A stretch of DNA of 64,000 nucleotides, taken from an uncultured Alphaproteobacteria bacterium. GTDB taxonomy: Bacteria > Pseudomonadota > Alphaproteobacteria > RF32 > CAG-239. The notes beneath the pieces were generated by a model. The model was given only the letters and a program-made list of their open reading frames with translations. It made no database searches and was not told where the DNA came from. This document shows, in pieces, positions 1-64,000 of this stretch. The DNA lies in assembly GCA_944391345.1 (NCBI GenBank), contig CALXTE010000007.1, positions 2,765 to 66,764 of the forward strand. The letters run 5' to 3'. The position numbers and the translations under genes are program-made. Each line of letters opens with the position of its first letter. The first letter of the stretch is position 1.

Positions 1-233
1 AAAAAATTTTTGATCGCGCTATCGAAAAACAAAAATTGCTTGATAAAAATACCAAAAATTATTCTCGCCGCAAAGCTGCAAAAATATTAGGCCTTGCCGC
101 TTACGATTTGGAAACACCGGAGCTGATTAACAAAAGATTGGCTGCACTTGAAAACGCCAAAAAACAAGGACAAATCAGCAACGACTACCTGAATGAAATC
201 ATAAAGCACATCAAGCAAGCGCTGCAAAATTAA
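1..233 (+). CDS. 3' end of a CDS that begins upstream of the window (hypothetical protein)
   Basis: The frame of ORF 36..233 stays open back to nt 3, so the listed TTG start is probably internal. No recognisable motif. Confidence 0.3.
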   Translation, partial: KIFDRAIEKQKLLDKNTKNYSRRKAAKILGLAAYDLETPELINKRLAALENAKKQGQISNDYLNEIIKHIKQALQN

Positions 234-328
234 GTAACAGTCAATAAAACAAACTTTTATCTTGTTTTTCGACAGCAAACTGCTAACTTATAAAAATAAA
301 TAGCGAGAAAGATAAAAGGAGTCCCAAG

Positions 329-1948
329 ATGATAAACATTGTCAAAACCCAGCCTTATTCTGATCAAAAAATGGGCACGGGCGGCTTGCGCAAAAAGACC
401 AAAGTCATGATGCAGCCCAACTATTTTGAAAACTTTATCCAAAGTGTGTTTAACGCGATCGGCGGGGTAAAAGGCAAGACCTATGTTGTCGGCGGTGACG
501 GCAGATTTTTCAACGCTGAAGCGATTCAAAAATTTATAAAAATGGCCGCGGCCAATGGCGTAAAAAAATTAATCATCGGGCAAAACGGCTTTATGTCAAC
601 GCCTGCCGGTTCCAATGTTATGTTGAAAAATCACACCGACGGCGGTTTCATCTTTTCGGCTTCGCATAACCCCGGAGGTGAAAACGGCGACTTTGGCGTA
701 AAATATGCCAACGAAACAGCCGGACAAGTTCCCACCTCTGTTACGGATAGAATATTTGAAGAATCAAAAAAAATCAGCGAATATAAAATCTGCGATTCTA
801 AAGACATTGATTTAAGAAATTTAGGATTTCAAAAACTTGAAGACATGGACATTGAAGTCATAGACCCTGTTGCCGATTATGTTGAAATGATGCAAAAGAT
901 TTTTGACTTTGATGCTCTGAAACAACTATTCAAAAGCGGCTTCACGATTCGCTTTGACGCCATGAATGCCGTTACCGGTCCTTATGCGATTCGTATTTTT
1001 GAAGAAATTTTAGGCGCAGCCAAAGGCTCGGTTATCCGCGCCACCCCACTACCGGATTTCGGTGGACTTCACCCTGACCCAAACCTAATTTATGCCAAAG
1101 ATTTGGTTGACTTTATGTATTCGGACCAAGCCACTGATTTTGCAGGAGCCAATGACGGCGACGGCGACCGCAATATGATATTGGGACGCAAGTTTTTTGT
1201 AACTCCGAGCGATAGTCTGGCGATTTTAACCGATAATTGCAAACTCATTCCTGCTTACAAAAACGGAATATACGGCGTTGCAAAATCTGCCGCCACCTCA
1301 ACGGCTGTCTGCCGTGTTGCCGAAAAGAACAACATTCCTTATTATGTTGTTCCGACCGGTTGGAAATATTTTGTAAATCTGATGGATTCTAACAGAATCA
1401 CACTTTGCGGCGAAGAAAGCTTCGGAACCGGCTCTTCCCATATTCGAGAAAAAGACGGTATCTGGGCGATTCTGTTCTGGTTAAGTATCATTGCCAAAAC
1501 CGGCAAAACCGTTGAAGAAATCACGAGAGAAAACTGGCAAAAATACGGCCGCAGCTATTATATGCGTTTTGACTACGAAGGGCTTGACACCGCAGTTGCC
1601 GATAAGTTAATGGCCGACCTGGAAGCCAAACTTCCGTCTCTTAAAGGCCAAAAATTCGGCAGTTATGAAGTCAAAGAAGCCGCACCTTTTGTATACCATG
1701 ATCCGGTAGACGGCTCCGTCACCAAAAACGGTTTGGTAATTGATTTCACCAATCAGGCAAAAATCACTTACCGCTTATCCGGCACCGGCTCCAGCGGCGC
1801 CACCCTGCGCGTTTATCTGGAACAACCGGAATATCACAACTTTGACCAAGACACATTTGAAACCTTGCAACCGCTTCTGAAAATTGCTTCAGACGTTGCC
1901 GAGATTCAAAAAAGAACAGGTAAGACCAAAGCGGATGTTAATACCTAA
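329..1948 (+). CDS. pgm: phosphoglucomutase (alpha-D-glucose phosphate-specific, PGM1-like)
   Basis: 539 aa. Phosphoserine loop SASHNPGG, Mg loop DGDGDRN, sugar loop GEESFG, phosphate loop RLSGTGS. Confidence 0.9.
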   Translation: MINIVKTQPYSDQKMGTGGLRKKTKVMMQPNYFENFIQSVFNAIGGVKGKTYVVGGDGRFFNAEAIQKFIKMAAANGVKKLIIGQNGFMSTPAGSNVMLKNHTDGGFIFSASHNPGGENGDFGVKYANETAGQVPTSVTDRIFEESKKISEYKICDSKDIDLRNLGFQKLEDMDIEVIDPVADYVEMMQKIFDFDALKQLFKSGFTIRFDAMNAVTGPYAIRIFEEILGAAKGSVIRATPLPDFGGLHPDPNLIYAKDLVDFMYSDQATDFAGANDGDGDRNMILGRKFFVTPSDSLAILTDNCKLIPAYKNGIYGVAKSAATSTAVCRVAEKNNIPYYVVPTGWKYFVNLMDSNRITLCGEESFGTGSSHIREKDGIWAILFWLSIIAKTGKTVEEITRENWQKYGRSYYMRFDYEGLDTAVADKLMADLEAKLPSLKGQKFGSYEVKEAAPFVYHDPVDGSVTKNGLVIDFTNQAKITYRLSGTGSSGATLRVYLEQPEYHNFDQDTFETLQPLLKIASDVAEIQKRTGKTKADVNT

Positions 1949-3050
1949 AATATTATATGGCATTTTACTTGGGCTGTTTATTTCCGTACCGGCAAGTCAA
2001 GCACTTGCCGGACTATATGGTTTTACCGAAGGCACACCGCTCACGCCTGACGAAAAAATCTTAGACATGCCCTTTCCTCCGGCAAACATTCCGAACTATC
2101 GCAGCTTAATGCGTGATAATATCGAAATGCTGATTGGCTATGCTCAGGCCCGAAAGCCAGATTTTCAAATCATCCTTCACGAAGGCGCCGACATCTTGTA
2201 TAAAGGCTTGTGGGAATATAACCTCAGCGGCTATAAAAATGCCCGCGGTGAAGGCGAAGACAAATCCGACCCCAGTTTTTTAAGCGGCAAAGACGTCAAA
2301 TTACCTAAAGAATATCAATTAGGCAGCCATCTGGACAACCCGTTTTTCAAAAAAATAAATGCCATAATTTTTAACGACTTATATTGCTCTCCGCGAAAAT
2401 TAGATAAAGACTTGCTAAAAACAAACATTCGCCTCGGCGCAATCAGCCACTGCCCCTCAGTAGAGGCTTATGACCAAGCCGTCATGCTTTCGGTTAAAGA
2501 AAACCTGTTATTTTATGGATTTTTAAACTTTTCAACAGCCTTTGGATATATTGCCAATCAGCCGATAATCAACGAAAATGCCCGCAACATTTTCAGCGTA
2601 AAAGACGCGTCAAACATCACCTTTTTACTGGATAACAGCCGCTATAAAACCAGAGGCGAGCTCATCCGCGACGTACGCCAATCAAATTATGATATTGTTG
2701 TGATTGACCCGATTTTTCATGACGGCAGCATTTTCACTCAAGAAGAAGTTGATTCGATGAAGTTCAAAAAAAGCGGCCCCAAACGCTTAATCATAGCGCA
2801 ACAAAACATTACCGAGGCTTTTACCAAAGACTATTATTGGCAAGAAGATTGGAACAAACATTTACCCTCATGGATAAAGCGAGCCTCATTAAGCAGCAAA
2901 GATGCCTTTATAACCGAATATTGGCAAGAAGAATGGAAAAAAATCATATCCCAATATTTCCGCGGCATTGTGTTAAGTCGTTATGACGGAGTTTTCTTAA
3001 CCGGCATAAACAATCATCAGTATTTTGAATCATTAACCCCGCTGGAGTAA
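1935..3050 (+). CDS. secreted protein, possibly GH114 / TM1410-like (COG2342) polysaccharide hydrolase family
   Basis: Internal ATG at 1935 gives MLIPKILYGILLGLFISVPASQALA, a signal peptide. The C-terminal half (YDIVVIDP, EYWQEEWKKII, YDGVFLTGINN) recalls the COG2342 family. Motif-level recall only. Confidence 0.35.
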   Translation: MLIPKILYGILLGLFISVPASQALAGLYGFTEGTPLTPDEKILDMPFPPANIPNYRSLMRDNIEMLIGYAQARKPDFQIILHEGADILYKGLWEYNLSGYKNARGEGEDKSDPSFLSGKDVKLPKEYQLGSHLDNPFFKKINAIIFNDLYCSPRKLDKDLLKTNIRLGAISHCPSVEAYDQAVMLSVKENLLFYGFLNFSTAFGYIANQPIINENARNIFSVKDASNITFLLDNSRYKTRGELIRDVRQSNYDIVVIDPIFHDGSIFTQEEVDSMKFKKSGPKRLIIAQQNITEAFTKDYYWQEDWNKHLPSWIKRASLSSKDAFITEYWQEEWKKIISQYFRGIVLSRYDGVFLTGINNHQYFESLTPLE

Positions 3051-3054
3051 AAGC

Positions 3055-3321
3055 ATGAACGAAGTAGAAATATTAGACATCTCACGCGAGGCGGTATTTA
3101 CCTTGCTTAAAGTCGTAACACCGGTTCTTCTGGTTGCTTTATTTGTGGGCTTAATTATCGGTATTTTTCAGGCTTTGACTCAAATCCAAGAAATGACTCT
3201 GGCTTTTGTGCCAAAAATAATCTGCGTATTTTTAACCATCATTCTCCTGTTTCCGTTTATGGTAAACCAGATGAGAATGCTATCCGAAACCCTGTTTGAT
3301 AAAATAGCCAGCGGCGGTTAG
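3055..3321 (+). CDS. fliQ: flagellar type III export apparatus protein FliQ
   Basis: 88 aa, two TM segments, typical FliQ size and sequence, followed by fliR and flhB. Confidence 0.9.
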   Translation: MNEVEILDISREAVFTLLKVVTPVLLVALFVGLIIGIFQALTQIQEMTLAFVPKIICVFLTIILLFPFMVNQMRMLSETLFDKIASGG

Positions 3322-3327
3322 AAAAAA

Positions 3328-4083
3328 ATGCAGCAGCTTTTACACATAGAGATATATAAATACCTGCTGATATTTCTGCGCATCGGCTCGGCCATTATGC
3401 TCATGCCGGGCTTTATGACGACCTATATCAACATGAGGTATCGCCTAAGCATTGCTCTGGGAATAAGCATTGTGCTCTATCCGTTTTTAGCAGATATTTT
3501 ACCGCCTCCGCCGACAGATTACCTTGACCATATCAAAATGTATATGCTTGAAATCACTTATGGTGTTTTCTTTGGATTAATGATGCAGGTCACGTTCACG
3601 GCATTAAGTCTGGCAGGCAATTTTGCCGGCACGGCAATCGGCTTTTCAAATGCCCAACTCTTTGACCCCAGCACACAGGCTCAGTCTATCGTGCTTGAAA
3701 GTTTTTTTAGCATAACCGCATTAACGGTAATCTTTGTCACAGACTTGCACCACACAATGTTATCAGCCGTAATTTCAAGTTATGAACTGTTTCCGGCCGG
3801 CTCATCTCTTCCCGACGGCGATATGGCCAACTACATGGGACAAGCCTTGGGCGAAAGTTTTGCCACGGGTTTTCGCTTAGCTTCACCATTTATTGCTTTC
3901 ACCATAATATTTTACGCCGGCATGGGATTGGTTTCACGATTAATGCCGCAACTAAACATTTTCTTTTTGTCTTTGCCCTTGCAGTTATATTTAGGCATAG
4001 GCTTGTTGTTCATCACCCTTCCTGCCATCATATTCTGGTTTGCGGAATATTATGAGCGAAGCCTTATGGCCTTTCAAAATTAG
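3328..4083 (+). CDS. fliR: flagellar type III export apparatus protein FliR
   Basis: 251-aa polytopic membrane protein between fliQ and flhB. Confidence 0.85.
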   Translation: MQQLLHIEIYKYLLIFLRIGSAIMLMPGFMTTYINMRYRLSIALGISIVLYPFLADILPPPPTDYLDHIKMYMLEITYGVFFGLMMQVTFTALSLAGNFAGTAIGFSNAQLFDPSTQAQSIVLESFFSITALTVIFVTDLHHTMLSAVISSYELFPAGSSLPDGDMANYMGQALGESFATGFRLASPFIAFTIIFYAGMGLVSRLMPQLNIFFLSLPLQLYLGIGLLFITLPAIIFWFAEYYERSLMAFQN

Positions 4084-4092
4084 GAGCGTTTC

Positions 4093-5169
4093 ATGGTAGC
4101 CGAAGACGAAGATGAAGCCTCCAAGACGGAAGAACCGTCGGAACGAAAAATCAGCAAAGCCAAAGAAGAAGGCGACATTGCCATCTCCCAAGATGCCAAA
4201 AGCTTTATCATGCTGACCGGCATGCTTTTTGTAGTATGGCTGATCGTCCCGCTCATGGGCAAAATGTTTTATGATTACTTTGGCAAGTTCATCTTAGCAC
4301 CGGAAACCATCCCGACCGATTCTCGCCATTTAAGACTGCTTTTTTTCAACTGTTTTGTAGATTTAATAAAAATATTGGGGATTCCTTTAGCAATTTTTAT
4401 GGTTCTGGGCATAGCCGCCAGCCTGATGCAAACCGGCTTTATTTATGCACCAAAAAAATTAATGCCTGATTGGAACAGATTAAACATTTTTGCCGCTTTA
4501 ACCAAGTTCATTAATATGAAAAAAATTGTCGAAAGCTTAAAAGGCATCATTAAAATAACCGTCATCAGCTGGATTGCCATCATTGTCTTAACGCCTTATC
4601 TAAGCAAAAGTGAACTCATGCCGGACATGCAGACTCAAACGATTCTCAAGTTAATTCATCATATTGTCGTTTTGCTGATATTCACAATCGTTATTGCGGT
4701 ATTGGTCATTGCGGTTGCCGACTATGCTTACCAAAAATACACTCACTTGAAAAAACTGCGCATGACCAAACAAGAGGTAAAAGAAGAATACAAACAAACC
4801 GAAGGAGATCCTTTGGTCAAATCGCGCATCAGACAAATACGCAATGAAAGGGCACGCCGCCGCATGATGGACAATGTTCCCAAAGCCGATGTTGTCATCG
4901 TCAACCCGACGCATTACGCCGTTGCCCTTGAATACAAGATGGAAAAGATGGATGCCCCGATTGTCGTGGCCAAAGGTCTTGACAACATTGCCTTAAAGAT
5001 TCGCGAAATCGCGGAAGAACACGAAATTCCGATTGTCGAAAATCCGCCATTGGCAAGAGCCTTATTCGCTTCGGTCGAATTAGATCATGCCATACCGGAA
5101 GAACATTTTAAAGCCGTAGCCGAGGTAATAGGATATGTTATGCAGCTTAAAAACCAAACGCCCCGATAA
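4093..5169 (+). CDS. flhB: flagellar export switch protein FlhB
   Basis: 358 aa, four N-terminal TM segments, NPTH autocleavage motif (VIVNPTHYAVAL). Confidence 0.9.
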   Translation: MVAEDEDEASKTEEPSERKISKAKEEGDIAISQDAKSFIMLTGMLFVVWLIVPLMGKMFYDYFGKFILAPETIPTDSRHLRLLFFNCFVDLIKILGIPLAIFMVLGIAASLMQTGFIYAPKKLMPDWNRLNIFAALTKFINMKKIVESLKGIIKITVISWIAIIVLTPYLSKSELMPDMQTQTILKLIHHIVVLLIFTIVIAVLVIAVADYAYQKYTHLKKLRMTKQEVKEEYKQTEGDPLVKSRIRQIRNERARRRMMDNVPKADVVIVNPTHYAVALEYKMEKMDAPIVVAKGLDNIALKIREIAEEHEIPIVENPPLARALFASVELDHAIPEEHFKAVAEVIGYVMQLKNQTPR

Positions 5170-7789
5170 ATATCTGGAAAAGCGTCTGCTTTTTCTGTCA
5201 TATGCACTGGTCGGACTGATAACCACCGTGATAATGTTTATGCTTTATCCGCAGTATTCGGTATACCTGCTGCTGTTAACATTATTCATCAGCTCCTTTT
5301 GCCTGTGGTCAACCATAAAAACGCTGCAAGCCGGAGAAGAAGCCATTAGCTATGGCGGCTTTGCCAATGAGCTCCTAAAAGAAGAACATCAAGGCGAACG
5401 AATTGACAATTCCTCCGGTGAAGCCGTTTTAGAAAACGATTACGCCCGCGACTTTTTTAAGGGAGAAACCGTCTTAAGCACCCTGCGCCGCCGCATGAGT
5501 GAAAACCGCCAAAACAAAACCGCTTGCGAGCTACTTGAAAGAGCGCTTGAAAACTTAAGCAAAGAAAAAGTAAACATCGCCTTATATCGTGAAGATAAAA
5601 ACCCCCGAGGCTATGTTCCCGAAGAATGGTATGAAATCAGCCTGCGCCCGATGTATCTGAAAAAGACAGATATTTTCACCGGCGCATATTCTATCAAAAA
5701 AATAAAAAAAGACACCTACTTTTATTGGACCATAAAAGACATTACCGCTCAAAAAAATATGGAACAAATATTCCAAAGCGAAAGCCATAGCCTGCATGAT
5801 TTTCTGGACTACTTACCGGCCGGCCTCTATATCTGCAACAAAGATTATAAAATAGAATACGCCAACCACGCACTGGCAAAACTCTTAAAAAACAGCCGTG
5901 AAGAATTGATAGGAAAAAACTTAACCGATTATTTGGCCACCAACTCTCCTCTGCCGCCGGCACACACGGCTTCATGGCAGGGCAACTTATATTTTATGAG
6001 TGGCACTGATGTAAAAGAATGTTATGCCGCGCAAGAAAACTTCCGCGAAAACTCCGAAATAAAGACCCGCGGCGTGATTATCAACGGGCTCATCAGCAGC
6101 CAAGAATTAAGCGAACAACACAAAGAAGATGTCGACCGCATCAGCTGGCTGTTTGACTTTGCGCCCATCAGTATCATTCATTGCAATAAAGAAAGCACAA
6201 TAATCGAGCTCAACGACGCCTCCTCAAAATTTTTGGGTCAAGAAAGTTCGAAACTCAACGGCAAAAATATTGTCGAAATCATAAAAGACGAAGAAAAAGA
6301 AAGCCTCAAAGAAGAGCTGCGCAAACTGCAAACCAAAGAGAAAACATCATCTTGTATTGATGTCCATTTAAATATAACCAAAGACGAAAAAATCGCCACT
6401 TTCTACATCTCTCCGATTCATGATTTGCACGAAGGACCCGAGGCAGATTTATGCGGCTACAGCATCTACTTTTTAGATGCCACCTCCAGAAAAAATCTTG
6501 AGCTTCAATATGCTCAGGCGCAAAAAATGCAAGCTCTGGGACAAATGGCCGGCGGTGTTGCCCATGACTTTAACAACCTTTTAACCGCGATGATAGGATT
6601 TTGCGACTTGCTCATGCAGCGCCACGGCGTCGGCGATCCCTCGTTCAGCGATATTATCCAAATTAAAAATAATGCCAACCGCGCCGCGGGATTAGTCCGA
6701 CAACTTCTGGCCTTCTCGCGCAAACAACCCTTAAAGCCAAAGCTGATTGATGTAACCGAAAACTTTGTTGAACTAAACCACATGCTCAAACGTGTTATCG
6801 GCGAACAAGTCACCTTAAAATTCTATCATGGAAGTGACTTAGGCTATATAAGAGTCGATCCGGTACAGTTTTCTCAAGTGATAATCAATCTGGCCGTTAA
6901 TGCCAAAGACGCAATGAACAACCGCGGCACTTTGACCATCTCTACCCACACGGAAACCCTGCTGGAGCCCTACCAATTCGGAGCTGACACGATTGCTCCA
7001 GGAGATTTTGTCGTGATTGAAGTAAAAGACACGGGCTGCGGCATTCCGATTGAAAATCTGAGCCGAATTTTTGAACCTTTCTTCTCCACCAAACAAAATG
7101 TTGTCGGCTCCGGCACCGGACTTGGACTGGCAATGGTTTATGGCATTGTCCGCCAAACTGAAGGCTTTATAAAAGTACAAAGCATTATTGGCAAAGGCAC
7201 AACTTTTTCAATCTATCTACCGCGTTTTGAAAGCAATGAAGAAGAAGCAAAGCCCGAACAGAACGAAACCAAAGAAATCATAAAAGCCAGCAACGGCGCC
7301 CCGATTCTAACGGTTCAAGAAAAGATAGTCCCCGCTCAGGGAACCAACGCCAAACTGATTTTTGGCCTCAATGTTTCAGCAATTGACCGCAATCACGAAA
7401 ACAATCTTTCCGAAAACGAAAATATCAGAATATTATTTGTAGAAGATGAGGACTCCGTTCGCACCTTTGCCGTCCGCGCATTAAAGAAAAAAGGCTATGA
7501 TGTCATTGGCTGTAACTCGGCAGAAAACGCGCTGGATGCCATCAAAGATGATAAAGATTTTCAAATGATGATAACCGATATGGTCATGCCCGGAATGAAC
7601 GGTGCCGAACTGGCCAAAACCGTAAAGCAACAGATTCCTGACATAAAAATAATTTTGGCCTCCGGCTATTCAGAAGAAATTGCCCGCAGAGAACTTGCCG
7701 GCTCGGATGAATTCGCCTTTATCGCCAAACCATTCAGCTTAGGAGACTTGACTAAAAAGGTTTTTGATGTCTTAAATAGTAACAAATAA
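5135..7789 (+). CDS. cckA: hybrid sensor histidine kinase / response regulator, CckA-like
   Basis: Two N-terminal TM segments, PAS-like regions, H-box GGVAHDFNNLLTAMIGF, N box NLAVNAKDAM, G boxes DTGCGI and GSGTGLGL, C-terminal receiver (FVEDEDSVR, ITDMVMPGMNG, AKPF). The position after fliQ-fliR-flhB matches my recollection of Caulobacter synteny. The symbol is an inference. Confidence 0.65.
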   Translation: MLCSLKTKRPDKYLEKRLLFLSYALVGLITTVIMFMLYPQYSVYLLLLTLFISSFCLWSTIKTLQAGEEAISYGGFANELLKEEHQGERIDNSSGEAVLENDYARDFFKGETVLSTLRRRMSENRQNKTACELLERALENLSKEKVNIALYREDKNPRGYVPEEWYEISLRPMYLKKTDIFTGAYSIKKIKKDTYFYWTIKDITAQKNMEQIFQSESHSLHDFLDYLPAGLYICNKDYKIEYANHALAKLLKNSREELIGKNLTDYLATNSPLPPAHTASWQGNLYFMSGTDVKECYAAQENFRENSEIKTRGVIINGLISSQELSEQHKEDVDRISWLFDFAPISIIHCNKESTIIELNDASSKFLGQESSKLNGKNIVEIIKDEEKESLKEELRKLQTKEKTSSCIDVHLNITKDEKIATFYISPIHDLHEGPEADLCGYSIYFLDATSRKNLELQYAQAQKMQALGQMAGGVAHDFNNLLTAMIGFCDLLMQRHGVGDPSFSDIIQIKNNANRAAGLVRQLLAFSRKQPLKPKLIDVTENFVELNHMLKRVIGEQVTLKFYHGSDLGYIRVDPVQFSQVIINLAVNAKDAMNNRGTLTISTHTETLLEPYQFGADTIAPGDFVVIEVKDTGCGIPIENLSRIFEPFFSTKQNVVGSGTGLGLAMVYGIVRQTEGFIKVQSIIGKGTTFSIYLPRFESNEEEAKPEQNETKEIIKASNGAPILTVQEKIVPAQGTNAKLIFGLNVSAIDRNHENNLSENENIRILFVEDEDSVRTFAVRALKKKGYDVIGCNSAENALDAIKDDKDFQMMITDMVMPGMNGAELAKTVKQQIPDIKIILASGYSEEIARRELAGSDEFAFIAKPFSLGDLTKKVFDVLNSNK

Positions 7790-7814
7790 CCAACCAAGCA
7801 GGACACCAAAATCA

Positions 7815-8531
7815 ATGACCACATCGCAGCTTCCGCTAGAATTTTATCACCGCCCCTACATGAGCAAAGATGACTTCATGCCGGCGGCCTGCAATTTTGA
7901 AGCTTATCGCCTTATAGATTCGTGGCCGGTATGGACTTATTTCGCGGCCTGCATTTATGGCCCCGAAGGCTGCGGCAAAACCCATCTGGCAAATATTTTT
8001 TCAGAAAAAGTCTCGGTTATTGAACACTATCCTTACAAAATTCCTTATATAAAGGCAAAAGACTTAACCCTAGAGATGCCGCGCCAATTACTATCCAAGC
8101 ATTATTGCCTGATTGTTGAAGACCTGCAAGATTATACAAATCAAGAGGTACTGTTTAATCTTTACAACATCTATCGAGATGAAGGCGGCTGCATTTTGTT
8201 CACCAGCACAATAGCACCGGCCAGAATAAACTTCAGCCTGCCGGACTTGCGCTCCAGAATGAACATCATCCCCAGCATCGAAATCAAAGAACCTGATGAC
8301 GATTTGCTTTCTGCCCTGCTGGTAAAATTATTTATGGACCGACAAATAACAATTACGCCGGATTTAATAAAATATATTCTGGCCAACATGCAGCGCTCTT
8401 TTGCCTATGCCCGCAAATTAGTTGAAGAAACAGACCGTGTCTCTTTGGCCAACAAACGCGCCGTCAGCCTTCCGATAATCAAAGAAGCCATGTCCAACCT
8501 CGAAGACAAGCGACAAGGCGAACTCTTTTAA
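7815..8531 (+). CDS. hdaA: DnaA-related regulatory inactivator HdaA
   Basis: 238 aa. N-terminal clamp-binding-like QLPLEF, Walker A GPEGCGKTHL, DnaA domain III-like remainder. Confidence 0.75.
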   Translation: MTTSQLPLEFYHRPYMSKDDFMPAACNFEAYRLIDSWPVWTYFAACIYGPEGCGKTHLANIFSEKVSVIEHYPYKIPYIKAKDLTLEMPRQLLSKHYCLIVEDLQDYTNQEVLFNLYNIYRDEGGCILFTSTIAPARINFSLPDLRSRMNIIPSIEIKEPDDDLLSALLVKLFMDRQITITPDLIKYILANMQRSFAYARKLVEETDRVSLANKRAVSLPIIKEAMSNLEDKRQGELF

Positions 8532-8590
8532 AAAAAAGAATTTTTTTTGCGATTAATAAAAAAAATTAACTTGATTTTTAATATTTTTGA

Positions 8591-8618
8591 TATATACATA
8601 CGACCGTGAATGTATATA
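8591..8618. promoter_or_regulatory. perfect 9-bp inverted repeat (TATATACAT-N10-ATGTATATA), candidate TetR operator
   Basis: Palindrome about 15 nt upstream of the TetR gene start, in the promoter region of the TetR-RND operon. Confidence 0.4.
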
Positions 8619-8633
8619 AAAGAAAGGTAAAAC

Positions 8634-9257
8634 ATGGCACGTCGTACCAAAGAAGAAGCAGAGCAAACGCGTAAAGCCATAGCTCTTGCGGCTCTGGAGG
8701 TTTTTTGCGAAAAAGGCTATTCAAAAACCACATTTGATGAAATAGCCAAGAGAATAAACCTCACAAAGGGAGCCGTTTACTGGCACTTTCGGAACAAAGC
8801 TGACATACTAACCGCAATCATCAGAAAAGCATTCGAAATAACAAGAAAAGAAATAGAGCAAAGAATACCGACAGAAGTCGATTCGGTTCGCGTCATTCAG
8901 CAATATTTGAAAGAAGAAATTGCCTTAATAAAAAAAAGTAAAATTTTTCACCAATTTTTATTTTTTGTGATATATCAAATGGAGTGGTCCGAAGCAATTC
9001 TCAATAAAGTCAGCTCCGAAATAAAGGATATAGAAAATTTTAACGGGGACTTCATTAAAGAAGCTTTGATAAATGCCAAAAAGAATGGAGAAATAAGCTC
9101 AAATATAGATATAGAAGAAACCCGCATCATAATCACCTGCTTGTGGCAAGGCATAATTAAACAAGCCATTGACCCAAAAGCAGACAGCAAACAAATAGAA
9201 AGACTAATTGACACTAGTTTTGATATCTTAATCAAAGGCATGCAAGAAGAGAGGTAA
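8634..9257 (+). CDS. TetR/AcrR family transcriptional repressor
   Basis: N-terminal HTH (FCEKGYSKTTFDEIAKRINLTKGAVYWHFRNK). Directly upstream of RND pump genes. Confidence 0.9.
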   Translation: MARRTKEEAEQTRKAIALAALEVFCEKGYSKTTFDEIAKRINLTKGAVYWHFRNKADILTAIIRKAFEITRKEIEQRIPTEVDSVRVIQQYLKEEIALIKKSKIFHQFLFFVIYQMEWSEAILNKVSSEIKDIENFNGDFIKEALINAKKNGEISSNIDIEETRIIITCLWQGIIKQAIDPKADSKQIERLIDTSFDILIKGMQEER

Positions 9258-9261
9258 GACA

Positions 9262-10578
9262 ATGAAAGTAGGAAAAGTAAGTAATAGAAGAATATTAAAA
9301 CAAACGGCAGTCTTGCTACTATGTGTTGGTGCCGGTTGGTACCTCAAAGGTAAGATGACCCCGTCAATGAGCGGCATGGCCGGCATGAACCGTGAAGCTT
9401 TTGTTTTAATACAAGGCTTGGAAGAAGCCGACATCAGCGCCAAACAAAGCTATATCGGACATGTTGAGGCCATTAAAAGCGTGAACGTCATTCCGCAAGT
9501 CAGCGGCTATGTTGAAAAAGTTTTGTTCCAAGAAGGTAGCTTCGTTGAAGAAGGCGACATTCTGTTCATAATTGAACAAAAGAAATATCAAGCAACCGTA
9601 GAACTCCGAAAAGCAGAGCTTGAAAGCGCAAAAGCAAACTTAGTCCGAGCAGAAAGAGATTACAAACGTCAATCACAACTTTCTAAACAAAACTACGCCT
9701 CAAAAGCAACCTTTGATACCGCAGAAAGCAATTACTTACAAGCAAAAGCTGCCGTTGCACAGGCTGAAGCAAACTTAGATCTGGCCGAAATTGACTTAGG
9801 CTACACCGTCATTAAGGCCCCGATTAGTGGCTATATCGGAAAAGCACTGGTTACAGAAGGAAACTACGTCAGCTCCTCAGCTCAAAACTTGGCTCGTATT
9901 GTTCAAACCAATCCGATTCGAGTTGCTTTCTCAGTATCAGATAAAGAATATCTGACCAGTAAAATTCTCAGACAACAAAACGGCGAAGGCAGCATCCGCA
10001 GTGAAATTATCTTGCCTAATGGCCAAACGATTGAAAATCATTTCAAGTCGCGCTTTACGGATAATGAAATTAATACAGATACGGCAACGATTGCAGTTTA
10101 TGCCGAATACAAAAACGACGAAGGATTACTAATCCCCGGAAACTATGTTGACGTCAAAATCGGTCCCAAAGAAACTCAAAGAAGCTTGCTGGTTCCGCAA
10201 TCAGCTGTGGCCCAAGACGAACACGGCAACTATGTTATGATCGTTAAAGATGGCATAGCCGAAGAACGCCGCGTCACTTTGGGAGAAACCATCGGCACCA
10301 AACAAGTGGTCAGAAGCGGCTTGAACAAAGATGATAAAGTCATTATTCAAGGTCTGCAAAAAGCCAGCAACGGTGCTAAAGTTAATGCACAACTGATTGT
10401 TGAAGAGAAACTTCCGACAATCAATGCCGATGATGACGAACCGACCAAAGTTGAAGAAAGTCATCCGGTAGCAACCGCTATTCAAGCCCAAGAAGTTGAT
10501 GTTGACTCTCCGGTCATCAACAACACGGTTGGCTTTGAACAAGAAACAGAAGAAGAACAAACGCAAGCAGAGGAATAA
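9262..10578 (+). CDS. RND efflux periplasmic adaptor (membrane fusion protein)
   Basis: HlyD/AcrA-like: N-terminal anchor, coiled-coil hairpin, lipoyl and beta-barrel regions. Acidic C-terminal tail. Confidence 0.9.
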   Translation: MKVGKVSNRRILKQTAVLLLCVGAGWYLKGKMTPSMSGMAGMNREAFVLIQGLEEADISAKQSYIGHVEAIKSVNVIPQVSGYVEKVLFQEGSFVEEGDILFIIEQKKYQATVELRKAELESAKANLVRAERDYKRQSQLSKQNYASKATFDTAESNYLQAKAAVAQAEANLDLAEIDLGYTVIKAPISGYIGKALVTEGNYVSSSAQNLARIVQTNPIRVAFSVSDKEYLTSKILRQQNGEGSIRSEIILPNGQTIENHFKSRFTDNEINTDTATIAVYAEYKNDEGLLIPGNYVDVKIGPKETQRSLLVPQSAVAQDEHGNYVMIVKDGIAEERRVTLGETIGTKQVVRSGLNKDDKVIIQGLQKASNGAKVNAQLIVEEKLPTINADDDEPTKVEESHPVATAIQAQEVDVDSPVINNTVGFEQETEEEQTQAEE

Positions 10579-10584
10579 GCATAA

Positions 10585-13500
10585 ATGTTTTCAAGAATAT
10601 TCATCGAGCGCCCTCGCTTGGCAATGGTCATTTCCATTGTCTTGACTCTGGCGGGTGTTATCTCAGTTTTTTCACTTCCAATATCTTTGTATCCGGAAAT
10701 CACCCCACCGATGGTAACCGTATCGGCCAACTACCCCGGAGCCAGCGCAGATGTGCTTGCAAAAACGGTTGGTATTCCTATTGAACAAGAAATTAACGGT
10801 GTTGAAGACATGTTGTATATGGATTCATCATCACAAAATGATGGGTCTTATTCCTTGTCTGTTTCCTTTGAAGTTGGAACAGATCCGGACATGGCACAAG
10901 TTAAGGTGCAAAACCGTGTTCAACAAGCCACACCGAAACTCCCGAGTGAGGTTCAAAGACAAGGTATCAGCGTAACCCGCCGTTCGTCTGATATTTTGGG
11001 CTTTTTGAGCGCCCGCTCACCTAAAGGAACTCATGATACCAAGTTCATCAGTAACTATGTTGAAAATAACATCAAAAACAACTTAGCCCGTATTAACGGT
11101 GTCGGTGAAGTTAGCGTACACGCCTCTCCTCTGAGTATGCGTGTTTGGTTAAATGCCAACAAGCTCAGTGCCTTAAACTTGCCGGTTGCAAATGTTATTG
11201 CCGCTATCGAAGGACAAAACTATCAACCATCTTTGGGTAGCATCGGCGCCATGCCTGGTGACGGCGACCAACAAATGGTCTATACCTTGCAAACGCAAGG
11301 GCGTATTAATGAAGCCGAAGAATTCGGAAACATCATTGTCCGCACGGCCGAAGACGGCGGTTTGGTCAAACTTAAAGACGTTGCAAAAGTAGAAATCGGC
11401 ACAGAAAGTTACAGCGTTGAGTCAACCCTGGATGGGGGTCCGGCAGTTTCAATTTCCTTAAACCTGTCATCAGGTGCCAACGCTTTGGAAACCATGGAGG
11501 CCGTAAAACAAGAACTAAAAAGAATGGAACAGCTTTATCCGGAAGACTTCCAAGTCGATATCACCTATGATGCAACTTTATATATTGTTTCATCAATTGA
11601 GGAAGTTGTCTTCACCCTGGTATTGACCTTTGCATTGGTTATCGGCGTCTGCTACATATTTTTACAAGACTGGCGCGCAACCTTGGTTCCGTCATTAACC
11701 ATTCCGGTATCGTTGTTCGCAACTTTTGCCGTCATGATGGCCTTAGGCTACAGCATTAACTTACTGACTCTGTTCGGTTTGGTTTTAGCGATTGGTCTGG
11801 TCGTTGATGATGCGATTGTGGTTGTTGAACGTGTTCTTTACTTAATGGAAACCGAAAACTTAACCCCGAAAGAAGCCACGATTAAAGCCATGGAACAAGT
11901 ATCCAGCGCGGTTGTTGCGACGACATTGGTGTTGCTGGCTATTTTCGTTCCGGTCGGTTTTATGGGCGGCATTACCGGTAAGATTTATCAACAATTTGCG
12001 GTCACGATTTCAACTTCTGTTGCTTTCTCGGCCTTAAATGCGTTGACTTTGTCTCCGGCTTTGTGCGCAACCCTGCTTCGCCCGATTCAAGAGGTAAAAT
12101 CAGGCCCGTTGCATTGGTTCAATCTGATCTTGAACAAAGCACGCAACCGCTACATCGGAATTATTGCCATTATTGCCCGAAAAGTCAGCGTTATTGCCTT
12201 GATTTTAGGCTTGCTGATTTTAGGAAACTTTGCTTTCTTAAAAACCAGCAACACATCTTTCATTCCTGATGAAGACCAAGGTGTTATTTTAATAAACTTA
12301 CAGCTTCCTGAAGGTGCATCTTTTGAAAGAACAAGAGAGCTGATAAAGAAGCTCTATCCGACCATAAAAGCCGAACCCGGCGTCAGCAATGTTATGTCAA
12401 TTATCGGCTTCAGCTTGATTGGCGGTAGCGGTGAAAACGTTGCGTTCTCCGTTGTAACACTTGATCCCTGGAATGAAAGAAAAAGTGACGAACTTTATTC
12501 CACCAATATTTTGAACCGTATTAAGGCAAAAATTGCGAACACACCGGAAGCCGAAATCAATATGTTTGAATTTCCGGCAATTCCAGGTTTAGGTACAAGC
12601 GGTGGTATGGACTATCGTCTGCAGTCTTTAGATAGCTCTGATGCTAATGAATTATACAGCACGATGCAAGGCTTCTTAGGCCGCTTAAATTCATCACCGG
12701 CGATTAACTATGCTTATTCGACCTACACATCGCAAACACCGCATATTAATATCGAAATTGAAAAAGAAAAAGCTGAAAGTATGGGCATTTCCATCGGAGA
12801 TATTTATACCATTCTGCAAAACTATCTCGGTTCGACCTATGTCAACGACGTAAACTTCGGTACACAGGTTAATAAGGTTATAATCCAGTCTGATTGGCCT
12901 TATCGTAAAGACGTAGATTCGATAAAGAACTTATACGTTCAGAACAAAAACGGTGACATGGTTCCTTTGGGCACCGTCATAAAACTGGATAAAGTTTTGG
13001 CACCGCGAACCATTGAACGTTATAACCAATATCCGGCAGCAACGATTACGGCAGTTCAAAGTCAAGACATGAGCTCCGGACAGGCCATGGCTGAGGTTGA
13101 GGAATTGTCAAAACTCTTGCCAAAAGGCTATAGCTATCAGTGGTCCGGTATGAGCTACCAAGAAAAAGGAACGGAAGGTCAAATCGGCTCTTTGATTATC
13201 TTGGCCATAACCTTCGGCTATTTGTTCTTGGTTGCACAGTATGAAAGCTGGGCGATGCCTTTACCGGTTTTAACCTCAATCACTGTGGCCATGCTCGGCG
13301 CCTTTGCCGGCCTGTTCATCACCGGCTTGCCTTTGAGTATTTACGCCCAATTAGGTTTAATCTTGTTGGTCGGCTTGGCAAGTAAGAACGCTATTTTGAT
13401 TGTTGAGTTCTCTAAAGAAGAACGCGAAAGAGGCTCCTCAATCGTCAAAGCGGCCACGACCGGTACCAAAGAACGTTTCCGTGCGGTTTTGATGACAGCC

Positions 13501-13686
13501 TTCACCTTCATTCTTGGTGTATGGCCAATGATTGTCGCCACAGGTGCCGGTGCATCAAGCCGTATTGCAATCGGTGTTCCTGTATTCTACGGCATGTTGC
13601 TGGGAACGGCCGGCGGCTTGCTCATCATTCCGCTGCTCTACGTATTGTTTGAAACAATCCGTGAAAAAGTAAGCGGAAAGAAATAA
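10585..13686 (+). CDS. RND multidrug efflux permease (AcrB/HAE1 family)
   Basis: 1033 aa, 12-TM architecture with two large periplasmic loops, start [10 protein letters not shown] typical of AcrB. No outer-membrane factor gene follows. Confidence 0.95.
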
Positions 13687-13700
13687 AAAGCACAAACAAT

Positions 13701-13734
13701 AAAAATACCTCACAGAACGTGAGGTATTTTTTTA
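13701..13734 (+). terminator. intrinsic terminator after the RND operon
   Basis: AAAAATACCTCAC-agaac-GTGAGGTATTTTT hairpin followed by a T run. Confidence 0.7.
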
Positions 13735-13782
13735 TATAAAATAAAGAAATTTGTGCTATAATAAAATAAAAAAGGAAAAAAG

Positions 13783-15801
13783 ATGAACGACGCAATTCTA
13801 AGAAAAGAATATCAAGACCAAAAACAAAAAGTGCAGTATTGCACAATTGGAAAAGAAACACTTATCATTCCAATAAATTATAAAGACAACATCGACCGCT
13901 TTACCGATGACCTTTTTGGTTATGAAGAAGAAGCTGAAAAATATAGAAAACATAATCAACATTGCTCTCCGGAAGAAAGACTTGATCCACAAATGTTATC
14001 ATCAGGAGATGTATCATTTCTTCCTCCTTTTGATCTCGTAAAATCCAATTGCTCACAGCAAGAAATCATCAAAAAATCCAATCAAAGAGCTCTAAGAAAA
14101 TATCGCGCCGCCATCAAGAAGATAAACCGACACAACGAAAAAGAATATCCAAACACCCCGATACCGGTAAAAATGGATAAAGAAACTTTAGCAGAAGTAG
14201 ATAAAAAGCATCAACGCTACTGCGCCGATAAGCTGCTGCAAAAATTCGGACAAGCTGCAAAGTTCAGTGCCAAACAAATTGCCCAAATGAGCGCCGGCGC
14301 TGCCGGAATTTTACCAGTTATCGCCTATCATTTTATGGATAAAAAATTTCACTTTGCCAAGTCAAAAACCAAAGAAACAATGGATAAAAAAATTGTGCCT
14401 TATATATGCAAAGGTGCCTTAAAAAGCTTCATTCCGCTGGCAATGTATAGCGGGGCTAAAATCGGCTTAGAAAAATCCAAGAACAGCCCCAACAACAATC
14501 AAGCCCAAAACAATATAACCATTGTGCAAACGCCTCAAAAAACAACTGAGGCAGAAAACGCGCAACTCAATAAAAAATATAAAATAGACGACCTTAAAAG
14601 CTTTCACCAGCTTTATAACGATGCTCTCAATTTCATGACACTGTCAATGTTTCCGACCGAAGTTCTGGTCAATGAGGCTTATACCGACAACGGCAAAACA
14701 ATTAACACCATCGGGCTTGGTAGCTTCTGGTTTCCCAAAAACGGCAACCCACAAAGCAGCGAATGGATTTTAACCTCAGATTATGTAAAAAAGAACAAAA
14801 TCAAACTCTCCGGACCACAAGCCATAGAACTCACCGACGGCTGGTATCGTCACCGCGAAAACGGCAGAGTCTATAAAGACATGTACAAAAGGCTAAAAGG
14901 CTGTGAACTAAAGGCGCATGAATTTGCCGCCATTGCAACCGTTATGTATAATAATGAAGTCAACGGCAAAGAGCTCTGCGACTTTGTAAAGAAAAACTAT
15001 AAGAACCCGACCAAATGTGCCGCGAAGATTATGGAATTAAAACCGCAAAACGCTCGCTTTAATGATGGCATTCTCAAGCGCCACGCTCATGAAGCGCTCA
15101 TCTATCTCAACTGTAATGATTATGCCGAAAAAATTCCTTATTTTATGGTCAAAAAAGGAACAAATTCCAAAGGAAAAACTTATTACGTAACTTCCGTAAC
15201 ACAGTTGTCGCCCCAAGACTGCCGCCCCATGCAACAAGCCCTTGAAAACGGCAACACCAAAGAAGCCGAATTATTAGCACAAAAGATTGAAAACTATCGT
15301 TGCAAAGACGGAAAAACCGTTTATAAAATCGCTGACCAAAATAACATAAGCCATCTTTATAGTTATATCGGACAAGATGTAAGCTTTTATGAAATGTCAC
15401 GGATGAACCTTGCCGAAAACAGCTATCAACAAGCTTTGGATTATTATAAAAATAAAGACTACGAGCAAGCCCTGTCCTGCTTTAAGAACATGAGAGAAAA
15501 TGGTTTTGACGGCGCTGACATTCACAACGACATGGCCATTACTTACTACAATTTAGGCGAATATGAAAACTGCATCAAAGAATGTCAAGAGGTTTTAAAA
15601 ACCGGAGAAAAAGAGCTTTATCCCGCCGCCAATTATAATGCCGGCAAAGCCTATGAAAAACTCGGCAATCCGGCAAAGGCTTTAAAAAATTATCAACTTG
15701 CCCAACAAAGAGATCCAGACGAAAAAGCCTACCAAAGCGCCGTTCTGCGCTTGTCAAAATTTGCGCATCTGGCTTCAAATAACGCCAAATCAAGAGGTTA
15801 A
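13783..15801 (+). CDS. hypothetical protein with a GH24-lysozyme-like motif and C-terminal TPR repeats
   Basis: 672 aa. TEVLVNEAYTDNGKTINTIGLG fits the E-8-D-6-T / TIGxG pattern of T4/P22-type lysozymes. The C-terminus has TPR-like repeats (YQQALDYYKNKDYEQAL, NYNAGKAYEKLGNPAKALKNYQLA). Hydrophobic stretches near aa 165-225. Confidence 0.4.
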   Translation: MNDAILRKEYQDQKQKVQYCTIGKETLIIPINYKDNIDRFTDDLFGYEEEAEKYRKHNQHCSPEERLDPQMLSSGDVSFLPPFDLVKSNCSQQEIIKKSNQRALRKYRAAIKKINRHNEKEYPNTPIPVKMDKETLAEVDKKHQRYCADKLLQKFGQAAKFSAKQIAQMSAGAAGILPVIAYHFMDKKFHFAKSKTKETMDKKIVPYICKGALKSFIPLAMYSGAKIGLEKSKNSPNNNQAQNNITIVQTPQKTTEAENAQLNKKYKIDDLKSFHQLYNDALNFMTLSMFPTEVLVNEAYTDNGKTINTIGLGSFWFPKNGNPQSSEWILTSDYVKKNKIKLSGPQAIELTDGWYRHRENGRVYKDMYKRLKGCELKAHEFAAIATVMYNNEVNGKELCDFVKKNYKNPTKCAAKIMELKPQNARFNDGILKRHAHEALIYLNCNDYAEKIPYFMVKKGTNSKGKTYYVTSVTQLSPQDCRPMQQALENGNTKEAELLAQKIENYRCKDGKTVYKIADQNNISHLYSYIGQDVSFYEMSRMNLAENSYQQALDYYKNKDYEQALSCFKNMRENGFDGADIHNDMAITYYNLGEYENCIKECQEVLKTGEKELYPAANYNAGKAYEKLGNPAKALKNYQLAQQRDPDEKAYQSAVLRLSKFAHLASNNAKSRG

Positions 15802-15880
15802 GCAAAAACATCTTGACAATCTTCCCCTGCATGATACAAACACACGGTAAACTATATTATTAATTTAACACAATATCATT

Positions 15881-16420
15881 ATGGAAAAAAAAGATGTTAT
15901 ATCAGCCATAGAACAGCTGATGAAAGAAAACAAACTAACTCGAGAAGAACTTATTGCTTATTGGAACACGCCTCAAGAAACGCTTGAAGAAATTCATGAA
16001 TACCCGTTTGAGGTTATGTATGATGACGGAACACGCTCTTGGTCTCCTCAAAAAGACAAAAAAATTTGGGGTGTAATCTTTTGTGGCAATGTTATCAGCT
16101 TAAAAAACGCCAAAGAAAAATTGCCGTGGAAAAAAGCCTTGGAATATTGCCGACAGATTAAGATTGGAAATATGACAACCTCTGCCGGTTCTATATCTTT
16201 TTGGGAAACATTGCAAATGCAAGAACAGAAAAAAATAAAAGAGCTCAATCAGTTTATTTTGAAACTCGGCGGAGACAAACTCTCAGGCTCTTTCTGGACA
16301 AACGAAAAGCATGATAAATCTTGGAGCTATTTTGTTTTTTGGGAACAGCAGAAAAAAGGCATAGCCGCATATTTCAAGAACATAAGGATATCGGTTCGCC
16401 CGATTTTATCCTTAGTATAA
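15881..16420 (+). CDS. hypothetical protein, distant paralog of the DUF1566-like domain family in this window (no signal peptide)
   Basis: KKIWGVIFCG, SAGSISFW, KLGGDKLSGSFWTNEKHDKSWSYFVF and VRPILSL align with KTPIAVVVY, LPAAGI, GG, WSST and V(R/Y)PV(I/L)EF of ORFs 29339..30181 and 63440..64000. Confidence 0.4.
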   Translation: MEKKDVISAIEQLMKENKLTREELIAYWNTPQETLEEIHEYPFEVMYDDGTRSWSPQKDKKIWGVIFCGNVISLKNAKEKLPWKKALEYCRQIKIGNMTTSAGSISFWETLQMQEQKKIKELNQFILKLGGDKLSGSFWTNEKHDKSWSYFVFWEQQKKGIAAYFKNIRISVRPILSLV

Positions 16421-16439
16421 AATCTATAATTGTGAAAAA

Positions 16440-16596
16440 GAATCTCAAATCTGCTAATAAACTTCCACTAGCTAACGCAAGTGGTATTACCTGTTCCGAA
16501 CTACGTTCGCCCTGCCCAAAGGCTTCGCAAGCCTATCGGCTGGGCAGGTATGTCTACATCTACCTGCTTACGCAGGTAGTGTTACGTTCGAATCAT
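16440..16596 (+). ncRNA. candidate structured RNA or structured 3' UTR (unassigned family)
   Basis: Four consecutive hairpins on the + strand: CCACT/AGTGG, CGAAC/GTTCG, CCTGCCCA/TGGGCAGG enclosing GGCTT/AAGCC, and CTACCTGC/GCAGGTAG. They end at an intrinsic terminator. The overlapping 103-aa ORF looks non-coding. Confidence 0.3.
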
Positions 16597-16629
16597 AAAA
16601 AAAAGAGATTACCTAAAATCTCTTTTTTC
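16597..16629 (+). terminator. intrinsic terminator
   Basis: Perfect 10-bp stem AAAAGAGATT-acctaa-AATCTCTTTT followed by TTCT. Confidence 0.7.
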
Positions 16630-16657
16630 TGAATAGAGCAGCCTACATAGAAGTAGT

Positions 16658-16698
16658 TGAGCATTTTTCCTATCCGCGAAATCTGTATTAGTCGGCCG
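16658..16698. repeat. 41-nt intergenic repeat, copy 1
   Basis: TGAGCATTTTTCCTATCCGCGAAATCTGTATTAGTCGGCCG matches 16945..16985 at 40/41 positions. Confidence 0.85.
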
Positions 16699-16944
16699 CT
16701 GCTATATAAAAAAGCTCGGAGAATAAGTCGAGTAGTAGGCGTCAAGGGCAAAAGTACCGGAGCGTACACAAACAGTACGTGAGGAAACTTTTGTCCCGCA
16801 GACAACGCTCTAATCGACCATTATACGAGCTTTTTGTAAAATGCCTCTAGATGTGCTGTTATACACAGTTTTATTAAAACTGGGGAGAACGAGACGAATA
16901 ATAAGATTTAAGGAAGGAAAAAGCGCAGCGTACAAAATAGTACG

Positions 16945-17000
16945 TGAGCATTTTTCCTATCCGCAAAATCTGTATTAGTCGGCCGTTATACACAGTTTTA
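16945..17000. repeat. intergenic repeat, copy 2 (41-nt block contiguous with a 16-nt block)
   Basis: The 41-nt block (16945..16985) overlaps by one G with GTTATACACAGTTTTA (16985..17000). That 16-mer also occurs at 16858..16873, about 160 nt after copy 1. Confidence 0.85.
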
Positions 17001-17003
17001 CTT

Positions 17004-17453
17004 TTATTTGGCAATCATAGCCGTAAACTCCGCCTCCGACACCACCTTGCCATCAACAAGGGATTGACCACGGAAAACATAAACTCGACCATGTTCTTTG
17101 ATTTTTTCAACATGCATTCTGAGTTGATCACCGGGTTTTACCGGCTTACGGAATTTTACACCGTCAATTGACATAAAGAAAACGCCTTTTTTGTTTTCTT
17201 TATAGTTTTCAAAACTTGAAATAACCAAGGCGCCGGCCGTTTGGGCCATTGCTTCAATTTGCAAAACACCGGGCATTACCGGATTTCCGGGGAAATGTCC
17301 TTGGAAAAACTCTTCATTCATGGTAACATTTTTAAGACCGACACCTTTTTCACCGGGGATTTCAACCTCAAGGCGGTCAACCAACAAAAACGGATAACGA
17401 TGTGGAAGCATATCCATAATTTCTTCAACACTATAAACAATATTTTCAGCCAT
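17004..17453 (-). CDS. fabZ: 3-hydroxyacyl-ACP dehydratase FabZ
   Basis: 149 aa, hot-dog fold motif GHFPGNPVMPGVLQIEAMAQ. Downstream of lpxD. Confidence 0.95.
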   Translation of the reverse strand: MAENIVYSVEEIMDMLPHRYPFLLVDRLEVEIPGEKGVGLKNVTMNEEFFQGHFPGNPVMPGVLQIEAMAQTAGALVISSFENYKENKKGVFFMSIDGVKFRKPVKPGDQLRMHVEKIKEHGRVYVFRGQSLVDGKVVSEAEFTAMIAK

Positions 17454-17486
17454 TTTCTTTCCTTTACTATATCAAAAAAATCAAAA

Positions 17487-18500
17487 CTATTTTTTGCCCA
17501 CTTTTTGCAGATAAGCAACTTGGCGCATAAAATCTTTAAACTTGACGGCAGGAGACCCCATCATAATTTCTCCGGGGGCAATATCGCGCATAATCCCTGA
17601 CTGTGCCGCTATTTGAGCACCACTACCGATATTCAGGTGATCGGCAAAACCGGTCTGACCGCCACAAACTACATAATCACCAAAAGTACAGCTTCCGGCA
17701 ACACCTGTCTGAGAAACCACAATACAACAATTTCCCAAACGATCATTGTGAGCAATTTGAACCAAATTATCAATCTTGGTACCATCACCGATAACCGTAT
17801 CATCAAGCGCACCACGGTCGATACAGGTATTAGCCCCGACCTCAACATTATTCCCGATAATCACACGCCCGACTTGCGGAATTCTCTTATGCTGACCTTC
17901 CACCATCATAAAACCAAAACCATCTTGTCCAATGCATGCGCCGCAATAAATATAACAATTATCACCGATAATCGAATAAGAAATTGAGGCATTAGCGCCG
18001 ATTCTGGTATTATTACCGATTTGGCAATGATGACCGATAACAACATTAGGCTCAATACAACAATTTTCTCCGATGTGAACACCTTCACCGATAACCACAC
18101 CGTCAGACACGATTGTGCCTTGTCCGATAATCGCTGTCGGATGAATTTTAGCGGTTGAGGCAATATTTGAAAATTGCTGTTGCTCGGCATAAAATTCCTG
18201 ATTTAATTTTAAGAAAGCCAGCTTTGGATTCGCCGCCACCAAAACCGCAACATTCTGTGGCACAAAGGGAGCAAGCTCTTCTGTGGTAACACAAGCCGAA
18301 GCCTTTATTTCAGCTGCTTTTTCTTTGGCTTTTTTATCATAGAAAAAACAGATTTCAGCCTCCTGAGCCTTTTCCATCGGTGCAATATTTTCAATCATCA
18401 TCTGAGCATGCGTGGGTTGCTTAAGCTCTGCCCCGCAGATTTCGGCAATCTTTGCCAAAGCAAAAGGCCCACTGTTTATATAAAAGCGAGTATCAACCAT
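17487..18500 (-). CDS. lpxD: UDP-3-O-acylglucosamine N-acyltransferase LpxD
   Basis: 337 aa, long left-handed beta-helix hexapeptide repeats. bamA-lpxD-fabZ context. Confidence 0.9.
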
Positions 18501-18509
18501 AACTTTCTC

Positions 18510-20774
18510 CTACAGTCTTGCACCAAAGTTCAAGCGGAAAATCTCTGTTTCATCATAACTCTTCTTAACAACCGGAATAGCAAAGTCAATATCGATATTA
18601 CCCATCGGCGACTGCCAGGTCAAGCCGACACCGGTAGCCACACGCGGTGAAGAAGAATAGTAAACATCTTCGGTATTAATACCGTCCGGCTTACCAATCA
18701 TACCGACATCAACAAAGGTACGGCCGCGAATTCCGAGTTCATCCAATCCCATCGGGAACGAAAGCTCGGTTCCGCCATAGAACATCCAGTTTCCGCCCAA
18801 AGCATCATCTGTCTTTTTATCTCTTGCGCCAACACCGCCGTATTCAAAACCGCGCATATTATAACCACCCAAGAAATAACGGTTCATCAAACGAACATCT
18901 TTTCCGTTATAACCGGTAATATACCCGCCGTTAGCAAAGAACTTTAAGGTGTAATAATCGGCAAAAGTATAATATTTATAAGCCTTAGCATCAAATTTCA
19001 AGAACTTTTCGTCACCACCGGCACCGGCAATATCATTACCAAATGACAGATAGTAACCTTCTTTCGGATTGATGGCGCTGTCACGTTTGTCATAAACCGT
19101 GGTCTGTCCAAAGATAGAACCGGTATATTCCCCTTCTTCGTCTTTAATGTATTGAGAAGCATCAGAGTCAACATTGCTGATTTTATCCTGCCGCAAAGTA
19201 TAGCGAACATACTGAGACAAATCATCGGTATAATTCCACCCCAGACGCAAACGTCCGCCGGTTGATTCGGTATCATAAGAGCCTTCATCTTGATAATCTT
19301 CTTCCGTGCGGAACAAATCAATACCGGCACTTAAAGGACGGCCCATAAAATAAGGCTCGGTAAAGCTGAGGTTATAATCTTGCGCACGTTGAGAAACACC
19401 AAGATCAAGAGCAACTTGCTGTCCCTTACCCAAGAAGTTATTTTCAGTAATACCGGTTCTGATTAACGCACCGTTAACGGTAGAATAACCAACTCCGACA
19501 TTAAAATATCCGGTAGATTTTTCTTCAACATTAACATCAACATCAGCGCTATTACCGTTTGCTTTCGGTACAGTCTTAATATCAACTTTGCTGAAATAAT
19601 CCAGATTTTCAACATTACGACGAGAAGCCCTGATTTTAGCCGCATTAAAAGCATCACCTTCGGCAATACGGAACTCACGACGAATAACCTCGTCTTCGGT
19701 GCGTGTATTACCGGTAATATTAATACGGTCAACAAACACGCGCTCGCCTTCTTTTACTCTAAAGGTCAGATTAATTTTTGACTGAGCGGCATCACGCGAA
19801 AGCTCCGGAACCACATCAACAAAAGCAAAACCATGCTTGCCGAGCGCATCGGTAATGGCATAAACAGATTTTTCAACCTTGTCGGCATTATACCAATCAC
19901 CCTGCTCAACCAAAACCTCATCTTGCAAATAAGAACCGTCAACATCTCTGAGTTCAGAAACAACGGCAATATCGCCGATTTCATAGCGCGGCCCTTCATC
20001 AACAACATAAGTCAAAACAAAAGACTTTTTATCCGGACTAAGCTCTGCAATAGCTGATACAACGCGAAAATCAGCATAACCGTTTTTCAGATAAAAACGA
20101 CGCAATAACTCTTTATCATAGTTCACCCGATCGGCATCATAATTTTCCGCACTTGAAAAAATACGATACCAACGGCTTTCTTTACTCATAATCTCGCTCT
20201 GAAGCTCACTTCCGGTATAATGGGTATTGCCGATAAAATTAACCTTGTCAATCGTTGCCAAGGGGCCTTCATCAATTTCATAAACAAGGTCAACACTGTT
20301 GTTTTCGCGCTTAATAATCTTTGGTTCAACCACAACGGCATAACGCCCCGTGCGTTTATAAACTTCAAGAATACGTTGAACATCATCTTGGGCCTTGGCT
20401 TTGCTGAAAGTCGAGCGTGGCGCCAGCTGAACTTCAGAAGCCAACATATCGCTGTCCACATTATCATTACCGTCAAAATAGCGCTCGTTGATAATCGGGC
20501 TCTCAACCACCGAGATAACCAACTCGCCGCTTGGTGTAACATTAAAAGCCACATCATCAAACAAACCGGTAGCATAAAGCTGTTTCAAAGCATCATTAAG
20601 CTTTTCTTCCGAAACACTCTGCCCCGACTGAATGTTCAAATAAGACATTACCGTTTCGTTCTCAACGCGATCCAGCCCCGAAACGGAAATATCCCGAACA
20701 TAAACATCGGCAGCCGCGACTTGCGACGCCAACAGCAAACTGAACAATGAAGCCCCTAAATATAATTTTTTCAT
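18510..20774 (-). CDS. bamA: outer membrane protein assembly factor BamA
   Basis: 754 aa, signal peptide, POTRA-repeat N-terminal half, C-terminal beta-barrel. rseP-bamA context. Confidence 0.95.
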   Translation of the reverse strand: MKKLYLGASLFSLLLASQVAAADVYVRDISVSGLDRVENETVMSYLNIQSGQSVSEEKLNDALKQLYATGLFDDVAFNVTPSGELVISVVESPIINERYFDGNDNVDSDMLASEVQLAPRSTFSKAKAQDDVQRILEVYKRTGRYAVVVEPKIIKRENNSVDLVYEIDEGPLATIDKVNFIGNTHYTGSELQSEIMSKESRWYRIFSSAENYDADRVNYDKELLRRFYLKNGYADFRVVSAIAELSPDKKSFVLTYVVDEGPRYEIGDIAVVSELRDVDGSYLQDEVLVEQGDWYNADKVEKSVYAITDALGKHGFAFVDVVPELSRDAAQSKINLTFRVKEGERVFVDRINITGNTRTEDEVIRREFRIAEGDAFNAAKIRASRRNVENLDYFSKVDIKTVPKANGNSADVDVNVEEKSTGYFNVGVGYSTVNGALIRTGITENNFLGKGQQVALDLGVSQRAQDYNLSFTEPYFMGRPLSAGIDLFRTEEDYQDEGSYDTESTGGRLRLGWNYTDDLSQYVRYTLRQDKISNVDSDASQYIKDEEGEYTGSIFGQTTVYDKRDSAINPKEGYYLSFGNDIAGAGGDEKFLKFDAKAYKYYTFADYYTLKFFANGGYITGYNGKDVRLMNRYFLGGYNMRGFEYGGVGARDKKTDDALGGNWMFYGGTELSFPMGLDELGIRGRTFVDVGMIGKPDGINTEDVYYSSSPRVATGVGLTWQSPMGNIDIDFAIPVVKKSYDETEIFRLNFGARL

Positions 20775-20809
20775 ATTTCAGTATCCTTTTAATTCAAAAT
20801 TACAACACA

Positions 20810-21943
20810 TTAAGCGAACCAACGATTAATAAGTCTGGCAACATCATTCCATGTTGCATAAATCATCAATGCCATAATCAAAACAAAGCCGGAGCGAAAC
20901 AGCGCTTCCTTAAAAGATGCACTGAGCTCTCTTCTGGCCACCATTTCCAAAAAGCAAATAACAATATGCCCACCATCCAGCAACGGAATTGGAAACAGGT
21001 TAATAAGTCCGAGGTTAATAGACAGCAAAGCCATAAAGACCACAAAGTCGATCCACCCGCTTTGCTTAGAAATATCACCGGACAACTCGGCTATGCGAAT
21101 AATACCGCCCACATCTTCACCGCCGCGTTTTCCGGTCAACATCTGACCAACGCCGCGCAGGGTTGCAACCGTAATATCCCAAGTTTCAACCGACGCATCA
21201 CGAACAGCTTCCGCCAAAGACAGCGGCTCCTGGTCAAGCTCCACCACATTAACCGACTTAATCCCCAGCATCGGACGCACATTTTCAGAATTTTCCCCTT
21301 CGGCAGCATCAAGTTTTTCCAGCGTAAAATTCAAGGTTTTAACCGCATCACCGCGTTGAACCACAACCTCAACCTTGCCATCAACAGCCAAATCAACTTC
21401 ATAGCGAATGTCATTAAAGTCATTTATCTTTTTGCCATTAATTTCAAGGATTCTATCATTCTTAAGAATACCGGCTTTTTCTGCGGCTCCGCCGGAAATA
21501 ACTTCACCGACAACCGGCGGAAAAGTCATTTTTCCAAAGCTCCAAAAGATAGCGGCAAACACCAAAATAGCAAACAAATAGTTAGCAGCCGGCCCCGCCA
21601 GCGCAATCAAAATTCGCCGAGACGGCGGCATCAGCTGAAAGACATGCTTTTTTTCCTCTGCCGGCAAACTATTCAGCTTTTCCGATTCGGAAACGGAAGA
21701 TGCGTCTTCATCACCAAAAAATTTGCAATATCCACCCAAAGGAACAGCACAAACTTTCCATCTTGTTCCCTTCTTATCATTACGGCCCCACAGCTCTTTA
21801 CCAAAGCCTAATGAAAACTCATCAACTTTCACGCCCATGGCTCTTGCCACAAGAAAATGCCCCAGCTCGTGCACAAAAACCAATACGCCGAGAAGAACAA
21901 TAAACGGCACAACATAGTAAAGAATATTGCTGATAATTTCCAT
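20810..21943 (-). CDS. rseP: RIP zinc metalloprotease RseP
   Basis: 377 aa, HELGHFLVA (HExxH) in TM1, central PDZ region, LDGG motif. Confidence 0.9.
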   Translation of the reverse strand: MEIISNILYYVVPFIVLLGVLVFVHELGHFLVARAMGVKVDEFSLGFGKELWGRNDKKGTRWKVCAVPLGGYCKFFGDEDASSVSESEKLNSLPAEEKKHVFQLMPPSRRILIALAGPAANYLFAILVFAAIFWSFGKMTFPPVVGEVISGGAAEKAGILKNDRILEINGKKINDFNDIRYEVDLAVDGKVEVVVQRGDAVKTLNFTLEKLDAAEGENSENVRPMLGIKSVNVVELDQEPLSLAEAVRDASVETWDITVATLRGVGQMLTGKRGGEDVGGIIRIAELSGDISKQSGWIDFVVFMALLSINLGLINLFPIPLLDGGHIVICFLEMVARRELSASFKEALFRSGFVLIMALMIYATWNDVARLINRWFA

Positions 21944-21950
21944 AATCTGA

Positions 21951-22745
21951 CTATCCTACCACAACAAAGAAAACAATAAAACCGACAATGGCGAAAGGCG
22001 CCGCAAAAATAAGCCCGTCAACACGGTCAAAGATTCCCCCATGTCCGGGAATTAAATTGCTGGAATCTTTCAGATTCAGATGGCGTTTAATTTTTGATTC
22101 AATAAGGTCACCACATTGCGCAATCACAGCCAACACAGCAGCAAAAGCGGCAAAATAAAGAGCATAGCTCATGCCCAACAGAGCAAAATATCCATAAGAA
22201 ACCAAAGCCGAAACACAAACACCGCCAATCAAGCCGGACCAAGTCTTGTTCGGACTGATTGAAGGAGCCAATTTCGGACCTTTAACCGTAGTACCAATAA
22301 CAAATGCCCCGACATCAACGCCCCAAACGACTAAAAAGAACCAAATTAACAACAAACTATTGGTCAAAGCATAGAACCAAACCAAAGCCCCGATTCCCAA
22401 AGAAATATACGGAACTCCCAAAATCAACAAAGCCCGATGCTCTTCACCTCTTGATTTAACCGCCACCACAATTGCAGCAACGGCCATCACGGCTAAAGTC
22501 AAGAAAATAAACTCTGCCGGCATCATACAAACCACCACGACCGAAGCGGTATAAGCCGCGGCATAAAGCGCATTTTTCTTATTTGGCACCATTGTGGCCC
22601 ATTCCCAAGAAAGCAGCGTTCCGCACAAAATTGCAAACAAGTTGACAAACGGCGCCCCGAGAAAGAGCAAAAACAGTGTTATCGGCGCCAAAATAATTGA
22701 CGACACCGCACGTTTTATCAAAGAGCTTTTCTTAGACTTTTCCAT
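21951..22745 (-). CDS. cdsA: phosphatidate cytidylyltransferase CdsA
   Basis: 264-aa polytopic protein with signature SKIKRHLNLKDSSNLIPGHGGIFDRVDG. Confidence 0.9.
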   Translation of the reverse strand: MEKSKKSSLIKRAVSSIILAPITLFLLFLGAPFVNLFAILCGTLLSWEWATMVPNKKNALYAAAYTASVVVVCMMPAEFIFLTLAVMAVAAIVVAVKSRGEEHRALLILGVPYISLGIGALVWFYALTNSLLLIWFFLVVWGVDVGAFVIGTTVKGPKLAPSISPNKTWSGLIGGVCVSALVSYGYFALLGMSYALYFAAFAAVLAVIAQCGDLIESKIKRHLNLKDSSNLIPGHGGIFDRVDGLIFAAPFAIVGFIVFFVVVG

Positions 22746-23442
22746 ATCTTCTCTCCCGAGAATTAAAATTCTCTATAATTTCATCAAGTTCTTTTGCGGT
22801 AAAATCAGGCCACAGAGTCGGACTAAAAAACAATTCGGCATAAGCCGCCTGCCACAACAAAAAATTGCTGATGCGCTGTTCACCGCTGGTTCTGATGAGC
22901 AAATCCGGATCAGGCATATCTTGCGTATAGAGCATATCAGAAAACAATTTAATATCAACATCACTTTCCGACATATCACCTTTTTTTACCAAAGCGGCAA
23001 TTTTTTTTGCCACATTGACAATCTCATGACGACCGCCATAACTGATAGCCAGACACAAAACCATTCCGGTATTTTGCGCGGTATCATTCTCAAGCTTAGC
23101 AATCTGAGCCACAATATCCTTATCAAGCATATTGCGTTCACCGATAACACGGATTCGAATATTATTTTTCTGCAGCTCGGAAAAATCAGATTTCAAATAC
23201 TGGCGCAACAACCCCATAAGAGTATCGACCTCATCTTTTGGCCGATTCCAATTCTCTGTCGAAAAAGCATAAAGCGTCAAATATTTAATACCGCGCTTGT
23301 GTGCCTCCTGAGCAATTTCTTTAACGACTTCGGCCCCTTTTTTATGTCCGGCGGCACGAGGAAGATTACGCTTCTGCGCCCAACGACCATTACCGTCCAT
23401 AATAATGGCAATATGTTCTAAACTATTTTTCTTCTCAGACAT
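22732..23442 (-). CDS. uppS: undecaprenyl diphosphate synthase UppS
   Basis: 236 aa. HIAIIMDGNGRWA and RTSGEQRISNFLLWQ motifs. 14-nt overlap with cdsA. Confidence 0.95.
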   Translation of the reverse strand: MSEKKNSLEHIAIIMDGNGRWAQKRNLPRAAGHKKGAEVVKEIAQEAHKRGIKYLTLYAFSTENWNRPKDEVDTLMGLLRQYLKSDFSELQKNNIRIRVIGERNMLDKDIVAQIAKLENDTAQNTGMVLCLAISYGGRHEIVNVAKKIAALVKKGDMSESDVDIKLFSDMLYTQDMPDPDLLIRTSGEQRISNFLLWQAAYAELFFSPTLWPDFTAKELDEIIENFNSRERRYGKV

Positions 23443-23522
23443 TAATCAATAATAAAAAATTTTTTTAAGTTACGACAAAAGCAGCAACACCTTAAAGGCC
23501 TGCCGCCCCAAATTTCAAAGAA

Positions 23523-24086
23523 CTACACTTGTAAAATATCTTTTTCTTTCTGCGCCAAAAGCTCTTCAATCTTCTTAACGGCTTCATCCGTAAGCTTTTG
23601 AATTTCAGCTTCAAAACGCTTTTCATCATCTTCGGAAATAGCATTATCTTTCTTAAGTTTTTTAATTTCATCAAGGGCTTCACGACGCAGATTCCGAACG
23701 GCCACTTTGTTATTCTCGGCATATTTACCGGCCACTTTTGTAAGCTCTTTGCGGCGCTCTTCGCTAAGTGGCGGAATAGGAATACGAATAAGTTGACCGT
23801 CTGATGCCGGATTAAGCCCCAAGTCCGATTCCATAATAGCTTTTTCCACCGCCTTAGCCAAACCTCTGTCCCAAACTGAAATTGACAAAGTTCTGGCATC
23901 CGGCACACTGATTGTCCCAACCTGAGAAAGCGGCGTCATGCTGCCATAAGCTTCGACCATAATTCCATCCAATAGGTTGACATGAGCCCTGCCGGCGCGC
24001 AACCCGCCGAAATCAGACTTCAAAGAGTCGATTGTTTTATCCATTTTTGTTTTTGTTTCAGACTTAATTTGATTAAAATCAGACAT
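23523..24086 (-). CDS. frr: ribosome recycling factor
   Basis: 187 aa with typical Frr sequence. pyrH-frr context. Confidence 0.95.
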   Translation of the reverse strand: MSDFNQIKSETKTKMDKTIDSLKSDFGGLRAGRAHVNLLDGIMVEAYGSMTPLSQVGTISVPDARTLSISVWDRGLAKAVEKAIMESDLGLNPASDGQLIRIPIPPLSEERRKELTKVAGKYAENNKVAVRNLRREALDEIKKLKKDNAISEDDEKRFEAEIQKLTDEAVKKIEELLAQKEKDILQV

Positions 24087-24181
24087 GAGGTTAACACCCT
24101 ATAAAAAAAGTTTACGTTGATTACAATAATATTTATTTTAGCGCCTTTGGCAAGAAGTTTTTAAACCACGCGGAAAAAAGC

Positions 24182-24892
24182 CTATTTAATGATTGTGAAA
24201 TTTCCCTTTCCGGCCAACACTTTTTGCAAAGCATTTTTTTCATGCTGAGAGAAGACAATAATCGGGAGTTTATTTTCACGAGCCATGGCAATAGCGGTCA
24301 AATCCATCACCCCGAGCCGCTTTTCAATAACCTCATTATAAGAAATTTCATCAAACTTTTTGGCTTTAGGATTTTTCAACGGATCGGAATCATACACCCC
24401 GTCAACCTGCGTTGATTTAAGCAATGCATCACAGTCCATCTCCGATGCTCTGAGCACCGCACCGGTATCGGTCGTAAAAAACGGATTACCGGTACCACCG
24501 GCAAAAATCACGATTCGCTTTTTCTCCAGATGACGCTTTGCGCGGCGATAACGATAGCTTTCGCACACTTGCGGAATTTCCAATCCCGAAAGCACTCTGA
24601 CATCAAGCCCCATATCTTCCATAACATTTTGCAAATAAACGGCATTCATAACCGTTGCCATCATGCCGATATAATCGCCGACCGTGCGCTTAATTCCCTT
24701 AGAAGCTTCTTTCACGCCGCGAAAGATATTTCCGCCGCCCACCACAATACAAACCTCAACACCGGCCTCATAAACTTCTTTAATCTGCGCCGCCACTTTT
24801 TTGACCGCCTCTACCGAAATCCCATAGGCCCCATCACCCATAAGCCCTTCGCCAGAAACCTTAATCAGCACGCGCTTATAAATTGATTTCAT
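24182..24892 (-). CDS. pyrH: UMP kinase PyrH
   Basis: Start moved to [15 protein letters not shown] (ATG at 24892), preceded by GGGAGAAGG. The upstream 38 codons of the track ORF look non-coding. Confidence 0.9.
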
Positions 24893-25063
24893 AAACCTTC
24901 TCCCTGCATTCCGCCCCAAAACTTTTGCTAATAATATAAAATAAAATTTTCTAAAGTCAAAGCCATTATCGGCACCATACACAAACCCGCAAAGAGATTC
25001 TTGCAAAAGAAAATAAATTGTGCAATAACAAACAAAAGTTTAATTATCTTCAAGGAAAATATC

Positions 25064-25708
25064 ATGAGCATAGCAGTTATATTCGGCTTATCAGCACTCG
25101 GCGGATACTTATTGGGATCGATTCCTTTCGGACTGGTTTTAACCAAAATGTGCGGCCTTGGCGACATCCGCAAAATCGGCTCCGGCAACATCGGTGCCAC
25201 CAATGTTCTGCGCACCGGCCGCAAAGACCTTGCTCTGTTAACCGTATTGCTTGATGCCTTCAAAGCCGGTATTGCCGCTTGGATTGCCACAACCTTTGCA
25301 CCGGATTCTTTTTACAGCTTTTTTGGTTACATCACCACAACCAACATTGTAGCCGGATTAATTGCCGGTATCTGCGGTTTTCTCGGACACAACTTCCCGA
25401 TTTGGCTAAAGTTCAAAGGCGGCAAAGGCGTCTCTTCAGCTTTTGGTTTTATCTTGTTCACTTATTGGCCTTTGGCTTTGGTAGCACTTGGCGTATGGCT
25501 GATTGTTGCCTTCACCAGCCGCTATTCATCTTTGTCGGCCTTAACCGCTTGCGCCTGCGTTCCGTTTTTTTCTTTCTTTATGACCGATCCGGTACATACC
25601 GGTTTTTACACCGTCATGGCGCTGATAATCATTCTCAGACATCATGCAAATATCTATCGCCTTCTGCATGGTGAAGAAAGCAAAATTTCATTTAAGAAAA
25701 AAGCCTAA
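25064..25708 (+). CDS. plsY: glycerol-3-phosphate acyltransferase PlsY
   Basis: Start at MSIAVIFGL (ATG 25064, AAGGAA upstream). GSGNIGATN motif, polytopic. Confidence 0.9.
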   Translation: MSIAVIFGLSALGGYLLGSIPFGLVLTKMCGLGDIRKIGSGNIGATNVLRTGRKDLALLTVLLDAFKAGIAAWIATTFAPDSFYSFFGYITTTNIVAGLIAGICGFLGHNFPIWLKFKGGKGVSSAFGFILFTYWPLALVALGVWLIVAFTSRYSSLSALTACACVPFFSFFMTDPVHTGFYTVMALIIILRHHANIYRLLHGEESKISFKKKA

Positions 25709-26823
25709 TGATTACGGATAAGGAACGCATCGCCCAGCTTCGCTTAATCAACACCGAAAACATCGGTGCAATAACTTATCACAAATTAATAAAGCACTTC
25801 GGCAGCGCGGAAAAAGCCCTTGAAAACCTTCCGCCGCGCTTTGCTCCCTTTGCCAAAGACAAAGCCGAAGCCGAGCTTAAAAAAGCGCATAAAATCGGTT
25901 GCCGCCTCATCAGCTATGACGATGAAACCTATCCGCAAATGCTGAAACACATTGCCGACGCCCCGCCGATTATTTATGCCTTGGGCAATATTGAGCTGCT
26001 AAATCACACCCCTTCCGTAGCAATAGTCGGCTCCAGAAACGCAACCGTAAACGGCCGCAAAATGGCCTCCAGAATTGCCTATGAGCTAACCGAAGAAAAT
26101 GTCATCGTTGTTTCCGGCATGGCGCGTGGTATCGATTCGTCTGCCCACAAAGGCGCATTATATGCCAAAGGCCAGCAAGGCGCCACCATTGCGGTTTTAG
26201 GCACCGGCGTTGATATTGTTTATCCTGAAGAAAATGCCGCGCTTTATAAACAAATCATCAAACAAGGATTGATTATTTCCGAATTTCCGCTGGGAACCAC
26301 CCCTCAAGCCCAAAACTTTCCGCGCCGCAACCGCATTGTCGCCGGCATAAGCTCGGGCACTTTGGTGGTTGAAGCAAACTTGCAGTCAGGATCACTGATT
26401 ACCGCCCGCTTAGCCTTAGAACAAAATCGCGATGTTTTTGCCGTCCCCGGGTCTCCGCTGGAATCTCGCTCCGGCGGCACCAACAAGCTGATTAAAGAAG
26501 GCGCGATTTTGGTTGACAGTGCCGAAGATATCTTGCCGCACTTATCCAAACCCCTTCGCCCTCTGCCGCAAAAACAAACACCCCAAGAACAAGAATTATT
26601 TGATAATCTCCTTGACAAAGACAAAAATAATGTCGATATTCCTCAAGAGCAAGAAGGCGAAAATCTTCTGGATTATCTGAGTCGGGACGGAACTTATATA
26701 GATGATATTATCCGCCAAAGCGGCTTAGATTCGGGCACATTATCGGCAAAATTGCTTGATTTAGAGCTTGAAGGAAAGATAGAGCGTCTTCCGGGCAACA
26801 AAGTAGCATTATTAAAGAAATAA
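25708..26823 (+). CDS. dprA: DNA-processing protein DprA
   Basis: 371 aa, Rossmann-like core VVSGMARGIDSSAH. TAATG overlap with plsY. Confidence 0.9.
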   Translation: MITDKERIAQLRLINTENIGAITYHKLIKHFGSAEKALENLPPRFAPFAKDKAEAELKKAHKIGCRLISYDDETYPQMLKHIADAPPIIYALGNIELLNHTPSVAIVGSRNATVNGRKMASRIAYELTEENVIVVSGMARGIDSSAHKGALYAKGQQGATIAVLGTGVDIVYPEENAALYKQIIKQGLIISEFPLGTTPQAQNFPRRNRIVAGISSGTLVVEANLQSGSLITARLALEQNRDVFAVPGSPLESRSGGTNKLIKEGAILVDSAEDILPHLSKPLRPLPQKQTPQEQELFDNLLDKDKNNVDIPQEQEGENLLDYLSRDGTYIDDIIRQSGLDSGTLSAKLLDLELEGKIERLPGNKVALLKK

Positions 26824-26837
26824 GTGGAAAAAGAGCC

Positions 26838-29300
26838 ATGAAATTAGTTATCGTAGAGTCTCCTGCCAAAGCCAAAACCATTAACAAATACCTTGGTTCA
26901 GACTATAAAGTTCTGGCGAGCTTCGGCCATATCAGAGATTTGCCGAGCAAAGACGGCTCGGTTGATCCGGATCATGACTTTGCCATGAAATGGGAACTAA
27001 GCCCCGGAGGCAAAAAGCGCCTTGCCGACATTATTAAAGCCGTAAAAGAATGTGACACGATTGTTTTGGCATCAGACCCGGATAGAGAGGGAGAAGCCAT
27101 CGCCTGGCATATTTTAGAAGAACTGCACGCTCATAAAGTTTTGAAAGATAAAAAAATAGAGCGCGTCGTCTTTCACGAAATCACCAAACACGCCATCACC
27201 GAGGCAATTAAAAATCCGAGAAGCATTGACGATAACTTAGTATCGGCTTACATGGCACGCCGCGCACTTGATTATCTGGTGGGTTTTACCTTGTCTCCGG
27301 TTTTGTGGCGCAAGTTGCCGGGGTCAAAATCAGCCGGCCGCGTTCAGTCGGTTGCCTTAAGACTGATTTGTGACCGCGAAACTGAGATTGAAAAATTCAA
27401 ACCTGAAGAATATTGGAGCATTGACGTTGATTTATTGACCGCCAAACAAGCTCTGATAACTTCGCATTTAATTCAGCTGGACGGCAAAAAGCTCGAAAAA
27501 TTTGACATTCCGAACCAAACTTCGGCCGAAGAAGCCAAGGCTAAAATTGAAGCACAAGAATTCAGCGTTGCCTCAATTGAAAGAAAGAAGGCCAACCGCT
27601 ATCCGGCTCCACCGTTCACCACCTCAACCCTGCAGCAAGAAGCCGCGCGCAAGCTCCGTTTCTCGGCCAAGAAAACCATGCAGGTTGCACAAAAACTCTA
27701 TGAAGCCGGTATCATCACTTATATGAGAACCGACGCGGTCAATCTGTCTGAAGAAGCAATTGCCGCCTGCCGTGAAGCGATTACCAAATACTTTGGCCCT
27801 GATTATCTTCCAAAACAAGCCAAAGAATATAAAACCAAGAGCAAAAATGCCCAAGAAGCTCACGAGGCGATTCGTCCGTCCGATGTCATGAACACCCCCA
27901 AAAAGATGGAAGGAAAACTTGACCCAGACGGCTATAAGCTTTATGAACTGATTTGGAAGCGTACGATTGCCTGCCAAATGAATCCGGCAATCTTAGATAA
28001 AGTCAGCATCGACTTTAATTCTGATGATAAACAAATTGTTTTAAGAGCCAGCGGACAAGTCATTGCCTTTGACGGTTTCTTGCGTTTGTACCAAGAAAGC
28101 AAAGATGACGATAACGAGGATGAAGAAAACCGCATTTTGCCTAAGGTTGATGAAGGCGAACGCATGACCAAAGGCGAAATTCGCACCGAACAACACTTCA
28201 CCACCCCACCGCCGAGATTTACCGAAGCTAGTCTGGTTAAAAAGCTTGAAGAATTAGGTATCGGACGTCCGTCAACTTACGCGACGATTATTTCGGTTTT
28301 GCAAGAACGCAAATACGTCCGTGTTGAAAAATTGAGATTTATACCGGAAGATCGCGGCCGCATCGTGACCGTGTTCTTAGAAAACTTTTTCCGCAAATAT
28401 GTTGAATATGACTTCACCGCACAACTGGAAGAATTTTTAGATGACATCTCCGCCGGTGAAATGGAATGGAAAAAGCTTTTGAGCGGTTTCTGGGCCAAGT
28501 TCATCAAAAACATTGACGCGGTAAAACCGTTACAAATCACCGAGGTTATTGACCGCATTGATGAGGCTTTGTCACATCACCTGTTTCCGCCGCGTGAAGA
28601 CGGCAGTGACCCGCGCTCCTGCCCGATGTGCGGACAAGGAAGATTGAGCGTTAAGTTTGGTAAATTCGGCGCCTTTATTGGTTGCTCAAATTATCCGGAA
28701 TGCAAATACACCAAACCTTTGACCGATGTCAAAGACGAGGAAGAAAAAGACACGCCGCGTCCGGCCTCTGCCGAAGACAAAGAATTGGGCGAAATGAACG
28801 GCTTAAAAATATATCTTAAGAAAGGCCCTTACGGTTTTTACGTCCAGTTAGGCGAAGACGCCACGGCCACAACCGAAAAACCCAAACGTGCTTCGCTGCC
28901 TAAAAACATCACGGCAGAAGAAATCACCTTGGAACAAGCCCAAAGATTATTGAGCCTCCCCTTTGATTTAGGCGAAGGAATAATCGTCAGCAGCGGCAAA
29001 TTCGGCCCATACATCAAACAGGGAAACAAGTCAAAATCTCTGACCGGAACCGATACGATATTTAATATCACACTGGAACGTGCCAAAGAGATTTTATCCG
29101 GCGCGGTTGAGCGTCCGGCCGGCGTTGCCCTTGGCACCCACCCGAAGTTAAAGGCTGAAATCACATTGAATAACGGTCGCTACGGCCCTTACCTCAAATG
29201 CGGCAAGAGCAACTTCGCAATTCCGAAAGATATGCAGGGCAAACCCTTGAGCTTGGAAGACGCCCTTAAAATCATCGACGCCAAACAAGCTACGAAATAA
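26838..29300 (+). CDS. topA: DNA topoisomerase I (type IA)
   Basis: 820 aa. Toprim start MKLVIVESPAKAKT, active-site region ITYMRTD, C-terminal zinc ribbon CPMCG...CSNYPEC. Confidence 0.95.
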   Translation: MKLVIVESPAKAKTINKYLGSDYKVLASFGHIRDLPSKDGSVDPDHDFAMKWELSPGGKKRLADIIKAVKECDTIVLASDPDREGEAIAWHILEELHAHKVLKDKKIERVVFHEITKHAITEAIKNPRSIDDNLVSAYMARRALDYLVGFTLSPVLWRKLPGSKSAGRVQSVALRLICDRETEIEKFKPEEYWSIDVDLLTAKQALITSHLIQLDGKKLEKFDIPNQTSAEEAKAKIEAQEFSVASIERKKANRYPAPPFTTSTLQQEAARKLRFSAKKTMQVAQKLYEAGIITYMRTDAVNLSEEAIAACREAITKYFGPDYLPKQAKEYKTKSKNAQEAHEAIRPSDVMNTPKKMEGKLDPDGYKLYELIWKRTIACQMNPAILDKVSIDFNSDDKQIVLRASGQVIAFDGFLRLYQESKDDDNEDEENRILPKVDEGERMTKGEIRTEQHFTTPPPRFTEASLVKKLEELGIGRPSTYATIISVLQERKYVRVEKLRFIPEDRGRIVTVFLENFFRKYVEYDFTAQLEEFLDDISAGEMEWKKLLSGFWAKFIKNIDAVKPLQITEVIDRIDEALSHHLFPPREDGSDPRSCPMCGQGRLSVKFGKFGAFIGCSNYPECKYTKPLTDVKDEEEKDTPRPASAEDKELGEMNGLKIYLKKGPYGFYVQLGEDATATTEKPKRASLPKNITAEEITLEQAQRLLSLPFDLGEGIIVSSGKFGPYIKQGNKSKSLTGTDTIFNITLERAKEILSGAVERPAGVALGTHPKLKAEITLNNGRYGPYLKCGKSNFAIPKDMQGKPLSLEDALKIIDAKQATK

Positions 29301-29301
29301 T

Positions 29302-29331
29302 AAAAAAGCGGAGCAAATGCCCCGCTTTTTT
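29302..29331. terminator. bidirectional intrinsic terminator between convergent topA and the DUF1566-like gene
   Basis: AAAAAAGCGG-loop-CCGCTTTTTT palindrome flanked by A and T runs. Confidence 0.65.
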
Positions 29332-29338
29332 ATTATGA

Positions 29339-30181
29339 TTAGAACTCAAGGACAGGATAAACTTGATAACTATTTTGTTTACCATCATAACCATAATCAA
29401 TATAAATACCAGATGATTGACTAAGATACCCACGCCATGCATACCAATTATCTGATTCTGTTGATGACCACCCAGAGGAAAATTTTACGCCCCCAACCTT
29501 ATCAAATCCAGCATTGACAGCATCTTTGTTATTATAATATGAGGTAAATATTCCTGCTGCCGGTAAGCACCAATCTCCTGCTTCCGTTCCTGCTGTTTTA
29601 TAATAAGTTGCCGCCCATGCTGCCGGAAAATCGTTTGATGTGCCGGAAGCAACTAACATGTGGGTATTAATACAACTATTAAAATCTTTAGATGCAGAAT
29701 CACGACTACTATAATTTGGAACAGCCCCCGCATCTTTACAAGTATAGTTAAGGCCATCTTCATTCAAAGAACATATTTGCCAATAATACCTTCCAATTGA
29801 ATTCAAAGCCAATGCCTGCCCATGTCCGGCGCCATCCATGTAAACCACAACTGCAATCGGCGTTTTATTTGCATCAACCTCGGTAGAACAAGTCCAATCC
29901 GAATAAAATATATCTCCGATTTTGCAGTCATAAGTTTTATCACTGGGATCCGCTCCCGCACCGGAATTAATTTTGTTTTCCAACTCCGTTATCTTATTGC
30001 TCAAATCACTATTCGCACAATTCCAATATTCCCCGAACGGACATTTAATACCGTTGGTGCAGCTTGATGTGCTGGTATAGCCCATTGCCGTACAGCTTGG
30101 GGTGGCGATACAAGCCGCATTTGTTTGCACAATGCCGCCACAAAGAACAAATGCTGTTGTTGTATAGAGTAATTTTTTCAT
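29339..30181 (-). CDS. secreted Cys-rich protein with a DUF1566-like (Lcl C-terminal-like) domain
   Basis: Start at MKKLLYTTTAFVLCGG (ATG 30181, AAGGAGAAAG upstream). Signal peptide, N-terminal Cys-rich segment (KCPFGEYWNC). The C-terminal domain (KTPIAVVVY, DWCLPAAG, GWSSTESDNWYAW, VYPVLEF) resembles DUF1566. Confidence 0.55.
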   Translation of the reverse strand: MKKLLYTTTAFVLCGGIVQTNAACIATPSCTAMGYTSTSSCTNGIKCPFGEYWNCANSDLSNKITELENKINSGAGADPSDKTYDCKIGDIFYSDWTCSTEVDANKTPIAVVVYMDGAGHGQALALNSIGRYYWQICSLNEDGLNYTCKDAGAVPNYSSRDSASKDFNSCINTHMLVASGTSNDFPAAWAATYYKTAGTEAGDWCLPAAGIFTSYYNNKDAVNAGFDKVGGVKFSSGWSSTESDNWYAWRGYLSQSSGIYIDYGYDGKQNSYQVYPVLEF

Positions 30182-30201
30182 CTTCTTTCTCCTTTGTTTT
30201 C

Positions 30202-31026
30202 TTACATTGCGCAATAGTCGCAATAATCCGTGTAACCGCTTTTACATCCGGTGGCGTACCACAAACCCGAACAGTCTTCATATTCGCAGACTGAACCACT
30301 AGGGCAACTCGTATAAGTTCCTAAATTCGGACAAGCTTTGCAGTTATCATATTTCGTGATTGTGCCGGACAAACAAGTCGCGGCACCGGCTTCACCACCC
30401 ATAGAACCGCAATCCATAAAGCCATCACAAGGATTAGGCTTGATTTTATATTTTGTCTGCCCGTCGCAATCGAGACAACTTTCTCCGTCTTGGACATAAC
30501 CTTCGGGAATAGTCGTGTTGTCATATCCGGCGCCGCATGGCGTGCAAGTGCATGACGCGTATTTTCCGTCGCAAGACTCACCAACCCCGATATGTGGTTC
30601 TTCACAAGTCACATAATCACTCGGGCAAGCTTTTACACATTCCGAATAATAAGCTCCATAAGGACACTTCTTGCCGCCGGCTTTATAACCATCAGGACAA
30701 CTCGTAATCGTATAGCCTTCGTTCTGACAACGCTTGTTGGGATTAAGGTCAAAACTCGGGACATTATTACCGCTGCCGTTTTCTTTGCCGCTAAATAAAC
30801 TATCGGCACAAGCTGAAGTATCATTAATAAAGCAAACTGCCGCGATTTGAAATTCATCAGAAGAAGGCAAACTTGGTGACGAAGCATAAAGGTGTGTGTG
30901 AAGTGTGTAGACAAGCTGCTCGTCACTCTTGATAACAGAATTATCAGCTCTCGCGCCACAAGGCGAAATTCCTACCGCCAAACAAAGCGCCGCGGTTAAA
31001 ACCGCCTTTTGTCGTGAGATAAACAT
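30202..31026 (-). CDS. secreted cysteine-rich repeat protein (hypothetical)
   Basis: 274 aa, signal peptide ending in ARA, more than 30 Cys in the mature part. Shares the KCP(Y/F)G.Y..C motif with the downstream gene, which lies 20 nt away and is presumably co-transcribed. Confidence 0.5.
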   Translation of the reverse strand: MFISRQKAVLTAALCLAVGISPCGARADNSVIKSDEQLVYTLHTHLYASSPSLPSSDEFQIAAVCFINDTSACADSLFSGKENGSGNNVPSFDLNPNKRCQNEGYTITSCPDGYKAGGKKCPYGAYYSECVKACPSDYVTCEEPHIGVGESCDGKYASCTCTPCGAGYDNTTIPEGYVQDGESCLDCDGQTKYKIKPNPCDGFMDCGSMGGEAGAATCLSGTITKYDNCKACPNLGTYTSCPSGSVCEYEDCSGLWYATGCKSGYTDYCDYCAM

Positions 31027-31183
31027 AATACTTCTCCTATCTCGTTTGCCTTCACGACTCGATTATATCATAAATTCGCCATGCTTTCAAGACTATTTTC
31101 AAAGTAAGGAGAAATTTATGTGAAAAAAAATTTAATATCTTTTAACAAAATTCTGTTATACACTTTGGTTAAGGAGAAATTTC

Positions 31184-31543
31184 ATGGCAAAATGCAATTG
31201 CTTTCACACACATGATGACCAAGAGCAAACACTAAGGCTGAAAATGCCAAAATCATCAGATTTTGAAAAAGTTTCAATGACTTTTCAACTCATCAGTGAC
31301 CCGACAAGACTAAAAATCTTGTGGTTTTTGTGCCACCATGAAACCTGTGTGAATAACATTGCTGCCACGGTAGAAATGAGCTCTCCGGCCGTATCGCACC
31401 ATTTAAGATTGCTTAAACAAGCGGGTTTAATATCCGCCCGCCGTAACGGTAAAGAGATGTATTACAAACTTTCCGACACACCGGAAGCCACCCTTCTCCA
31501 CCGCGCCATAGACGATGTCTTTGACATCCAATGCCCCTTGTAA
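31184..31543 (+). CDS. ArsR/SmtB family metal-responsive repressor (CadC-like)
   Basis: 119 aa. N-terminal Cys/His (CNCFHTH), LCHHETCV plus wHTH IAATVEMSSPAVSHHLRLLKQAGL. Upstream of a metal ATPase operon. Confidence 0.85.
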   Translation: MAKCNCFHTHDDQEQTLRLKMPKSSDFEKVSMTFQLISDPTRLKILWFLCHHETCVNNIAATVEMSSPAVSHHLRLLKQAGLISARRNGKEMYYKLSDTPEATLLHRAIDDVFDIQCPL

Positions 31544-31608
31544 ATACGTTTTTAAGTCTTTGCGCTAAAAATTTTGCACTATTCATACTTCTCTTATCAC
31601 TTTTCCGC

Positions 31609-31637
31609 TTGACACTTTCGTTTTTTCATTATACAAT
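31609..31637 (+). promoter_or_regulatory. sigma-70-like promoter of the HMA/ATPase operon
   Basis: TTGACA (31609-31614), 17-nt spacer, TACAAT (31632-31637), about 45 nt upstream of the HMA gene. Confidence 0.45.
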
Positions 31638-31679
31638 TAAACATATATTTAATCGTTTACATATTAAACGGAGGAAAAA

Positions 31680-31892
31680 ATGAAAAAATCTTATAAACTC
31701 GAAAATCTGGATTGCGCCAACTGCGCTGCCAAAATCGAAGACGCTATCAAAAAAATTGACGGCATCAAATCCGCTTCCGTTAGCTTTTTTACCCAAAAGG
31801 TTGAAATAGAATTTGACCGTGATGAAAACGCACTCATCACCGAAATTAAGAAAATCATCAGCAAAATTGAACCGGATTGTGAATTGTTATAA
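31680..31892 (+). CDS. stand-alone heavy-metal-associated (HMA) domain protein / metallochaperone
   Basis: 70 aa with CANCAAKIE (CxxC) in a ferredoxin-like HMA pattern. 14 nt upstream of the ATPase gene. Confidence 0.8.
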   Translation: MKKSYKLENLDCANCAAKIEDAIKKIDGIKSASVSFFTQKVEIEFDRDENALITEIKKIISKIEPDCELL

Positions 31893-31906
31893 AACGGAGA
31901 TAACCA

Positions 31907-33760
31907 ATGACCAAAACTTTGAAAAAACAGCTCATAAAAATTATCATTGCCGCTTTTTTATTTGCCGGCGCTTTCTTTCCTCTGCCGCAAATGATAAAAC
32001 TAGCACTTTTAATTGCGGCATATTTGATTGTCGGCACCCCGATTTTGCTTAAAGCCGCCCGCAATATTCGCAATGGTCAAGTCTTTGATGAAAATTTTTT
32101 AATGACGATAGCAACCTTTGGCGCTTTCGCTTTGCAAGAATACACAGAGGCTGTCGCCGTAATGCTGTTTTTCCAAGTCGGTGAATTTTTTCAGTCCTAC
32201 GCGGTCAACAAATCGCGCAAATCCATTGCCGCTCTGATGGATATCCGCCCTGATTATGCGCACGTCAAGCGTGGAAAAGAATTAATAACCGTATCACCGG
32301 AAGAAGTCAAATTAGGAGAAATCATTGTTGTTCAGCCCGGAGAGCGCGTTCCGCTTGACGGCACAGTTATCAAAGGCAACGCCAGCTTAAACACCTCGGC
32401 CTTAACCGGAGAATCTTTACCGCGCGATGTTACAAAAGGCGAAAATGTCTTGAGCGGAAGCGTTAATTTAAATGGGGTTATAGAAATAAAAACAACCAGT
32501 GTTTTCTCAGATTCAACCGTTTCGCGCATTTTGGATTTAGTCGAAAACGCCGGCTCAAAAAAAGCACAAATCGAAGCTTTTATCACACGCTTTGCCCGTT
32601 ATTACACACCGACTGTGGTTATTATTGCTTTAGTTCTGGCCTTTTTACCGCCCTTACTGGGCAGTGCGCTCGGCTTAAAGGAATGGATTTATCGTGCCAT
32701 CACTTTTTTGGTAATTTCTTGCCCTTGTGCATTAGTCATCTCGATTCCACTAAGCTTTTTTGCCGGCATGGGCGCAGCTTCCAGATGCGGTGTTTTGGTT
32801 AAAGGCGGAAACTACCTTGAAGCCTTGTCTCGCGCTGAGATTTTTGTTTTTGATAAAACCGGAACCCTGACCAAAGGCAACTTCACAGTCACCAACATCA
32901 CTACCTTTATAGGCAGCAAAGAAACCCTGTTGCAAAATGCCGCCAAGGTTGAAGCTTATTCGCATCACCCGATTGCCACCTCTATCAAACAGGCTTTTGG
33001 AAAAGAGGTAGACCTAAAGGATATTTCAAACGTAGAAGAAATTGCAGGTTGCGGCATTAAAGCCCAAATCGCCGGTAAAGAAATTTCCGTCGGCAATAAA
33101 AAAATTCTTGATAAGTATGAAATAGCTGAACCAAAAATCGAAAAAGACGGAACAATTATTTATATCTTATACGACCAAAAGCTCGCCGGCTATATTAAAA
33201 TTGAAGACGAGATAAAACCCGATGCTGCTAAAACCATTTCTCTTTTGAAAACCCATGGGGTTAAAGAAACGGTCATGCTCACCGGCGACCGCAAAGAAAT
33301 CGGCCGCAAGATTGGTAAAAAACTTGGTTTAGACAAGGTTCACGCCGAACTTTTGCCAACCGATAAAGTATCAAAAATCGAGCAGCTTTTGAGCAAAAAA
33401 TCAGCCAACGGACAACTTGTTTTTATTGGCGATGGCATTAATGATGCGCCGGTTTTGGCGCGCTCGGATATCGGCATTGCCATGGGAGGCATCGGCTCTG
33501 ACGCTGCAGTGGAAGCTGCTGATATTGTCATCATGACCGATGAACCCTCAAAGATTATTTCGGCTCTCAAAATTGCCAAGAAAACAATTTTCATCGCCAA
33601 AGAAAATATTGTCTTTGCGATTGGGGTTAAGCTTTTGGTCTTAGCACTCGGCGCCTTGGGCTACGCATCAATCTGGGCTGCGGTATTTGCCGATGTCGGC
33701 GTATCGGTCATAGCAATATTAAATGCTGTGCGCTTACTGCCGTATCGTCCTAAAATTTAG
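31907..33760 (+). CDS. heavy-metal (Cd/Zn/Co-type) translocating P1B-type ATPase
   Basis: 617 aa. TM CPC motif (SCPCALVISIP), DKTGTLT, GDGINDAP. No fused N-terminal HMA domain. Confidence 0.9.
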   Translation: MTKTLKKQLIKIIIAAFLFAGAFFPLPQMIKLALLIAAYLIVGTPILLKAARNIRNGQVFDENFLMTIATFGAFALQEYTEAVAVMLFFQVGEFFQSYAVNKSRKSIAALMDIRPDYAHVKRGKELITVSPEEVKLGEIIVVQPGERVPLDGTVIKGNASLNTSALTGESLPRDVTKGENVLSGSVNLNGVIEIKTTSVFSDSTVSRILDLVENAGSKKAQIEAFITRFARYYTPTVVIIALVLAFLPPLLGSALGLKEWIYRAITFLVISCPCALVISIPLSFFAGMGAASRCGVLVKGGNYLEALSRAEIFVFDKTGTLTKGNFTVTNITTFIGSKETLLQNAAKVEAYSHHPIATSIKQAFGKEVDLKDISNVEEIAGCGIKAQIAGKEISVGNKKILDKYEIAEPKIEKDGTIIYILYDQKLAGYIKIEDEIKPDAAKTISLLKTHGVKETVMLTGDRKEIGRKIGKKLGLDKVHAELLPTDKVSKIEQLLSKKSANGQLVFIGDGINDAPVLARSDIGIAMGGIGSDAAVEAADIVIMTDEPSKIISALKIAKKTIFIAKENIVFAIGVKLLVLALGALGYASIWAAVFADVGVSVIAILNAVRLLPYRPKI

Positions 33761-33762
33761 GC

Positions 33763-33797
33763 AAACAAAAACCGCGGATTTTCCGCGGTTTTTGTTT
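33763..33797. terminator. bidirectional intrinsic terminator
   Basis: AAACAAAAACCGCGG-atttt-CCGCGGTTTTTGTTT between convergent genes. Confidence 0.7.
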
Positions 33798-33809
33798 CTC
33801 AATTCAAAA

Positions 33810-34166
33810 CTATTTCTTCGTCTTTTTAGCTGAAGCTTTTTTTGAAGCCGTAGTTTTTTTCGCAGCAGTTTTTTTAGCCGGTGCTTTAACCGTTGCCGAA
33901 GCAATTTTGGTTAAAGAAAAAGCCTTTGCCAAAGTAATCGGCAGCTGTTTAGCCTGAACATCATTAATGTGAAGTTTAATATCAGGCAAAAACGTGCAAC
34001 GGCTATATTGGTTAGAAACGGCACGTGCAACATTTAATGCATCTTGACGTTCCAACTGTTCAATCGCCGCACTCCAGTCATGAGCGCTTGAGTTTGCCGG
34101 ACAACCGTTATTTTTCCAAATATAATAAGCGGCTTCCTGAATCATTTTATTATCAAATTGTGCCAT
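33810..34166 (-). CDS. DUF2934-like protein with lysine/alanine-rich (histone H1-like) C-terminal tail
   Basis: IQEAAYYIWKNNGCPANSSAHDWSAAIEQL fits the DUF2934 pattern. The tail is AKKTAAKKTTASKKASAKKTKK. Confidence 0.6.
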   Translation of the reverse strand: MAQFDNKMIQEAAYYIWKNNGCPANSSAHDWSAAIEQLERQDALNVARAVSNQYSRCTFLPDIKLHINDVQAKQLPITLAKAFSLTKIASATVKAPAKKTAAKKTTASKKASAKKTKK

Positions 34167-34304
34167 GGTTTTGCTCCTTTAGTTTGTTATTTTCATAATC
34201 TAACATGAAATATTTATCAAAAGATTAAATTTTAAGAAAATATTTGAAAAATTATATAATTTTGATAGTCTAATCATGGTCGTTAATATTAAGAGGAAAA
34301 TGAC

Positions 34305-34556
34305 ATGGTTCAAAGAGTAGCTTTGCTTGCAATTATTGTAGAAAAAACAACGGCGGTAAATGAGTTAAACACCTTATTGCACCGCTACGCAGAATACATT
34401 ATCGGCCGCATGGGAATTCCGTATCGCGCAAAAAACATAAACATCATCAGCATCGCCCTAGACGCTCCGGAAGACATCATAGCGGCTTTAAGCGGAGCCA
34501 TCGGCCGCTTGGACGGTGTATCGTGTAAAGTTGCTTATTCCAATTTTATGTCATAA
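34305..34556 (+). CDS. TM1266-family putative iron-only hydrogenase system regulator
   Basis: 83 aa. IIVEK..AVNELNTLLHRYAEYIIGRMGIPYR and ISIALDAPEDIIAALSGAIGRLDGVS match the TM1266/TIGR03959 family as I recall it. Next to hydG. Confidence 0.7.
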   Translation: MVQRVALLAIIVEKTTAVNELNTLLHRYAEYIIGRMGIPYRAKNINIISIALDAPEDIIAALSGAIGRLDGVSCKVAYSNFMS

Positions 34557-34654
34557 AAAAGCACTTGCCATTTGAGCAAATTTTTGCTATATCAGCCATA
34601 GTTTTAACCTGAGGGGAAAGTACAACCTGCCCCTAAAGCGGAGAATAGAAAGTA

Positions 34655-36073
34655 ATGTATAATCCTAACTCCTTAAAGGCTGAGGAGTTTATCAGCCATG
34701 ACGAAATTTTAGATTCTCTCAGATTCGCCGACGAACATAAAAATAACCCTGAAATGATTGATCAGGTGATTGCCAAGGCTCGTTTGTGCAAAGGCTTAAA
34801 TCACCGTGAAGCCTTGCTTTTGCTTGATTGTGAAATTCCGGAAAAAAACGAAGAAATTTTTAAACTGGCTGAGGAAATCAAAAAAGAATTTTACGGCAAC
34901 CGCATTGTTATGTTTGCTCCGCTCTATCTGTCAAATTATTGCGTCAACGGCTGCGTCTATTGCCCTTATCACGCCAAAAACAAGCATATTGCGCGCAAAA
35001 AATTAACCCAAGAAGAAGTTGCCAAAGAAGTAATTGCCTTGCAAGACATGGGACACAAACGCTTAGCAATTGAGTCTGGAGAAGATCCGGTTAATAACCC
35101 GATTGAATATATTTTGGAATGCATAAAAACCATCTATGGCATCAAACACAAAAACGGCGCAATTCGCCGTGTAAACGTTAATATTGCGGCCACCACGGTT
35201 GAAAACTACCGCAAGCTCAAAGAAGCCGGCATCGGAACATACATTTTATTCCAAGAAACTTATCATAAAGAAAGTTACGAAAAACTTCATCCGACCGGCC
35301 CCAAGCATAACTATGCTTACCATACGGAAGCCATGGACAGAGCCATGGAAGGAGGCATTGACGATGTCGGGCTCGGTGTATTGTTTGGGTTGGAAAAATA
35401 TCGCTATGAATTCACGGGACTGTTGATGCATGCCGAACATTTGGAAGCGGTCCACGGCGTCGGCCCTCATACAATCAGCGTTCCGCGAATTAAGCATGCT
35501 GATGATATTGACCCTTCGGCCTTTGATAACGGCATTGATGACGATACCTTTGCCAAGCTTGTCGCCTGCATCCGCTTGGCCGTTCCTTATACCGGCATGA
35601 TTATTTCCACCAGAGAAAGTCAGGCTTGCCGAGAAAAAGTCATTCGCTACGGCATATCCCAAATCAGCGGCGGTTCCAAAACCAGCGTCGGTGGCTATGT
35701 AACGCCTGAAGAAGACGACAACAAATCAGAACAATTTGATGTCAGCGATAAACGTACCTTGGATGAAGTCGTTGCTTGGCTCATGAAAATTGGCTATATC
35801 CCAAGCTTTTGCACGGCTTGCTATCGCGAAGGCCGCACCGGCGACCGCTTTATGGCATTATGCAAAAACAAACAGATTCACAACTGTTGCCTGCCAAATG
35901 CTTTAATGACGCTTAAAGAATATTTGGAAGATTATGCTTCTCCCGAAACCAAACAAATCGGAGAAAAGCTCATTAAAGAGCAGCTTGCAAATATCTCTAA
36001 TGAAAAGGTACGCAGCATAACCACGACCAACCTCGAAAATATATCAAACGGCCAGCGCGATTTTCGCTTCTGA
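34655..36073 (+). CDS. hydG: [FeFe]-hydrogenase H-cluster radical SAM maturase HydG
   Basis: 472 aa. Radical-SAM CVNGCVYCPY, ThiH-like core, plus the HydG-specific C-terminal cluster motif CTACY...CC. Confidence 0.85.
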   Translation: MYNPNSLKAEEFISHDEILDSLRFADEHKNNPEMIDQVIAKARLCKGLNHREALLLLDCEIPEKNEEIFKLAEEIKKEFYGNRIVMFAPLYLSNYCVNGCVYCPYHAKNKHIARKKLTQEEVAKEVIALQDMGHKRLAIESGEDPVNNPIEYILECIKTIYGIKHKNGAIRRVNVNIAATTVENYRKLKEAGIGTYILFQETYHKESYEKLHPTGPKHNYAYHTEAMDRAMEGGIDDVGLGVLFGLEKYRYEFTGLLMHAEHLEAVHGVGPHTISVPRIKHADDIDPSAFDNGIDDDTFAKLVACIRLAVPYTGMIISTRESQACREKVIRYGISQISGGSKTSVGGYVTPEEDDNKSEQFDVSDKRTLDEVVAWLMKIGYIPSFCTACYREGRTGDRFMALCKNKQIHNCCLPNALMTLKEYLEDYASPETKQIGEKLIKEQLANISNEKVRSITTTNLENISNGQRDFRF

Positions 36074-36164
36074 TTTCACTGAGTAAAAAACAGAAACACC
36101 TTGCGTTATTAAATTTGATAAACTATATTTTTGGTGTATCAATAGTTATGTTTAAGAATGTTTC

Positions 36165-37934
36165 ATGTTTAGTTACTTAAAAAATAAAATCGCCTCAACT
36201 TCATTCATTGCTAATTACAAACGAATGATGATTTATGTTCGTCCCTATTGGTTTCGTGCACTTATTGCTGTTTTAATTACGATTCCGATTGGCTCAATGG
36301 ATGCCGTAATTGCTTGGGCGCTAAAACCTTATATGGATGTCGTGATGGTTGAAAAAAGCGTTGCCGCAACCAGCTATATCCCGATTTTAATTATTATATT
36401 CAGCAGCATGCAAAGCGGCTTAAATTATGCGGCAACTTACCTAAATACTTGGGTCGGGCGCAAAATTGCCAATGATGTCAAAATGGATTTATTTAATAAA
36501 CTGCTGCACATGGACGCCGCTTTTTTTGACAAGACCAATTCCGGCGAAGTTTTAATGCGCTTTAACAACGATGTTGATTTGGCTTGCAATGGCTTGCTGG
36601 CTAATTTAAAATTATTCACGACCCGTGTATTTTCTTCGATTTCATTAGTTGCGGTTTTGTTTTACAATTCATGGCAGCTGGCCATAATTGCCGTCGTCAT
36701 CCTTTTTGGGGCGCTATATCCGTTATCAACCGTCCGCCGGAGAATTAACTCCATCATGAATAAGACCATTTTTTCGGGCGGAGAGGTAATGAAGCATTTT
36801 AACGAAAGCTTCAGCGGCAACCGCATTATTTCTGCCTATAACCTATATGACTACCAGAATCAACGCTTTCGCGATACTTTACGCACGGTGTTCCACCTCG
36901 GGATTAAAATGATTCAGCGCACCGGCATGATGTCGCCATTAATGCACTTTATTGTTTCTTTAGGCATTGCCGCCGTTATTTGGTACGGAAGCTATTTGAT
37001 TGTGCATCACACCATCACCGCCGGCAGTTTTGTTTCCTTCATCGCGGCGTTAATCATGCTTTATACGCCGATAAAATCAATCGGCAATAACTATAACAAC
37101 GTCCAAATGGCCCTAATGGCAATGGAACGCGTTTTTGGCTTGTTAGATAAAATACCGGATATCAGAAGCAAAGAAAACGCCAAGATTATGACCGGCCTCC
37201 ACGACCAGATTGAATATAAAGACGTTTCTTTTGCTTATGAAAAAGGGCGTCCGGTATTAAAGCATGTTAATCTGATTATCAAAAAAGGCCAAACGATTGC
37301 CTTTGTCGGCAACTCCGGCGGCGGTAAAAGCACCTTAATAAGCCTGCTTCCTCGCTTTTATGATTTGGGCAATAACAGTGGCCAGATTTTAATTGATGGA
37401 ACCAATATAAAAGACTTAAATCTTGATTCTCTGCGCCAAAATATTGCTATTGTCTTTCAGGATAATTTCTTATTTGATGGCACCATTAAAGAAAACATCC
37501 TCTTAGGAAACGAAAGCGCCTCTGACGACGACATCAAAAAAGCCATAACCATGGCCTGCCTTGATGAATTTATAAAAAGCCTGAAAGACGGCTTAAATAC
37601 AAGGATTGGAGAAAGAGGCGTCCTTCTCTCCGGCGGTCAAAAGCAACGCATTGCCATTGCGCGCGCCTTTTTGAAAAACGCCCCGATAGTGATTTTAGAT
37701 GAGGCAACTTCGGCCCTTGATAACAAGTCAGAAGCCGTTGTGCAGCAAGCTATTGATAACCTAATGCAAGATAGAACCGTCTTAATCATTGCACACCGCC
37801 TGTCGACCGTACGCAACGCCGACAAGATTGTGGTGGTTAATTATGGCGAAATCGTAGAATCCGGCTCTCATGAAGAACTTCTCAAAATGGAAAACAGCGT
37901 CTACGCTTCGCTCTACCGAGCCCAGCTCAAATAG
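36165..37934 (+). CDS. ABC exporter, fused permease/ATPase (MsbA-like)
   Basis: 589 aa, six-TM domain, then Walker A GNSGGGKST, signature LSGGQKQR, Walker B IVILDEATS. Confidence 0.85.
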   Translation: MFSYLKNKIASTSFIANYKRMMIYVRPYWFRALIAVLITIPIGSMDAVIAWALKPYMDVVMVEKSVAATSYIPILIIIFSSMQSGLNYAATYLNTWVGRKIANDVKMDLFNKLLHMDAAFFDKTNSGEVLMRFNNDVDLACNGLLANLKLFTTRVFSSISLVAVLFYNSWQLAIIAVVILFGALYPLSTVRRRINSIMNKTIFSGGEVMKHFNESFSGNRIISAYNLYDYQNQRFRDTLRTVFHLGIKMIQRTGMMSPLMHFIVSLGIAAVIWYGSYLIVHHTITAGSFVSFIAALIMLYTPIKSIGNNYNNVQMALMAMERVFGLLDKIPDIRSKENAKIMTGLHDQIEYKDVSFAYEKGRPVLKHVNLIIKKGQTIAFVGNSGGGKSTLISLLPRFYDLGNNSGQILIDGTNIKDLNLDSLRQNIAIVFQDNFLFDGTIKENILLGNESASDDDIKKAITMACLDEFIKSLKDGLNTRIGERGVLLSGGQKQRIAIARAFLKNAPIVILDEATSALDNKSEAVVQQAIDNLMQDRTVLIIAHRLSTVRNADKIVVVNYGEIVESGSHEELLKMENSVYASLYRAQLK

Positions 37935-37936
37935 CC

Positions 37937-38947
37937 TCACAAGCCGACAGATTTTCGGCACAGAGCCGTAAACACAGGTTTATTCAGCCCAAGATAGTCA
38001 ATCAACGTCTTCGGGCTGAAAATTTTATATAACTTGTGCGTTTCAATTTTTCCGTTTTTTATGGTTTTAATCTCGCCGCTCGGCAAATCAGATTGCCCGA
38101 TACACGAAGACAGATAAACAAAACATTCATCATTATCTTTCAGATTTTCCAGCGCCAATTTTCGCGCATAAAGATTAAGCGTTAAATCAGCTTTGCTGGC
38201 ATCTTTGGTCCAAGGACTTCCGCCACCGATAGGACTTGCCGCTTCATAAAAGTCACAACACAGCTTCCGACCGGTAACCCCGCAATCAGCAACGGAAGAA
38301 TGTAGCGTATAATCACCGGTTCCGTTAATAATAATTTGCTCTGGCTTCTGCCCTAAAATATGAATAACAAAATCTTGTAACTCTTCTTTTTCCAACATCG
38401 GAACAGCGGCAATAGCCGTTGCAATTTTTCCGTCATCATTCAACGTAATTTGTGTTTTAATATCCAATCCCAGATTTTTAGAACTCAGCGCTTTTTTATA
38501 AAGTGCAGCGTTTAATTTGCGAGCCAAGTTTTGTTCCGCACTAATATTATTTTCCCCCTGACAAGCATAACCGACATAAACCCCTTGGTCGCCCCAACCG
38601 TTTTGTTCAACCCCTTGGTTGATTTCAGATGATTGGATACCAATAAGATTAATCACGTTTACTTTGTCGGGCTCAATCGCCTTATCTTTCCAAATCGCGG
38701 CATAATCCTTTGAATAACCGATTTCGGACAGAGCCATAAGGACAAACTCTTTAATCGCTTCATCAGCAAAAGAAAACGCACTTTTAATTTCACCGCCAAG
38801 CACAACGGTGTTTCCCTTAATCATAACCTCAACGGCATATTTAACATAAGGGTCTTGTTTTATAAAACAATCTAAAATAAAGCTTGAAATATAATCGGCT
38901 GTTTTATCAGGATGCCCAAGAGATACGGCCTCAGCAGTTTTAAACAT
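37937..38947 (-). CDS. divergent, short S-adenosylmethionine synthetase (MetK) family protein
   Basis: 336 aa versus about 385 for canonical MetK. Retains GHPDK, GWGDQG (for GAGDQG), DCGVTGRK and GGGSPWTKD (for GGGAFSGKD). Other conserved blocks are altered. Confidence 0.6.
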   Translation of the reverse strand: MFKTAEAVSLGHPDKTADYISSFILDCFIKQDPYVKYAVEVMIKGNTVVLGGEIKSAFSFADEAIKEFVLMALSEIGYSKDYAAIWKDKAIEPDKVNVINLIGIQSSEINQGVEQNGWGDQGVYVGYACQGENNISAEQNLARKLNAALYKKALSSKNLGLDIKTQITLNDDGKIATAIAAVPMLEKEELQDFVIHILGQKPEQIIINGTGDYTLHSSVADCGVTGRKLCCDFYEAASPIGGGSPWTKDASKADLTLNLYARKLALENLKDNDECFVYLSSCIGQSDLPSGEIKTIKNGKIETHKLYKIFSPKTLIDYLGLNKPVFTALCRKSVGL

Positions 38948-39053
38948 ATCAAATCCTCCTTATTTAGTCCTCTATTGCGGGACAAGTCAGGTTAAATCCA
39001 CATTCAGAGCAATCGCTCTTTTTATATTCTTAATCTTTTTGCCAGATAAGTCA

Positions 39054-39085
39054 AGAAAAAAGGGGCAAGCTCCCCTGCCCCTTTA
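39054..39085 (-). terminator. intrinsic terminator after metG
   Basis: On the minus strand, AGGGGCA-loop-TGCCCCT followed by TTTTTTT. Confidence 0.6.
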
Positions 39086-39091
39086 CTAAGC

Positions 39092-40666
39092 TTAAGCAGA
39101 CTTTTCTTGATCAGGAGCAAGAAAAGCAAGCTCTTGCTCAATATTAATACGTGGGAACAACGGCTCACCGAGAGTAACGGTTGCTTGCGAATTAAGCTTG
39201 CCGAAGGTATAAATGCTGTCCCATTTTCTTTCCTCAGCACCGGCCCCGATTCTCTTCAAGATTTCAGGCATCGTGTTAGGCATAAACGGCTCCAGCATAA
39301 TCGCGCTGATACGAATGGTTTCAAGCAGATTATACAAAACCGTTGCCAAACGAACTTTCTTGCTTTCATCCTTAGCCAAAGCCCAAGGCGTTGTTTCATC
39401 AATATATTTATTGGCACGAGAGATTAACACAAAAATCTCTTCCAAAGCTTCGCTGATATGCATAGCATTAAGCTTGTTCTCCATTTTCTTCGGAGCAGCC
39501 TCAGCAACGGCAATCAACTCCGCATCTAGTGCATCAGCTTCGCGTTCGGCAGGCAAAGTGCCTTGGAAATATTTTTGTACCATAGAGGTTGTGCGCGAAA
39601 CAAGATTACCGAGATTATTTGCTAAATCGGTATTAATCCGCTGCAAAAACAACTCGCTGACAAACATGCTGTCACCGGAATAAGGCATTTCGCGCAAAAT
39701 TTCATAACGCAGCGCATCAACCCCATAGCGCTCCCCCAACACAAACGGGTTAACCACATTGCCAAGCGATTTGCTCATCTTTTTATCACCCATGGTAATC
39801 CAGCCGTGAGCATAAAGTTTTTTAGGCATTGGCAAATCAAGCGCCATTAAAATCGCCGGCCACACCAGAGAGTGGAAACGCACGATTTCTTTGGCCATCA
39901 TATGCACATCGGCCGGCCAAAATTTTTCAAAATCATGATAAGTGTCGTTGTGGTAGCCAAGCGCAGAAATATAGTTTGACAAAGCATCAATCCACACATA
40001 AACCACATGCTTATCATCAAACGTAACCGGCACACCCCACTTAAAGCTTGTACGAGAAACGCATAAATCAGCCAACCCCGGTTTAATAAAGTTGTTGACC
40101 ATTTCGTTGACACGGCTTTCGGGCAATAAAAAATCACCGCTTTCAAGCAATGCTTTAAGCCTGTCGGCAAAAGCAGAAAGTTTAAAGAAATAAGCTTCTT
40201 CGGAGGTTTCAACCACATCACGACCACAGTCCGGACATTTTCCATCAACCAACTGAGAATCAGTCCAAAAACTTTCACAAGGCTTGCAATATTTGCCTTT
40301 ATACTCACTTTTATAAATATATCCTCTTTTATAAAGCTCTTCAAAAATATATTGCACGGTTTTAATATGATAATCATCGGTCGTACGAACAAAGCGATCA
40401 TAAGACACGTTCATAAACGTCCAAAGTTTTTTAAATTCCGCCACCACATTATTGGCATAAGTTTGGGGATCTAATCCGGCCGCTTGGGCTTTTTCCTCAA
40501 TTTTTTGACCATGTTCATCTGTTCCGGTCAAAAACAAAACATCAAAACCTTTAGCGCGTTTATAACGAGCAAGAGCATCACAGGCCACGGTTGTATAACA
40601 GTGACCGATATGCGGAGAACCGGAAGGATAATAAATTGGTGTCGTAATATAAAACTTTTCTGTCAT
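39092..40666 (-). CDS. metG: methionine--tRNA ligase
   Basis: Start at MTEKFYITTPIYY (ATG 40666, GAGG 9 nt upstream). HIGH (PHIGH), KMSKS, zinc knuckle CKPC...CPDC. Confidence 0.95.
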   Translation of the reverse strand: MTEKFYITTPIYYPSGSPHIGHCYTTVACDALARYKRAKGFDVLFLTGTDEHGQKIEEKAQAAGLDPQTYANNVVAEFKKLWTFMNVSYDRFVRTTDDYHIKTVQYIFEELYKRGYIYKSEYKGKYCKPCESFWTDSQLVDGKCPDCGRDVVETSEEAYFFKLSAFADRLKALLESGDFLLPESRVNEMVNNFIKPGLADLCVSRTSFKWGVPVTFDDKHVVYVWIDALSNYISALGYHNDTYHDFEKFWPADVHMMAKEIVRFHSLVWPAILMALDLPMPKKLYAHGWITMGDKKMSKSLGNVVNPFVLGERYGVDALRYEILREMPYSGDSMFVSELFLQRINTDLANNLGNLVSRTTSMVQKYFQGTLPAEREADALDAELIAVAEAAPKKMENKLNAMHISEALEEIFVLISRANKYIDETTPWALAKDESKKVRLATVLYNLLETIRISAIMLEPFMPNTMPEILKRIGAGAEERKWDSIYTFGKLNSQATVTLGEPLFPRINIEQELAFLAPDQEKSA

Positions 40667-40740
40667 TGCATTAAACCTCACAAATTTTTTCTTTTGTTTT
40701 TATAACAAAATCTTTTGTTTGGCAATAGCAATCTAAGGTT

Positions 40741-41223
40741 TTATTTGCGTTTTTTATAAGGCGTAAGGCGAGGAATAAAACGAGGAACATTCCTTTTATA
40801 ATCAGCATAGTCTTCACCAAAGCGCTTCAGCAAGCCTTTTTCTTCTGAAAGAGGAAAATAAAAGGCATTAATCACAATAAAGACCAAAAGATAAATTAAC
40901 AACGCCCAACTTTGAAACAACAAAGCCTCACCGGCCAGAACCAGAAAAACCCCGAGCAGCATCGGGTTGCGCACATAAGCATACGGCCCGATGATAACCA
41001 ACTTTTGCGTAGGGTTCCACGGGGCAAGAGAGCCTTTTCCGACATGAACAAAAAGAGAAATAGTCTTAATCATAAGGGCAAATCCGCTGATAAAAAACAA
41101 AAGCATCAAAACCATAGCCGCAGAAAACTTTGGCACAATCAAACTTCCGCCATAATACCACAAAATGATAATCGGTAGCGTTATCAAAACATTAAACGGT
41201 AAAATTAAAATCGCTCTTAACAT
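40741..41223 (-). CDS. isoprenylcysteine carboxyl methyltransferase (ICMT/PEMT) family membrane methyltransferase
   Basis: Start at MLRAILILPF (ATG 41221-41223), overlapping the upstream stop as TAATG. GPYAYVRNPMLLG and EEKGLLKRFGEDYADYKRNVPRFIP motifs. Confidence 0.75.
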   Translation of the reverse strand: MLRAILILPFNVLITLPIIILWYYGGSLIVPKFSAAMVLMLLFFISGFALMIKTISLFVHVGKGSLAPWNPTQKLVIIGPYAYVRNPMLLGVFLVLAGEALLFQSWALLIYLLVFIVINAFYFPLSEEKGLLKRFGEDYADYKRNVPRFIPRLTPYKKRK

Positions 41224-43118
41224 TATTCCCTCTCTTTTGAGATCGGACGTCCGCCCTTCCCGTCCAGACAATAAGCCGGCACGGCAATAATCTCTTTTGC
41301 ATTTTTATCACAAGCAATATAGCCGCTTCTGCCCTCATTATTTTCCGGAGAAGGCAACAAGTCATAAAAAGGCTCATTCGGAGCATCTCTGACTTGCAAA
41401 ATAGGAATTCGCAGCGTTAAGTTTCCACCATTATTAAAACTTTTGCGCAAGCGGTTAAAATCCATAAGAGAAAGTGCACCTTTGTCATCAGCCACCAAAA
41501 ATTCTCCGGCCGTATCAAACTGATGTGTCATATGATGTCCGTCAACATTCCACGGATGTTCTCGCGCGGTTGATACATAATTTGCCGAGCTGTTCAGACG
41601 TTTGCCGACAAAACCGTTATATTTCAGGGCCAAATAATGATGCGTCGATTCTTCATCAACCGCCTCTACCCCCATTTTAGAAAGTTGCTTATGAAACAGC
41701 TTTTTCTGGGTATTATAAACCGGCGTGCGCTTATCTTCTTCAAAAGCATTGCGGTCGATTTTCAGCTGTGCCGCACCGGATGCAATAGTTTCATCAGGCG
41801 CTTTAACAACCGGCTCTTCAAGAAAATTGATGTTCAGGTTAAATTCATTCAACAGCTGATTCATCTTAGCCAGTTTATCATCGCTTGGCTGATTAAAAAC
41901 CCCTTGCTGAAAAATTCCGAGTGCCACAATCTCTGCGCACAGCTCATTAGGCAACGGCGGAATAGATAACGATTTTACTTTAGCAAACGCGGTTTTAATC
42001 GGAGCCTTGACATCTTGCCCGCTTTCAAAATTATAAGCCTCCTTAAAAATAGCGCTGTTCTTCGAGATTAAATTTGAAATAAAAATATCATAATCAGAAA
42101 ACCGACTGTTTCCGTCTTGCGCTTTGGTAAAACCGTTCCATATATTTGCTTTATCTGCTTTAACGGTGCTATCAATAAATTCTTCCTGCACCAATGCGGC
42201 ATTATCGGGCAAAGCATGACGCTTAAATAAATCTTGCAACGCTTTTTCATCTCTGATGAGTTTGAGCGGCTCTTTAAGATGTTGCACTTCATCAAAAAAC
42301 TTCTGATGATTTTGAATATCTTTCGTGCGTTGTTTAACCCCGGCCACAAAGCGCAATTGGTCGGCAGCCGTCAACGAGTTCAATATATCCAGCTCTTTTT
42401 GCTGTTCGGGGCTAAGTTCGGCCGCTTTATCAATCCCCAAATATCCTTTATACATAGACGGCAAATACCTTTTTCCGACATTGGCCACTTTTTCAACCTC
42501 TTGAAGCGTAAATTCCTTATTTTCCAACGCTGACAACATCTTATAAGTGCTGTTATCAAAACCTTTCTTGGCATATTTCGGATCTGTCACGGCCTTTCGC
42601 CCCAAAGAAGAAAAAAACTTTCCTTTGTACTGAAACAGCTTAAAAGTCAAAGGCTCATCGCGACCGGCAATCTTAACATAAAAATTGTCTTTATCCAAGC
42701 CCACGGTGCAAAATTCGTCATCAGGAGAAACATCCGTCATTTTCCCCAAACTTTGCTGATAGGCAATCTCCTCACAAATCTGCTTTTTCAGCAAAAGCGT
42801 ATTTTTATTTTGCCCCGCAGCTTTTTTAACCGCCTTTTGCTGAGCTTTGTCTTCTTCTTTGGTCGTTGATTTATAAGCATAAGGATTAAATTTAACCTCT
42901 GATATTTGCGCCAAAAGAATATCTTTGACCTTTTGACCGGCTGCTTTTTCATCACCAAATAAAGCATAACCTTCGATTAAGGCCTTTTTGACAGGTGCCG
43001 TTTTCTGCCCTTGACTGTATTTCTGCATATTTTTCCGCGTATCATGCAACAAGCGGAGGGTTGTAATTTCGTCTATTATTATTTTGTTTGGCATCTTATT
43101 TAATCCATATTCGACCAA
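41223..43118 (-). CDS. large hypothetical protein (631 aa; no signal peptide or TM segment, no domain recognised)
   Basis: Long ORF with coding-like composition, translationally coupled to the ICMT-family gene. Start uncertain: TTG 43118 or ATG 43094. Confidence 0.55.
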   Translation of the reverse strand: MVEYGLNKMPNKIIIDEITTLRLLHDTRKNMQKYSQGQKTAPVKKALIEGYALFGDEKAAGQKVKDILLAQISEVKFNPYAYKSTTKEEDKAQQKAVKKAAGQNKNTLLLKKQICEEIAYQQSLGKMTDVSPDDEFCTVGLDKDNFYVKIAGRDEPLTFKLFQYKGKFFSSLGRKAVTDPKYAKKGFDNSTYKMLSALENKEFTLQEVEKVANVGKRYLPSMYKGYLGIDKAAELSPEQQKELDILNSLTAADQLRFVAGVKQRTKDIQNHQKFFDEVQHLKEPLKLIRDEKALQDLFKRHALPDNAALVQEEFIDSTVKADKANIWNGFTKAQDGNSRFSDYDIFISNLISKNSAIFKEAYNFESGQDVKAPIKTAFAKVKSLSIPPLPNELCAEIVALGIFQQGVFNQPSDDKLAKMNQLLNEFNLNINFLEEPVVKAPDETIASGAAQLKIDRNAFEEDKRTPVYNTQKKLFHKQLSKMGVEAVDEESTHHYLALKYNGFVGKRLNSSANYVSTAREHPWNVDGHHMTHQFDTAGEFLVADDKGALSLMDFNRLRKSFNNGGNLTLRIPILQVRDAPNEPFYDLLPSPENNEGRSGYIACDKNAKEIIAVPAYCLDGKGGRPISKERE

Positions 43119-43233
43119 TTCTTATATTAAGCATAATACCATAAGATAAATATTTTGTTAAGACAAAAAAACACTTGCAAAATAATTTTTTTATGCTATA
43201 TTTTGTCCAGAAACGAATTAAAGATAAATTATT

Positions 43234-43632
43234 ATGAATATGGAAAAAAGAAAAAACACCCCGATTCGGGCTGTTCAGATTATGAAAAAAAGTTTTTTTG
43301 CCAACCGCTTCGGAGTAAAACCGAGTGAGTTAGCTTGGGGCATCATTGTTACCCAAAATGAAGACTCTGAAAAAGACTTAAACGCCGTCTTGTTGTTTAA
43401 GGAAAATAAAAATCTCTTCATTGATATTCTCAATGACAGGATTTCTCCACTAATCAACATCTGCGGCTGCCAAACAACAGCGGTAAAAGCCACATTCAAC
43501 CGCACCCGCTGCGGATACAGCTTTAAGAGCGGAGAATTGAAGGCTTTCATCAGCAGCAAGGACATTGAGAAAGCTTATCGCAACAAGCTTTTCAATCAAG
43601 ACTTAGCCGCTGAAGCCGCTAAGTTGCAGTAA
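43234..43632 (+). CDS. hypothetical protein (132 aa)
   Basis: ORF followed by a clear terminator. No recognisable motif. Confidence 0.45.
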   Translation: MNMEKRKNTPIRAVQIMKKSFFANRFGVKPSELAWGIIVTQNEDSEKDLNAVLLFKENKNLFIDILNDRISPLINICGCQTTAVKATFNRTRCGYSFKSGELKAFISSKDIEKAYRNKLFNQDLAAEAAKLQ

Positions 43633-43640
43633 AAAAACAA

Positions 43641-43676
43641 AACAGTTCTAAGCCACCGCTTAGAGCTGTTTTTTTA
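43641..43676 (+). terminator. intrinsic terminator
   Basis: AACAGTTCTAAGC-cacc-GCTTAGAGCTGTT followed by TTTTTT. Confidence 0.7.
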
Positions 43677-43769
43677 TGCAAATATATAAATAATTTAATT
43701 GAAAATTTAATAATTTATGATATGAATAAGCCTAATTTTGAAGATTTTTTTTCATTTAAGGTGGATAAT

Positions 43770-44519
43770 ATGGATACACAAACTTTAACCGATGTCACAA
43801 CCAACGTCGCATCACAAATGTCAATGTGGGACATGGTCTGGGCCTCAGACATGGTCACCAAAGTCGTCATGATTGGATTAATAGCCACATCAGTTTGGTC
43901 CTGGGCAATCATTATTGAAAAAATTGGCACCTTGAGACAGGTCAAACGCTTGTCCAAAGCTTTTGAAGAAAGATTTTGGTCCGGCGGCTCATTAGACAGA
44001 TTGTATGAATCAATCGGCAACCGCCCGCGCGATCCGATGTCTGCCATGTTTATCTCCGCCATGAAAGAATGGAAAAGAACCAATATCTTAAAATCAAAGA
44101 CTGACCGCGGCCTGCGCGGTGTATCGCTGCAACAACGCATTGAAAAAGCCATGGAGGTTTCAATGGATAAAGAGCTTGAGGCTTTAGATACGCGCATGGG
44201 CTTTTTGGCCTCAACCGGTTCGGTTGCACCTTTGGTCGGCTTATTCGGCACGGTATGGGGGATTATTAACAGCTTTAATGCCATTGCCGCCACACAGACA
44301 AATTCTCTGTCAGCAATCGCCCCCGGAATTGCCGAAGCGCTGTTCACCACCGCATTCGGATTGATTGCGGCGATTCCGGCCGTTGTCGCTTATAACAAAA
44401 TCTCTTCAGACATTGACCGCTATGCCGGCGGACTTGAAAACTTTATGGCCGAATTCTCAAGCATTTTATCGCGTGAGATTGATGACACGGCCATTAAGGC
44501 CGAAATGGCAGGAGAATAA
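43770..44519 (+). CDS. tolQ: Tol-Pal system protein TolQ (MotA/TolQ/ExbB family)
   Basis: Start at MDTQTL (ATG 43770) with AAGGTGGA upstream. Three TM segments and a conserved C-terminal TM pair. Followed by tolR and tolA. Confidence 0.85.
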   Translation: MDTQTLTDVTTNVASQMSMWDMVWASDMVTKVVMIGLIATSVWSWAIIIEKIGTLRQVKRLSKAFEERFWSGGSLDRLYESIGNRPRDPMSAMFISAMKEWKRTNILKSKTDRGLRGVSLQQRIEKAMEVSMDKELEALDTRMGFLASTGSVAPLVGLFGTVWGIINSFNAIAATQTNSLSAIAPGIAEALFTTAFGLIAAIPAVVAYNKISSDIDRYAGGLENFMAEFSSILSREIDDTAIKAEMAGE

Positions 44520-44521
44520 TC

Positions 44522-44971
44522 ATGACCTTTATTCCGCAACATGTTAACCGTCATCACCAGCGCATAAAACGCCGCAACGCCGATATCAACATGACAAATC
44601 TGATGGATGTCATGATGGTATTGCTGGTTGTGTTCATGGTAGCTGCACCGTTGATGACAACCGGCATTGCGGTAAATCTGCCCAAAGTCGGCGGCAAATC
44701 ACTTGAAGGAAAAGATACCAGCATTACCGTAAGTGTCGACAAAGAAGGCTATTATTACATTGGCGAAAACGAAATTCCGCAAGATAAAATCATCGAAAAA
44801 CTGCAAGCAATTCGTGGTGAAAATGCAGATGTCACCGTCACCATCTCCGGCGATCAAGGCGCAAACTACGGCCGCGTTATCGGACTTATGGCTTTGCTAA
44901 AAGAAGCCGGATTTGAAAAAGTCGGCTTACAAACCCAGAGCAAACCTTTGCGAACAAAGTCTAAAAAATAA
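44522..44971 (+). CDS. tolR: Tol-Pal system protein TolR (ExbD/TolR family)
   Basis: 149 aa, single N-terminal TM (NLMDVMMVLLVVFMV) with conserved Asp, periplasmic domain. Confidence 0.85.
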   Translation: MTFIPQHVNRHHQRIKRRNADINMTNLMDVMMVLLVVFMVAAPLMTTGIAVNLPKVGGKSLEGKDTSITVSVDKEGYYYIGENEIPQDKIIEKLQAIRGENADVTVTISGDQGANYGRVIGLMALLKEAGFEKVGLQTQSKPLRTKSKK

Positions 44972-44988
44972 GGGCAGAACAAACGCAT

Positions 44989-45927
44989 ATGAAGGACTCT
45001 TTATACAAATCTTTAGCTTTGCACTTGGTGGTATTTCTCATCTTTTTGGTGGATTTGCCGACATTTTGGCACGATTCGAGCGCCATGAGACAAGTCCCGA
45101 TTATCGTTGACTTAAACAAAGTCAAAATCTCAGAAATGACCAACCTTCCCCCCAAAGCCAAAATAGGCAAAGAGGACAAAGCCGCCAGCACGGTCAAACG
45201 CAAGGTCGAAAACTATACTGCACCGGAACCAAAAGAAGAACCTAAAAAAGAGGCTGAAAAGAAAGAGCCGCAAAAACAAACGGAAAAACCCAAAGCCGTG
45301 GTTGAAGAGGTTGAAAAACCAAAAAATGATTATTTGGTAACCAAAGAAGAAAAAAAGGCCGAAACAAAAAAACACAAAGAAAAAATTGTTCCGGTTCAGC
45401 AACGTCGTCCCAAACCCAAGACAAAACCCAAACCTCAGGCAAAGAAGACGCCTGAACTGGCCAACCCATTAAAGAGCCTGCTGGCCTCGGTTGATGATTT
45501 GGAAAAGAACCTTGCCAAAGAAAACCAAACTGCCGAAATCAAAGAAGGCACCGAGGTCAAAAACATGGGTGTTGAAGGCGGAACCGGCGGCTCCTATTTC
45601 AGTGAGTTGTCTGTTTCAGAGCTTGACGCAATTGCCGGACGCTTGCGCGCTTGCTGGAACTTAGACCCCGGAGCCAAAGGCGCCCAAAATATGATAATTG
45701 AAATCAGAGCCTCTCTGCGCCAAGACGGCAGTGTTGAAGATGTTGAAATCCTCGACCAAAGCCGCTATAATTCCGACACATTCTTCCGCTCTGTGGCCGA
45801 GAGCGCACGCCGCGCCGTATATATCTGTTCACCATATAAAATCTTCTCGGAAAAATATGCAGATAAATACGATATGTGGAACACTTTGCTGCTGCGCTTC
45901 AATCCGCTCGACGCGTCAATTCAATAA
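44989..45927 (+). CDS. tolA: TolA-like protein
   Basis: N-terminal TM anchor, long K/E/P-rich linker, C-terminal TolA-III-like domain (RLRACWNLDPGAKG). Position after tolQR. Confidence 0.75.
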   Translation: MKDSLYKSLALHLVVFLIFLVDLPTFWHDSSAMRQVPIIVDLNKVKISEMTNLPPKAKIGKEDKAASTVKRKVENYTAPEPKEEPKKEAEKKEPQKQTEKPKAVVEEVEKPKNDYLVTKEEKKAETKKHKEKIVPVQQRRPKPKTKPKPQAKKTPELANPLKSLLASVDDLEKNLAKENQTAEIKEGTEVKNMGVEGGTGGSYFSELSVSELDAIAGRLRACWNLDPGAKGAQNMIIEIRASLRQDGSVEDVEILDQSRYNSDTFFRSVAESARRAVYICSPYKIFSEKYADKYDMWNTLLLRFNPLDASIQ

Positions 45928-46129
45928 AAAATAAAATTCAAAAAATTTTATTACAGCCGCCAGAACACGCAGATGATGCAAACCAGCTCTCGACCTGCTC
46001 TTTTGAAGGCACACCACCGACAATTGATTTCATAAGTAACTTTTACTACACTATTAATAAGTTATTATCATTATGTGTTTTTATAGAAACTATTTAACAA
46101 AAAAACCTCCTTAATGGAGGCTTTTTTAA

Positions 46130-46150
46130 TGGTGCCGACAGAGAGACTTG
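46130..46150 (-). repeat. 21-nt remnant of the tRNA-Thr 3' end (oldest att-like scar)
   Basis: TGGTGCCGACAGAGAGACTTG is identical to 49673..49693. It is preceded on the + strand by its own terminator hairpin CCTCC-ttaat-GGAGG. Confidence 0.75.
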
Positions 46151-46388
46151 TTCTGGCTCGTAAGGCTCTCAAAGTTCGCCAACTCGCTGCGGTCACTTGT
46201 TTTTTAATCTTTGTTTTGGCAATTTACATTGCCTGCACAAAGATAACAAAACTACGCCTCTTGCGCTAAAAAACACCGGAGCAACGGTGTTTTTTATCCT
46301 CGAGCCCGACCCAAGTGGGTCAAAAGTTCAAACATCTCAACAACTTTAAAAACAAAAAAGCGCCATAAAGGCGCATTTTTGTTTTTAA

Positions 46389-46435
46389 TGGTGCCGACAG
46401 AGAGACTTGAACTCCCGACCCACTGATTACAAATC
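46389..46435 (-). repeat. 47-nt duplicate of the tRNA-Thr 3' part (anticodon loop to CCA), att-type direct repeat
   Basis: Identical to 49673..49719. Preceded by the terminator hairpin GCGCC-ataaa-GGCGC. Confidence 0.85.
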
Positions 46436-46504
46436 GACTGCGTTTATAAAATATTATCTTTATAAATCAATATGTTAATCTTAAAATTTTAGCGATTTTT
46501 TAGC

Positions 46505-46544
46505 TGAGCTACCACCGAGCTACCACGCTAAAACAAGCTACCAC
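46505..46544 (+). repeat. three direct repeats of (G)AGCTACCAC next to the att remnant
   Basis: GAGCTACCAC at 46505 and 46517, AGCTACCAC at 46536. Confidence 0.7.
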
Positions 46545-46659
46545 CAGCTTATTACAAAATATTTTTTAATATAAATTTATGAATATTAAAAATTTTAATG
46601 ACTTTTAAATATTGTATCATTAAGATATTTTCAAGTTATTTATACAAACAGGATATTAA

Positions 46660-48129
46660 ATGTTAGAGAAAATTAGAAGCCTCCTTCAACAGGGTGAAGG
46701 TCTTAAAATTGAGTTCAAAGAAGCTCAAGGTGGAATGCCTAAGAGCGTATATGAAACTATTTGCGCCTTTTCTAACACTCAAGGTGGAGAAATTCTTTTG
46801 GGGGTTAAAGATAATGGAGATGTTGTAGGTATTGCTCCTCATCAAATATCTCAACTTAAGAAGGATTTTGCAAACACAATTAACAATCCAGCTAAAAATC
46901 ATCCACCGCTTTATTTATCTATTGAGCCGATAGTTTTTGAAGAAAAACATATTCTTTATATTAATGTTCCAGAAAGTGCAGAAGTTCATCGCTGTTGTAA
47001 TAAGATTTTTGTGCGTAATGAAGATGGTGATTATGATATTACCTCCCAACAAGCTCAAGTAGCGGCTTTATATTTAAGGAAACAAACTTCTTATTCTGAA
47101 AACCAGATATTCAAATATGCAAGGCTTGATGATTTGCGCCAAGATTTAATTGCGAAGGCTCGTAAAATGGCTGTTATTAGAGACGCAAACCATCCATGGA
47201 AAGAACTTGATGATTTTGAACTCTTAAAAAGTGCCTCTTTATACAAGAGAGATGTTCAGACAGGAGAAGAAGGAATAACGCTTGCCGGTTTATTACTTTT
47301 AGGAAAAGATGAAGTTATAGCATCTGTTTTACCTCATTTTAAGACAGATTTAATTATGCGCGTAAAAGATATTGGTCGTTATGATGATAGAGATGATGTT
47401 AGAACAAATTTAATTGACAGTTATGACCGTATAATGGCCTTTGTATCTAAACATTTACCATCACCTTTCTATTTAGAAGGAACGACACGACTGGATATTC
47501 GGAACATTATTTTCAGAGAAATTGCAGTCAATTTACTTGTTCACCGAGAATATACCAATCACTATCCGGCAAAGTTAGTTATAGAAAAAGACAGAATTTT
47601 TACTGAAAATGGTAATAAGCCATATATTCATGGTAATATCAATCCAGAAATGAATACACCTTATCCAAAGAATCCAACGATTGCACGATTTTTCAAGGAA
47701 ATAGGATTGGCGGATGAACTTGGTTCTGGTGTTCGTAAAATAACGCAATATGCTGAAGCTTATGCTGGAAGTCAGCCAATATTAACCGACTCTGATATAT
47801 TTAGATTAGAGTGGAAAACAAATCTGTTTCAAGATATGAAAAGCCAAGAACAGGATAGCTCTATAACGGTTACTGATAAAGCTAGTGAACAAGTTAGTGA
47901 ACAAGCTAGTAGACAAGTTAGTGGACAAGTTAGTGAACAAGCTCTTCAAATTATAACTTTTTGTGAAACACCTAAATCTTTATCTGAAATTATGACTTTT
48001 TCTCAGTATAAAAGCAGAGGTTATTTTGTAGATAGGGTATTGCAGCCTTTAATAAACCAAGGGCTTATTGAACGGACATTTCCTAATATTCCAAACCATC
48101 CAAACCAAAAATATAAAACAAAAAAATAA
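46660..48129 (+). CDS. AlbA_2 (Schlafen-like) DNA-binding domain protein with ATPase-like and wHTH C-terminal regions (COG2865-type putative regulator)
   Basis: The N-terminus (GEGLKIEFKEAQGGMPKSVYETICAFSNTQGGEILLGVKDNGDVVGI) is typical of AlbA_2. Contains GSGVRKI and a short SEQVSEQAS repeat. Confidence 0.7.
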   Translation: MLEKIRSLLQQGEGLKIEFKEAQGGMPKSVYETICAFSNTQGGEILLGVKDNGDVVGIAPHQISQLKKDFANTINNPAKNHPPLYLSIEPIVFEEKHILYINVPESAEVHRCCNKIFVRNEDGDYDITSQQAQVAALYLRKQTSYSENQIFKYARLDDLRQDLIAKARKMAVIRDANHPWKELDDFELLKSASLYKRDVQTGEEGITLAGLLLLGKDEVIASVLPHFKTDLIMRVKDIGRYDDRDDVRTNLIDSYDRIMAFVSKHLPSPFYLEGTTRLDIRNIIFREIAVNLLVHREYTNHYPAKLVIEKDRIFTENGNKPYIHGNINPEMNTPYPKNPTIARFFKEIGLADELGSGVRKITQYAEAYAGSQPILTDSDIFRLEWKTNLFQDMKSQEQDSSITVTDKASEQVSEQASRQVSGQVSEQALQIITFCETPKSLSEIMTFSQYKSRGYFVDRVLQPLINQGLIERTFPNIPNHPNQKYKTKK

Positions 48130-48527
48130 ATTTGGAATTTTAATTAAAATACCCCATGAGGTTTGCCATTTGTAAATTTGGGGAATCCCAAGTGGAAAAG
48201 ATTTCTCCCGATAAGCTATTGCCGTGGATAACGCGAACACTCAAGCCTAATAAGCTAAGTTGCGTATAAGTCATGCAGACACATAACTCATCAATATCAG
48301 TGGCCTCAATATATAATTTGCCCCAGATTGTTGAGGCATATTTGCTCCTGTAACACCAATAGGAATGGAGTTTTGTGTGTAAATCAAGTGTTTTTTTTGT
48401 AAATGAAATTTTAATAAGATAGGAGATAAATTTAAAATTATAGATGGAAAACAATAAACAAGTTCACGCAAATTTTAAGTTACGCTTTCCAAAGTGCTAA
48501 TTTAAATTTCTTCCTTTGGAGGTGCTT

Positions 48528-49460
48528 ATGAATAAAAATTTCAAATATACGCTTCTTTCATTTGTCAGTTTGTTGATATTTTCTACAGAAATATCCGCCA
48601 AAACAGCTCCTAGTTTTGATTGTAACAAGGACTCGACAGAGGTTGAAAAAATATTACCTCCACACTGTACGGATACATCCGTGGAATCTCCTAAATCACT
48701 CCCTGTTTTTAGTTGTACTAAAGAGAAATGTACTAAAATTCCCAATAAATTAAGCTTGTTAACTGTTTTATCAAATAGTAATGAGAAAAATAAAAGTCAA
48801 AAAATTGTAAAGATGTTAGAACTTGGTGGAGATGTTAATGAAGAAGATGCTACAGGTTGGACACCTTTATATTTTGTGCTTTTTTATGCATTAGATGATG
48901 AATATACTTCAACTACAAAAACATTATTATCTCACGGTGCAAATATAAATTATATAAACCAAGTAACAGATAACACTTTAGTTGCAGCCATAAGTTCTAA
49001 TTGCAATGAAGTATCCTTAAAGCAGTTAGAGGTATTGCATATACATGGGTTTAATTTAAATACGAGAATATTCAGTCCAAAAGAATATTATGGAGAAAAT
49101 CCAACCTTACTCATGTCCTTAATTAGTTCAGCTCTACACAATAAAAAATGTATAGAAAAAGTAAAATATTTACTTAATCAAGATGTGGATGTTAACGCTA
49201 TTAATTATGTTCATGAATATGAAGACCATAAAACAGTAGAAGACGCTAATGCTCTATTTTATGTCTTAGATTTTAATAACAAAACTCAAAAGATTGATCC
49301 TAAAGTTGTCTTAGAGATAACACAATTACTCGTCCATAAGGGAATTAATAAAAATTTTGTTAATAGCCATGGTCATGATGCGCTATATTTCCTTAACAAG
49401 AATGAAGTATTAAAGAGAAGTCCTCAATACATGACATTAAAAGAACTATTAATAGAATAG
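48528..49460 (+). CDS. secreted ankyrin-repeat protein
   Basis: Start at MNKNFKY (ATG 48528, GGAGG upstream). Signal peptide. Ankyrin-type repeats (GWTPLYFVL, LLSHGANINY, LLNQDVDVNAIN, LVHKGINKNFVNSHGHDALYF). Confidence 0.7.
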   Translation: MNKNFKYTLLSFVSLLIFSTEISAKTAPSFDCNKDSTEVEKILPPHCTDTSVESPKSLPVFSCTKEKCTKIPNKLSLLTVLSNSNEKNKSQKIVKMLELGGDVNEEDATGWTPLYFVLFYALDDEYTSTTKTLLSHGANINYINQVTDNTLVAAISSNCNEVSLKQLEVLHIHGFNLNTRIFSPKEYYGENPTLLMSLISSALHNKKCIEKVKYLLNQDVDVNAINYVHEYEDHKTVEDANALFYVLDFNNKTQKIDPKVVLEITQLLVHKGINKNFVNSHGHDALYFLNKNEVLKRSPQYMTLKELLIE

Positions 49461-49672
49461 AGAATATTATAAAAATTTTTAAACAAATTGCAGATTAAAA
49501 TCCAAAAAAGTTCATAATATGGCAAATTTTTCTTTTCAAGATGTAAAAACATACTCCAAAAAATGTTATCTTTTTAGGGGGCTCCTAGTCGAACCGCTTC
49601 CTCCGCGGTTCGAGAACTCTATATGCGTTATCATCATAAAAAAAGCCTCCACAAGGGAGGCCTTTTTTACGA

Positions 49673-49748
49673 TGGTGCCGACAGAGAGACTTGAACTCCC
49701 GACCCACTGATTACAAATCAGTAGCTCTACCAACTGAGCTATGTCGGC
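49673..49748 (-). tRNA. tRNA-Thr (anticodon UGU), CCA encoded
   Basis: The minus strand folds as a cloverleaf: GCCGACA-TA-GCTC-AGTTGGTA-GAGC-T-ACTGA-TTTGTAA-TCAGT-GGGTC-GGGAG-TTCAAGT-CTCTC-TGTCGGC-A-CCA (76 nt). Terminator hairpin immediately 3'. Confidence 0.9.
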
Positions 49749-49813
49749 AACAACAGAAAAACTTATAACCTAGAGAAAATCTGTTGTCAACAAAAAAATA
49801 TCAATCAAGCAAG

Positions 49814-51256
49814 CTACTTGCTTTTGCCATTTTTAAGAGAATAAAGCTTACGCATATCTGCCAAAGATATCTTTTTAACATGTTCTAACTTTTTAGCAAC
49901 ATCGGCCTTTTCTTCACCCTCCGGCAATCTATTTAACAGTTTGCCATAAACAATCTCTTGAATTCTTGCCTTAGCAACTGCCGAAATGTTTGCTTTTTTA
50001 GCCTCAGTCAAAGCCTTATGATAATAACTCAAATCATGCGTTTTATCCGTAATGGAAGACAACGCCATACAACGCTCTGCACCCTTAAGAAATTTAAGGG
50101 CTATAACGGTTTTGGTATTTTTCCAATCATCCTTTCGGCCCAAATTGCGCTGCATTTCAGAGATTCGTTTCAAAACATGAATACGAGAATCTTTTGGGGA
50201 ATAGCGATAAGCATCCATAAGATGATGAAGCGCTTTTTCACCTGAAATTTTTTTATCACTGTTTTGCGTCAAAAAGCCGATTCTTGTTGCACGAGATGTA
50301 TAAATATCGGCCAAAGCCAAATTAATTTGGCATTTCTCACTTTTGTCTTTAGCCGAAGACAAAGCATGTTTATAAGCACGCAACACAATTTTATCATTTG
50401 GATCAGACAAACGCCCCTGACAATAAGAAATAAGCTTATAATCTGAAGAATAGGTCAAAGCCTTACGCAAACAATTAAGCTCCATATCTTTTGCGGGACC
50501 GAAATCGGCTTTTTCCAAACGCATCCGATAATACATCTTAGAGGCAATATAATTTATTTTAGCCTTATTTTCTGCCGAAAGGTCTGGCTCAAATTGATTT
50601 AATTGCTCCAAAATTTTTGCTGTGTTATAATTATTAACATCTTTTTCCGGATTTGTAGCATAATCTCTGGCTTCGGCAATTGTTTTTCCTAAGCCAAGCA
50701 ACGGCTGCAAAGCCTCAACATTGGCAAGACGTTCATGAATATGCGGAATAACCGAAGTATTTCCGTTTTGTTTGGCCAAAGCCGCCATATAAACAAAGTC
50801 ATCATCTTTAAAATGACAAACTTTTAAAAGACTTTTATAAGCATCATCAACTTTTTCTTCCAAAAACTCGGATGCAACATTATCGCAATAAAAACCGATA
50901 AGAAGCCCATAAGCAGCCTCTGTTAATTCTTGCGGATTATCTTTCAGCTTAGGATCATCTTCAAGACAAGCGTCTAAAACCTCAGTATAATAGTCATGAT
51001 TATTTTCAATAAAATCATTCAAAAACAGATATTTGAATTCGTCATTTGAAAGGGGTTCCGGCGCTTTTAGCACAACAGTTTGCTGCGCCTCGTTCTCGGC
51101 ACTCTGATTAGCCTGCCCTTCTTGCACCCCATTTTCAGTACTCTGAGTAGTCTGTTTCTGCTGATTTTCTTCTATGGCAGAAAGAATCTCTTTTCCTTCA
51201 TTATTTTGTGTATTTTTATCTATTTGATTATTATTTTTTGTCATGTCTGCCTCCAC
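49814..51256 (-). CDS. hypothetical protein (Q/N/E-rich N-terminus, helical-repeat-like remainder)
   Basis: 480-aa ORF with coding-like composition. No confident domain. Confidence 0.5.
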   Translation of the reverse strand: MEADMTKNNNQIDKNTQNNEGKEILSAIEENQQKQTTQSTENGVQEGQANQSAENEAQQTVVLKAPEPLSNDEFKYLFLNDFIENNHDYYTEVLDACLEDDPKLKDNPQELTEAAYGLLIGFYCDNVASEFLEEKVDDAYKSLLKVCHFKDDDFVYMAALAKQNGNTSVIPHIHERLANVEALQPLLGLGKTIAEARDYATNPEKDVNNYNTAKILEQLNQFEPDLSAENKAKINYIASKMYYRMRLEKADFGPAKDMELNCLRKALTYSSDYKLISYCQGRLSDPNDKIVLRAYKHALSSAKDKSEKCQINLALADIYTSRATRIGFLTQNSDKKISGEKALHHLMDAYRYSPKDSRIHVLKRISEMQRNLGRKDDWKNTKTVIALKFLKGAERCMALSSITDKTHDLSYYHKALTEAKKANISAVAKARIQEIVYGKLLNRLPEGEEKADVAKKLEHVKKISLADMRKLYSLKNGKSK

Positions 51257-51363
51257 AAATGTAGAGGAATAATAAAAGCGCTAAGCCAAATTGTCAAGAA
51301 TTATGTCCAAAAAAAAGAGCATTTTTCTAAGAATGCTCTTTTAACAAAACGCGCCGTAAAAAA

Positions 51364-51984
51364 CTAAGAAGCTTTTTTATCAACACCTTTGGTTTTTTCT
51401 TGCAAATTTTTAATCAAACCGGCCACCCCGTCAGGAGACTGCTTAATAAACGCTGTATACTCATTACGAGCAGTTATCGCCAAGCTGACATTTTCAATAA
51501 TGATATCAACGATTTTGAACTCATTTCCAGTCTGTTTAACCCGCCAAACAACCTTTGCCGGTTCACCCTGCTCCATCGGCACGGTAGAATTTACAAAAAT
51601 CTGATTTGCAGAATTTGAGGCATCGGTTCCTTTGAAAATAAAATTACGCCCCTTAAACTCATCAAAACGCTTTGACCAGGTCTGAACATTCAATTCCCGA
51701 TAAGCATCGATAAATTCCTGACGCTGTTCAGGAGTAGCGGTGCGCCAATAACGCCCCAACACAAACTGCCCGATAAACTGGATATCCAAAGCACTGTTAA
51801 ACAGCTTAGCAAAGCGTTTGTCTTTCTCGGCCTGTGAGATATTTGCATTAATAATATTTTCAATACCGTCTTCGGTCACACCTTTGACAAAGGCCTCAGC
51901 TTTAGCAGCATCAACCGCAGCCTGCGCCGCAAAGGCCCAAACACAAGACAAAGCAGCAACCAAAGATAATAAAATTTTTTTCAT
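51364..51984 (-). CDS. mlaC: phospholipid-binding periplasmic protein MlaC (Ttg2D family)
   Basis: Start at MKKILLSL (AGGAG 9 nt upstream). Signal peptide. Family-typical FIGQFVLGRYWR segment. Adjacent to mlaA. Confidence 0.75.
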   Translation of the reverse strand: MKKILLSLVAALSCVWAFAAQAAVDAAKAEAFVKGVTEDGIENIINANISQAEKDKRFAKLFNSALDIQFIGQFVLGRYWRTATPEQRQEFIDAYRELNVQTWSKRFDEFKGRNFIFKGTDASNSANQIFVNSTVPMEQGEPAKVVWRVKQTGNEFKIVDIIIENVSLAITARNEYTAFIKQSPDGVAGLIKNLQEKTKGVDKKAS

Positions 51985-52005
51985 AAAGTCCAACTCCTAA
52001 AAAAA

Positions 52006-52779
52006 TTATTCAATGTCAAAATCAAAATCATAACTGGCTGTCGGATTTGCATCTTCATCAGAAGCACCACAGCCCATATTTTTACGATTTTGCAAATAAG
52101 CAGAACGAACGGCGGTGTAATAATCAACCGAGTTTCTTTCCAAATCGTTCAAGAAATCCATATTAGCTTCCATAATGGTAATCGCCTGCAAAGCCGCATA
52201 AGCATAAGTTGCTTTATCGCTGACATTTGCATCATGACGCGTCCCCCAATATACCGGATCAAACACAAAGCCCAAGCCCATACCGACGGTAGAGCGTGGT
52301 GTAGCAGAACCGATAAGCGGCAAGACCAAATACGGCCCGTCAGGAATGCACCATTTAGCAAAAGTTTCATCAAAACCGGTCGTTTTCTTTTTCAAGCCCC
52401 ATCCTTCGGCCACATCAAACAGCCCAAACAAGCCGAGTGTAGAATTAATGGCAAAGCGAGCAAGTGTAATACCCGATTCTTTCAAATTCCCTTGCAACAA
52501 AAAGTTTCCGGTAGAAAGGGGCTCACGAATATTGTCCAAAGAATTTCGCACACTGCGGCGAACAGACGGTGTCGTAACATAACGATATCCGCGTGCAACC
52601 GGCATCAATAAATAGTGGTAAAAATAATTGTTAAAATCAAACATGGCGCGGTTATAACTTTCCAACACACTATTTTCGCGCGTTTGATCAAAAGCGTCAC
52701 CCTCAGGCTCAGACGCATAAGATTGTCCGACAATCAAATTAAAGGCCAAAGCAAGTCCAAGCAGCAGCTTTTTATTCAC
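52006..52779 (-). CDS. mlaA: MlaA/VacJ family outer-membrane lipid asymmetry protein
   Basis: Probable GTG start at 52779 (GGAAAGG upstream). NRAMFDFNNYFY..PVARGYRYV and STLGLFGLFDVA are typical of VacJ. Confidence 0.8.
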   Translation of the reverse strand: MNKKLLLGLALAFNLIVGQSYASEPEGDAFDQTRENSVLESYNRAMFDFNNYFYHYLLMPVARGYRYVTTPSVRRSVRNSLDNIREPLSTGNFLLQGNLKESGITLARFAINSTLGLFGLFDVAEGWGLKKKTTGFDETFAKWCIPDGPYLVLPLIGSATPRSTVGMGLGFVFDPVYWGTRHDANVSDKATYAYAALQAITIMEANMDFLNDLERNSVDYYTAVRSAYLQNRKNMGCGASDEDANPTASYDFDFDIE

Positions 52780-52880
52780 GGTTATATCCTTTCCTCTGTA
52801 CAACAAGAAATTCTTTCATTACATATAACGTATAAAGTTTGTTTTATCAACAACAAAAAAGCTTATCAAGGAAAAAAAAC

Positions 52881-53648
52881 ATGAATATATTTCACCTATC
52901 AGACATTCACTACGACCCTAAAAATCAAGAAGGCATTAGAAAATTACAAAAAATAATTCAAAACATAAATGAGCAAATCACAAAGCCTGACGTTGTTGTC
53001 ATCACCGGTGACTTAGTCTGGAAATGCAACAAAGAATTTTATGCTCCTTGCTTCAAAGAATTAAACAAATTGCAAGCCCCCTACCTTGTCATCACCGGCA
53101 ACCACGATGATTCGCAAGATTTGCAAAACGCGTTGAAACAATTTGCGCCCTCTCATCCACAATCAGAAGATAACCGCAAGCTACAATATGTCTGCGACAA
53201 ATTTCCGGTTCGTATTATCGGGCTTGATACATTTAAAGCAAACATCGGTGGCGGAGATTTAAGCGAGGAAAGCCGTCTCTGGCTGGAACAAAAACTTGCG
53301 GATAACTCCGAAGGTAAACCGACCATCATCTTAATTCATCAATACACATTACCCACCGGATCAGGATTTTTTGACCGCAACGCCGCCCCTTGGTATAAGA
53401 AATTTAATCAAATAATAGAAAAGCACAAAGACACGGTCAAACTCGTGCTATGCGGCCATCTGCACAATTCGCTGAGCTCACAAATATCCACCGTTCCGAT
53501 AATCTCCGGTTTTAGCACCAACTGGGGCGAAGAATTGCTTAATCCGTCCAATTCCGACCCCAAAAGAGATTTCAAACGCCCGCTGTCTTACTTAATTCAC
53601 CGCTGGGAAAATGGGCGCTTTACCACTTATGTCGCCGAACTGAGCTAA
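52881..53648 (+). CDS. metallophosphoesterase (calcineurin-like, CpdA-type)
   Basis: Start at MNIFHLSDIHYD. GDLV, GNHD and GHLH motifs. Confidence 0.8.
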   Translation: MNIFHLSDIHYDPKNQEGIRKLQKIIQNINEQITKPDVVVITGDLVWKCNKEFYAPCFKELNKLQAPYLVITGNHDDSQDLQNALKQFAPSHPQSEDNRKLQYVCDKFPVRIIGLDTFKANIGGGDLSEESRLWLEQKLADNSEGKPTIILIHQYTLPTGSGFFDRNAAPWYKKFNQIIEKHKDTVKLVLCGHLHNSLSSQISTVPIISGFSTNWGEELLNPSNSDPKRDFKRPLSYLIHRWENGRFTTYVAELS

Positions 53649-53741
53649 ATTTGTTACAATGTCGAAATCTTTTGTGTTTTGCCAAGCAAATTTTTTTGCT
53701 CTAATATCCGAAACAGTTAAAACATTTATGAGGAAAATAAA

Positions 53742-54902
53742 ATGACTACAAAACCTGCAAAACCGATTATGCTTTTTGATTGCAAAACATCTCAAAAAGT
53801 TTTCGGCAGAGAAAACCTTATGAAAGCCTTTGAAAAAATTTTGGATCACGGCGGCTATTGCCAAGGACCGGAAACCAAAGAACTTGATGAAAAATTGGCA
53901 GCTTATTGCGGCGCCAAATATTGCTCGACCTGCGGTTCCGGCACAGATGCCTTAACTTTGGCCTTAATGGCTTGGGGCGTAAAACCCGGAGATGCCGTAT
54001 TTGTATCTTCTTTCACCTTTGTTGCCTCAGCCGAAGCACCGGTTTTGCTCGGTGCCACCCCGATATTCGTTGACTCTGATCCGAATACCTACAATATGGA
54101 TCCGGAAGATTTGCAACGCGCAATTAATGAAGTCAAAAAAGAAGGCAAGCTTAACTTAAAAGCCGTTGTAGCTGTTGATATTTTCGGTTCTCCTTGCGAC
54201 TATGACAAGATTATCAAAATCGCTCATGACAACGGCATGAAGGTTTTGGCCGATTCTTGCCAGGCATTTGGCTCTGTTTACAAAGGCAAACACGCCGGAA
54301 ACATTGCCGACATGACCGCCACATCTTTCTACCCGACCAAACCGCTCGGCGGCTATGGCGACGGTGGCGCAACTTTCTCTAATACCAATGAAGAGAACGA
54401 ACTGGTAAAATCTTGCCGCGTTCACGGCATGAGCCCCGAAGACCACTACGACAATGTTCGCTTGGGCATGACCGGCCGTATGAACACCTTCCAAGCAGCC
54501 GTACTATTACAAAAATTAACAATTCTGGATCAAGAATTGAAAGATCGTTTCAGAGTAGCATCTCGCTATGACAACGAACTTGATTCTTACTTCGGCAAAC
54601 AAAAGATTTTGGATGGCTGCAAATCGGCTTATGCACTTTACACCATCACCTGCCCTGACAGAGATGAGTTAATGGCTTATCTGAAAGATAATGGCATTCC
54701 TTGCGGTGCATATTATCCACGTCCGGTAAACACTCAAACCGCTTATGCAAAGTGGAACACCCGCAGCGTTCCGGTTTGTGAAAAATTATCCAAGACCGCA
54801 TTGTCTATCCCGATGACTCCGTATTTGGATAACGAAGATCTTGACTACATCATCAAGACCATGAACGAGTTTGCCGCTCAGAAAAAAGCCAAAGCCGCAT
54901 AA
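53742..54902 (+). CDS. DegT/DnrJ/EryC1/StrS family PLP-dependent sugar aminotransferase
   Basis: 386 aa. SFYPTKPLGGYGDGGA lysine region and overall family pattern. Confidence 0.85.
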   Translation: MTTKPAKPIMLFDCKTSQKVFGRENLMKAFEKILDHGGYCQGPETKELDEKLAAYCGAKYCSTCGSGTDALTLALMAWGVKPGDAVFVSSFTFVASAEAPVLLGATPIFVDSDPNTYNMDPEDLQRAINEVKKEGKLNLKAVVAVDIFGSPCDYDKIIKIAHDNGMKVLADSCQAFGSVYKGKHAGNIADMTATSFYPTKPLGGYGDGGATFSNTNEENELVKSCRVHGMSPEDHYDNVRLGMTGRMNTFQAAVLLQKLTILDQELKDRFRVASRYDNELDSYFGKQKILDGCKSAYALYTITCPDRDELMAYLKDNGIPCGAYYPRPVNTQTAYAKWNTRSVPVCEKLSKTALSIPMTPYLDNEDLDYIIKTMNEFAAQKKAKAA

Positions 54903-54922
54903 AAAGCAGCTTGTAAAATATC

Positions 54923-54961
54923 AAATCCCTCTTTGAGAATTTTCAAAGAGGGATTTTTTTT
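54923..54961 (+). terminator. intrinsic terminator
   Basis: AAATCCCTCTTTGA-gaatt-TTCAAAGAGGGATTT followed by a T run. Confidence 0.75.
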
Positions 54962-54978
54962 GACCTTTATCGACAACG

Positions 54979-55029
54979 TTATCCCCAGAAAATTTTTGCA
55001 TTTATTCACAAAAACAAGGCTTTTCCACA
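54979..55029 (+). promoter_or_regulatory. three co-oriented DnaA-box-like 9-mers
   Basis: TTATCCCCA (54979), TTATTCACA (55002) and TTTTCCACA (55021). The last two fit TTWTNCACA exactly. Located just upstream of the first leader module. Confidence 0.3.
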
Positions 55030-55036
55030 GGCTGCG

Positions 55037-55459
55037 ATTTGATTAAAATATTAAAATATGCTAATATAATCTCTGCGACTACTGGACTATGACTTTAATT
55101 TTGTAATTTTTTCATAGAGGTGCAGTCAATGGATATGTATAATAAATTTCAGTCGCCGCTTGGTTATCAGACCGGTGAAGGTCAGATTGACAGCTATGGC
55201 GTCGATCACAGCGGCTTTTCTACCCGTGATGAGTTGGAATATCAATTTACAAGACAAGGTAAAAATTAGTTTCAGCCCCGAAAACACCCATCTAAGCAAC
55301 GCGACTTCTTGTCCCAATCAGAAAACAGCCAAGTGATGCCCGCGGGGGCTCCCCGCTCCTCAATATGGTACTAATTTCTGGGGCAATTCTGACAATAACT
55401 ATGGCTTTGGTTCTTCAAATATTCACGACAATATTGAGAATAGCGAGAACCAAACTGAA
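55037..55459 (+). repeat. leader module copy A (promoter + 46-codon ORF + gap + N/G/S-rich linker)
   Basis: 423 bp, 415/423 (98%) identical to 57503..57925. Contains TATAAT at 55065-55070 and AGAGG-N8-ATG at 55129. Confidence 0.95.
55129..55269 (+). CDS. 46-codon leader ORF (MDMYNKFQSPLGYQTGEGQIDSYGVDHSGFSTRDELEYQFTRQGKN), possibly the N-terminus of the toxin
   Basis: Good RBS (AGAGG) and ATG. Ends at TAG 55267-55269. Identical copy at 57595..57735. Too short for the ORF track. Confidence 0.45.
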   Translation: MDMYNKFQSPLGYQTGEGQIDSYGVDHSGFSTRDELEYQFTRQGKN

Positions 55460-55993
55460 CAGAGTTATGAGTTGGAAAACAGTAACACACCCCAATGGGG
55501 ACTGAACAACACAGCTTTAGTGCAAAATAATAATGCGTATCTTGATTTTAATGGGAAGGAATTACTTTGGCATCAAAATAATAAGGTAACTAATTCTTGG
55601 AAAGCGATGTCGGGGCAGCCTGATTATCAATGTAAAGAATATGACCGCGTAAAAAATAAAGGTCCATTACCAGAAGGAAAATGGTTGGTAAGACAATCTC
55701 AACATCAGAATTATGACCAAACTCAAACGATATGGGACAAATTAAAAAATAATCTTGGAAGAGGTGAATGGAGAGGTGGAAAAGCTTCTTGGGGAAACAA
55801 CCGCATTTGGTTGGAACCAGCGACTGGAACAGATAATAAAGGCCGCACAGGCCTCTCTATTCATGGTGGTAAAGAGTATGGTTCTGGTGGATGTATTGAT
55901 TTAACAGATAAGATGGATGATTTCACCGATAAATTTAAGAGATATGGACAAGATATGATTCTTAATGTAAAATATGATAAAGATTGTTGGTGA
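55337..55993 (+). CDS. Tlde1/DUF2778-like (L,D-transpeptidase-fold) toxin module A; frame open from 55337, no canonical start before TTG 55472
   Basis: AMSGQPDY...NKGPLPEGKW...RIWLEP...GLSIHGG..YGSGGCIDL matches the DUF2778/Tlde1 pattern (SG...GPIPxGxY...IHGG...S.GCI). The upstream N/G/S-rich linker is shared with the other modules. Confidence 0.6.
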   Translation, partial: CPRGLPAPQYGTNFWGNSDNNYGFGSSNIHDNIENSENQTEQSYELENSNTPQWGLNNTALVQNNNAYLDFNGKELLWHQNNKVTNSWKAMSGQPDYQCKEYDRVKNKGPLPEGKWLVRQSQHQNYDQTQTIWDKLKNNLGRGEWRGGKASWGNNRIWLEPATGTDNKGRTGLSIHGGKEYGSGGCIDLTDKMDDFTDKFKRYGQDMILNVKYDKDCW

Positions 55994-56056
55994 TTTTTAT
56001 TGTATTTTGGATAAATGCTCAATATACTAAAAGCAAATTTAACCGAAGGTGTAATT

Positions 56057-56377
56057 ATGAAAAGAATTAAGCTGATACCTTTTTATCTCCTATTAGCTTT
56101 AAACGGATTTATAATTTTTATATATACTATAACATATCCAAAAGAAATGAGCAGCGACCAAATGCCTTGGAACTCTGAGGCTTTAGGTTGGGCATATGAA
56201 AACAAAATTAATTATACCATTTTTACAATAATAGATATGCTGATAATAATTGCTCCTTCGGTTTATGCTTGGAAGAGCCATAAAACAAATCTGGTAAAAT
56301 CCTATATAGTACTATCCATTCCTGCTTTTGTTTATCTTATACGCTATATATATTTTACTAACTTTTTTAACATATAA
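56057..56377 (+). CDS. small three-TM membrane protein, putative cognate immunity A
   Basis: Start at MKRIKLIPFY (ATG 56057, GAAGG upstream). Immediately follows toxin A. Homologous to 57140..57496 (YP...SEA(L/M)..A motif, same TM topology). Confidence 0.55.
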   Translation: MKRIKLIPFYLLLALNGFIIFIYTITYPKEMSSDQMPWNSEALGWAYENKINYTIFTIIDMLIIIAPSVYAWKSHKTNLVKSYIVLSIPAFVYLIRYIYFTNFFNI

Positions 56378-56392
56378 ATATATCATAAAGTA

Positions 56393-56465
56393 CAAACTTT
56401 TGAGGTAATTCTGACAATAACTATGGCTTTGGTTCTTCAAATATTCACGACAATATTGAGAATAG
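56393..56465 (+). repeat. partial linker homology block B (recombination handle of the orphan cassette)
   Basis: 56404..56465 matches 55382..55443 at 61/62 positions and 57848..57909 at 62/62. The W codon TGG of copies A and C is TGA here (56401-56403). Confidence 0.9.
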
Positions 56466-57048
56466 AAATAATAATCCGTTTGAAAATACGGTGAATAGCT
56501 TTGGGCAGAACCAAACCGAACAGAGTTATGAGTTGGTGAATGAGAGGCAGAATCAAAACGCCTCCTCATATAATAATCCTAATTGTTATATGAGATTTGA
56601 CGGAAAAAATTTGAATTTATTTGCTAATAATCAAAAAGTAAATAGTCTTGATGCCATGTCAGGGCGACCAGATTACCAAGCAAAAAAATTTCAAAATGTT
56701 CCCAACAAAGGTCCTATTCCTGAAGGAACGTACTACGCTAACCAAAATCAACGCCAAAAAATAGGTGTTTTGGATGCAGCTATTGGTGCGGGAACAGGTC
56801 TTTTAGGCATAAATAGAGGGACATGGAAAGGTTCTTTACCTGCTTGGGGAATGCGGAGAATATGGTTAAAGCCAGATTCTGATACCAATACTTATGAGCG
56901 AGATGGTTTTACTATTCATGGTGGTTTTAGCAAAGGTTCTGCCGGTTGTATTGATATTCCATGGCAAACAGGAATATTGAGTGATTATATGGATAATTGT
57001 CAAGAATCTGTTCCTGTTTATGTCGGTTATCCTAAAGATAATTGGTAA
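56404..57048 (+). CDS. orphan (startless) Tlde1/DUF2778-like toxin cassette B
   Basis: The frame opens right after TGA 56401-56403, with no RBS or ATG. AMSGRPDY...NKGPIPEGTYY...RIWLKP...GFTIHGG..KGSAGCIDI. Roughly one third of residues identical to toxin A by eye. Confidence 0.55.
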   Translation, partial: GNSDNNYGFGSSNIHDNIENRNNNPFENTVNSFGQNQTEQSYELVNERQNQNASSYNNPNCYMRFDGKNLNLFANNQKVNSLDAMSGRPDYQAKKFQNVPNKGPIPEGTYYANQNQRQKIGVLDAAIGAGTGLLGINRGTWKGSLPAWGMRRIWLKPDSDTNTYERDGFTIHGGFSKGSAGCIDIPWQTGILSDYMDNCQESVPVYVGYPKDNW

Positions 57049-57139
57049 AATTATATTAAAGAAAGGCAAGACTTTATTCTTGCTTTTCTTTATTTTATAT
57101 TGTAGTATAACAGAAATTACTACTTTAAGGTAAGAAAAA

Positions 57140-57496
57140 TTGATTGATAGAATCAAGTGCAGTATGGTTGAAACGTGTAGGCTACTTTGGCAATTTAAGT
57201 GGTATATCGCCATATATCCGTTAATTTTTTTATGTTTAATCCATGAATACTTTTATCCTCCAGCTAAAGATGATCCGATTTTCGGTTCCGAGGCTATGTC
57301 TTATGCTTGGAATTACGTAAATCAGGAGGTTTATATCGGAAGTCTAAAAAATGATTTAATCTTTTGGCTATGCTATTTTCTTTTAGGAACTAGCAATATG
57401 CGGAATCATCCGTTGTTGGCTAAATTTATTTTTTTATTGCCTTTGTTATGGGGAATTTTGAGGCTAACAAGTGAATTTATAAAATCTTTATTCTGA
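57140..57496 (+). CDS. small three-TM membrane protein, putative cognate immunity B
   Basis: Follows toxin B and is homologous to immunity A. Start uncertain: TTG 57140 or ATG 57164. Confidence 0.5.
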   Translation: MIDRIKCSMVETCRLLWQFKWYIAIYPLIFLCLIHEYFYPPAKDDPIFGSEAMSYAWNYVNQEVYIGSLKNDLIFWLCYFLLGTSNMRNHPLLAKFIFLLPLLWGILRLTSEFIKSLF

Positions 57497-57502
57497 ATAC
57501 GA

Positions 57503-57925
57503 ATTTGATTAAAACATTAAAATATGCTAATATAATCTCTGCGACTACTGGACTATGACTTTAATTTTGTAATTTTTTCATAGAGGTGCAGTCAATGGAT
57601 ATGTATAATAAATTTCAGTCGCCGCTTGGTTATCAGACCGGTGAAGGTCAGATTGACAGCTATGGCGTCGATCACAGCGGCTTTTCTACCCGTGATGAGT
57701 TGGAATATCAATTTACAAGACAAGGTAAAAATTAGTTTCAGCCCCGAAAACACCCATCTAAGCAACGCGACTTCTTGTCCCAATCAGAAAACAGCCAAGT
57801 GATGCCCTCGGGGGCTCCCCGCTCCTCAACAAGGCACTAACTTTTGGGGTAATTCTGACAATAACTATGGCTTTGGTTCTTCAAATATTCACGACAATAT
57901 TGAGAATAGCGAGAACCAAACTGAA
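57503..57925 (+). repeat. leader module copy C
   Basis: 98% identical to 55037..55459, including the promoter, the 46-codon ORF (57595..57735), TAG, gap, TGA and hairpin. Confidence 0.95.
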
Positions 57926-57964
57926 TATGTGGATATTGCACTCCTTTTGGTATTGCCAAAGTAG
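57803..57964 (+). pseudogene. linker fused to a 13-codon stub instead of a toxin domain (truncated third module)
   Basis: The toxin frame continues ...NSENQTE, then diverges to YVDIALLLVLPK and stops at 57962-57964. Confidence 0.5.
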
Positions 57965-58050
57965 CACAACAAACATATAATGATACTTGTAAGCACAAAA
58001 ATTAATAACCAGATTTTTTTGCAAAAGCTATTATAAAGGAGATAATATTT

Positions 58051-58473
58051 ATGAAAACGTTCGCTTGGCATGTTTTAATTTTAGGTGGATTTTTCTTTAT
58101 TATCTCCTTGCTCTCTTTTTTTCCGGAAAATTCCATTTTAACTACCATAAACATAGCGGCATTTATTATTTTTGCCTTAATGTTTTTCATTTTATGCTTT
58201 AAGAAAAAATATAATTTCATCAGCAGATTTCAAAACAAATTTACTAAAACAAGTATTTATTTGGCCGCTCTCGGTATTGGTGAATATTTTAGTATTATAT
58301 TCATCACTATTCCCGGAACAATTTATGGATACAAAGTCGCTATGGCACAGTATAACGGAGAGGAAATACCTTTAGCACCAATAAGCTATTTAAATAACAT
58401 CTATTACATATATCTTATTATTTCATGCATTTCCCTTATCTGGGCAACCTATACAAGCTTTATAAAAAAATAG
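58051..58473 (+). CDS. small four-TM membrane protein (possible orphan immunity)
   Basis: AAGGAG RBS. 140 aa, four hydrophobic segments. Sits where an immunity gene would be expected after the third leader. Confidence 0.5.
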   Translation: MKTFAWHVLILGGFFFIISLLSFFPENSILTTINIAAFIIFALMFFILCFKKKYNFISRFQNKFTKTSIYLAALGIGEYFSIIFITIPGTIYGYKVAMAQYNGEEIPLAPISYLNNIYYIYLIISCISLIWATYTSFIKK

Positions 58474-58584
58474 ATTTTTATCATCATAAATATATGATAC
58501 CCAACATCCTAAACATCTTTATTGAATTTTGCGCCGCCAAATGCTCGGCCTTTCACAAGAAAAATTAGCCGCCGCGCTTTCATC

Positions 58585-59319
58585 TTAGCTTTTTTTGAAG
58601 AGTTTTTTCTTAGATTTTGATTTTACTTTTGCCTCAAGCTTTTCCGGTTCAACAATTCCGCAAGAGATAACAAACTTCAGCCCTTCTTCAACCGACATAT
58701 CTAATTCAATCACATCTTTCTTCGGCACAAAGATTAAAAAACCGGAGGTTGGATTTGGCGTTGTCGGCACAAACACATTGAGCATTTCATCTTGCAGTTT
58801 TTTCTTCACTTCACCTTTTGTTTCCGCTCCGAGAAAACCGATAACCCATAGCCCCTTGCGCGGATATTCAAGCAAAACACATTTTGAAAAAGCTCTGTCC
58901 TGATTAGAAAAAATCGTCTCAAAAACTTTTTTCAATAATGAATAGACACTGGACACAACCGGCAACCGCCGCACCATCCAATCGCCGAGATGCACAAAAA
59001 ACCGCCCGACAAATCCGGCCGCAAACATACCGACAACAATCAAAAACAGCACCAGCAAAATAATTCCGATCCCCGGAACCGTCATCGGAATATGATACCG
59101 CTCCATAATCTCGGGAGGAATCAACTTATGAACCGAGTTATCAATCCACAAAAAGATTTCATAAGCCATATAAAAAGTAATAGCTACCGGTGCCGTCACC
59201 AAAATTCCGGTAAAGAAATAGGCTCTTATTTTTTCACCCAGCTTCATAAAAACCGCGCGCTCACGTTCCAAACGAATACGTTTGATATTTTTAGCACGTT
59301 CCTTCACAACATCACTCAT
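58585..59319 (-). CDS. DUF502 family membrane protein
   Basis: VPGIGIILLVLFLIVVGMFAAG, RRLPVVSSVYSLLKKV and VFVPTTPNPTSGFLIFVP are typical of DUF502. The start may be the internal MKLGEK. Confidence 0.8.
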   Translation of the reverse strand: MSDVVKERAKNIKRIRLERERAVFMKLGEKIRAYFFTGILVTAPVAITFYMAYEIFLWIDNSVHKLIPPEIMERYHIPMTVPGIGIILLVLFLIVVGMFAAGFVGRFFVHLGDWMVRRLPVVSSVYSLLKKVFETIFSNQDRAFSKCVLLEYPRKGLWVIGFLGAETKGEVKKKLQDEMLNVFVPTTPNPTSGFLIFVPKKDVIELDMSVEEGLKFVISCGIVEPEKLEAKVKSKSKKKLFKKS

Positions 59320-61095
59320 TTATTGTCCACCTTTCCGCGCATCTTCAATAATAAACTGAAGAGAATTCCGCCCCTGCCACGTATCACGACGCAAAACGCC
59401 GACCACATCATAAAGAGAAACACTTGGCGCCAACAGCTCTTTGCCAAGTTCAGTATCTGCCACCCGAAAAGCCATTGCCTTTAAGGAAGCACCGTTATCA
59501 CCGGATAAAAAGCAGCGCACATGCCCGCTACCAAACAACGCCGACTTTTTAATATGTACATTTTTTAACATCAAGCGCGGCTCGGCATTTCCGGCCCCAA
59601 AGGGCTCAAGCTTTTCCAGCTGTTCCACCAAAGACAAAGATGCCCCACCAACATCAAGACAAGCATCAACTTCTAAAACCGGAACAATTTCCTCATCCCC
59701 GAGCTTTTCTTTCACATAAGACCCGACAAACGCGCGAAACTCTTCAACCTTATCTTCATTAAGAGAGAAACCGGCCGCCATAATATGACCGCCACCTTTA
59801 GTTAAAAGCCCACGCTCTTTAGCTGCAATAATCAACGCCCCCAAATCAACATTCGGAATAGAGCGCGCAGATCCTTTGACTTCATCCGCCTCAATCGACA
59901 TCACAAAAGCCGGCAGATTGTAGCGTTCTTTAAGCTTTCCGGCCACAATTCCGATAACCCCTTGATGCCAGTCTTTTCCAACCGCAAAAGCAATCGGATA
60001 AGATTGCGGCTTTCCTTCCAGTTGCTCAATCGCCTCCAGCAAAACATAGGCCTCAATTTCCTTGCGTTGGTCATTAAATTGATTAAGTTTATCAGCCAGC
60101 AGATTCGCCTCACCCTCTGTCTTTGCACACAAAAGTTTATTACCGAGGGCAGCCTCACCCACACGCCCGCAAGCATTAATTCTTGGGCCAAGAACAAAGC
60201 CGAGATGATAAGCCCGCGGCGCTTCCGTCACATTTGACTTGTCAAACAAAGCTTTCAGACCCAGATTACGACGCTGTGCCATAACCTTTAACCCTTGCCG
60301 CACAAAAGCCCGATTAAGCCCGAGCAAAGGAACCACATCACAAACCGTCCCCAGAGCCACCAAATCAAGCCAGTTCATCAAAGACGGCTCTTTATGCGTC
60401 TGATAAAAACCTCTTTGCCGCAAAACCCGATTAACCGCCACCACGGTCATAAAAACCACCCCGACCGCCGCCATATATTTAAGATACGGATAGTCTGAAT
60501 CTTCCTCATCAAGCCGCTTGGGGTTAACCAGCGCCAAAACATTCGGTAGCTTAACTTCGGCCTCGTGATGATCAAGCACCACCACTTCAAAGCCCTTTTC
60601 GCGAGCATAATCAAAAACCTCAAAAGCCGTTGTTCCGCAGTCCACTGTCACCACAAACTTTATCCCCAGCGCAGCAAATTCATCAAAAGCCATCACGCTC
60701 GGGCCATAACCTTCCTCTCGCTCGGGAATATGGATAAACGGCTCAATCCCGTTTGCCTCTAAAAATGAACGCAAAACCGAAGTTGAGGTTGCGCCGTCAA
60801 CATCATAATCACCGATGATACCGATTTTTTCGTTATTCTGAATAGCCTCTGCGATTCTCTCTGCCGCAATCTGCATCCCCTTAAGACAATAAGGATCCGG
60901 CATAAGCCTCTGCAGCTTGGGGTCAATAAAATCTTCAACCTCATCGGGGGCAACCCCCTTTGCGGCCAATATTGTGCTCACAATATAAGACAGCCCATAC
61001 CTTTGAGCAATAAGCTCTGCATTGCGCTCCGAAAACGAGCACATCTTCCACAAATTTCCGGCAAGAGATTTTTCACTATCCGATACAGGCGTCAA
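59320..61095 (-). CDS. recJ: single-stranded-DNA-specific exonuclease RecJ
   Basis: 591 aa. DHH family motifs (GDYDVDGATS, VDCG, VLDHHE) and DHHA1 (GGGHIMAAG). Confidence 0.95.
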   Translation of the reverse strand: MTPVSDSEKSLAGNLWKMCSFSERNAELIAQRYGLSYIVSTILAAKGVAPDEVEDFIDPKLQRLMPDPYCLKGMQIAAERIAEAIQNNEKIGIIGDYDVDGATSTSVLRSFLEANGIEPFIHIPEREEGYGPSVMAFDEFAALGIKFVVTVDCGTTAFEVFDYAREKGFEVVVLDHHEAEVKLPNVLALVNPKRLDEEDSDYPYLKYMAAVGVVFMTVVAVNRVLRQRGFYQTHKEPSLMNWLDLVALGTVCDVVPLLGLNRAFVRQGLKVMAQRRNLGLKALFDKSNVTEAPRAYHLGFVLGPRINACGRVGEAALGNKLLCAKTEGEANLLADKLNQFNDQRKEIEAYVLLEAIEQLEGKPQSYPIAFAVGKDWHQGVIGIVAGKLKERYNLPAFVMSIEADEVKGSARSIPNVDLGALIIAAKERGLLTKGGGHIMAAGFSLNEDKVEEFRAFVGSYVKEKLGDEEIVPVLEVDACLDVGGASLSLVEQLEKLEPFGAGNAEPRLMLKNVHIKKSALFGSGHVRCFLSGDNGASLKAMAFRVADTELGKELLAPSVSLYDVVGVLRRDTWQGRNSLQFIIEDARKGGQ

Positions 61096-61113
61096 TGAAT
61101 CACCTCAATCTTC

Positions 61114-62025
61114 TTAGTAGCTAAGAAAGACTTCAACGCGACGGTTAAGACGTTCACCCTCGGGCATAACTTCCAGATAAGCCGGCGCGCTGTCTGATAA
61201 TGCTTCAACCGAGATTAGCTCAGCCGGCATACCGGCGCGGCGCAGCTCTGTGGCCACGGCCTCAGCACGCTTTTGCGAAACCTTAAAGTTTGCAAGTTTA
61301 TGAGAAACAATGTCGGTATCATTGGTACGGCTTGACGCATGACCGACAACCCGAACATGGGCATTGTCTTTCTTTGCGGCCCGCACGATTTTTCTGATTC
61401 TTTCACGATAATCGGCATCAAGGAAGGAGCTTCCGTTCTCAAAATAAAATGTATCAAGTTGATATGTCACACTCGGCACAAAAGCCTTTTCGGGCAAAGC
61501 CTCGGCTGTTGCAACTTCTTCCTCAGTCACAACCCCCAGATCTTCTGTTTCAACCGGAGTCGTTTTGGCAGAACCGACACGCTCCATTGAGGCAATAAAC
61601 TCCTCATCGGACAAATATTTTATATCCGGCATTTTGCTGGTTTCCTCAGGTGTTTCTTCGGCAATTTTATCAACCAGCGGCTTTTCTTCTTCAGGCTCCG
61701 GCGCAGCTTGTTCTTCTTTTGGCTCAGGCTTTACATCATCAGCTTTTGCCTTAGGCTTGTCAGCTTTTGCCACAACCTTTTTTTCCGATTCTTTCTTTTC
61801 CGGCTGAGCTTTTTCTTTAGGCTCTTCTTTAGCTTCCGAAGCCGAAACTTTTTCCTCTGCCACGGCCACTTTTGCCTCTTCATCAAGCTCATGCGCGGCA
61901 GAAGGCAGCCCCTCACCCGCTACGATTTTATTTCCGTCGGTCGCCGCATTTTTATCAAAAAACGCTGCACAACCCGAAACCATAAACACGCCCGACAAAA
62001 GCACAATAGCATAAAAATTTTTCAT
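61114..62025 (-). CDS. OmpA-family peptidoglycan-binding lipoprotein with a long K/E/P-rich linker
   Basis: Lipobox (FMVSGC). C-terminal OmpA domain (VVGHASSRTNDTD, SQKRAEAVATEL, NRRVEVFL). Confidence 0.8.
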   Translation of the reverse strand: MKNFYAIVLLSGVFMVSGCAAFFDKNAATDGNKIVAGEGLPSAAHELDEEAKVAVAEEKVSASEAKEEPKEKAQPEKKESEKKVVAKADKPKAKADDVKPEPKEEQAAPEPEEEKPLVDKIAEETPEETSKMPDIKYLSDEEFIASMERVGSAKTTPVETEDLGVVTEEEVATAEALPEKAFVPSVTYQLDTFYFENGSSFLDADYRERIRKIVRAAKKDNAHVRVVGHASSRTNDTDIVSHKLANFKVSQKRAEAVATELRRAGMPAELISVEALSDSAPAYLEVMPEGERLNRRVEVFLSY

Positions 62026-62193
62026 ATCCGAAACCCTATATTTTATCCATAACTAAAGATATAGATATAATATAATCTTCCGTTAGACAAGCACAAATCG
62101 CAATAAAAAAACAAAAAAAACAATAAAGATTGTATTTTAAAGAGAAGTCGCTATAATTTTATAATCAAGACCGCAACCATAAAGGAGCCCCCA

Positions 62194-62721
62194 ATGAAAG
62201 CAAGCGCAGTCGATTCGGCAATAGATGTGGCCTATTGGTTTTTTGACCGAGCAGAAGCCGACAAACAACTTCTTGAGGAAGAAAAACTTCAACCGCTTCT
62301 TTATTTATCTCAAGTATATTATGCGCGCACCTATAACGGCGCGACATTGATGCCGTCTTTGTTCATCTGTGATGAAAACGGATTCTATGAGCCCAATATC
62401 AAAAAGATATTAACACTCGGCCGCCCGTTTATGCCGCGTGCAAAGTTTGATAAAACCGTAAATAATTTTCTTGAAGAAATATGGGATAAATACGGCACCA
62501 GCAGCATTTCCTTGCTTGAAAAAACAGTCAAAGACAGCCTTCTTTATCGCAACAAATATAAAAAGAACACAAAAACCTTGGTTGAAAATAAAACAATAGT
62601 TGAATTTTTAAATAAGGATAGTAGAATATTTGAGAGCGAGGGAGAAAAAAACACCACCAAGGTTTTGCTCTCCCAAAACGGACCTGTCGTTGTCTCACGG
62701 TGGCAACCGAGAAAGATATAG
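62194..62721 (+). CDS. Panacea (DUF4065) domain protein
   Basis: AIDVAYWFFDRA...KLQPLLYLSQVYYARTYNGATLMPSLFICDENGFYEPNI fits the DUF4065/SocA-GepA pattern (KLQKLLY...F.AW..GPV). Confidence 0.55.
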   Translation: MKASAVDSAIDVAYWFFDRAEADKQLLEEEKLQPLLYLSQVYYARTYNGATLMPSLFICDENGFYEPNIKKILTLGRPFMPRAKFDKTVNNFLEEIWDKYGTSSISLLEKTVKDSLLYRNKYKKNTKTLVENKTIVEFLNKDSRIFESEGEKNTTKVLLSQNGPVVVSRWQPRKI

Positions 62722-62748
62722 ACTTTGGTCTCAAAACAAAGGAGAAAC

Positions 62749-63336
62749 ATGATGTCAAAATTATTAAAATTATTTGTAGCAATTTTTTTGGTTGTCAGCT
62801 GCTCTAAAAAAGAAGAAACCCCAACAGCAGAAGACTACAACTTGACCATAATATCACAAGACGGCAATAAATCTGAATTCATGGTTGAAGACGCCTTAAC
62901 CCTACAAGAGCTTGAACACGGCCTGATGGGAAGAGAGTCTTTGGCGCCCAAATCCGGCATGATATTTGACTTGCATAATTATAAAAACGCCGCCATGTGG
63001 ATGAAAGACACCAAGATTCCGCTTGATATGATTTTTATCAAGAGCAACAAAATCGTCTGGATTTATGAAAACGCTCAACCCATGTCGACTGAAACAATTA
63101 TCTGTCCGGAAGAATTTGACTCTGTGATTGAGATTAACGCCGGCGAAGTCAAAGAATACAACATCAAAGTCGGTGACACGGTCGAGCATGACTTTTTCTC
63201 GAACGGCACGGCTGCCGAAACCGCTGAACAGCCGATAGACGGCCCTGTTCCGGAAGAATTTGTTGAAGACGGAGAAGAGATTGATATTGAAGAGGCTGAA
63301 ATGCCTTCTGATGAAGAAACTGCTCCGGCTGAATAA
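62749..63336 (+). CDS. DUF192 family lipoprotein with acidic C-terminal tail
   Basis: Start at MMSKLLKLF (AAGGAG upstream). Lipobox-like VVSCS. GLMGRESLAPKSGMIF and MWMKDTKIPLDMIFI are typical of DUF192. Confidence 0.75.
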   Translation: MMSKLLKLFVAIFLVVSCSKKEETPTAEDYNLTIISQDGNKSEFMVEDALTLQELEHGLMGRESLAPKSGMIFDLHNYKNAAMWMKDTKIPLDMIFIKSNKIVWIYENAQPMSTETIICPEEFDSVIEINAGEVKEYNIKVGDTVEHDFFSNGTAAETAEQPIDGPVPEEFVEDGEEIDIEEAEMPSDEETAPAE

Positions 63337-63347
63337 ACAATCAACCA

Positions 63348-63386
63348 AACAAAAAGAGGAGAGAATTTTCTCTCCTCTTTTTGTTT
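63348..63386. terminator. bidirectional intrinsic terminator
   Basis: AAACAAAAAGAGGAGAG-aatttt-CTCTCCTCTTTTTGTTT between convergent genes. Confidence 0.7.
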
Positions 63387-63439
63387 GCTCCCGCATGGCA
63401 ACCCGAACGGGGAAGTTTTTTTGCTCTTGGGATAAAAAC

Positions 63440-64000
63440 CTAAAACTCAATGACGGGGCGGACCTCGAGGCTACCGCTCTTGGGTCTGTCTTCCAAACCG
63501 TACTCGCCTGTTATTCTTGAGCTCCACACTAAGTTAAACCTGCGCTGTGACGACGACCAAACGTAAGTGTTGTATATGAATTGTGTCCCATTTGCTCTCT
63601 TTAAGCCTGTGTTTATGGTGCTTTGATTATTATATATTGAGTTTAATATTCCAGCTGCCGGCAAGCACCAATCTCCTGCCTCTGTTCCCACTATTTTATA
63701 CTCATGTGCAGCCCATGCAGCTGGATATGTACTTTTATTTCCCTCCGCCATTATTTTTCCCGTATTCAAACAACTATCATAATCTTTTGATGCTGCTGAT
63801 GCTAAATCATAGTCTGTCAATGTCATAATACCAGCGTTAAGATCACTCCACTCATAGCTGCCTATTGACTTTAATGTCATCGCCTGTCCACATTTGCCGT
63901 CACTGGATTTATAAACAACAACTGCGATTGGCGTCTTACCCGATACCTTATTCGCACTGCACGTGCCGTCACTGAACAAGATATCACCTAATGAACACAG
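63440..64000 (-). CDS. DUF1566-like domain protein, paralog of 29339..30181 (5' end beyond the window)
   Basis: The frame is open to nt 64000. GDILFSDGTCS..KTPIAVVVY, GDWCLPAAGI and VRPVIEF align with the paralog. Confidence 0.55.
   Translation of the reverse strand: MCSLGDILFSDGTCSANKVSGKTPIAVVVYKSSDGKCGQAMTLKSIGSYEWSDLNAGIMTLTDYDLASAASKDYDSCLNTGKIMAEGNKSTYPAAWAAHEYKIVGTEAGDWCLPAAGILNSIYNNQSTINTGLKRANGTQFIYNTYVWSSSQRRFNLVWSSRITGEYGLEDRPKSGSLEVRPVIEF

Follow-up and report, generated by a model that had tools for sequence, protein, structure and literature searches.

A putative toxin–immunity cassette array from a lineage-restricted family of polymorphic antibacterial effectors in uncultured Alphaproteobacteria

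Related effector and toxin systems

The Salmonella Tlde1a/Tldi1a type VI secretion system (T6SS) pair (PF10908; PDB 7UMA, 7UO8) is a point of comparison for the locus analyzed here; both the mechanism and the catalytic motif of Tlde1a have been described (PMC9638812). Toxin tips A and B of our array have the same fold, with identical spacing of the catalytic His, Ser, and Cys (H-x6-S-x-G-C), and we infer a periplasmic peptidoglycan target for them as well. However, their identity to Tlde1a is only 22–25%, and at H129, the second His of the motif in Tlde1a, the present family has Gly or Ala, so activity may differ. Tlde1a is also a stand-alone protein, whereas intact members of our family carry the tip fused to an N-terminal domain of approximately 94 aa (the N-domain) and a long linker. 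Unlike in the Tlde1a/Tldi1a pair, the partner is a multi-pass membrane protein of no recognized family, and T6SS genes are absent near the locus.

Other systems resemble the array in organization. In MIX, FIX, and RIX T6SS effectors, one conserved N-terminal domain is found on many unrelated tips, an immunity gene lies downstream of each effector, and the loci are scattered, with several per genome. The N-domain has no sequence match to those markers, however, and the present family occurs only in uncultured Alphaproteobacteria of gut and rumen. As in the orphan arrays of Rhs and CdiA, a full-length gene in our family is followed by truncated orphan cassettes in which a short homologous "handle" is retained; strains differ in content, the breakpoints falling at the handle, and immunity genes persist where toxin cassettes decay. 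The differences are that our proteins are small (200–740 aa), without Rhs/YD or haemagglutinin repeats and without a VENN or PxxxxDPxGL boundary, and that the handle belongs to the N-domain and linker (KENQLIQ... or FWG...NNYGFG). Colicin M and pesticin are of comparable size, with an unstructured N-terminal region, tips acting on the peptidoglycan pathway, and membrane or periplasmic immunity proteins, and one tip type of our family is pesticin-like. Here, in contrast, no TonB box or receptor-binding domain was recognized, and the genes are chromosomal, arrayed, and without a lysis gene. Finally, prokaryotic SAA-like (Lipocone) domains are predicted lipid-head-group toxins of the periplasm or membrane (Burroughs and Aravind 2025, PMC12419801). 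The largest tip cluster of our family is SAA-like, and its partners are membrane proteins, which fits that predicted site of action. The Lipocone tips described there are linked to T4SS, T6SS, T7SS, T9SS, and MuF heads; the N-domain is not among the heads just named.

Layout of the array and its toxin tips

The window, a stretch of 64,000 nucleotides from an uncultured Alphaproteobacteria bacterium, contains an AT-rich locus (33–38% GC, compared with 43–48% in the flanks). We consider this locus, with a probability of about 0.75, to be an array of putative toxin–immunity cassettes whose polymorphic antibacterial effectors form a lineage-restricted family. The gene order given in the initial annotation agrees with the open reading frames found on the forward strand, and its AT-rich composition was confirmed, as were the duplicated leader modules, which lie in a 300-nt direct repeat:

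55037–55336, forward: 300-nt repeat, copy 1, 100% identical to 57503–57802
55129–55269, forward: leader ORF A, ATG at 55129, stop at 55267–55269
55263–55357, forward: 95-nt non-coding segment, copy 1, delimited by alignment with related locus L001
55337–55993, forward: toxin cassette A, open frame, with the Tlde1-type domain at about 55601–55990 (Pfam)
56015–56377, forward: candidate immunity gene A, a small membrane protein with three hydrophobic segments (hydropathy)
56387–56465, forward: linker repeat, copy 2, the handle of orphan cassette B
56404–57048, forward: orphan toxin cassette B, a linker remnant and a Tlde1-type domain
57057–57092, forward: terminator-like hairpin inside the array, between toxin B and its partner gene
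57140–57496, forward: candidate immunity gene B, a small membrane protein with two to three hydrophobic segments
57503–57802, forward: 300-nt repeat, copy 2, with leader ORF C
57595 (ATG) to 57733–57735 (stop), forward: leader ORF C
57729–57823, forward: 95-nt segment, copy 2
57803–58005, forward: remnant of toxin cassette C, from alignment with related locus L082 and the P0056 protein sequence
58051–58473, forward: candidate immunity gene C, a 140-aa membrane protein with four hydrophobic segments

In copy 1 of the 300-nt repeat, the leader ORF is accompanied by a promoter-like site (TTAAAA-16-TATAAT, 55043–55070) and a ribosome-binding site, and the copy also takes in the first 74 of the 95 nt of the non-coding segment. 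The array has three copies of a 79-nt linker repeat (starts at 55365, 56387, and 57831; identity 91–100%). The locus had also been described as bounded by terminators. This was borne out upstream, where a terminator-like hairpin (54923–54956) lies 3' of a DegT-family aminotransferase gene, but a search at the 3' end of the array found none. Recombination at the near-identical linker repeats and the 300-nt repeat, acting as homology handles, could exchange the tip-plus-immunity cassettes that follow an expressed N-domain, in the manner of Rhs/CdiA orphan arrays. Differences in array content between strains fall precisely at the linker repeat: in L001, immunity gene A is followed by an SAA-like cassette, and L082 has cassette C only.

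The assignment of both toxins to the Tlde1/DUF2778 family was upheld by sequence and by structure. Toxin B matched the Pfam Tlde1_dom model with an E-value of 1.9e-10 (41.6 bits); toxin A, which is 100% identical to the tip-bearing intact 271-aa protein P0001, matched Tlde1_dom at 7.5e-7 and YkuD at 9.4e-6, its score of 30.0 bits standing against a PF10908 cut-off of 30.1. The two domains are 39% identical (BLASTP E 5e-38). AlphaFold2 models had a pLDDT above 90 for the tip of A and for residues 61–214 of B, and Foldseek placed both with Tlde1a (7uo8; E 2.7e-8 for A and 2.2e-8 for B), the best PDB matches of both tips being 7uo8/7uma (E ~2e-8, TM-score 0.62 normalized to the target). Both the catalytic His and Cys are present, and the His, Ser, Gly, Cys, and Asp at the catalytic motif are invariant in alignments of 45 and 39 sequences. 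Tips A and B would be Tlde1-type L,D-carboxy/transpeptidases, predicted to act in a rival cell's periplasm by cutting or exchanging D-Ala4 of the peptidoglycan stem peptides.

The small membrane protein after each tip is the candidate cognate immunity factor, presumably acting at the periplasmic face of the inner membrane; this role is argued from gene position and co-variation. Candidate immunity gene A, with a likely true start at MKRIKL (56057), is also found 3' of intact toxin A in L001, and its ORF cluster comes after Tlde1 tips at other loci. Candidate immunity protein B shows a weak similarity to A, located in the loop that follows the first membrane segment (YP..D...SEA..YAW), and its ORF cluster occurs at four loci, following a Tlde1 tip at one other.

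The N-domain family and its delivery

In intact homologues, leader, linker, and tip are read straight through as one protein of approximately 200–740 aa, made of N-domain, linker, and variable tip. The N-domain consists of a part of approximately 65 aa with one long helix, followed by an invariant FWG...NNYGFG..I..N motif. What the initial annotation took for a 46-aa leader and a separate linker are instead two parts of this one domain; beyond it, the family linker is predicted to be disordered and is rich in N, Q, G, and S. The N-domain heads at least 267 protein clusters (50% identity), starting at residue 1 in nearly all of the best 150 of 267. The 232 genome loci at which it was found, with several in a genome, belong to uncultured Alphaproteobacteria of the human gut and the rumen. 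As had been suspected, leader and linker resemble no known trafficking domain (no match in Pfam, NCBIfam, PHROGs, or PDB sequences), and many other C-terminal domains are attached to them. The earlier idea of a candidate undescribed interbacterial toxin system stands as regards an uncatalogued N-domain, but the system is an addition to the known class of polymorphic toxins rather than a new kind.

The C-terminal tips fall into 31 clusters, with Pfam recognizing Tlde1, GH108 plus PG_binding_3, pesticin/lysozyme, VgrG3-C-like, SLT, and SAA-like domains, among others. All of the tips recognized by Pfam, at or near threshold, act on peptidoglycan or lipid carriers, and their site of action is the periplasm or envelope. 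Nuclease, deaminase, and ADP-ribosyltransferase tips were not found, with the exception of one sub-threshold PBECR2 match. Tip type and downstream ORF cluster co-vary, and each type has its own partner gene, which resembles toxin–immunity pairing. Some partners are lipoproteins encoded on the opposite strand.

Position and conservation suggest that the N-domain specifies delivery, as proposed initially. Since neither secretion systems nor adaptor genes were seen in the vicinity of any locus, in agreement with the earlier view of this one, this is a role that we infer. For example, 80 loci with 6-kb flanks had no conserved large neighbor, and no secretion genes were among the tested window ORFs. 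One tentative possibility is a contact-dependent, T6SS-like apparatus encoded elsewhere, with the N-domain as a cargo marker like MIX, FIX, or RIX and the effectors loaded onto VgrG, PAAR, or Hcp. The layout shared with those effectors is consistent with this, as are tips known from T6SS effectors (Tlde1, VgrG3-C-like with an E-value of 2.9e-34, SLT, and lysozyme types). However, no vgrG, hcp, PAAR, or adaptor gene appears in the Pfam-annotated contexts, the 80 flanked loci and window ORFs speak against it as well, and the N-domain has no Pfam match to a known marker.

Nearly as probable in our estimate, and likewise tentative, is release as diffusible bacteriocins of the colicin M/pesticin type, in which the N-domain and disordered linker would bind an outer-membrane receptor and Tol/Ton, and a periplasm-acting tip would need to cross the outer membrane only. 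The envelope-acting character of all Pfam-recognized tips, the pesticin-like tip, the small size of the proteins, the conserved aromatic/Gly motifs of the linker, and the lack of nearby secretion genes point in this direction, and an HTH-type gene lies immediately upstream in 18/80 loci, while the window contains MotA/TolQ/ExbB-family genes. Yet neither a TonB nor a TolB box was identified, the protein is too small to accommodate a separate domain for receptor binding, genes for lysis or release were not seen, the N-domain is on no plasmid, and orphan-cassette arrays are more typical of contact-dependent systems. Delivery by another route takes up the remainder of our estimate.

State of the array

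The initial annotation had the toxins attached to the 46-aa leader. This is not the case in the window, where none of the toxin cassettes is coupled to the N-domain: a 95-nt orphan-cassette head interrupts A and C, and B has a TGA and is without a start codon at its head. Leader ORF A encodes N-domain residues 1–43 (MDMYNKFQSPLGY...EYQFTRQ), then GKN, then TAG (an HMM of alignment A2 matches at positions 1–45, E 1.2e-21). The middle of the N-domain (KENQLIQNYNNQGITKNYP) is absent from the window, with 95 nt in its place; copy 1 of this segment substitutes for 52 nt encoding DKENKLIQNYNNQGITKNYP in the intact sister allele (L001). It contains the TAG stop, an out-of-frame ATG (55336–55338), a G5 run (55344–55348), and a small hairpin (GCGGGG-GCT-CCCCGC). 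Beyond it, in a different frame from the leader, cassette A continues with the second half of the N-domain and the linker (FWGNSDNNYGFGSSNIHDNIEN) before the Tlde1-type domain; its first canonical start codon is TTG 55472. Copy 2 has one mismatch to copy 1 and also carries the G5 run. In cassette B, with no N-domain upstream, the handle has TGA (56401–56403) in place of the TGG (Trp of FWG) of the other copies, and the first start codon is GTG 56491. These internal TTG and GTG codons are possible routes to toxin protein. Cassette C retains linker repeat copy 3 (57831–57909) and both ends of a small P0056-type tip around a 166-nt internal deletion that shifts the frame (L082 positions 1187–1425 align with 57722–57960, and 1592–1724 with 57962–58094). 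All three partner genes of the window are intact. We therefore regard the strain, with its toxin cassettes uncoupled and these genes preserved, as most probably still immune, though disarmed or silent.

It is improbable that the array is instead functional, with the ribosome or polymerase slipping by +1 on G5, or G5/G4 phase variation, yielding toxin A and perhaps C. The product would start at ATG 55336, reading MPAG followed by LPAPQYGTNFWG..., with the slip at G GGG G (55344–55348). L082 has a leaderless cassette headed by the 95-nt segment (97.9% identity) with G4, which puts the ATG in frame with linker and tip (P0056); G5 is found in three independent copies (two in the window and one in L006); and in L071, a hairpin beside the G run stays paired despite changes on both arms. 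However, five G is short for slippage, no Shine–Dalgarno sequence precedes ATG 55336, the RNA fold z-score is 0.05, the product would lack N-domain residues 1–60, and the deletion breaks cassette C regardless. Inactivated alleles are also common in the family, including a 1-nt insertion shared by L019 and L069 and a linker TAA on 14 contigs.

Very improbable is an assembly artefact, with collapsed or mis-joined repeats behind both the exact duplication of 300 nt and the splitting of gene A, which would in fact be intact. The perfect identity of the duplication inside a repeat-rich locus would suit this, as would the intact gene (P0001) on a sister contig 99.5–99.9% identical to the window, but the 95-nt segment occurs independently in L082 and partly in L071 and L006, its two window copies differ by one base just past the exact repeat, and the flanks are collinear with L001 and L082.

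That these are endolysin-plus-holin-like lysis or secretion cassettes, or serve the cell's own peptidoglycan remodeling, with the membrane proteins as holins, is highly improbable: the tips, as peptidoglycan hydrolases, do have relatives among endolysins (PHROG endolysin, E 1.2e-29), and small multi-pass membrane proteins lie 3' of them, but many tip types share one N-domain, orphan arrays occur, partners are tip-specific and include opposite-strand lipoproteins, content varies from strain to strain, and phage association is nearly absent (none in IMG/VR, one unverified record in INPHARED).

Cassette C has a further variant in L082, where the tip is kept and approximately 375 nt of the 140-aa partner gene are deleted. 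This loss fits a silent orphan, yet it weakens the pairing of tip C with that gene. The 140-aa membrane protein itself is present in L093.

The N-terminal domain and its distribution

With the toxin A frame as query, 127 proteins were returned. The best match, a 271-aa protein on the sister contig L001 (P0001), is 100% identical to toxin A and runs without interruption through MYNKFQSPLGYQTGEGQIDSYGVDHSGFSTRDELEYQFARQDKENKLIQNYNNQGITKNYPQYGTNFWGNSDNNYGFGSSNIHDNIEN... and then into the tip, the variable C-terminal toxin part. The initial annotation had treated a leader and a linker as separate modules. In the family alignment (A2), both are parts of one N-terminal domain of ~94 aa (hereafter the N-domain), and in the window this domain is broken. 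Its consensus is SPLGY..IDxYGVDHSGF..RDE..YQ..R..E ... YPQYGTNFWG..NNYGFG.S.I..NIEN, with 23 invariant positions in A2, including G12, Y13, D21, G24, V25, H27, F30, D34, E35, Y38, Q39, R42, E46, F69, W70, G71, N75, N76, G78, F79, and G80. AlphaFold2 modeled residues 11-60 of P0001 with moderate confidence (pLDDT 66-76) and placed a long helix at 30-53. Over the linker (71-117), pLDDT is below 50 except for a short stretch at 82-85. Remote-homology searches with the N-domain against Pfam, NCBIfam, PHROGs, and PDB sequences gave no significant match and no recognizable secretion or trafficking domain.

In 1.84 billion representative proteins scanned in full with HMMER, the N-domain occurred in 267 clusters (200 at E ≤ 1e-10), so that the family comprises at least 267 clusters defined at 50% identity. 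Family proteins are 200-740 aa long, and in nearly all of the best 150 of the 267 clusters the N-domain starts at or very near residue 1. When one genome per species was taken from GTDB, 232 loci were found, almost all in uncultured human gut or rumen Alphaproteobacteria. There are several loci per genome (at least six in MAG BRZ_CI__bin98), and the small number of records assigned to other taxa are short contigs. A profile search of a 5.8-billion-protein set returned mostly short or partial proteins, mainly labeled “hypothetical protein [Alphaproteobacteria bacterium]”. A literature search on polymorphic toxins in gut Alphaproteobacteria turned up no account of the N-domain.

A phage or plasmid origin of the N-domain was rejected, as there was no PLSDB match, no IMG/VR locus, and one unverified record only in INPHARED (L092, MT838567.1). 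That 5120-nt record, which is labeled “UNVERIFIED: Bacteriophage sp.” and comes from human faeces, has an N-domain gene at 435-683; it may be a bacterial fragment that was classified wrongly, or host DNA that was packaged into particles.

Tips and partner genes

The C-terminal parts found behind the N-domain fall into 31 clusters, 14 of which have at least two members. Those recognized by Pfam are Tlde1, GH108 with PG_binding_3, pesticin/phage lysozyme, T6SS_VgrG3-like_C (E 2.9e-34), SLT, and SAA-like tips; PBECR2 gave one tip match, below threshold. Among 73 further representatives, GH108 was present in 11 and other families in fewer, while about 60% had no Pfam match. For prokaryotic SAA-like domains, cleavage of lipid head groups has been predicted, with the periplasm or the membrane as its site (PMC12419801). 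The other tips recognized at or near threshold are peptidoglycan hydrolases or modifiers, so that, by family assignment only, every tip at this level acts on the envelope.

The cluster of the downstream ORF co-varies with the tip type. Thus, for example, ORF cluster 3 comes after cluster-4 tips in 5/5 cases and ORF cluster 7 after cluster-9 tips in 5/5 (both tip types are unnamed), and a minus-strand lipoprotein comes next in five of eight cases for pesticin-like tips. More generally, the gene after a Tlde1 or SAA-like tip encodes a small membrane protein on the same strand, and the one after a lysozyme-type tip a lipoprotein on the opposite strand. Such co-variation is the pattern of toxin–immunity pairs, and the partners are candidate immunity genes. 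Just upstream of the first toxin gene, L005 (5136-5885) and 17 other loci carry a conserved gene of 150-260 aa whose N-terminus is HTH-like and weakly matches a PHROG transcriptional regulator. The gene also has a conserved C-terminal block (KRAQSRDKK.APFREYFK...QLAQANNREF) and no Pfam match, and it may regulate the arrays locally.

In an HMM scan of 89 loci, the usual array had a single full-length gene and, after it, truncated copies beginning at HMM position ~45 (KENQLIQ), ~58-65, or ~71. Many of these orphan cassettes (P0032, P0033, P0065, P0074, and others) have an in-frame ATG exactly at the homology border (MDWVKENQLIQ, MIKENQLIQ, MVKENQLIQ), and cells may therefore make truncated proteins in which the first half of the N-domain is missing. 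Array content varies between strains exactly at the linker repeat; after immunity A, for example, L001 has an SAA-like cassette where the window has cassette B.

As judged from these comparisons, the family has three hallmarks of polymorphic toxins: one shared N-domain with many tips, a tip-specific downstream gene as candidate immunity gene, and orphan cassettes with a homologous handle. The initial annotation was thus right in outline to call the locus a polymorphic toxin array. Its proposal of a new kind of system is better replaced by that of a new, lineage-restricted variant of polymorphic toxins.

Tips A and B share 39% identity (E 5e-38), and their initial description as Tlde1/DUF2778-like was borne out. 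Toxin B scored 41.6 bits against PF10908 (Tlde1_dom; gathering cut-off 30.1); toxin A was borderline at 30.0 bits, 0.1 bit short of that cut-off, and passed for YkuD (26.7 bits; cut-off 23.4). AlphaFold2 gave a pLDDT above 90 over both tips, and the best PDB matches of both models were to Salmonella Tlde1a (7uo8/7uma; E 2.7e-8 and 2.2e-8; TM-score normalized to target 0.62), followed by YkuD, Csd6, and mycobacterial L,D-transpeptidases. An alignment of 45 sequences shows no variation at H229, S236, C239, and D241 (P0001 numbering) or at the motif Gly; in the B type, H172, S179, and C182 are invariant. Both tips thus have the His and the Cys that are catalytic in the motif H-x(n)-(S/T)HGC, at a spacing of 10 residues, which equals that of H121 and C131 in Tlde1a (PMC9638812). 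Given these Pfam scores, the modeled fold, and the invariant motif residues, tips A and B are predicted members of the Tlde1 fold family, but with a variant motif in which the second His (H129 of Tlde1a) is replaced by Gly in the A type (GSGGC) and by Ala in the B type (GSAGC). Tlde1a uses H129 to position D-Ala4; when this residue is lost, carboxypeptidase and cross-linking activity drop, whereas D-amino-acid exchange does not (PMC9638812).

Tips like that of toxin A also occur elsewhere. Proteins of 239-246 aa (P0005, P0008, P0012, and others) have a Tlde1 tip 76-81% identical to that of toxin A fused to a PG_binding_1-like N-terminus, with two small ORFs after each (L089-L091, ~10000-10720). 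P0038 has a tip 48% identical to that of toxin A inside a Phage_Mu_F protein. The tip is therefore common to different N-terminal modules.

Relation to known systems and route of delivery

Like polymorphic toxin systems in the sense of Zhang et al. 2012 (PMC3482391), the family places many tips, here 31 clusters, behind one N-domain; unlike them, it is missing a recognizable trafficking domain. Rhs and CdiA toxins have Rhs/YD or hemagglutinin repeats and a VENN or DPxGL boundary, whereas this family gave no such Pfam hits, and its proteins are only 200-740 aa with the N-domain at residue 1. The fold, the His/Cys pair, and its spacing are common to the Tlde1-type tips and Tlde1a, but H129 and a T6SS gene neighborhood are not found here. 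With colicin M and pesticin the family shares, by family assignment only, a periplasm-acting tip.

The initial statement that no T6SS or other secretion genes lie nearby held for the window ORFs tested and for the related contexts. No secretion-system gene was found within 6-10 kb of related loci in Pfam-annotated contexts, and the neighborhoods of further loci consist of housekeeping genes and prophage remnants, with no secretion apparatus. When the neighbors of 80 loci were clustered, there was no conserved accessory gene besides the toxins, their partners, and the HTH-type gene upstream in 18 loci. A literature search on secretion systems or flagella in gut Alphaproteobacteria of RF32, the presumed order of these genomes, returned nothing.

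Two routes could be considered, and they fit about equally well. The N-domain could, as MIX, FIX, or RIX do, load effectors onto a T6SS whose genes lie elsewhere, and the Tlde1-type tips would suit such cargo; however, no such marker was matched in a Pfam scan of 21 N-domains and full-length members, and no T6SS family was found among the neighbors in the window ORFs tested or in the related contexts. Alternatively, uptake like that of colicin M or pesticin, across the outer membrane only, would explain why the tips seen are exclusively envelope-acting. Against this, there is no separate receptor-binding domain, as the N-domain passes directly into linker and tip, and neither a conserved small lysis gene (80 loci) nor plasmid carriage (PLSDB) was found. 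No TonB or Tol box motif could be assigned in the N-terminal region, which is mostly of low pLDDT at 71-117 of P0001.

A further possibility, to which we give a probability of about 0.3, is that the N-domain defines a delivery route undescribed for Gram-negative effectors, either as a compact import module or as a signal for another apparatus. As an import module, it would need no secretion system and would bring tips that target peptidoglycan through the outer membrane of competing gut Alphaproteobacteria; as a signal, it would point to an apparatus as yet unconnected with interbacterial killing.

To our knowledge, no means of interbacterial antagonism has been described for uncultured human gut and rumen Alphaproteobacteria. 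The family gives them a large effector repertoire under one uncatalogued N-domain, with more than 14 recurring tip types, of which about 60% lack a Pfam match. The N-domain offers a handle for finding the delivery machinery, for discovering further cell-wall and lipid-carrier toxins along with the immunity proteins that go with them, and for tracking strain-level competition in metagenomes.

The array in the window

All three toxin cassettes of the window (A, B, and C) are uncoupled from the N-domain, and all three partner genes are intact. Three-frame translation recovered every module that had been listed initially, but not as one gene.

Features of the locus and its borders
54923-54956: terminator-like hairpin at the end of the upstream DegT-family aminotransferase gene
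55037-55336 and 57503-57802, +: 300-nt direct repeat, 100% identity
55129 (ATG) to 55267-55269 (TAG), +: leader ORF A, with a GAGGTG ribosome-binding site and a promoter-like site upstream
Open from 55337, +: linker and toxin A, in a frame that differs from the leader's; first canonical start TTG 55472, 3' of the linker
From 55365, 56387, and 57831, +: three copies of a 79-nt linker repeat, 91-100% identity, aligned
Right after TGA 56401-56403, +: cassette B opens, with TGA in place of the Trp codon of FWG and no leader
Cassette C, +: leader and linker arranged as in A, then breaks off
After the cassettes, +: three small intact ORFs with 3, 2-3, and 4 hydrophobic segments
Downstream of the locus, opposite strand: genes for a DUF502 protein and RecJ

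The locus has a GC content of 33-38% against 43-48% in its flanks. The window derives from an uncultured gut alphaproteobacterium, and the nearest relatives of the locus lie in human gut and rumen MAGs labeled Alphaproteobacteria or “uncultured Azospirillum”. The three linker repeats are homologous handles common to the orphan cassettes and the main gene. Reading of TGA as Trp or Gly was ruled out, since translation with table 11 leaves long housekeeping ORFs unbroken. A structured RNA or riboswitch in the repeats was likewise rejected, as Rfam at the gathering threshold gave only the tRNA at 49676-49748.

The window and L001 are 99.5-99.9% identical, and their collinearity breaks at a single spot, where 52 nt coding DKENKLIQNYNNQGITKNYP correspond to 95 nt in the window (55263-55357, and again 57729-57823). 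In L082, a related locus of another strain, the same 95 nt (97.9% identical) stand directly 3' of the DegT terminator and head a leaderless 122-aa protein (P0056) that begins MPAGLPAPQYGTNFWG and has a tip of the cassette C type. Because BLAST finds the 95-nt segment only at cassette heads (L082, L071, and L006), we read it as the putative 5' end of an orphan cassette that became attached to a leader after codon ~46. No exact copy of its 3' 23-mer was found among 81 loci. Two other candidates were discarded: as a structured RNA, the segment has a fold on a par with that of shuffled sequence (z 0.05) and no Rfam match; as a mobile element (MITE), it has no further copy in the window.

A run of G in the segment has four G in L082 and five in the window (55344-55348 and 57810-57814), and the G4 form puts the ATG of P0056 in frame. 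Restoration of a leaderless product by a +1 slip on the G5 run, or by G4/G5 phase variation, seems improbable. The simplest reading is that the strain has lost or silenced its weapons and retains immunity. Inactivated members are common elsewhere in the family, including the frameshifted L019 and L069 and a pesticin-type gene with a TAA in the linker on 14 contigs. The window also shows how an array changes over time, with cassettes swapped at the 79-nt handle and toxin genes that decay where immunity genes stay.

Cassette C lacks 166 nt relative to L082, and L082 lacks ~375 nt of a 140-aa membrane gene. These losses are reciprocal (L082 1592-1724, window 57962-58473): L082 retains tip C in P0056, and the window retains the membrane gene. 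L019 (2857-3625) and L069 (1947-2691), from two MAGs, have an identical 1-nt insertion (ACTTTCGCGTGATGA) that shifts the frame of the N-domain after HSGFT, either an inherited pseudogene or a recurrent slip. In L094-L096 (10001-11038; P0230 and the next 247-aa ORF), a pesticin/lysozyme-type member is split by TAA within the conserved S.I..NIEN motif, giving an 85-aa product that is identical on the 14 contigs. Opposite-strand lipoprotein genes flank it, with prophage-like genes (DUF6362, Terminase_2) 2-3 kb downstream.

Toxin B and its membrane partner gene are separated by a terminator-like hairpin at 57057-57092 (15 pairs and a T run), which is oddly placed if the two genes are co-transcribed. 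The other window ORFs among those tested are housekeeping or regulatory genes. At 46000-50000 on the minus strand, a low-GC stretch (32-34%) that adjoins the tRNA gene has ORFs at 46660-48129 and 48516-49460 for a Schlafen AlbA_2/Fic-like_C protein and an ankyrin-repeat protein, the latter with an N-terminus that, judged by eye, resembles a signal peptide. This stretch may be a genomic island.

Follow-up and report, generated by a model that had tools for sequence, protein, structure and literature searches.

The genes and features considered here lie within a 64-kb window (the whole stretch of DNA that was analyzed) and belong to three toxin loci, A, B, and C. They are arranged as follows, all on the plus strand, with L122 and L003 denoting loci of other assemblies used as alignment partners.

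55037–55341, + strand: 5′ module of toxin locus A, present as a repeat and comprising a promoter-like site, the leader, and most of a foreign segment, by repeat search and alignment
55043–55070, + strand: sigma-70-like promoter upstream of the leader, TTAAAA-16-TATAAT, 10/12, by consensus scan and as a consensus match only
55129–55269, + strand: “leader ORF,” consisting of native codons 1–45 of the toxin N-terminal domain, the foreign codon AAT, and TAG, by translation
55263–55357, + strand: foreign 95-nt segment replacing 52 native nt, by pairwise alignment with L122
55267–55269, + strand: TAG terminating the leader frame, within the foreign segment, by alignment with L122
55287–55319, + strand: block homologous to an intergenic repeat of BRZ_ED__bin7 (an Alphaproteobacteria MAG), ATCTAAGCATCGCG...CCCCAATC, by nhmmer and alignment
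55334–55336, + strand: TGA closing the toxin frame and overlapping the start of the 22-mer (T+GATGCC...), by translation
55335–55356, + strand: 22-nt repeat core GATGCCCGCGGGGGCTCCCCGC, with a 6-bp GC hairpin (55342–55356) and a G5 run (55344–55348)
55358–55993, + strand: native coding from the PQYGTNFWGNSDNNYGFGSSNIHDNIEN block, then Tlde1/YkuD-type toxin A, stop TGA 55991–55993
56015–56377, + strand: presumed immunity gene A, 120 aa, hydrophobic, from the ORF list, with its role assigned by position
56404–57048, + strand: orphan toxin cassette B, leaderless, beginning at the shared GNSDNNYGFGSSNIHDNIEN block, by repeat search and alignment
57140–57496, + strand: presumed immunity gene B, 118 aa, from the ORF list and by position only
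57503–57823, + strand: copy C, broken 5′ module, by repeat search and alignment
57824–57964, + strand: degenerate toxin C, ending with TAG 57962–57964, by pairwise alignment with L003
58051–58473, + strand: presumed immunity gene C, 140 aa, membrane-like, from the ORF list and alignment with L003

A first-pass annotation of this DNA had described a leader ORF and a toxin frame at locus A, separated by stop codons and a hairpin, and this anatomy could be reproduced. The leader (frame 1) extends from ATG 55129 to TAG 55267–55269 and comprises 46 codons, MDMYNKFQSPLGYQTGEGQIDSYGVDHSGFSTRDELEYQFTRQGKN*. TGA 55334–55336 closes the toxin frame (frame 2), which then stays open from 55337 to TGA 55991–55993. 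Its earliest in-frame ATG, GTG, or TTG is TTG 55472; Shine-Dalgarno sequences are absent upstream of this codon as well as of ATG 55336. The hairpin GCGGGG-GCT-CCCCGC at 55342–55356 folded with −11.7 kcal/mol, an energy ordinary for its composition (z = −0.58), and deletion of 55267–55336 (70 nt) indeed fuses the leader and toxin frames. The 100% identity between copies A and C, initially placed at 55050–55341, proved to be slightly longer, with 55037–55341 matching 57503–57807. Seven differences follow within 55342–55384, distributed over six codons of the toxin frame, five of them changed synonymously at the third position and one exchanging Tyr and Gln. Copy C hosts the leader at 57595–57735 and the foreign segment at 57729–57823, with TAG 57733–57735, TGA 57800–57802, and the hairpin 57808–57822, which starts with a T and thus loses its outer pair.

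The normal product of such a gene is a single protein of 273 aa, composed of a conserved N-terminal domain of ~95 aa and a Tlde1/YkuD-type (L,D-transpeptidase-like) toxin. Toxin A reached 26.7 bits against the Pfam profile YkuD (cut-off 23.4) and 30.0 bits against Tlde1_dom (cut-off 30.1), toxin B reached 41.6 bits against Tlde1_dom, and the His...Cys motif SIHGG...GSGGCIDL is present in toxin A; profile match and catalytic motif together define it as a Tlde1/YkuD toxin. Residues 1–95 are common to the homologs and the C-termini diverge, being represented by Tlde1/YkuD, SAA-like PF00277, and unannotated domains, which is the architecture of polymorphic toxins. A small ORF is located behind each toxin (56015–56377, 57140–57496, and 58051–58473), for which immunity is deduced from position only. 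Immunity gene A, without a match in Pfam, is also found 3′ of the toxin in L002 and L122. Cassette B is immediately preceded by in-frame TAA and TGA codons. A scan of the ten largest window ORFs revealed no secretion-system genes, and no intact copy of the family was found elsewhere in its 64 kb. The N-terminal domain had no match in Pfam, NCBIfam, or among PDB folds (Foldseek); a domain matching no known family or fold represents a lead for uncultured gut Alphaproteobacteria.

An intact allele exists at the same locus. L121 and L122, originating from two other metagenome assemblies, share the locus with the window and carry one 273-aa ORF, preceded by an identical 386-aa aminotransferase, terminator, promoter, and leader. 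The samples with this intact allele are ERZ28614228/SAMEA6814543 and ERZ24773555. Pairwise alignment of the window with L122 revealed differences at 8/1521 nt upstream and 1/1109 nt downstream, and the only unalignable block is 55263–55357 (95 nt) versus L122 1747–1798, which establishes the exact limits of the replacement. The 52 nt replaced correspond to the third base of the Lys45 codon and the conserved stretch ENKLIQNYNNQGITKNY. Uninterrupted versions of the leader, which the first-pass annotation had suggested looking for in other genomes, were thereby found: the leader, 93% identical to residues 1–45 of protein P0001, is continuous with the remainder of the protein in L121/L122, and considering the best 120 of 132 homologs found, 91 are uninterrupted with fixed spacing. 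Relative to the intact same-locus ortholog, the reading frame in the window is disrupted, as in a pseudogene. The same annotation had named a continuous ORF in homologs, together with a simple disruptive insertion in this genome, as the finding that would speak against its reading. Homologs are continuous and this genome is disrupted, but the lesion is a replacement and not a simple insertion. A case of this kind is decided by one same-locus allele from another strain.

As judged by alignment, the replaced residues are conserved across the toxin family. Of 58 intact members that were aligned, at least 90% share E46, G57, and I58 within the replaced stretch; P63 and Q64, directly after it, also show conservation. 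In an AF2 model, residues 11–90 showed pLDDT values of 83–94 with a helix (residues 32–55) crossing the deletion point, and ENKLIQNYNNQGITKNY is confidently predicted to form part of this long helix and the following loop.

The foreign segment contains both stop codons, TAG and TGA, as well as the GC hairpin, and through a net gain of 43 nt it causes the +1 offset. It is 100% identical in L001 and L002 and 98% identical in L003, where the G run is G4 instead of G5. By sequence comparison, the segment is homologous to intergenic repeats. An nhmmer profile of L017 (two copies) and L103, from which the 22-mer was left out, had its top two matches in the 64-kb window at 55287–55319 and 57753–57785 (E = 6e-4), both spaced correctly relative to the 22-mer. 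The exact 22-mer GATGCCNGCGGGGGCTCCCCGC was detected in BRZ_ED__bin7 (L017, L055, L081, and L103) and BRZ_RF__bin97 (L067 = L004), and also in dozens of Ruminococcus/Oscillospiraceae loci and one IMG/VR contig. Its copies are mostly positioned downstream of genes (four BRZ_ED__bin7 loci and many in several Ruminococcus/Oscillospiraceae MAGs), and the TGATGCC seen at TGA 55334–55336 recurs in many non-coding repeat copies. The repeat is a mosaic, its copies joining or dropping blocks ATCTAAGCATCGCG and CCCCAATC, the 22-mer, and another hairpin, TCAAACGGCGCCCGTTTG, and modules are gained or lost among the Ruminococcus copies as well. A short GC-rich palindromic unit with many intergenic copies and modules combined as a mosaic is what defines REP/BIME-like repeats. 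The hairpin repeat module is common to gut Alphaproteobacteria and distant gut Firmicutes and represents a further lead.

Within the 64-kb window, neither a donor copy of the 95-nt segment nor any further copy of the 22-mer repeat was found. The viral scan with the 22-mer returned one contig only; thus, carriage by phages is not general. Scans of JGI metagenomes with the hairpin-toxin junction and the repeat 5′ block gave no match for either, and a literature search with the hairpin sequence gave none. For the whole window, Rfam at gathering thresholds reported only a tRNA, the sole one there being a tRNA-Thr, and for L001, L121, L004, L007, and L003 it reported tRNAs only; 15 repeat-bearing loci gave no match and the tandem repeat copies in L077 chance-level matches only. 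With regard to a MITE, terminal inverted repeats were not found at the foreign segment, the sole inverted pair near its ends being an 8-mer with its right arm in native coding sequence, and there is no target-site duplication, the lesion swapping 52 nt for 95 nt.

Further identities were considered for this sequence and discarded. A MAFFT alignment had presented the gap as a diverged homologous linker with three insertions, which was overturned by the same-locus allele and the repeat homology. ARAGORN (window) and Rfam (window and repeat-bearing loci) found no tRNA at the repeat that would make it a tRNA-like fragment, and its stem arms stand in reverse order to those of type I-E CRISPR repeats. 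Most copies of the supposed small ORF (MPAGAPR...) have no Shine-Dalgarno sequence, and the hairpin, being followed by no T run and absent from the terminator scan list, is no terminator.

Based on these comparisons, it is highly probable that the toxin gene was recently inactivated through replacement by a repeat segment, leaving a pseudogene or a silenced, still-segregating allele. In the course of events proposed here, 95 nt derived from a hairpin-bearing intergenic repeat took the place of 52 nt halfway through the N-terminal domain, the foreign piece supplying an in-frame TAG, a +1 shift, a TGA, and a GC hairpin. The TAG and the frame shift leave the gene as a stub of 46 codons followed by a toxin frame that has no start codon, and toxin A is presumably not made from the broken allele. 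The repeat may have entered by illegitimate recombination or template switching, or else by transposition. Two options already offered in the first-pass annotation gain support in this respect, a small intervening element from the same-locus alignment with L122 and the repeat homology, and silencing spread by gene conversion from the identical modules at A, C, and L001.

L001, representing another genomic locus, contains the same broken module from ~55086 on, with the variants 55236 G, 55249 A, and 55259 G; these three shared variants adjoin the left junction in copies A, C, and L001. The broken modules are identical at the three loci, which points to one lesion copied between paralogous loci. 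Its spread was probably mediated by homologous recombination or gene conversion, whereby the broken 5′ module would have been copied between loci across the shared leader and the conserved block. The broken module was encountered at three loci, the assemblies that carry it number at least four and come from different cohorts, and a second species (L004, L005, and L067) displays the 22-mer at the identical right junction; hence, the lesion persists and spreads. This persistence could hint at tolerance or even a benefit. Alleles that have lost the toxin keep the presumed immunity genes and continue to segregate within the population.

The synonymous differences between copies A and C had been taken as evidence that protein-coding selection had acted on this frame from the first codon behind the TGA onward, a claim that has to be withdrawn. 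The seven codons TGC CCG CGG GGG CTC CCC GCT (55337–55357) stem from the inserted repeat and are not native coding, which restarts at CCT 55358. The CCG/CCT difference falls inside the inserted repeat, and its “synonymous” status is therefore coincidental. The synonymous differences at 55364–55384 are, as the compared alleles indicate, older divergence of functional alleles predating the break: the intact allele has exactly the QY version, and the QQ version occurs in intact proteins, e.g., P0009. Where a lesion was copied recently and lies beside older allelic variation, the result can look like coding selection that extends across a stop. The toxin A frame downstream is still fully open, which recency explains (1 substitution in 1.1 kb), yet a still-used gene would look alike.

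Programmed recoding, the leading proposal of the first-pass annotation, would yield a fusion toxin via a +1 shift plus UGA readthrough or Sec, via TAG readthrough plus a +1 slip on G5, or via a hop from AAT-TAG to 55373. The layout of the site invites such a reading: a stop codon abuts a possible take-off codon (AAT-TAG 55264–55269, with an in-frame AAT at 55373–55375 in copy A), a stable hairpin is close by, a +1 slip of tRNA-Gly on the G5 run would reach the toxin frame, and the module is kept at three loci. However, every supposed signal is situated within the segment common to non-coding repeats, at least two rare events would be required, and the same-species intact allele needs none, nor do the plain ORFs of 91 among the best 120 of 132 relatives. 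Interruption and signals are not conserved in orthologs (continuous in L121/L122), in an allele of the L004 type ribosomes would have to shift the other way, and the product would still miss 17 conserved residues of a structured domain. An Rfam search of 54900–55600 at E ≤ 10, which included the SECIS models, matched nothing at the site and thus nothing SECIS-like. A gene-60-like hop would span a gap that the intact allele does not have and could in no way bring back the 17 residues ENKLIQNYNNQGITKNY; the landing codon is AAC in copy C, and no stem-loop was noticed at the point of take-off. With an intact allele at the same locus and the signals inside a foreign repeat, we consider recoding extremely improbable, the hop included; the candidate is a broken gene and has no importance as recoding. 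Also very unlikely is a switchable or separately expressed toxin, based on phase variation of the G run (G4/G5/G6) or on a start at ATG 55336 or TTG 55472. A G4 run brings both the element’s ATG 55336 and the leader frame into register with the toxin, and L003, which has G4, yielded a called ORF of 122 aa, P0062; G6 in L004 would join leader and toxin, and the toxin A ORF is intact. Against this stands that G5 is short for efficient slippage and present in 5/6 independent copies, that both start codons have no Shine-Dalgarno sequence, and that in a leaderless protein the conserved N-terminal domain is missing by half or entirely. Moreover, L003, the sole copy with G4, is devoid of promoter, leader, and immunity gene, a state in which toxin expression would be difficult to tolerate.

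The broken loci might alternatively constitute silent cassettes, whose toxin and immunity modules an intact expression locus elsewhere in the genome could draw on by recombination, with the immunity genes kept for defense. The break would then be selectively neutral or favored and more than simple decay. The maintenance of orphan cassette B and of three presumed immunity ORFs, an intact family member 2 kb upstream of the broken one in L004, and the segregation of the broken allele in several cohorts are in line with this. We nevertheless rate it as rather unlikely, given that the 64-kb window has no intact family copy and toxin C is already degenerate; it would also refine the inactivation reading, in which the gene is non-functional as it stands, without providing a separate mechanism. 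Distinctly unlikely, too, is that the 22-nt unit, alone or with its modules, acts as a tiny mobile or copy-paste element crossing phyla in gut communities, which would recently have overwritten toxin coding sequence at a preferred site; the right junction ...CCCCGCT|CCNCARTATGG is common to two species. In a weaker version of this idea, the G5 run would permit low-level frameshifting and leak some toxin. Finally, the sources are apparently all metagenome assemblies and the region is repeated, circumstances favoring a chimeric join or a homopolymer error. The 95-nt segment, however, occurs with the same junctions twice in the window and again in three independent assemblies of separate projects (ERZ28614444, ERZ24773553, and ERZ16268063; L001, L002, and L003), ruling out the assembly error considered in the first-pass annotation and rendering the chance of any such artifact negligible.

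For inactivation by a repeat segment, known systems offer partial parallels. Recoding sites such as the phage T4 gene 60 bypass and prfB-type +1 frameshifting are conserved gene features. The locus resembles them in its stop after a possible take-off codon, its nearby stem-loop, and frames joinable by a defined skip, whereas the gap here is a copy of a non-coding repeat missing from the intact orthologous allele. REP/BIME in E. coli and RIME in rhizobia are mosaic intergenic repeats with GC-rich palindromic units, and REP families are normally species-specific. The repeat described here likewise combines palindromic units and short modules in variable order, downstream of genes and many per genome; in contrast to REP, one and the same 22-nt unit occurs in MAGs of both Firmicutes and Alphaproteobacteria and in one viral contig. 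Rickettsia palindromic elements (RPEs) of ~150 bp are integrated 44 times in genes of Rickettsia conorii (PMC10969869). As with RPEs and ERIC/BOX/Correia elements, a short hairpin repeat (~100 nt here), normally intergenic, is found inside an alphaproteobacterial gene. RPEs usually remain in frame and the host protein works, whereas the present segment introduces stops and a frame shift and costs 52 nt of conserved coding sequence. It also differs from intragenic MITE/REP-type repeats in that neither terminal inverted repeats nor a target-site duplication could be found.

With respect to the toxin genes themselves, CDI (cdiA-CT/cdiI), Rhs, and MafB systems are polymorphic toxin loci with orphan cassettes, often degraded. 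The loci of the window share with them a constant N-terminus and variable C-terminal toxins, each with a small presumed immunity gene, as well as leaderless orphan cassettes starting from a shared recombination block and rearrangement from strain to strain. In contrast to these systems, the proteins are small (~120–270 aa), with an N-terminal domain unmatched in Pfam, NCBIfam, or PDB folds. Degradation is most visible at locus C, where pairwise alignment with L003 shows toxin C to be frameshifted, with 1 nt missing behind 57930 and a further 165 nt at 57960/57961, intact versions being P0005 and P0062. An XRE/HTH gene of the window is left as a remnant at ~58490–58590. In L003, in turn, leader and promoter are deleted and immunity gene C is mostly gone (window positions 58085–58469 absent).

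At the two toxin loci of the window with a broken 5' module (copies A and C), the following features were read at locus A:

Leader ORF: ATG 55129 to TAG 55267-55269, frame 1, 46 codons.
Toxin frame: closed upstream by TGA 55334-55336, open from 55337 to TGA 55991-55993, frame 2.
Hairpin GCGGGG-GCT-CCCCGC: 55342-55356, -11.7 kcal/mol.

The earliest in-frame ATG, GTG or TTG of the toxin frame is the TTG at 55472. Copies A and C show no difference between 55037-55341 and 57503-57807, followed by seven differences in 55342-55384, which fall in six toxin-frame codons (five synonymous, one Tyr/Gln). The sequence facts of the first-pass annotation (leader, TAG, TGA, frames, A/C differences, hairpin) are all correct. 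Since leader, gap, TGA, and hairpin recur in the independent assemblies L001, L002, and L003, assembly error is excluded, and the feature is real. In L001, which is a third locus with the broken module, the arrangement lies in another genomic neighbourhood and precedes another toxin.

With the exact sequence of the 386-aa aminotransferase whose gene immediately precedes locus A (53742-54899), two further assemblies of the locus were retrieved, L121 and L122. Both carry the same terminator, promoter, and leader, and then continue straight on as one 273-aa ORF reading ...EYQFARQDKENKLIQNYNNQGITKNYPQYGTNFWGNSDNNYGFG..., followed by toxin A. In pairwise alignment with L122, the left flank (53742-55262) differs at 8 of 1521 positions and the right flank (55358-56466) at 1 of 1109, while the 95 nt at 55263-55357 occupy the place of 52 nt (L122 1747-1798). 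Because these two blocks are unalignable between near-identical flanks, the alignment identifies the lesion as a replacement; it lengthened the locus by 43 nt net, so that leader and toxin frame are off by +1. Judging by these sequences, we regard the feature as a recently inactivated toxin allele, evidently still segregating in the population.

This intact allele also bears on the readings proposed earlier for the interrupted frame. The replacement removed the codons for ENKLIQNYNNQGITKNY. Several of these residues are highly conserved across the family, and in the AlphaFold model of the homologous protein P0001 (residues 11-90, pLDDT 83-94) the removed stretch corresponds to the latter half of helix 32-55 and the loop after it. 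No ribosomal skipping or shifting could restore these residues, leaving a gene-60-like bypass unsupported. The foreign 95 nt contain the TAG, the TGA, and the hairpin; neither programmed recoding, given the uninterrupted ORF at the same locus, nor a selenocysteine reading of the TGA finds support. Some product may leak through the G run or from internal starts.

The synonymous A/C differences had been taken as coding selection from the codon after the TGA. This does not hold, as codons 55337-55357 are part of the repeat, the CCG/CCT difference being a mutation of the first hairpin base. From 55358 onward, no difference separates copy A from the intact allele; the allelic type of copy C and L001 is a different one, PQQGTNFWG, likewise found in intact proteins, e.g., P0009. 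As both types match intact alleles, the synonymous pattern goes back to when functional alleles diverged from each other. The broken 5' module itself is 100% identical among A, C, and L001 and shares three variants that immediately precede the junction (55236, 55249, 55259), with diverged sequences on either side, indicating that it was put before the toxin alleles later. Silencing spread by gene conversion, the fourth option of the first-pass annotation, fits this pattern: part of the toxin coding sequence gave way to a segment from an intergenic hairpin repeat, and the broken module would then have been copied to paralogous loci.

A scan of a genome collection with the hairpin core as query located the exact 22-mer GATGCC[A/C/G]GCGGGGGCTCCCCGC at four loci of the Alphaproteobacteria MAG BRZ_ED__bin7 (L017, L055, L081, L103), in BRZ_RF__bin97 (L067 = L004), and at dozens of loci in Ruminococcus/Oscillospiraceae MAGs; other matches were chance hits in GC-rich genomes. 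The BRZ_ED__bin7 copies are intergenic, positioned behind stop codons or between genes that converge, and the 45 nt 5' of their 22-mer resemble the gap of the window. A profile built from three of these copies, leaving out the 22-mer against circularity, gave as its two top matches in the 64-kb window 55287-55319 and 57753-57785 (E = 6e-4), both at the correct distance from the 22-mer. The repeat copies are mosaics of a ATCTAAGCATCGCG block, a CCCCAATC block, the 22-mer, and a second hairpin TCAAACGGCGCCCGTTTG; those of Ruminococcus are also mosaic arrays of small hairpins. Neither terminal inverted repeats nor a target-site duplication were found for the foreign segment, and searches of the toxin site and the repeat-bearing loci returned no Rfam family. 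A REP/BIME-like mosaic intergenic repeat is probably the best label. Genes of alphaproteobacteria have been hit by such repeats before, namely Rickettsia palindromic elements (PMC10969869), whose in-gene insertions, unlike this one, usually keep the frame.

The 22-mer, in the window GATGCCNGCGGGGGCTCCCCGC (55335-55356, 57801-57822; further loci include L010, L014, L029, L046, L077, L106, and L123), serves as a building block of multi-copy mosaic hairpin repeats in the Ruminococcus/Oscillospiraceae MAGs and occurs in Alphaproteobacteria MAGs too, so that different phyla share it. It stands in tandem in L077 and L106 and at times occupies the loop of a larger hairpin. In IMG/VR, a single contig has one exact copy plus two partial matches; all exact matches come from MAGs or this viral contig, none from isolate genomes. 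The foreign segment opens with 8 nt (AAATTAGT, 55263-55270) that are exactly reverse-complementary to the native ACTAATTT (55370-55377), a distance of 99 nt downstream. This pair could hint at template switching; it has a mismatch in copy C, and by our estimate one such pair would turn up by chance in ~20% of stretches of the same size.

With a hypothetical fusion (leader, frame-2 reading of the gap, conserved block) as query, 132 proteins were retrieved, mostly from ENA and Logan assemblies and including two named Alphaproteobacteria MAG proteins. Among the best 120 of these 132 matches, 91 are uninterrupted, with a fixed spacing of 52-54 residues from YGVDH to NNYGFG and the consensus MDxYxKYKSPLGYQTGxNxIDSYGVDHSGFSTRDELEYQxARQxRENQLxxNYNNQGITxNYPQYGTNFWGxxxNNYGFGSSNIxxNIEN. 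The C-termini differ (Tlde1/YkuD, serum-amyloid-A-like, or unannotated domains), and a small ORF follows each member, features by which we assign the proteins to a polymorphic-toxin family. In the window, toxins A and B both belong to the Tlde1/YkuD-like kind, cassette B being a leaderless orphan that starts at the common GNSDNNYGFGSS block. The conserved N-terminal domain of ~95 aa (55129-55262 + 55358-55440; P0001-P0120) matched no Pfam or NCBIfam entry, nor did its confident AlphaFold model match any PDB structure in Foldseek. In the small polymorphic toxins of uncultured gut Alphaproteobacteria, it may serve for trafficking, as a domain not described so far.

Compared with L003 (1288-1635), toxin C of the window (57824-57964) is degenerate: 1 nt is missing after 57930 and 165 internal nt at 57960/57961, and the frame ends prematurely. 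L003 represents a third structural variant of the locus, which keeps the toxin C ORF and lacks promoter, leader, and window 58085-58469, i.e., most of the presumed immunity gene C; G4 in place of G5 puts the ATG of the element in frame (P0062). An XRE/HTH-type regulator gene, intact beside toxin loci of other strains (L121 4119-4270, L001 11859-12035), persists in the window as a remnant at ~58490-58590 (aacatctttattgaatttt... and ...caagaaaaattagccgccgcgctt). In a second species (L004, L005, L067), the 22-mer is joined directly to ...EYQF on the left, the right junction is identical, the frame is off in the opposite direction, and 2 kb upstream of the broken copy there is an intact family member. 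The shared right junction may go back to a single old event that recombination has since moved, or to a preference of the repeat for this site.

About 13 of the best 120 of the 132 matches are broken in other ways; as the search saw lesions in the N-terminal region only, these counts permit no claim of a hotspot. Many members are frameshifted or truncated by unrelated lesions: L007 (6670-7544), P0052, P0068, P0082, P0085, P0086, P0100, P0109, P0117, P0119, and P0120. Going by the protein sequences, P0068 would contain a duplication of 7 nt and P0119 one inserted nucleotide, and L007 would change frame further downstream. Either these toxin genes are frequently inactivated, as it appears, or assembly errors arise from the repeats.

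An intergenic block (aggcgtggg...gcgtttagcactg.gagagcggtgcgggactttgaac.gtcc...) is conserved 5' of the HTH gene at two different loci (L001 11570-11800, L121 3830-4060); it had no Rfam match at gathering thresholds and may have a regulatory role or fold as a structured RNA. A tRNA gene (L001 9664-9737) lies directly 5' of the third toxin locus, placing the latter in a tRNA-adjacent island.
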